This document shows positions 1 to 44,853 of a DNA stretch of 44,853 bases, piece after piece. A program made the translations under genes and the position numbers. The notes beneath the pieces are model-generated. The model did not search any database. It was not told the origin of the DNA and saw only the letters and a program-made list of their open reading frames with translations. Within the stretch, counting starts at the first letter, position 1. The number at the start of each line of letters is the position of its first letter. The stretch comes from Macrostomum lignano (lineage: Eukaryota), in NCBI GenBank assembly GCA_002269645.1, contig NIVC01004470.1, positions 1 to 44,853 on the forward strand. The letters are read 5' to 3'.

Positions 1-914
1 GCCGCAGCGTCAGGGCGCAACCTTCTTTTCTTACTTGGCCGCCTGCCCTCAGTGAATCTCGGGCTCAGTGCGCAGCTGGGCAGGCGGCAATCTGTGTTTG
101 TAAATCATGCCGGGCCATCAATTCCATTTGTTACTCGCTGGCCCAGTGTGCAGCCGCCTCAGCTAAGTTTTTGTCTGGCGGCTGCTGAGGCGGCCAAATC
201 AAAACGCCAGGCCCGGCGTCAGTTGCGCAGCCTGCAGGCAGTAGGAGAAATGGTGGCTGTGCGACCGCTCGGCTGTGAAATGTCACCGTTTTCAATGCAT
301 TGTTTCATTTGCTTGCAGATGAGGATGCGGCGAATCAGAAAGTTTCGAACTTTTGTGGGCACCTTCGATTTTGATGCAATTATTGCGATATGCCCAAAAT
401 GATCAACCATGATCAGCTGAAACCAGGGAGACGGAGCTGAGTGAAGCGGACTGAGGTCTCCTCTATTGCGCTTCCACCTGCCAGTCTGATAAAATAATAG
501 CTGCACAATTATATTATTATTGCCATTGCCTTTCATCGCCCCACAGCAGCAAGGCCTGAATGAGGCTGTGAATTTGGCTGGCAGGCAAATCAGCTGAAAT
601 TCCCCGTTCATCCAGGCTGAGGTCACGTGACAGCCACGCAATACCCTTTCAGCATGTTGGCCCGCGCGTCTGTTGTTGACGCTACTATCATCATACAATT
701 ATTTATGATTAGCCGGAAGTAATAAAATGCATGTTACACTGTATTCAGCAGTACAATACGGCAATTCTGAATCAGAGACCTATGCTCAGGCCAGACCAGC
801 TTCTTCCAGACCGATCGGGGGGTGACGCTTGAGTGCACTATGGTCCTCTTATAATTTAATTTAACCTGATGTGAATAGGTTTTGAAGGCTATCAAATTGG
901 CAGTATTAGGAACC

Positions 915-2119
915 TAAGCACAACCCTGAGCGCAACCCTGATCACAAACCTGAGCACAAACATGAGCACAACCCTGAGCACAACCCTGAGCACAACCCTG
1001 AGCGCAACCCTGATCACAAACCTGAGCACAAACATAAGCACAACCCTGAGCACAAACCTGAGCACAAACATGAGCACAACCCTGAGCACAACCCTGATCA
1101 CAAACCTGAGCACAAACATAAGCACAACCCTGAGCACAAACCTGAGCACAACCCTGATCACAAACCTGAGCACAACCTGAGCACAACATGAGCACAACCC
1201 TGAGCACAACCCTGATCACAAACCTGAGCACAAACATAAGCACAACCCTGAGCACAACCCTGAGCGCAACCCTGAGCACAACCCTGAGCACAAACCTGAG
1301 CACAACCCTGAGCGCAACCCTGAGCACAACCCTGAGCACAACCCTGAGCACAACCCTGAGCACAAACATAAGCACAACCCTGAGCGCAACCCTGAGCACA
1401 ACCCTGAGCACAAACCTGAGCACAACCCTGAGCGCAACCCTGAGCACAACCCTGAGCACAACCCTGAGCACAAACCTGAGCACAAACATAAGCACAACCC
1501 TGAGCACAAACCTGAGCACAAACATGAGCACAACCCTGCGCACAACCCTGATCACAAATCTGAGCACAAACATAAGCACAACCCTGAGCACAACCCTGAG
1601 CACAACCCTGAGCACAAACCTGAGCACAAACCTGAGCACAAACCTGAGCACAAACATAAGCACAACCCTGAGCACAAACCTGAGCACAACCCTGAGCGCA
1701 ACCCTGAGCACAACCCTGATCACAAACCTGAGCACAAACATAAGCATAACCCTGAGCACAAACCTGAGCACAAACATAAGCACAACCCTGAGCACAACCC
1801 TGATCACAAACCTGAGCACAAACATAAGCACAACCCTGAGCACAACCCTGAGCGCAACCCTGAGCACAACCCTGAGCACAAACCTGAGCACAACCCTGAG
1901 CGCAACCCTGAGCACAACCCTGATCACAAACCTGAGCACAAACATAAGCACAACCCTGAGCACAAACCTGAGCACAAACATGAGCACAACCCTGAGCACA
2001 ACCCTGATCACAAACCTGAGCACAAACATAAGCACAACCCTGAGCACAACCCTGAGCGCAACCCTGAGCACAACCCTGAGCACAAACCTGAGCACAAACA
2101 TAAGCACAACCCTGAGCAC
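915..2119. repeat. 12-bp minisatellite, about 100 units (CTGAGCACAACC / CTGAGCACAAAC / CTGATCACAAAC / ATAAGCACAACC / CTGAGCGCAACC variants)
   Basis: Tandem unit read directly. It explains the STTL, VLRV and CAQG ORFs on both strands. Confidence 0.97.
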
Positions 2120-3440
2120 ATGTGCTCACGTGGTGTACACATTTACTAACTTTCTCATCGTCAGGCAGTGTACTCGTACTGTCTCAGCTCCTGGAAACGT
2201 AGTTGACTTCGATCAATGCGTAAATCGCACAATTCCAGGTCAAAATCTCAATAAGATGAACGAATCTTTTTGGTGCGAGGGTCGATCGGGCGTTCGGAAA
2301 TCACGAAATCACCTACCATAGTGGTTGTTCCACATAGACAAGAACTATACTCATTTTTCATGGATGCGCACGAATATGCTTGTAAATTTACAAAAGTGTA
2401 AATTTATATTTATGCCATCTGTGCGTGTGTGCGAGTTTTCGATTAGAATTCCTTACTAGAATTATTAGAGTTCATGCGACACTTGAAATCTCGTGAGTAC
2501 TGGACGAACTCGGAATGCAATGATTGATTAAACTCTTGTTGGACAACTCTACACAATGACACTTTACACAGGCAAACTTTGTCCGAACTTCTTCGATTCA
2601 ATCCCCTTTGTTCGCGAGGAGTCACGAGGACAGCTTAAACTTATTCATGATTGTGTAAATGGATTGTTAACTAATTTAGGTACAATTAAATGTACAATCA
2701 AGGACTAATCAAGCAGAAGAAAGGGAAAAGTCGCTTCTTGGAAAATTTTAGGAGGCAAGTTTTTCCGAAAAAGAAACTTCGGGGACATGAGTTTTTAATT
2801 TTTCTGCGCAAAAATGTTATTGCTTTCGATTGTGTTTTTGAATTCAAACTGCATTCCAGCTCAAATTCGATTGATTTTCTCTCCGGCTACGCATCTGTCT
2901 TAACAATGACAAATGTTTTTTGGAATAAATTCAGAATATAATCCATGTTCTTGTATTGAAGTCACATTGACGCACATGAACACCTTAGTCCTTACTGCCA
3001 AATTTACTAATTACAGATGCTCATGTTCTAACATTCATTGAATTTCCGAGCTTATTTATAAAAAATAAAATAATGGTTTAAACAAAATGTCATGGCTTTG
3101 AATTTACTAGCTACAAAAGATTTTATTTTTTGTTATAAAAATAACAAATAGTGTTAGGAATAAAATAATTTTAAACTTTTGATCTGAAAGTTTTGTTTCT
3201 AAATAGCGTAGGCTGACATATTCAAGGTGCTTTTGAGCTAAATGTTTTTCAAAAAGTTTTTTACTTTGATGATTTGGTGACTAAAATTATCCCCAAAAAC
3301 AAAATCGATTAATCATATTTTTTCCATTTATTATCCTTTCCGCGGAAACTTTGACGAAAATGTCGCGGAAATGTGACGATCTAGGATAACCAGCCTGAGC
3401 AGCCAACGAGAGCTCATAAGTGGCTAAAGCATTTTATGCA

Positions 3441-16992
<13,552 letters not shown>

Positions 16993-17672
16993 GCTGCAGA
17001 GACCTTGGAGATGTCTAATTCGACTTATTCGATTCCACTTTCATTCTTTGTGACCGCTTAAACGCGTTAGAGTAGTTGCTCTGCGGCGGAGTGCAACTTT
17101 GAATGACCTATGTGGACCTGAGGCCAACTTGTGTCGCTTGGGGTGACCTGGATTGATCTTGACCTGGATTGACCCCGTGAGATATAGGTTGACCCGCTGT
17201 GACTTGGATTGACCCCTCGGGACCTTGTGCGACTTGGATTGAACTCATTTGACCTCTTGTGTTTGTGTTCATATGTTTTTTATAATAGCCTCTTGTGCCT
17301 CAGCAGAGGTGGGTCTCAGCAGATGGGGCCTCAAACGGTCCACTATTTCGTTTTAAACTCTTTTCATTGCGCTGCGCGCCTGCACAGAGTTGCACATTTT
17401 ATTTCCGAGCCTTGCTATTTTCTTCTAGTATTTTTCTTGATTTCAGGCTTAGTCTTTGTTGCTGATTAGCTGCCGCCTTTCACTTTGCTGGTCAGTTTAG
17501 TGCCAATGTTCAACTCTGATTGTTTCTGAGCTACCTTTCGAGCTCGCCACCGCTCCATCTGGCACGTCCGGTACGTGGTTTCACTTCTTTAGTTTTTTTC
17601 GGTTTACAAAGCTCGATTTTTTTAGGATATCGATATGTACACTGACAACGATTGACAGTACATGCACTGCAG

Positions 17673-17830
17673 CAGGGGTGCCGCCATGGATGATATGGTT
17701 GGGGGGGGAACTTAACTGAAAATCTTACACGCAAAAATCCTGTATTATTTTGGGAATTTGTGTTGGTAATCCGCTTTTAGTACTGATTTTGGGCGCTGCA
17801 GGCACTCATTTTGGCTTATTTTGGCGTCCT
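17673..17830. mobile_element. Truncated relative of the MITE at 3981
   Basis: 5' end CAGGGGTGCCGCCATGGA resembles TAGGGGCGTCGCCATGGA. One internal unit GCAGGCACTCATTTTGGC at 17798-17815. No right TIR or TSD found. Confidence 0.55.
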
Positions 17831-18301
17831 TGAGCTAAATTCTTGATTCTTGGAAAGTTAAGCCAGATGACACTCCAATGGGTGATGCGTGACTTCGAAC
17901 GTATCTGTGCCAGGGGTCAGCGGATGGGTGTGACTGCTGGCCTCGCTGGTTGCGGGGGTTGAAGCTGTCACCGCGGAAGGTGCACCAACACCCACTGTGC
18001 TGATGCTGCAAAAAGTCATTTCCTTTGTTAATTCGGCAATTTTTGCTTTTTGAAATTTGTCAGAACTGTTGCGAATTAAATATTACAAGCTTGTTCAAAG
18101 TGCTCAATATACTGGCAAATATATTTCTTTAGAGAATTCAAATTCATTTGAAATTGCTTAAAAAGTCGAACTATCCCGCTGTGGAGTCTTTTTAGTGCTT
18201 TAATTCACTGCATCCCGGTTTGACAGCAAGTTGGCTCTGTGCTGTACTGTATCGTATCGTACGTTCAGGTGACGGCTGAAGCACGTGGAGCAGCTGGAGA
18301 T

Positions 18302-18940
18302 GACTCTGGAGGCATGACTAAGATGGCAAAGGGGGCGGCAGTTTAAGGTGACTCTGGAGGCATGACTAAGATGGCAAAGGGGGCGGCAGTTTAAGGTGAC
18401 TCTGGAGGCATGACTAAGATGGCAAAGGGGGCGGCAGTTTAAGGTGACTCTGGAGGCTTGGCTAAGATGGAAAAGGGGGCGGCAGTTTAAGGTGACTCTG
18501 GAGGCTTGGCTAAGATGGCAAAGGGGGCGGCAGTTTAAGGTGACTCTGGAGGCTTGGCTAAGATGGCAAAGGGGGCGGCAGTTTAAGGTGACTCTGGAGG
18601 CTTGGCTAAGATGGCAAAGGGGGCGGCAGTTTAAGGTGACTCTGGAGGCTTGGCTAAGATGGCAAAGGGGGCGGCAGTTTAAGGTGACTCTGGAGGCTTG
18701 GCTAAGATGGCAAAGGGGGCGGCAGTTTAAGGTGACTCTGGAGGCTTGGCTAAGATGGCAAAGGGGCGGCAGTTTAAGGTGACTCTGGAGGCTTGGCTAA
18801 GATGGCAAAGGGGCGGCAGTTTAAGGTGACTCTGGAGGCTTGGCTAAGATGGCAAAGGGGGCGGCAGTTTAAGGTGACTCTGGAGGCTTGGCTAAGATGG
18901 CAAAGGGGGCGGCAGTTAAGGTGACTCTAGAGGCTTGCGC
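18302..18940. repeat. 48-bp minisatellite, about 13 units
   Basis: Unit GACTCTGGAGGCTTGGCTAAGATGGCAAAGGGGGCGGCAGTTTAAGGT. Confidence 0.96.
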
Positions 18941-19915
18941 GAAGATGAAAAATGGGGCAGTTGAAGGTCACACTGAGACTTGGTGGCGCTGGATACACAG
19001 GTGACGTCAGAGACTTGTCCGTACGTTGGGGGTATTTTCTTGGCAGAATGTAAAAGTACTTTGTTTGATCAACAAGCTGTTTACCTATTCTTGAAAAGCC
19101 TTTAGATAACGCTTTTCCGAGTAAGCTTTGTGCACTAAGATCTCTTTCTGCTCGATCTTATCTCATGCTCAAGAGCCCGCTGCAGGACCTTTGCTCCCTC
19201 GGGCCGTTCCAGTCGAAAGAACAAGAGCTGTGAAAATACACCTCTCGATTGTCCTCCATGAAAGCAACAGAAAATTCCAAGCTTGCAAAGAAGAACATGC
19301 GAAAATACTAGCTCGCGTCTCCACTCTGACGCAGCAGCCAGGGCAGAAGAAAGCCCTAAGCCTCAGGACCGAATGCACAACTCACCCTCCCTGCTGCCCC
19401 CACTGGCGCCAGAGCTTTTTCGGAGAATAACAATTGCTCAGCTCAAGGCAACTGCATTCCAGGCTGCTTGTGTGTGGGCTGTTGCTGAGCCCAGGGCATT
19501 GTGGGCGATTAACCAGTTGTTAATCTATGGCGCCGCTCTCAACAGAAACATTGCTGCTCGTACATTCTACCCCCCCCAAGCTGACAAATAGACTCCATGG
19601 ACTACTAAAGCACAAACTTGATGGGAAAGGATATGACCAAGCTGCGTACACCCAAGTATGCAAAGCATCTGCTAGTCATTGAAACAGAAAAAGCCAGGAG
19701 TTCTATGGAGCACAATATATTGACATGCGGGCTGGGAATAGCGATGTGAAATGGAAATAGCGATTTCCAATCCAGATGCTTAGGTGCAGTAATCCATGCG
19801 CCACGGGCAAAAAATTTTATAAATTTATAGCTGTGTCTCCGCCTGTGCAGGACCCTGAGACAACGGATCGCAATTCCAAGAAATCTCTGCTTGCCAAACC
19901 CAGAAGCCCGCAGCC

Positions 19916-20263
19916 ATGCTAGCAAACCCTCTGGCTCAAGTCCTGGCAGTCAGCCTTCTGCTCGTGGCCTTCGCAGCCCCAGCCACGGCGCAAGTAAAGG
20001 AAGGCGACACCCTGTGCTTCTCGTGCGACCAGTGCAGCTCGGTGGGCATCACCACCCCCACTGCCACGGGCCGCTACTGCCGCAAGTCGGTGACGCTGGG
20101 CGAGACCAGCAGGGCCGCCGTGAGCTCCTGCACCCCGATTCCCAAGATGGTGTACTGCTGCAACACCGCCCTGTGCAACGCCGGGCCTGCGCGCCCTGCT
20201 GCCGGCGTTGCCATGGTGATGGCGTCGACATTTGCTGCGATGGTCACCGCGCTGTACTTATAA
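19916..20263 (+). CDS. Ly6/uPAR (three-finger) domain protein, probably GPI-anchored, intronless CDS, 115 aa
   Basis: Hydrophobic signal peptide, CxxC near the mature N-terminus, terminal CCNTALCN motif, then a small-residue omega region and hydrophobic tail. Eight Cys. GC-rich codon usage. Confidence 0.85.
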   Translation: MLANPLAQVLAVSLLLVAFAAPATAQVKEGDTLCFSCDQCSSVGITTPTATGRYCRKSVTLGETSRAAVSSCTPIPKMVYCCNTALCNAGPARPAAGVAMVMASTFAAMVTALYL

Positions 20264-21325
20264 CTAACTGTTATCGAATTTCTGAGCACTGCTTTTTCAT
20301 TCAATTGATACAAAGTATCCATGCCTATGACACTTCATGAAGAAATCAGATCATTCATTGGTGTGTTGCACAAAATTATAAATTTTACCGTGTTATCGCT
20401 GCATATCCCATTTTGGCTATGTGCTGCATACTCAAGCGTTGGGGCTCAACAGAAGTAGCTTTGAGTCTACACGGAAATCTCAGGTGTTTTTTAAGTGACA
20501 CCTCTTCAGGGGCAATAGATAAATCCTTACGGGTCATGGAGAAGTCTTTGAGGGCAAGAGTGGCATCACCTTGGAGTCATGGGAGATCTCTTAGCGAAAT
20601 ATGGGACACTAAAATGGCTCACCTGTCTCTGAAATAGAAGGGAAAAGGGATTTTCAAATGCTTCTTTCCCTAGAGTATGTAAAAGTCGTCACATTCAGCT
20701 CTGCACCTCTATTTGCACCCCTTTAATAAATAAATTCTTATGAGATCAGCTTTATATTGCTGTCAGACAAATAAATGCATGATTTGGCTTGCATTCATAG
20801 CCGCGGTGACAGCCAGGTGAGCGGTACTCGAATGGCATCTCATACCTTCTTTTTGCATACATGCGGCATATGCCGTATTCCATGCGGCTGTGACAGCCTT
20901 TTAACTTGAATTTGCCCAGAATAAACTTGAAAATAAATAACTGCGAGCGCAGACGAAACAGTCGAGAATTCATCTTCTCGAGGTGACATCCCAGTTACTC
21001 GTGAACTTGTACATGTACGCCGTATTAGCAGACTCCTATTAATGGCTTTCTCGCTCAGTCAGCAGTGCATAAGTCAGGCGTGTCACACAGATCACTTGAA
21101 GAAGCGTGCTGCCAGACTGAAACATGAGAACACCCTGGCTGTATGCAAAGCTCGCGATACGGGCAGCAATGCCCAAGGTGCGGAACAGAAAACGGTCACC
21201 CCAGGAGTTTATAAGTCAAGCGCTGGTGCTCATTTGCTCCAAAACTACGATTACCGCGGACCAGCATCGGTGACTCGCTCCAGCCTGGCCGCGAGCTCCT
21301 TAGTGACTCCCTAGGGGCAGGGCTT

Positions 21326-21684
21326 AGGGGGCCGTAGCCCAGCGGTCTAGCGCAGGCTCAGGTGTGCCAGCGACCCAGGCTCGATTCCAAGTGCAGTCAC
21401 ATTAATTTGGGGCTGAATTGGAATCTCGGCTTGGCTCTTCTCGTGCAATTAACGGCCTTGAGAGACAACCCCCCAAGGCGCAGTGAAGTGTACATGCCTA
21501 ACGATAAAATAAAGTTAGGGACGCTGTACACTCCTGTGTGAGTGTGTGCCTGCGTACATATCCGCGCGCTTGTGTGCCTGCTCAGGGGAGTCGGCGGAAT
21601 GGGCAGTGATGCCTCTCGCCGGTTTTGTGCCTATGTCGCTTAAAGTGCGCCAAGGTGCACACAACCCCCTGCCTCTAATAAAAA
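21326..21684 (+). mobile_element. tRNA-derived SINE, copy 3
   Basis: A box TAGCCCAGCGG, B-box-like GGCTCGATTCC, tail CCTCTAATAAAAAA. Perfect 13-bp TSD AGGGGCAGGGCTT at 21313-21325 and 21685-21697. Confidence 0.92.
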
Positions 21685-22870
21685 AGGGGCAGGGCTTTGA
21701 AGTCAGAGGAAAACACCCCCATTGAGGACATGCTGCGACAGGCCGTAGGACGCGCAAAACTGGCTGGTCCCAGCAGCTTTGGGGTTAAAATCATTGGTGG
21801 CTGGTGACGGGAGGCGTACATCATCGTGTATTTCACTTCAAAGTTGCAACGCACCTGCTTTGCATTGATGCATACACTGTGGAAATATAAATACCAAATA
21901 TTTCATTCGTTGCATGGTGCAATGAATGGGGTCCCTTGGTCAGCAATCTGTCCAAGTTCTTTGAGCTGAAACATCCGCGTCAAATACTATTTCAACAGAA
22001 AGCTACAGAAGATGCACTAGCTTAAGTGCCTAGTCTATAAACGTGCGCAACGATCTATAGATTAAACGGCTACTAGACCAAAGTATAGTCTGAACGGGAG
22101 CCACGGCCGAGCAATGGTTCCGGTTTTTCGTTCATTCCTTTCTTGTCACCGTTCGCTCCTCAATCGGCTCTCCTAAGTCCTATCAGTTTTAAAGTTGTAA
22201 GTCCCGGCTACAGTTTTTTAAGTGTTTTTACTGTGTACTAAGTACCAAGTGTAGTATTTTACTCACTCCGAGACCAAAAAGCGCCTTTACACCCTTAGTT
22301 GCCCCACTCTACTCTCAATCCTTCTCTTTCTTTCGTTCTTGGATGGTACTAAATCTGAACTCCATGTGCATTACCATATGCAAAGTTTGAAATTTTGGTA
22401 CTTATGCAACTTATGTCAATTTTTTTGAAGCTGGTAGTCAGTAAACGGTAGAAAATGGTAGTCAGTTTCGCCTCTCTCTACGCCACATGCCCTTGGTAAC
22501 GCACAGTTTAATATGCTTTTCGAAGTTCTGCTTTTCTTCCCTTCACATCCGCAAGATTTGTTTCTGATTTTCAGATTGAAGAGCGCTTCTTTAAGCAGTC
22601 GTTTGTGCAATAGATGGGCATATGATTGAAATACTTCGGTCCGATAAATTTTATGAAACATTCAGTCCGATACTGGACGTAGTTATCAGTCGAAGAGAGG
22701 ATCTTAAGGCTACCCTCAATTCGTTCAGGGAACAGTATCACAATTTTATTGAATAATGACACCTAATAAATGAGTGCACAATTTAATGATTGATGTACCT
22801 ATTGAAAAAGCCGATTTAGTCCTCCACATGAGAGAGAACTGCGCATTGTCAAGCGCTTCAAGCAGAAAGT

Positions 22871-25629
22871 TCACTCCTTTCGGTCATCCAGGAGCTTCAG
22901 CACAGCCTGGCATTTCTCAGCTGCGTGCTTTTGAAGTTCCTCTGCCTCGGAGTCCGTTTTCGCTTTGAAATCGGCGTCTTCAACGCTCACGAGATTCGTG
23001 CGAACATTGCAGCATGCGCCAAAGATCGCTGTCTCCATGCACTTGGCTGCCACCTGGGAGCGGAAAAAGGGGGGAAACTCATGATAAATCCAGGTAATTC
23101 TGGCTCATTCTCATGGTCAGGTCTGACTGACCAGACACTGAGTGAATCAAGATTCACTGCCGAGTGATGGAGCTTCTCGTCCGCTCACCTGCACATCAGA
23201 TCGGCAGTTGAGGTTGACAACTTTGGCCAGCTCTTCAAGCTGCTCCCAGCGGGCCGCCACCTCCCTGGCGAGTTCAAGCGGAACCAGCGCGCAGTCGCGC
23301 AGCAATTCCTGCTGCTTTGCCGGCTCCGCCTTGGCTTTGCAGGCCGCCATGTAGGCATCGAAGGCTTCGGTATCCCGGTCAACAAATGGCAGCAGACTGC
23401 GGCAGCCGGAGTACATCGGCGGCAGGAGCTGGCGCATTTTGCCGTCCAGGTGTTCGAAGCGCCGATTTCCGTAGGTGAGAAGGCCGCCCATGGCTCCAAG
23501 CCCGACACCCAAGGCGCCGACCAGAGCGCTAACTGAGCCGCCTCCCGGCGCCGGCGTTCGCGAGCCGACGGCGCGAACGAAGGCACCGACACTCAGGCCA
23601 GCCAGCGGCCCAGCAACTCCGCTGTCAACCAGATACTCGATGACGCGCTGCTTTGGATCGAAGGGACCAAGCGACGCGAGGCCCAGCCTGTCAACGGCCA
23701 GACGCACCCGCTGGTCCTCGTCAAGAAGCATGAGGCCTTCCTCGGCTGCGTAGTGCTCGGCACAGTCCATCAGAGACTTCAGCGGCAGCAGGCCGACCGC
23801 CTGGGAGCCCGCCACGGCCAGGCCGAGCTTTGCCGCGTCGCTGCGACACTCCTTGAACACTCGGTGCAGCGGAGTCACCTGGCAAAGGTTTAGAAAGGTT
23901 TATCTGCAGGGTCGGAATGGAAGATCATAAGCCTCCCATGATCAGGAACGGCCGGGACTGAAGGCGAAATAGTACGAAATAAAGGTCAACAAAAACAACA
24001 AAACTGCGTCTTGGCTTTCCGACATAATGCACTCACAGCGCTCCCACTTGCACTCGAGTTGGGGAGAATCGCATTGGCTAGAATGTGCTAAAAAGTAAAG
24101 TGGTCAGCACCCAAGTTTGGGGTAACGTGGGAACAAGACAGCCCAGCCCGAGCCACAGAGTTGACCGAGGCACTAGTGACGGCATGGGAACGTATGAAAA
24201 GGCATGACCCAGAGCGCTGCACAAATACGTGCAACTATTTAACTTTGAAAATAGCTGTTGCTTGGCATCAGACTAGAAGTATCCGCAGCCATCCTTTTCC
24301 ACACGTAAAGCAGCATTGTGATGGTTATGAATTGACACAAGCCGAAGAAGGGCTTGGCTTCTTCATCCTAAGGTTCAAGAACAAGAACACGTGATAAATC
24401 TAACAAGTATCATAGCTAGACACAGATGAATATTTTGTCCATTAGAAGACCAGTTCTTAATAGCTTTATCGCTCGAGCACAAAAAAGCGATTCACGAGGA
24501 TAAGAAGAATGATGTGTTCTTAGTGTTTCGAAAAGCTCACCTCAAAGTCGAGAATATTGACGGACACCTGGGCCAGATTGTGCTCGTCAAGGTACCAGCC
24601 GATACCCTGCACTCCAGTCAGACGTCCGGGCTGTCCTGGGCCGCGGCCCTGCTCGCGGATGTTCAGCGCGATGCGGTGCGCCTGCTCCTTGGTGCCCAGC
24701 ACGTTTACGTTGTACGCGATGAGGAACTTCCGGGCGCCGACCATTGAGGCGCCCCAGGCCGGACGCGACTCGGCCGGTCCGAAGTCTGGCCGCCACTCCG
24801 GCTGGTCGAGGCGAGCTGCCAGTCCTTCATACTCCCCGCTGCGGATCTGCGGCACGCTGCGTCTGTAGTCCGCGGAGGCCGCAAAGCCGTAGAGAAAGAT
24901 CGGGACGTCCAGCTCGCGACCGAGGCGCTCGCCGAGTCGCCGCGCACAGTCCACGCAGTCCTCGGTGGTGGCGTTGCGGACGGGCACGAACGGGCAGACG
25001 TCCATGGCGCCTAGACGTGGGTGCTCGCCTGAAATTCGGGATAGTAGGGATCAAAACGTGTGCTTTAATTATTTGCATACCTGTGTCTTAGCTTGGTCAA
25101 GCCATTCTCTTGATTGTACGGGCAGCATCTTCGGGATTAGCTCGTTTATGAGATGATGCTATTTATAGTCAATATCATATCAATATTTTAGTGAGATACA
25201 GTGCAGTATCGCAACATTTTAGAGGAAAATGTGCGGTATGAAACTTGTGATATCGTAGAAGCAGAAAATATTTCAAAATGAAATTACATCGTCATATCGT
25301 CAACACGATTCATAAAGAGGAGTAGAATATAGGATGGTATCAAGTGAATACCTCGAGCCTTGATGTCAAAGGTGAACACAACCCTTACCGCTGTGATTCC
25401 GCATGTCAATCAGCTGTTGGGCGACGCGAGCGGCATTGAAGGCCGCCTCTACAACATCTTCTGGACCGCCCACGAAGGTGTACACGGTGCGGTTGGTGGA
25501 TGCGCCGGGGTCCACATCCAGAAGTTTGACGCTCTTAGTGGCTGAGATAGCGGCAGCAATGCGGTCGATGGTGTCCTTGCAGCGGCCCTCAGAGAAGTTC
25601 GGCACGCACTCAATCAGCTTCTGCGACAT
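22871..25629 (-). CDS. FTCD: Formimidoyltransferase-cyclodeaminase, 4 coding exons, 533 aa
   Basis: Exons 25629-25389, 25028-24541, 23878-23189, 23053-22871 are phase-consistent (1602 nt). Hallmark motifs [49 protein letters not shown]. Probable 5' UTR intron 25725-25645. Confidence 0.97.
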
Positions 25630-26961
25630 TGTGCTGTTCCACTGCTCGTTTGAGAACAAAAAAGAAAAGCTTTTGAGGACCATACACGCGCAAAACTCTC
25701 AGGACCCTCGCAAGACCTTACTTACCTTCAAATCTCCTTAGCAAAACAGTTCTTAAGAACACTAAAGAGTGGAGCTTTTCTGGCCACAGCTGATCCGCTT
25801 CTTGCAAAGTGGGGGCGTCTCTGTCCGTCCCTCCGTCGCACTTCTTTATAAGCTCTGCTGGCTCTTTGTCTAGCCACAGATATATTTCAGCCCGCTCACC
25901 AACCCAATCCAGGGTCGGGTTGGAGGGCCAGGGCAGCGGACTAACCTACAGAACCGCGCTGGGGTTGCAGCGTTGCCTGTCAGCTCTAAGGGTAGTTTGC
26001 CAGCTGGCTCTGTCTGTTGAATCCTTCACTGCAGAGGCTACTAACTAAGCAGAAACCCAGTTGTGGCAAACAATATGCGCAGCGAATATCTAAACAACAC
26101 CGCTTGCTGTGCGCATAATTAGAAGGCTACCGTGGCTTATCGAGAAGTTTGATCCGAGTGTTGTGTCATTGCGGCGGTGCTTCAAGTGTAGGGGCCTGTT
26201 TAGCCTTCTTAGCTAGTGTATAGAGGGTAGGTCAGGCTATACAGTGCCGCCTGCGCCCTGCATGTTTCAAATAACAATGAAGAAGTGGCTAAAATTGCAT
26301 GTTGCGGTTTAAAGTACGGCACGGATAATTTTTGGTTCGAATCGTTATCAGAGTGGACAGAATGAACAGAGTGAATGTAAAGTACATGTAGAGCTAAAAA
26401 ACATAAGCTTGTTTGCATAATAAAACTAATAATATAAAATTTCGATTACACCTGTCCCAATTGAGCCAGATGTGCAACCGACAGCTCAGCCACAGCTATT
26501 GCGCGGCGCATCTGACGGCTGCGCTGCGTACGGCTGTTCAGTCCAAGGACTGGGGAGGTGGGTCGCCACACTCACCCTCAATTACCTAATCTAATTATCT
26601 ATTATCTAAATTTCAATTATCTAATCTTAATATAATTTAGGGACTATTGTAGGGACTATTAAGAATCGGATTTAGGTTAGGTAATAAATGGTAGGAAATT
26701 AGGAAATTGCAATGCTATCAGAGCGTGGTGGAGTGTAGCAGTTGTGGACAGCTGCACTCTTACAAAGAGCCACAGGTGCTTGATGACGGTATTATGAAGT
26801 CCAGGCTGCCCTAAAAGTCTGCTTCCACTTTAAAGGGTCTTTATGTCTTTCATGCGGGGCGGGGATCCAACTACATCCAATACTAAAGATATTTCAGATG
26901 ACGCACAAGTGGGAAGGTCCGTGGGAATCGGCTAGAATTACGAGTCTAGGAACCCCACCAA

Positions 26962-27365
26962 TAGTGTCAATAGTGTCAATAGTCACCGTGTCAACAGTCA
27001 CCGTGTCAATATAGTCACCGTGTCAATAGTCACCATGTCAATAGTCACCATGTCAATAGTCACCGTGTCAATAGTCACCGTGTCAATATAGTCACCGTGT
27101 CAACAGTCACCGTGTCAACAGTCACCGTGTCAATAGTCACCGTGTCAATAGTCACCGTGTCAATAGTCACCGTGTCAATAGTCACCGTGTCAATAGTCAC
27201 CGTGTCAACAGTCACCGTGTCAATAGTCACCGTGTCAATAGTCACCGTGTCAACAGTCACCGTGTCAATAGTCACCGTGTCAACAGTCACCGTGTCAATA
27301 GTCACCGTGTCAACAGTCACCGTGTCAATAGTCACCGTGTCAATAGTCACCGTGTCAATAGTCAT
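26962..27365. repeat. 15-bp minisatellite, about 26 units
   Basis: Unit GTCACCGTGTCAA(T/C)A. Confidence 0.95.
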
Positions 27366-28729
27366 GTCAACCGCATCGTGTCCCAGACGATCTCGGGAGG
27401 GACACAGCGGGAAGGCGCAAACGCCCATTCCGCTTATCCCTGAACGGCCAACGCGTCTCTATGGACGGTGGGTTGGTGCCGCTTAAGAAGTTCCCCCAGT
27501 GTCTCCAGCAGCTATGAGTATTTTGCTCTTTAGAAAGGAGAGCTCAGCCCAGCGGGTGGTCCAAAGGTAGCGCGCGAGCAGATTGAAATTTCTGGTTTTC
27601 ACCCAATATCTGTAGTAATGTATGTGTGCGGCCCGAGAAGTACATGTAGCTCCCCCATATAAGCCTCGTCCGCGTGACAGCAGGACAGATGCTGACAAAT
27701 TCTCAACGGTTTCGTCTCCTTAGTTTGCAGAAACTACAGTTGGCGTTGGTGGTATTTGCCCTGCACGTACTGGTGCCTGAAGAAGCAGCCGTAACCTGAG
27801 AGGCCCGGGTGTCTCGTCACGAGAGGCCTAGGAGAATATATATATATGTGTATATATAGTATATATAGTATATATGTTAACCACCACTAAAGTATATATA
27901 TTACTTTAGTCGTCCTTGATTCGGTATTGCTCATAATTGACTAGTGGTGCTGAGAACACCCCGGGCAGGACAGCTATATGCTATCTGCGATACTCGTGCA
28001 AAGAGGACAGAAGAGGACAATCAAAACTGCTGGGCTCTGTTTGGGAATGTTCCAGAGTTGGGAGTTTTTCCCTCATTCTTATTGCTTACAGTGCAAGCCG
28101 GTCTAAGTGCCGCATCCGTGCACCCCAGTAGGGAATCTTGGGAGGGACTGCAATGAGGAAGGCTGCAGGTCCATAAGAGCACAGTTGCCGGGCAGAGAGA
28201 CGGAATACTGGTAAATGGGATGAACTGCAGCTGTGGGGTATTCTGGAACGAGCCAATGAAATAGAGCCAGCTGGGTTGCTGTGAACTGCAAAACAACCCA
28301 TTCTCCCAATGTGCATTGCATCTAGCTGACTTGTACACCAGCCGTTCTCTTGTTACTGAGGCTCAGTGGGATCAAACCAATGACTTATCAGAAAGAAAAT
28401 TGCTTAAGTAGAGTGGTTGGAAAGCATAGAGGTTTATCCTTAGGATGGAATTTCTGAAAATTTCTTGCTTTTAAGGGAACCAGAATTGACCTCCTCAAGC
28501 TGCGACAGATCTCAGTTGAGCACAGAGCGAGTTTGAAATCGAACTTTTTAACTTCCAGCCTAAAACTATAGAACAATGTTCAGGCATCTCAACGTGGTGA
28601 GTATAGCGTTTACAGGCAATATGTTTACTGCTGCAAATCTAACTCCTCTAGCTGTCTCATATTGTACAGCTATGGAATAAGGTGAGCCACTCAAAGCATT
28701 ACTGAACCCGCCCATCAACACTGCAGGTG

Positions 28730-30901
28730 ATGAAGAAGAACGCAAAAGCCGTTTGGTTTCTCATTTTCTGTGCACTTGTTTTCTTGCTTGGCGCGCATGT
28801 TTATAGTCGAGCATCGAACTCTGGCATGAAAAATGGCTCCAGCAGCGTCCGGATCTCGAAATCTGAAGCAGCTGAGGCCTCTTTGATAATTGCCCAAGCT
28901 TCTGGCGCCCAAGCCTCTGATGCCCAAGCGTCTGCAAAGCAAACCTTTGTCAATGAAGCCTCACTAATGTCTCCGAAAGCTCCTGTCACCCAATCTGCAC
29001 AAGCCGCCCAGACCGCCGCAACAAAGCAAGTGAAGACAAAAACGACGTGCTTCAAAGTGAAATTTTTGCAAGAGGCGGTGAGTTTCAGGTGTTACTTGTT
29101 TTTATAGAAGCAATTAACTTTGCTTGTATTTGGGTTTCAATTGATAGACTTGAGGATGAGCCATTTTGATAGAAATGTTTAATAGGAACACTTCTTATGA
29201 GTGCCTCTTGCTCAAGCAACTCAAAGTGGAATTTTTTTCGAAAAGATTCGTGGCCTTTAAGCAGCTTCAATAGACCTCCACTTGAAAAATCAGCTTTTTT
29301 AATTGCGAGCATTGCAGCTGGACAAAAGCTGCACCTCGAATCCGAACCCCGCCATCTGCCGCATTGCAACAATCGCCCACCTGGACCGCAGCGAGTTCAA
29401 GACGGCCCGTCTGAGACACCCCACCGGCTACATCACCATGATGGTTCACCCTTCCTGGGACACGATCTCACGGGACATCACAAGCAAGAACGTGTGGGAG
29501 TCGGAGCAGACAAATTTCATTCGCAGCGCTCTGGAGCTGCTGCCAGGCGCAGGGCTTCTGGACGTCGGCAGCCAGCTGGGAGCTTACAGCCTGCACGCTG
29601 CGCAGATGGGACGCCAGGTTGTGGCGATCGACGCCTTCTACCAGGTAAACCAGCTGTAGCTTATGTTGTGGTTAGACAATGAAATTTTTTTTACTTGAGA
29701 TGAGATGAGATGAGATGAGATGAGAGAAAAGGGGACGGAATGGAGGAGGGAGAAGAGAAAAGAGGAGATACGATATGAGAGAAGAGTAGAGAGGAGATAG
29801 GTGAGAAAGGGGATGAGAGAGGAGAGAGGAAAAAGAAAAGAAGAGACAAACCTTGAGCAGACCGGATTGCCATGTTGAAGCTTCAAAAGATCCGAGGACC
29901 GGACGTAGAGACCGGAGTTTGCTGTAAATCTTCAAAACAGCATTACCTGCTCGAATCAGCTGAAATCTCGTCCATAAAGACACCGAAGCAGCCAGTACTG
30001 ATCGCCAGGGGGTAGGGGAATCGGCGTCGACGCCTCGACGTCGGATGCCCGGAACCCATTGCAGCAAGTGAAGTCAAGCTAATACTCGTACGAGCGTATA
30101 TTATGCAAAAAGGCTGGCTACTCTCTAAAAAGGTAAAAAAATTGAGGACGATTAGGCACTTCTCAATATGACTGTCGCCAACATGATCAGTTGCCTATTT
30201 CAATAGTTCAACTGTTCGTAAAGTTTATAATTGAAACATTCTGAGTTTTAGGAAGACTCAAAAAATCTCTCAAAACAAAGTTTTGGTGCGCGATCCTTTC
30301 AAGCATCGAAATTCAGATGTGCATCAAGAGTGCACGCGCACCCTTCACCGCAATCCGATTTTGAATTCTGCAGAACTCCATCCGCCTCTTCGCCTCGGTG
30401 ACAGCAAACGGCTTTCAAGACCGAATGCGGGTGTACTGGAACGCCCTTGGTCTGAAGAGCAATGGCAAGATGAACATCGCCCTGCCCAGCACCTGCAACA
30501 CTGGAGGTGGCGGGCCCGCGAGCAAAGGCGACACCAGGATATCTGATTTTATCGACGTGCGAACGGCTTCCCTTGACGAGATCGCCGTCGGAGACGGCTG
30601 CTTCTCCGGCGTCAGCGAGCTCGTAGTGAAGGTCGACATGGAAGCGCAGGAGTGGCTGGTCAAAGCCACCGGTGCCAAAGTCTTCAAGCGCTTCAAAGTG
30701 TCCGTGATCATGATGGAGTGGATAGGCACGAAAATGCACCACTCGGATATAGCTCCCGACATCATCGAGTTCTACAATTCACACGGCCTGCTGCCGCACA
30801 ACCTGGTCGGCACCCGGTTGGTGCGGCTGGGCGAGGACTTCAAGTCTTGGCCGTGGGACGTCTTCTGGGCCACGAAAGAGTTCGCAGCCAAGAAAGTCTG
30901 A
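28730..30901 (+). CDS. FkbM-family (Methyltransf_21-like) SAM-dependent methyltransferase with N-terminal type II membrane anchor, 3 exons
   Basis: Exons 28730-29077, 29318-29644, 30374-30901, both introns phase 0. MKKNAK plus hydrophobic AVWFLIFCALVFLLGAHVY. Motifs LLDVGSQLGAYSLHAAQMGRQVVAIDAFYQ/NSIRL and VVKVDMEAQE match the FkbM pattern. Confidence 0.85.
29695..29850. repeat. (GAGAT)n microsatellite and purine-rich tract in methyltransferase intron 2
   Basis: Direct reading. Confidence 0.85.
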
Positions 30902-32427
30902 AGGTCCTTCTCTGATTTCTCGAACTCTTCAATACTACTTGCTGCATTGGTTGTCATAGAAATATCGACAAATAAAAGTCTACTTTAGTAATTACTGGTT
31001 TCAAATGGCAGATATAAGATCCCTTGTACGAGGCATATGATTCTGCATAATTCTTACTGACACTTGCGTATTTCGTCACCCTGAGCTGTAAAATCAATAC
31101 GGTGCAAAAAGTTTTTGGCGGACAAAAGCAACTCTAAGTACTGTTTTCGCGAATTCTTTTAATCTATATAGTATGCAAAGACGGCGTAGCAAATACCTCC
31201 GAATATTTTAACGTTCGTCATTCTGCTCGCCGATGCTTGTTCTTGTATATTTCTATGCTATATTTCTACTGTATTAATGAACATTGCCTTTACTCTTATT
31301 CATTAAATACTATAAACTAATACATGTGCTATTTAGAGTACCTTAGAGTAAGCCTTCAACTTTAATAATAGGTATTAAGTAATAGCATGGATTGCCAATC
31401 TGAGCAAGTTTATTTTGATTTTACTTCATTTTGATTTTTTGCAGTCTTGGCCGCCGTTCTATTCTAGTGGTGGGTTTATCGCCACAGAGATCATTCCATT
31501 ACATTCTCATTCCGTTCTTAAAGGCGACACAGCTGCATTGTTACAATGATATCTGCATTGCATCATTTTAAGCAATTACGCAATAAAAATGACTCGGCAT
31601 TTTGAAATTCTTAGAATTGGTCATAGACAACTATGAACGTATATTTCCTCTGCAGAGAAACGGTAAAAATAATCATAGGAATGACTTCGTGTTTTTTAAA
31701 TTTCATAACGGGTCAAAATTCTTGATGTCGGAGGAGAAGCTCACTTTGAAAATTGAAATGTGCAGTTCTCAAACTTGCACTCAGCAAAGATTGATCCCTC
31801 GAAACCGGAGACTTAAATTGATCAATTCGATATGTTGCAGGCTACACGCGCAGCAAACATGAGGTTCGCTGGTTGCTCGTTGCCTCGTTTTGCTGCCTAG
31901 TACACCGTTTCTCGATCAATTTCAACAAAACAACAGTTCCTTTTAGAATCCCAAACGGTGACGCAAGGCCTCTGATCCCTCCTTCCCCCCGATGACTCAT
32001 CATGACTCATCACCCTCCTCTTGCGCAACCTTTTCTCATGCTATTGTTCTCTTCTCAAGATTTCTCATGCAACACCCACCCCACCTCCGCTTGCTTCTAT
32101 TGTTCTCGTTTTTGATTCTTTTGTTCTCGTTTTCGCACCTACAGTGTAATTATCACATTTTCCCAGATTTTCTCTTTCTATTGTTCTCCTTTTTGCACCT
32201 AATTAGCACCTTTTCTCCAATGTTTACTTTTCTATTGTTCTCGGTTCTCCCCAATTATCCCCGATTTCCATTTCCTTTGTTCTCAACCCGAGCCCCATTG
32301 TTCTCAATTTTTGGTTGCGCAACATTTTCTCAACCCCCCGCTGTGCTCATTATCCACCCACCCCACCTCCGGATTGCGCAATTTCCCCATTTCTCATGTT
32401 GCTATGGCGTTCTCATGTTTCTCATCA

Positions 32428-32551
32428 TGACTCATTCTGACGTCATTTCTCCGGCAGCCAATCAGAGAGAGGGAGTCATGGAAACGACCTTGGAGCGGCG
32501 GCTGTGAGGCCTATTTAAGGAAGCGGTTTTCGGCATGAGAACCCTCAGATT
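32428..32551 (+). promoter_or_regulatory. Pol II promoter-like cluster (AP-1, CRE, CCAAT, TATA-like, Inr-like); possibly an LTR U3
   Basis: TGACTCA 32428-32434, TGACGTCA 32438-32445, CCAAT 32458-32462, TATTTAA 32512-32518, TCAGATT 32545-32551. Confidence 0.45.
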
Positions 32552-32809
32552 CTTTCCGAAGTGGTCCTTCTTTGGACTTGCTGTCAGACGTTGATCTGAC
32601 CCATTCGTCTATAGGATGAACCTCTGCCGGTCCGAGGTCTGATACCGCCAAGTTCCTTTAGCTCCCCAAGCGAGCTCATCTGCCGGCCCGCGGTCTGATA
32701 CCGCCCAGCATCCTCAGCATCACCTGAGCTACATCAGCGCCTCGTCGCTTCAGCGCATCACCGATTCACTACCTGCCTGTTCGCAGCCAACAGCCGCCCT
32801 CAGTCACTC

Positions 32810-32814
32810 TGTCG

Positions 32815-32848
<34 letters not shown>
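32810..32848. repeat. (CT)n microsatellite
   Basis: Direct reading. Confidence 0.9.
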
Positions 32849-32852
<4 letters not shown>

Positions 32853-34244
32853 AGCTGCCGGTGAGTTCCTGTACTGATTTGTGCTCTAATTGCCTTTGCT
32901 TATCAGGGGTTTGCTTATTTCCCATTGCTTGCTTAGAGAACTGAGCCAATTGCGTTACCGTATCTTTGCTGTATTTTATTCAATAGGGAAGCCGCCTAAT
33001 TGCTTGTTTATTTTGCCCAAGGGCCTAATTATTAACCAATACTAAGCTCCTCATTATTCACACTTTCACTTCTGTGCTTTCACCATCATTTCATTGATGG
33101 CTTGCTAAGCCTTTCTCCCTGGGTGGCAAAGCATAAGGAAGTTTGGGTAAGCTAATGGCCTCTCCCCGTGCAAAGCTCGCCTGTGTGTGCGTGCTGCGGG
33201 TCCGTGTGTGCGTGCAGTAGAGGGAAGTAGCGGGTCTTGGCACAGAATGGCAGCAGGAAGGTTGCAGCACCCTGCTTACGCGTCCCTTCGCCCTGAGCAA
33301 TCTAAACTATAGCTAGTACATGTTCGCCTCACACTACTCTTAGTAATTGAAACCGTAAGTCCGCCTCGTTCACAGCCACAAAGGATCCCCTGCTGAGAAA
33401 TCCTCCAGATTGATCCCAGAGTTCCCGATCATGCCCCAAGCAGAGTCCCTGTACTCGGCTGCATGCGTCTCCCCTGTTAGCCTAAATCACCTGGTAACCA
33501 ATCCAGGCGGGGCTCTAGCCTCGAAAGGTTTGGTAGTAAGATCCAGGTGCGCCAGGTCACATAGAGTGGTGGCAGCCACTCGGTCATGCTATGTCCGAGT
33601 GACCAACTATTGCACCTTGGCTACAGGTGGGGTCCATGTGGGTCCTTGGCCCTCTGGTCACGAAAGCGCTACCAAAGCTATCAATCATGTGGGCAGGACA
33701 GTCTGGTGCTGGAGGTCCATCAGGTCATTGCCCGGTCATAGGCAGCCTACGGTCATTGCCCCCTATGGTCATACGTTCGCCTCGGAATGGAGCGGACGGA
33801 CGTCAAGGGCGGTTACATCACGTTCTAAAATCGTTCCAGTGTTAGATTCGCCTGTGTTTGACGGCACGCTTGGACTTCTTCCTTGCTTGCAGAATTTAAC
33901 TTTAGAGTACTAAAATAGAAAGCCACATGCTCTTTGGGTTTGGAAGGATCCATCGTTTTTTTTACTTTAATTAGAAGATTTTATTACTTTCAGCGAATTA
34001 GTAAAACTGTTTATCTGATTCTGTGGAACTGCATTGGTTCAAAATAATCATGAAGTGTATGATATATACGCGTCTAACGGGAGAATAGAAACAATGAGAC
34101 AGATAAATCCTGAACAACGGTAGTCAGTCGATCGGTCGCTGGCACTGGAGTCGAATTCCATTGTGACTCAGCAGGCATGACCCCCTGAGATCTTCAGACC
34201 CAGCCGCTGCGCCATCGGGTTCAGCACCTGCGGACCAAAGGTCT

Positions 34245-37200
34245 TCACAACGGGCAGCTTCTCGGAAGTCCGCTGCAGCAACCACGCCTCGGACTGCGGG
34301 TTTCTCGATCCGGTCTGGAGCTGCTGATTCCATCGTCGGGTGAGAAATCCACGGTGATGAGGACGCCGTTGTTCTCGGAGCCCCACTCCAGCACCAGCAG
34401 GTGCTCAGTGGTGGGGTCCCAAGCCATAGCACCTGCAGGAAAGTGTTGATTAGTGCTTCCAGCAACAAAGGCAATTAAAACACGAACTTGGCACAGAAAC
34501 GAAGCAGGCCTCCGTCAATAAAAAAGTGTTTCGAACTTTAATCTACGAGTATATTTGGCTTAAAGCAAACTTAACACGAAAAAGAAAAAAAATTCACTGC
34601 GAGAAGGCAAAGTGAGCCGCCAGTAGAGCGCGACGGGGGTTTAAAAACACCCCTGCCACCCAAGGGGGGGGCAGGCGGCGATGTACAATCAACGCGCTGG
34701 GCACTAAAGCCGGTTTTTGCACTTTCGCCGCACAAACCAGTCCATTAGTGCTTCCAGCAACAAAGGCAATTAAAACACGAACTTGGCACAGAAACGAAGC
34801 AGGCCTCCAAAGCCAAACACAACGGGGGATAAGAGCAGCAGCTAGGCATTGAGCAAAAAACAAATCAGCGGGAAGACCACCGTCAAAAATGAGCACTAAG
34901 GGCGGAAAAAAAATGCAGAGAGGCCGCAGCAGTGGCAACACCCGAGCGGGGCAAGTAGCGCTCCACCGCCGAACTCTTCCAGTCGCCGATCCGCTGGATC
35001 TCCGCCACCGGCAGGCCCATGCGAGCTGCCCAGGTGGCTCCACCTCGACGCAGGCTGTGAGCCGAGTAGAGCTTGCCGCCACACCCAGCCCTCTGCAGCT
35101 TAGAGTCAAGAAACCGGTCCAAGTCCCGAGCAGCTAGATGGCGCCGCTGTCCATTGCGATCGATGAAGGACCAGAGTGGCGCCTCGGCCATCGCCAGCTT
35201 GTTGACACACAGATGTCGGCGAATCGCCACTACCGGGCAGAGCGCGGGGCAGGCGGGGAACTTCGGAAGCAGGACGTGGTGGACTCGATCACGGAACTGA
35301 ATAGTCTTGCCAAAGTCCACGCTTAAGAGGAGGCCGCAACGGTGAGGTGTCAGATTCTGCACCTTCATCCCACTACCCAACTGAGGCGACGATAGAAGGA
35401 GTGATGATTTTCGCAGCATTCCCCACCAGGCAGTGATGGTGACCGCCCAGCAGGCCAGTTGCCGATTGTCGCCCTTGTCAACCAGAGACCAAAGCTTTTG
35501 CAGCACCGACGGAGACATTGGTAGCTTCTGGTTGACCTGAAGCCCCAGCGCTCGCTTGCAGCCCCGCAGCAGATGCTGGGTGAGGGTGTGCTTCGTCAGG
35601 TCCTGAGCGCCGTTCAGCCGAAACCACAGTGAAAGCGAGCTGACATGACCGCGAACGCTACTGTAGGCTCGCAGGCGCGTGCCCGTGAGGCCAGCCAGGT
35701 AGTTTAGCAGCGTGGACACAGTACACCCGGCGGGGTCGAGTCCCTTGGCTGAGCAGTACGCGCGCCAGGACCGCACGTGTGAGCTGATGGCGCTTTTCGA
35801 GCGGGCCGCGTAGGAGGAACCGAGTAGTTCACGGGCTCGGTGGCTGAGGTGGTCTGGCGCAGTCTGGCGACCTGAAAACGGAGAAAAGCGGATGTGGCAG
35901 CAGAAAGCGTGTGCCGGGAAAGCGAGCAATTGGTGAGACGCATCAATGAGCCATAAAAGCGCAGCAAAAAATTCAACAACTGACTGCCCTCGTGCAGCCG
36001 AGACGCGGCGTCAGCAAAAATAAAAAATTCACTGCGAGAAGGCAAAGTGAGCCGCCAGTAGAGCGCGACGGGGGTTTAAAAACACCCCTGCCACCCAAGG
36101 GGGGGGGGGCAGGCGGCGATGTACAATCAACGCGCTGGGCACTAAAGCCGGTTTGTGCACTTTCGCCGCACAAACCAGTCCAGTTGTAACATTTAAGAAC
36201 TTCAGATCGGCATCCGATATGAGCTCTTAAATAATAGAAAAGGTTTTTGAAATCTATTTCTCAGCTAGAGTTTTGGGGAATGAAGTTATTGGATCATAGA
36301 AATTGCGAACGTTCTCATGAATCACACGTGAGTGAGCAGGTGTTCTTGGATTGCTGATCTTTTACTCATAGTCCAATGCTCCTTAGTCCTAGTGTGCAGG
36401 TGTCGCTTGATTTTCACTATATAGGAGACTCTGCTCTTCAGAGCACTGAAACTTATTAACGACACCTGCAGTAAGCGGTAGAGGGAAACGGGACTTCAAG
36501 CTGCAGACATCCTGAGACAACACAGTGCAAAAAAGTGATCCAGAGCTGAACGCTGAGACTCTTTTGAACAGTTCAAGCTCAGAAGCCTAATTTGAACTGT
36601 CAGTCAGCTATAGGGGGTGCCAGCCATTAACTCAACGTGTTCTGGGTAGGGTTGTAGACTACTACACCCTATTCTCTCTCTCTGCCCCTTCTTCTACCTA
36701 AGCCTGACCCTTTGTTGCACAAATTATACTGTAAATCGTGTTGTTATTAAATACATGTACGAATATAACTTGCTGTCTATCTTCAAAAGCTGCCCTGAAG
36801 ATGACCGAACTGGTCAAAATGCATTGGCATAGAATTTTTGAGTAAATAATAAATTACGGATCAAATTATTCCTCTTAATTGCTCGCGCAATACTCGTTTT
36901 CTCCGTGTTCTTTTATTGAATCACGGCATTTTTATCACAACATTTCACATCGGTCAGCTTCAGCTCATCTTCACCACAAGTTATGAAGGCCTTTAGCGTT
37001 AGGCGATACACCACACCACTGAGTATCATGATCTTAACCACGGGATGTCTTACATGGCACAGCCGCGGCCCCATCAGAGCAGCTCGCAACAGCGTACAGG
37101 CGTTCCTGCAGCACCGGGCAGCCCGAGGTGGCAGCGCTGGCCGCCTCACTGTCACTCGGAGGCACAGGGAAGGCCAGGCTGATCAGCTTGCAGCCGTGCG

Positions 37201-38262
37201 GCACGCTGAAAAAAGCTGTGGCCTGGCGCCGGTCCACCACGCAGCTGCGAATTTCTCCAGCTGCCAGGCGGTCGTCGAGTCGCTGCAGCACCGGCAGGCA
37301 GCAGGCGCTTGGGCTAGGGCTGAACAGACTGGTCTTGTTGGAGGCGAGGAGCAGCGACCCAGCCGTCAGCACATAAACTGCGTGGTCGAATTCCATCAGG
37401 GCGACGGCAGGGCCACCGAGATTTTCGGAGGTCGTAGGGAGAAAGTTCTATGGTGTCGCGGAAAGTATGTTGTAACCCAGTCTCAAGCTTAGTATTTCTC
37501 AAGCTGCAATTCTCTCAGCCACTCAATATTTAATGTGTACATTAGTGTGCATTCATTGCTTTACTGCAATAACTTCAACCCTTTCACTGTGTACGCCGGA
37601 GCTTAAGCCTTCTAACTTCTCTGAGTTCTGATCTGGCTTCAAACTGCTGCGTACACAGTGGAGTTGAAGCTGTTGAGTGAAAATTTACCATTAACCGGCT
37701 CTAAAAGTTCACACTGCCGATAGTAACTATGCAGGTAAAAAAATTGCTCAAACAAACAAATCAGTTTAAAAAGGGTTTTGAGCAAAAGGGTTTAAAAAGG
37801 ATTTGAGCAATTTGAGCAAGAGCTACTGGGGGTAATGTGAATCAGCCTTGAAGGTCCAGTTTTACCAAGGTCAAATCAATGTACAGTTGGTTCAGACAAA
37901 CATTAAATTTGATTTGAGCAATCTTTGGAGCAACGAGCTCGTGCTGGCGGTAATGTGAACCGGCCTTCCTTGACCGCAATCGCTAAGTTCAACTGCATGT
38001 GAATTGGTTTTATAGTACCAACACTTTTTTATCTGCTAAGAATGAGCAAATTCAAAAACTCACATAGCTGCTCTGACAGTTCAGCCGGATCACCAATGGC
38101 TCCAGTTGCATGTCCAGGTCAATAACCAGCAGGTGGTGCTCGTAAAGCAGATAAACTTTGTGTTCAGTCTGGTTGAATTGCATTCCGCGGCACTCGGCCC
38201 CATCTGGAAACCGTTTTGCATGTTTGAACAGTAAACTGCTGATAACTAAACTGCTCGATAGT
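34245..38262 (-). CDS. Partial host gene, beta-propeller-like (NHL/TolB-like blades); 5' part not found in the window
   Basis: Phase-consistent exons ~38262-38064 (FPDGAECRGMQFNQTEHKVYLLYEHHLLVIDLD..., donor GTGAGT, phase 0), 37447-37054 (donor GTAAGA, phase 1) and 34432-34245 (join reads AVP-C-AMAWDPTTEHLLVLEWGSENNGVLITVDF). The fold call is pattern-based only. Confidence 0.55.
34449..36182 (-). mobile_element. 1.73-kb tyrosine-recombinase element with split direct repeats (Ngaro/PAT-type DIRS derivative), lacking gag and RT/RNaseH
   Basis: Minus-strand order: A1 (36182-36022), YR ORF, B1 (34808-34744), A2 (34744-34587), 73-bp spacer, B2 (34513-34449). The B copies are identical over 65 bp and the A copies near-identical. 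Confidence 0.85.
34883..35929 (-). CDS. DIRS/Ngaro-type tyrosine recombinase
   Basis: N-terminal SAM-like region (WRAYC...LLNYLA...LRGCKR) and catalytic motifs WWGMLRKS, YSAHSLRRGGAT, GDWKSSAVERY (R-HxxR-W-Y). No in-frame ATG until about residue 138. Confidence 0.92.
   Translation of the reverse strand: MLAFPAHAFCCHIRFSPFSGRQTAPDHLSHRARELLGSSYAARSKSAISSHVRSWRAYCSAKGLDPAGCTVSTLLNYLAGLTGTRLRAYSSVRGHVSSLSLWFRLNGAQDLTKHTLTQHLLRGCKRALGLQVNQKLPMSPSVLQKLWSLVDKGDNRQLACWAVTITAWWGMLRKSSLLLSSPQLGSGMKVQNLTPHRCGLLLSVDFGKTIQFRDRVHHVLLPKFPACPALCPVVAIRRHLCVNKLAMAEAPLWSFIDRNGQRRHLAARDLDRFLDSKLQRAGCGGKLYSAHSLRRGGATWAARMGLPVAEIQRIGDWKSSAVERYLPRSGVATAAASLHFFSALSAHF
36280..36870 (+). mobile_element. Degenerate Penelope-like element remnant (tentative)
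   Basis: Decayed peptides EQVFLD and ETLLFRALKLI weakly resemble the PLE RT C-terminus, followed by a minimal hammerhead motif and an AATAAA-like tail. Confidence 0.4.
36791..36829 (+). ncRNA. Minimal type I hammerhead ribozyme motif, probably inactivated (G12 to A)
   Basis: TGCC-CTGAAGA-T-GACC-GAACT-GGTC-AAAA-TGCA-TT-GGCA: stem I TGCC/GGCA, stem II GACC/GGTC, palindromic TGCA stem III. The core reads AAAA instead of GAAA. Confidence 0.6.
37654..38001. mobile_element. Possible foldback MITE in an intron
   Basis: Imperfect terminal inversion CACAGTGGAGTTGAA / TTCAACTGCATGTG, with repeated TTGAGCAA and GGTAATGTGAA motifs and inverted counterparts. No clear TSD. Confidence 0.3.
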
Positions 38263-38624
38263 CTGGAGAACCGGTGCCTGCCCTGCTTTTAATGGGCTTT
38301 TGTTGTCTACATGTAATTTCATTAATTGACTTTGTTTCTTTTTCATACTAAATCTCAGTCTCGAGCACTCGCAAGGCGCGAATAAGACAGACTGTCCAGA
38401 ACTAAGCTGGTGTACTTTGAAGTTAAAATTTCTTGATTAGTTAACACGCAAAATAAGTTTGGTATGATCTACAGTCTAGGTATGCCTTATGACTAGTAAC
38501 TTCTGTAAAAAAGAAAGAAACGTGTTATTCTCTTTTACAATACTCTCAGTAGTAGGGCGAATTATGATACTGCCGCACTAGCACTGGCGAGATAGGCGGC
38601 AATGCAAATGTACAGGGAAAAATA

Positions 38625-39110
38625 CACTGCGGAGATATGAGCCCTATCTCTGTGCATTGGGGACGGCTAAGCACTGCAGAGATATGAGCCCTATCTCTGT
38701 GCATTGGGGACGGCTAAGCACTGCAGAGATATGAGCTCTATCTCTGTGCATTGGGGACGGCTAAGCACTGCAGAGATATGAGCTCTATCTCTGTGCATTG
38801 GGGACGGCTAAGCACTGCAGAGATATGAGCTCTATCTCTGTGCATTCGGGACGGCTAAGCACTGCAGAGATATGAGCTCTATCTCTGTGCATTGGGGACG
38901 GCTAAGCACTGCAGAGATATGAGCTCTATCTCTGTGCATTGGGGACGGCTAAGCACTGCAGAGATATGAGCTCTATCTCTGTGCATTGGGGACGGCTAAG
39001 CACTGCGGAGATATGAGCTCTATCTCTGTGCATTGGGGACGGCTAAGCACTGCAGAGATATGAGCTCTATCTCTGTGCATTGGGGACGGCTAAGCACTGC
39101 GGAGATAGAG
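38625..39110. repeat. 47-bp hairpin-forming tandem array (10 full units plus a partial), bracketed by a duplicated 39-bp hairpin block
   Basis: Unit CACTGCAGAGATATGAGCTCTATCTCTGTGCATTGGGGACGGCTAAG with stem CAGAGATA/TATCTCTG. Block ATGATACTGCCGC...GCGGCAA at 38564-38602 and 39118-39156. One more degenerate unit near 39177. Confidence 0.93.
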
Positions 39111-39558
39111 GCGATTCATGATACTGCCGCACTAGCACTGGCGAGATAGGCGGCAAAAAGGATATAGGAAAAATACACTGCGGAGAGGATCCTATCTCTG
39201 TGCATTGGGAACGGCTAAACATTGCAGAGATAAGAGGGGTGGCCAATCTCTGTGCTCTGTGTTAGGGTGAGGTTATAAAGTTTTACAACTGCACAGAGGA
39301 CGGCTGGTGTTGCTTACCTGGATAAGGGGACGGGGGGGATACACTAATTACAGCCGGTGGCCTCTATAACGGTAAAGTAATTATTACCTGAGCATGGCTG
39401 GATGTTCATATACGATATGATAAGGAGAGGGCATGCATGTACAAATTACTATATAAGCAGCCACGCAAGTACAAATAAACAAATAGACAAAAACAAATTG
39501 TATAAAAGGATTTTTAAAAACCTTACTACTTCTAAAAAACAACTCTTTCTCTTTCAAA

Positions 39559-40870
39559 ATGAAAACTTTTAAAAGTTGTCATAGAGACCTCTATGAGGTC
39601 TGTATAAGCTGCGAAGTGTGCCTGCTTGGAGGCGTGTCCCCAAGACACCACGACAATAAGAGAACTGTCTGGTCTCATGCTGGTTGGCATGCGACCAGTG
39701 CGGCACCGTCGAAGCTCTGCAGGAGGGAAAAATTCCAGCATATCATCGAGGACACAGGATCGTCAGCGATGACAAGAAAAAGCAAGAAAGTAACCGCTGG
39801 AAAGTAATCCGCGCCATCAAAAAGAGCAACGAGAGAGAAAAGAAGATCCAGCAGAAAAAGGGAGCCAGCAGGAGTCTGCTATCAGCTCACTTGAGTCAAG
39901 TAATTGACTCTACATTGAAGAGGATGAGGCCAAGCGGGTCTTCAGCAGCTGCAGAATTTGAAGTTGAGCTGTCTGCTGGAGTCGAGGCTGCTGGAGTCGA
40001 GGCTGCTGGAGTCGAGGCTGCTGGAGTCGAGGCTGCTGGAGTCGAGGCTGCTGGAGTCGAGGCTGCTGGAGTCGAGGCTGCTGGAGTCGAGGCTGCTGGA
40101 GTCGAGGCTGCTGGAGTCGAGGCCGCTGGAGTCGAGGCTGCTGGAGTCGAGGCTGCTGGAGTCGAGGCTGCTGGAGTCGAGGCTGCTGCTGTCATAAACT
40201 TCATAGAGGAAGATGTCCTGGATCAGTTCCTCAGGGAATTCAACGCTGGTCAGCAGCAGCAGCAACCTGTCTCTTCGGTTCCGGTGATTGCTGGAAAACA
40301 ACTTCATCTAGTTGAAGACGACCACGAAATGGAAATCCTAGAAGAGGAGGGCAGCGACAATGAGTCGCATAATGCAATTGTGCCACCTGCAGCTCCAGCC
40401 GCCCCAGCTGCTCTGGCCGCCCCAGCTGCTCTGTCCGCCCCAGCTGCTCTGGCCGCCCCAGCTGCTCCAGCCGCCCCAGCTGCTCTGGCCGCCCCAGCTG
40501 CTCTGGCCGCCCCAGCTGCTCTGGCCGCCCCAGCTGCTCTGGCCGCCCCAGCTGCTCTGTCCGCCCCAGCTGCTCCAGCCGCCCAGCTGCTCTGGCCGCC
40601 CCAGCTGCTCCAGCCGCCCCAGCTGCTCTGGCCGCCCCAGCTGCTCTGGCCGCCCCAGCTGCTCTGGCCGCCCCAGCTGCTCCAGCCGCCCCAGCTGCTC
40701 TGGCTGCCCCAGCTGCTCCAGCCGCCCCAGCTGCAGCCTCTACAATTCCAGCTTCTCAATCCGAAACTCCACCCGTGCCAGCTGGAGTTGCCTTCTTTCT
40801 GCCTCCTGTCGGCGGGGCTGGGTACGAGGTAACGATTTTCGAAAATCGTATTAGAATTGTGCCGCTGTGA
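39559..40870 (+). CDS. Polinton ORF1, unknown function: Cys/His-rich N-terminus, basic coiled region, (GVEAA)n and (APAALA)n repeats; two -1 frameshifts
   Basis: Adding one A at ~39659 and one C at ~40583 gives a continuous ORF MKTFKSC...CISCEVC...ENCLVSCWLACDQCG...FFLPPVGGAGYEVTIFENRIRIVPL*. A TATATAA sequence lies near 39450. Confidence 0.6.
39975..40187 (+). repeat. Coding 15-bp tandem repeat (GVEAA), about 14 units
   Basis: Unit GCTGGAGTCGAGGCT. Confidence 0.95.
40390..40735 (+). repeat. Coding 18-bp tandem repeat (APAALA)
   Basis: Unit GCCCCAGCTGCTCTGGCC with CCA/TCC variants. Confidence 0.93.
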
Positions 40871-41752
40871 CTAAGCAATTTTTGTACTTTTTTGCTTTCT
40901 GTGTGGAGTGAGAAATCTACCCATTTATTGCAATTATTGCTAAAACTTTATTTCAACTAGCTTTTTAAAGTTGAAAGTAGGTACATTAATTAATGATTTG
41001 ATCATCTCATAACTCTGTATTCGCTTCTAGGAATCTTGCTTATAAGTTTTCAGTTTTCATTTCCAAATTAGTTTTAAAAAAAGCTCGTAGCTCGTAGTGG
41101 CAACCAATATTTTTTTGGTATCCGAGGTAAAAAAATTATTTGAAAAGTAGGTGAAACATTATACAGTTGAATTTAACAAATTAAAATCAACATAACATAC
41201 TTTCAATAAATTGGTGATGGTTTCGTATGCTTGGTGCGATTGATTAGGTATAATTTTCTTTCTACTGCTTTGACGCGGTGTTTCCTCATTCTTTAATTAT
41301 TGAACTTTTCAGCTATATTTCTGCTTCTAAACTCTCGTCTGTATTTGTAATTCATTGTTCCATGCATTGTTTATTGACTATGATTGCACCATGTGAATTC
41401 GATAATTTTTTTAAAATATATATATATAATGTCAGCATTTTTCCACTCGGTGATTGGTTTGTTAATTAACTATTGGCTTCATTTTGCATTTTTTACCGAT
41501 TGAGTCTGCGTAGGAGGCAAATAGAAACGAACTTTTACGAATAGGGATCAATAGAATATGCATGCAGAGAGCTAGCTTAAGGGAGAACCAAAAAAATATA
41601 ACCAGCATCTACTAGCTTGTAAGTGTGGATATTGTACCAGTATTGCAGCAATAAAGACTTACGAAAAAGATTTCCAATATTCACTCCCAGTTGCTTATGA
41701 CACTCAGTTGCAGCCAGTAAACACTGTCAGCTTTTAACTGCTTGCCTTTTCT

Positions 41753-44700
41753 ATGGTTGAGCACTCCTGGATGGAGCAGGAGAATGACCACTCATGGATG
41801 GAGAATGACCACTCATGGATGGAGAATGACCACTCATGGATGGAGAATGGCCACTCGTGGATGGAGGATGACCACTCGTGGATCGAGTATGACCACCCTT
41901 GGGTGGACCATGACGTCAGCAGCGAGTCAGCAGCCAGCAGCGAGTCGGCAGCCAGCAGCGAGTCGGCAGCCAGCAGCGAGTCGGCAGCCAGCAGCGAGTC
42001 GGCAGCCAGCAGCGAGTCAGCAGCCAGCAGCGAGTCAGCAGCCAGCAGCGAGTCAGCAGCCAGCAGCGAGTCAGCAGCCAGCAGCGAGTCAGCAGCCAAC
42101 AGCGAGTCGGTGACTGATGCACACCAAGGTAAGTGCCTTTATTTATCCTTTTCAACTTACTTAAAAATTTTCTTATCAATGCGATGTATATTATGCAGTC
42201 TAAAAATTTAGTCCAAAGAATGGGAGAAGGGGAGATAAAAGACTTTATACCGGTAGGGTTGTACATGTATGCTTGGGTACAGACGTTTAGTTTAGTATCT
42301 TTGATATTTGAAACTATAGGCAGCAAAAAACAAAAATATTATCCTAAAACCACAAACCAGGTTCAACAGTCAGCTTCAGCAGAGTTGCCCAAGCCTATGA
42401 TCAATCACTGGAAATACTGAGGCTCAGATCGAGTCACCCAGACACGCTTCCGTCAGAATTTTTTGTCCAAGCTGGAGACAAAATTATTGAGGCAGTTCAG
42501 CAAAGAATTTCAATACATCATTACAAAGTTCAGCTAAAGGCGAATATTCGAATGGTCCGAATAAGAGATGGGGAGATGCTTGCCGAAGAGGACAGATGGA
42601 TAAGCTGTAAAATGCAGGCCCTAGACCTAGGTGGTGAAGCAGGCCGTTTAAACAACTGGTTGATTGAGCAGGAGCAGGAGTTGGAGAGGATCTGTAGTAT
42701 GATTAATACGAACGGCAGTGGCTGGACAATTAAACAAATTAATTTTCTAGACATCAACCTTGCCAGGTACAATCCAATTCGATTTCGCCAGGGCAGAGCC
42801 GTTAGATTCAATCTTCCTGCCAGTTTGAAGAACAAAAAGGCTGTTATCAATCCACCGAGCACAGGCAAAGACTGTTTCCTGTACGCCTGTCTCGCTGCAC
42901 TGCACAGCGCCGATCCGAAAGTTCAGAAATCGCCCAACAGAATATCCTCTTACGATGAATGGTTGCGTGAGCTGGACTTTGCAGAAATCTCCATGCCAGT
43001 GAGTGTCGCTGATATCGATCGCGTCGAGTCTAACAATCCAGGAATTTGCATTTCTGCGTTCTCTTGGCAGCAGGGCAGTGTGACTCTTCTCCGTCGCCGC
43101 AAGCATGAGTCAGATGACCGAAGACACCTCATGCTTTTGCTAGTTAAAGACAGCTACGGATCGGAGCACTGGTGTGCAATTACTAATTTTGACAGGTTAA
43201 TGAACAGTCGTAATGGTCCCGCCATGAGGAAGTGGTGCACGAAATGTTTAACATCATTTTATAGCAACGAGAGGCTTCAAGAGCACAGGAACGAATGCAG
43301 CATTACTGCAGAAAATCCTGTCAAAGAAACGCTTCCAGTTCCAGGACAGAATGAAATAAAGTTCCGAAACTGTCAAAACACTGTCAGTCCACCATTCGTT
43401 GCCTATGCCGACCTGGAAGCCATTTTGCGAGCGAACACAGACCCTGCTAACCTGATCTCAAAGCATGAACCATGTGCAGCAGCTTTTCTTGCAGTGCCTC
43501 GTGAAGGCATGACAGGACCTCCGCTTAGGCCAGAAGGAGACATGTACAAGGTCTTTTGCAATGCGGACCCTGATGAGTGTATCCTTGGTTTTCTCAAATC
43601 TCTGAAAGCCTGGCTCAGGATATATTTCACTGGAACCAGAAGCATAGCCACCAGCCGGCTGACCGATCATCCGCGACCTCATGGATGATTTCAATTCTGC
43701 TGAGGTATGTCACTACTGCAAGAAGAACTTTAAAAGTTCTACAGATAAACATTTTGACCACGATCATTTAAATGGACAGTACAAAGGTGCAGCATGTCAA
43801 GAATGCAACCTGCGAGCACAGCTCCGACGCCGGTTTCTGCCCCTGGTTTTTCACAACTTAGGCGGCTACGACCTTCATCTTCTACTTTCCACTGCGCTTG
43901 GGAGCATGAAAAATTGGAAACTTAGTGTTGTTCCGCAATCATCCGAGCGATACTTGTCACTAAGGGCGGAATTCCCTGTTGCAAGTTACGTAAAGAACGG
44001 AAAAGTTGTGCCAATCATGTTTACAATTCAGTTCATCGACTCGCTCTGCTTTTTGAAGGGAAGTTTGTCCAATTTGTTTGCTAATCTTCCCGAAGCTGAA
44101 TGCAAGCTGACAATGCAAATGCTTGAGTCAAGACCACATCTTTCAAGAGAGCTACTTCGAAAAAAAGGGATTTTCCCATATGATTACCTCACAGGATTTG
44201 AGATTCTCGAGCAGTCGGTTTTGCGCCTAAAGATGCTTTTTTTAATCGACTTTCCGATCGGGAATTTCCGACGACGACTACAATAGAGCAAGAGCGGCAT
44301 GGGCGGCATTTCAATGCAAAGTTTGAAGGATTATATGCTCGCCTATCTTGAAATGGATGTAAGGCAGCTGGCTGACATTTTCGAGACATTCCGACAGGCC
44401 AGTCTGAAAGAGGACGGATTGGATCCGGTACACTACTTTACTACTCCTGGTTTGTCTTACGACTCAGCTCTAAAGTCGACTGGAGTGGTTCTAGAGCAGC
44501 TGACTGATGCTGACATGTATATCTGTTTGAGAAAGGGAATACGAGGAGGCATGTCCTTCATTAATGTGCATTGCGTCAAAGGTAATAATCCTAGCTTGCC
44601 AGGTTATGATGATCAGCAAGAGAGTGTAAGCCTCATGCGATCGATATGAACAACTTGTATGGCTTTGCCCTGTCGCTTCCGCTTCCATGCAGGGAATTCA

Positions 44701-44853
44701 GGTGGGTACCGGAACAGGAAATCCAGTTCTGGGACTCCAATCGGTTTCTGTCACTCAATCCAGAAGCCGAGATCGCCTACCTTGTTCAACTCGATCTAGA
44801 ATACCCAGCTGAGATTCAGCGATTCGACTCAGGAGTTACCGTTTGCACCTGAA
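41753..44853 (+). CDS. Protein-primed DNA polymerase B (pPolB) of Polinton type, with predicted N-terminal repeat exon (41753-42128), intron, several frameshifts and a 3' end beyond the window
   Basis: Motifs FVAYADLEA (ExoI), FHNLGGYDLH (ExoII), FIDS, KKGIFPYDY, YLEMDVRQLAD (ExoIII), GLDPVHY...PGLSYD, GIRGG, DMNNLYG. Zinc finger CTKC...HRNEC. Endonuclease VII-like CHYC...DHDHLNGQYKGAACQECN insert. Confidence 0.93.
41767..42108 (+). repeat. Adjacent 21-bp (MENDHSW) and 18-bp (SSESAA) tandem repeats in the predicted first polB exon
   Basis: Units ATGGAGAATGACCACTC(A/G)TGG and AGCAGCGAGTC(A/G)GCAGCC. Confidence 0.9.

Follow-up and report, generated by a model that had tools for sequence, protein, structure and literature searches.

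Ngaro, PAT and VIPER retrotransposons are described as sharing split direct repeats in the order A1-ORF-B1-A2-B2 (PMC8547959, PMC9210276). The repeats of split-repeat elements are expected to be near-identical at insertion (PMC6681497). For split-repeat replication, the available parts of the literature cite only a proposed model. In DIRS-1, the reverse transcriptase (RT) is reported to act in trans, and other DIRS-1 proteins probably do so too (PMC7192593). Among 2241 fungal tyrosine recombinase (YR) elements, most are described as truncated or incomplete (PMC3783388). An internally deleted Ngaro of Cafeteria burkhardae, named 2b, recurs at several loci or strains with near-equal lengths of 4312-4313 and 4733-4783 bp (PMC8547959).

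The DNA analysed here (the window) is a 44.9-kb contig of Macrostomum lignano. Its minus strand carries an element of 1734 bp (36182-34449) with the order A1 - YR - B1 A2 - 73 bp - B2. We consider this element likely to be a recently integrated, internally deleted copy of a Ngaro-like tyrosine-recombinase retrotransposon of Macrostomum lignano. The features of the element and of the host gene around it are as follows.

37054..37447, minus strand: upstream host exon, with a phase-1 GTAAGA donor at its end; the intron starts at 37053
36022..36182, minus strand: A1 repeat, 5' end of the element, 161 bp
36044..36082, minus strand: within A, a TATA-like run starting at 36082 and, ~30 nt on, an initiator-like motif starting at 36051
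36016..36032, minus strand: putative deletion junction, where the T-run ending A1 meets the last RNase H motif, with imperfect microhomology
35704..36021, minus strand: ORF2 (pol) remnant, consisting of the presumed RNase H C-terminal motif ADAASRL and a tail, 105 codons plus stop
35872..35896, minus strand: polypyrimidine tract and predicted CAG splice acceptor opening the YR exon, phase 1
34883..35871, minus strand: Cre-like tyrosine recombinase exon, 328 codons after the split codon
35413 (R), 35308 (K), 35059 (H), 35050 (R), 34981 (W) and 34957 (Y), minus strand: first bases of the YR catalytic codons
34809..34882, minus strand: untranslated stretch between the YR stop and B1, 74 bp
34744..34808, minus strand: B1 repeat, 65 bp, its last T common to A2 as the internal B-A junction
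34587..34744, minus strand: A2 repeat, 158 bp
34514..34586, minus strand: A2-B2 spacer, unique sequence, 73 bp
34449..34513, minus strand: B2 repeat, 3' end of the element, 65 bp
34245..34432, minus strand: probable next host exon, with a phase-1 acceptor at 34433, 16 nt past B2, open for 61 codons

In self-BLAST and global alignment, A1 and A2 agree in 157 of the 158 columns aligned, differing by one substitution and a 3-nt indel in a homopolymeric C run, and B1 and B2 are identical at 65 of 65 positions. One T is common to B1 and A2. When the element was shuffled 300 times by mononucleotides, no exact repeat longer than 14 nt arose, so the repeats greatly exceed what chance would give. Taken together, the repeat pairs differ by one substitution in 223 sites. 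This indicates that the insertion is young, given the near-identity expected when such elements insert (PMC6681497). A previous sequence-only reading had described the split repeats as intact and near-identical and the insertion as recent; our results agree on both points, and the B-A junction sequence reads the same. Within the element we found only direct repeats, without the inverted terminal repeats and internal complementary region of DIRS1-like elements. There is one copy of the element in the 44.9-kb contig, which says little about the rest of the genome, and the contig contains no further A or B copies beyond chance matches of 11-15 nt.

The 73-bp spacer between A2 and B2 (34586-34514) had been remarked upon as unexpected. 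The spacer is real, and we no longer see an anomaly in it, since SIRE is described as the VIPER A2, about 30 bp of unique sequence and B2 (PMC6681497). Spacer coordinates specific to Ngaro were not found in the accessible literature, in which the amphioxus (PMC2632668) and VIPER data give repeat sizes only. The spacer contains the sole sense-strand AATAAA/ATTAAA hexamer of the element (34542-34537), 23 nt before B2. This is a probable polyadenylation signal, which would end transcripts at B2 yet let them pass B1. TOC1 reportedly has a spacer of 123 bp. We note that it is not unusual for an AT-rich stretch of 73 bp to contain such a hexamer. The TATA-like and initiator-like motifs inside A, which we presume to match the respective consensus sequences, might serve as a putative promoter. 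CAAC flanks both ends of the element, and one T is common to both ends and the B-A junction. The flanks are compatible with either a CAAC-T-CAAC target or a 4-bp duplication.

The YR frame (36010-34883) is open for 375 codons and matches Pfam Phage_integrase weakly (E 2.3e-5, below the curated cut-off). The AlphaFold model of YR (pLDDT 94, pTM 0.88) matches Cre over its full length in a fold search, with a two-domain fold (TM 0.76, E 6e-13). In a PDB sequence search with YR, matches to Cre were marginal (E 0.04-0.1), and the fold search was decisive. The N-terminal helical domain spans residues 7-109, counted from 35872. R154, K189, H272, R275, W298 and Y306 are all present, and each is at least 90% conserved in an alignment of 103 sequences. 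As the catalytic residues are conserved and the Cre match is full length, both domains and the active site are intact. The first in-frame ATG, at 35518, corresponds to residue 119 and lies behind the N-terminal helical domain. The description of a full-length YR with all catalytic residues thus applies to the domains and the six residues, but not to a translatable gene. An Rfam search gave no match.

The YR has 5896 relatives at E<=0.001. The best among those listed are 43-52% identical; the relatives listed comprise 30 from a search that scored 8000 candidates of 206-657 aa, and 150 of the 5896, listed as 50% cluster representatives. No full-length sibling element was found among them. Near-identical YR or host-YR fusion proteins were also not found among the matches listed, which is weak evidence because the matches come from the 8000 candidates of that length range and from 50% cluster representatives. 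ESM Atlas matches of YR are eukaryotic phage-integrase-family clusters, none with a Ngaro label. In a tree built from search matches only, without named Ngaro, PAT or DIRS references, the YR groups with YRs of proteins that also hold RT/RNase H or gag-like parts. One of them, P0153, groups with the element YR at 100/97 support (34 rows picked from search matches).

A second frame, right behind the T-run of A1, reads I-F-A-D-A-A-S-R-L and is open for 105 codons. We take this motif to be the C-terminal acidic motif of RNase H, an assumption backed by its position after RT in P0153. The ORF2 tail matches residues 285-343 of P0153 (35/59 identical, E 3e-17, BLASTP), and P0153 combines an RVT_1 match with the end of RNase H and a YR that shares 51% identity with that of the element. 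The motif is also found in P0169 and P0259, shortly before their YR. In these three proteins, the gap between motif and YR is 41-69 residues, with no methyltransferase in between. In the element, the ORF2 tail overlaps the YR exon by 168 nt, and a Pfam search with the tail gave no match at E<=1 and no methyltransferase domain. No methyltransferase lies between the RNase H motif and YR, which agrees with Ngaro better than with PAT or DIRS1 according to the available descriptions of these groups (PMC3783388, PMC13465315). No gag or RT was found anywhere in the window by tblastn with 11 long relatives as queries (E<=0.01). It had been claimed that gag and RT/RNase H were absent; gag and RT are indeed gone, but the RNase H end and ORF2 tail are kept (36021-35704). 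Their position right behind A1 indicates that the element is an internal deletion of a full Ngaro-like RT-RNase H-YR element. A deletion had been offered earlier as the alternative to a new family, and with this scar it becomes the better reading.

The junction itself suggests how the deletion may have arisen. In the pol frame, it reads S-E-F-F-I-F-A-D, versus G-E-F-Q-I-F-A-D in P0153, and on this strand of the window 0.12% of codon pairs read E-F. The A-derived bases thus resemble the lost pol bases in register, which points to a homology-guided event that joined the two parts at T-rich microhomology. The microhomology is imperfect, as the crossover lies 3 nt past the in-register match.

The YR exon appears to begin at a splice acceptor. 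The first 46 codons of the open YR frame are intron-like, and YR homology begins at the acceptor (exon start 35871, phase 1); in the gene model P0152, the entry into YR falls on the same G|R position. The pyrimidine fraction of this acceptor is 0.82; 2.4% of 578 YAG sites reach 0.77, and the downstream acceptor of the host has 0.59. A phase-1 acceptor signature is present in 22 of 30 informative homologues, compared with means of 6.3 in shuffles and 6.7 in interior windows, and a count of 22 was reached 0 of 2000 times in each control. Signatures of phase 0 (3/30) and phase 2 (10/30) are not enriched. The 30 are those with enough upstream read-through among 110 aligned homologues, out of 178 YR matches picked by length. 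The pattern and window were chosen post hoc, the homologues are related to one another, and in 32 of the 110 an initial M lies 14-24 residues ahead of the anchor, so that some may use their own ATG. For these reasons, we regard the phase test as strong support, not proof.

From these sequence patterns, the YR of Ngaro-like elements looks like a phase-1 spliced exon across diverse homologues, as a general feature. Such an exon would account for an ORF3 without ATG and predicts proteins in which gag and YR are fused. In P0010, an NCBI gene model from Patella vulgata, YR directly follows an N-terminal part that matches P0217 upstream of its RT (E 4e-9). We note that P0010, P0152 and P0153 are predicted gene models, and that homology supports a gag-YR fusion only through P0010. 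In the three other fused models, P0210, P0254 and P0287, the N-termini gave no match to the gag-like parts of P0152 or P0169. We infer that YR is normally spliced to the gag start and that the start exon has been deleted here. A statement that the Ngaro YR is spliced was not found in the accessible parts of the literature searched.

Several ways to start YR in the present element were considered. Between A1 and the acceptor there is no GT[AG]AG donor, and the region contains two ATGs, both out of frame, so that a start at an ATG of its own was rejected. Macrostomum lignano is reported to trans-splice about 30% of its genes, with a leader that ends in ATG and the acceptor motif [T/C]TNCAG (PMC8629364), and the leader ATG can start translation in flatworms (PMC12582326). 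On the main (consensus) acceptor, the leader ATG would be out of frame and opens only 55 codons in the ORF2 frame; this start was rejected as well. It would be in frame at a second AG 8 nt downstream (35864), with 326 open codons, and this AG does not fit [T/C]TNCAG. The other route to a full YR is also weak and uses an ATG at 35943 and a 68-nt intron from a poor GTCTCA donor. An acceptor-like site inside A1 was discarded, as its phase-1 join stops after 18 codons. As YR appears to be a normally spliced exon whose start exon is deleted here, the earlier suggestion that the element supplies its own integrase is doubtful. Most likely, YR is a passenger, and the mini-element cannot express the full YR from its own promoter.

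These observations suggest the following course of events. The parent would have had the structure A1-gag-RT/RNase H-YR-B1-A2-spacer-B2, in which an upstream exon with an ATG, most likely the gag start, was spliced to YR as the phase-1 3' exon. All sequence between the 3' T-run of A1 and the last RNase H motif, the upstream exon included, would have been deleted, at this insertion or earlier in a deleted master, probably by a microhomology-guided jump during reverse transcription or repair. Because all split repeats remain, an RNA from A1 to B2 could still be copied. Transcription would start from A1 and terminate at B2, and reverse transcription would be completed by end repair through the internal B1-A2 junction. 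The copy would then be circularised at the B-A junction and integrated by YR at a common T, with Gag, RT and YR of full-length relatives as the helper proteins throughout. This helper route draws on the published replication model and on the trans activity of DIRS-1, by analogy with which a borrowing of RT in trans is plausible. The intact state of YR would be due to the young age of the copy and to the position of YR, which is the gene closest to the 3' repeats. The element is most likely a passenger of full-length relatives, not a new self-integrating design.

The element lies in sense orientation in a phase-1 intron of a host gene on the same strand. The first 99 codons of the upstream host exon are 100% identical to P0300 (UniRef A0A1I8G1L2, Macrostomum lignano), and the exons 38204-38064 and 37447-37151 are identical to P0300. 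This protein is labelled as CNH domain-containing and has no Pfam match. Since P0300 ends inside the upstream exon, it is the phase and the splice signals that suggest the link to the downstream exon. Without the element, the host intron would be about 887 bp. Splicing from the phase-1 host donor (37053) to the YR exon would keep the frame, with 328 open codons. As the element sits sense-wise in a phase-1 intron, an in-frame host-YR fusion is possible, and the orphan YR acceptor may act as an exon trap. A landing on the same strand and in the same phase has a chance of about 1 in 6 and is thus not a sign of selection. The window also contains an FTCD exon 100% identical to Macrostomum lignano BOX15_Mlig019954g2.

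Other explanations of this element have to be weighed. The element could belong to a non-autonomous family that has amplified, depending on other elements for Gag and RT alone and producing YR by itself. To do so, the family would have to use one of the two weak routes above, either the leader ATG joined to the AG at 35864 or the ATG at 35943 followed by the 68-nt intron. The intact YR with all its catalytic residues and the intactness of every cis repeat agree with such a family, as do the DIRS-1 RT that works in trans (PMC7192593) and a leader that ends in ATG (PMC8629364), is start-capable in flatworms (PMC12582326) and meets an in-frame second AG. However, a leader spliced to the consensus acceptor would have its ATG out of frame, and the AG that is in frame does not match [T/C]TNCAG. 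In a young copy, the frame stays open even in the absence of selection, and only one copy lies in the 44.9-kb contig, which is weak on the scale of the genome. We therefore regard this family as rather unlikely, and the same holds for a multi-copy mini-Ngaro family that would express the full Cre-like recombinase through the leader ATG (35864) or a fusion to the host phase-1 exon. The design between DIRS elements and Cryptons with its own integrase, proposed by the sequence-only reading, finds no support in the deletion scar, the lost start exon of YR and the retro-type repeats.

It is also conceivable, though unlikely, that the element is a reverse-transcribed, spliced sub-genomic RNA, in which the F-Q codons of RNase H served as a cryptic acceptor for an A1 leader. 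The kept pol part starts exactly after the Q of F-Q, which is conserved in P0153 and P0169 (M-Q in P0259), and TTY-CAG at F-Q would be a consensus acceptor if the parent codon was CAG. On the other hand, no donor is visible, as A2 goes on with T and C and not GT; the upstream in-register match points to homology; and the main YR intron end is still present. The element as a whole is small compared with long reads, its two outer junctions are clean, and the flanks are unique host intron sequence of coherent phase. It is therefore very unlikely that a full element was collapsed at homopolymer-rich microhomology during assembly, although the junction lies in T-runs, A1 and A2 differ by a homopolymer indel, and the genome is described as rich in repeats and duplicated in part (PMC8629364). 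It is extremely improbable that we are dealing with a Crypton-like DNA element, for which YR alone would suffice for excision and reintegration. Its YR would be the only intact coding exon, as is the case here, and CAAC at both ends resembles the 4-6 bp repeats of Cryptons; but the element has long split repeats, which Cryptons lack (PMC3212892), and an RNase H remnant, and in the tree its YR nests with RT/RNase H-linked YRs, which speaks against the Crypton-like side of the earlier proposal.

As an internally deleted Ngaro-like copy, the element is a very young insertion in a transgenic, regenerating model animal. Its minimal cis cassette (A, B and spacer) and its intact Cre-like enzyme provide material for testing split-repeat replication. 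If instead the element made its own YR, it would be a retroelement that outsources reverse transcription yet keeps integration, a new helper/satellite division of labour. If the host-YR fusion were real, a recombinase would have been caught at the first step of domestication.

A compact YR-only Ngaro was not found in the accessible parts of the literature searched (including PMC4157794, PMC2632668, PMC8969392 and PMC12477816), and the search found no paper naming Ngaro for Macrostomum. In the available text of a 2025 paper on Macrostomum lignano LTR elements (PMC12801592), the terms tyrosine, recombinase, splic, deletion and non-autonomous do not occur.

Among the known systems, Cryptons resemble the element in that YR is the only intact coding part. 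They differ as DNA transposons with 4-6 bp terminal repeats, no long direct repeats and no RT ancestry (PMC3212892), whereas the element has 161-bp and 65-bp repeats and an RNase H remnant. TOC1 of Chlamydomonas (PMC5613634) and SIRE of Trypanosoma cruzi (PMC6681497) are, like the element, non-autonomous derivatives of split-repeat YR retroelements. They belong to the PAT-like and VIPER lineages, respectively, and in the available descriptions neither has an intact YR. In Ectocarpus, Ngaro-N1_Ec32 and PAT-N1_Ec32 are non-autonomous, with the structure A-int-BAB and a target site duplication (TSD) of 0; PAT-N1_Ec32 keeps a pol fragment, and Ngaro-1_Ec32 has a YR ORF with doubtful pol. The Ectocarpus elements are 6.5-9.5 kb long with internal tandem repeats, and the available text describes none of them as compact and YR-exon-only. 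Closer in origin, Ngaro 2b of Cafeteria burkhardae consists of internal 5' deletion variants of a full family (PMC8547959), which according to the accessible text lose only ORF1 (about 2 kb), while the present element has also lost RT and RNase H. Ngaro (order DIRS) itself has the order A1-ORFs-B1A2B2 and lacks a methyltransferase from RNase H to YR; its YR is the final ORF and overlaps the pol frame. The element is the same in these respects, and perhaps also in the lack of a clear long TSD described for Ngaro (PMC8547959, PMC9210276, PMC3783388, PMC8969392). Its length of 1.7 kb, compared with about 6-9 kb, and the loss of gag, RT, nearly all of RNase H and the YR start exon set it apart from Ngaro. 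The gag and RT/RNase H ORFs of an autonomous Ngaro are represented by the RNase H end only, and the methyltransferase that follows RT/RNase H in PAT-like elements was not found. The split repeats, the R-K-H-R-H/W-Y recombinase in last position, the pol/YR overlap and the lack of a methyltransferase after RNase H are those of a Ngaro derivative. By repeats, YR and pol overlap, the element fits a Ngaro-like assignment. Deleted and non-autonomous forms of Ngaro are already known, and the element is ordinary in kind.

The open reading frame of the tyrosine recombinase (YR) could be read through at its N-terminal side in homologues from diverse sources (within P0004-P0299), and a trace of a phase-1 splice acceptor was found in 22 of 30. 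These traces suggest that the Ngaro-type YR is generally encoded by a spliced 3' exon. The partner of this exon is probably the start of gag, by a fusion like that in P0010, an NCBI gene model from Patella vulgata. In the lineage of P0153 (residues 286-290), P0169 and P0259, homologues with an RNase H motif shortly before the YR, the hydrophobic-x-A/S-D motif is immediately preceded by Q; the usual residue is N. Such a Q could give rise to a cryptic CAG acceptor precisely where the element has its deletion.

The element interrupts a host gene, inserted 16 nt before an acceptor, and the last bases of its B2 repeat are a branch-point-like CTAAT.

38204-38064, 37447-37054 and 34432-34245, minus strand: host gene (P0300, labelled CNH domain-containing)
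36186-36183 and 34448-34445: CAAC on either side of the element

Residues 1-194 of P0300 have no counterpart within this contig. The probable downstream host exon (34432-34245) reaches a stop after 61 codons; a different frame is open as far as 34127, which may point to a frameshift. Two origins fit the CAAC pair: a 4-bp duplication, which YR elements are not expected to make, or a target reading CAAC-T-CAAC.

Other repeats and genes were also found in the window.

21327-21684 (+), 13157-12804 (-) and 10409-10096 (-): 355-bp dispersed repeat
913-18958, 26959-27364 and 38625-42108: dense minisatellite arrays, periods 12-53 bp
about 25631-22871, minus strand: formiminotransferase-cyclodeaminase gene, four exons
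42348-44853, plus strand: protein-primed DNA polymerase B gene, broken, three frames

The dispersed repeat, present in three copies (94% and 75% identical), has no match in Rfam and is probably a tRNA-derived SINE. Its end is A-rich, and its head is tRNA-like, with A-box- and B-box-like motifs recognised by visual inspection. The minisatellites are from Tandem Repeats Finder, whose 41 rows for the window include many that overlap one another. The tested exon of the formiminotransferase-cyclodeaminase gene is identical to Macrostomum lignano BOX15_Mlig019954g2, and the next-best matches, at about 45-52%, are nearly all unnamed or bacterial proteins. The broken polymerase gene, which matches Endonuclease_7 and DNA_pol_B_2, continues past the contig end and is presumably Polinton/Maverick-like.
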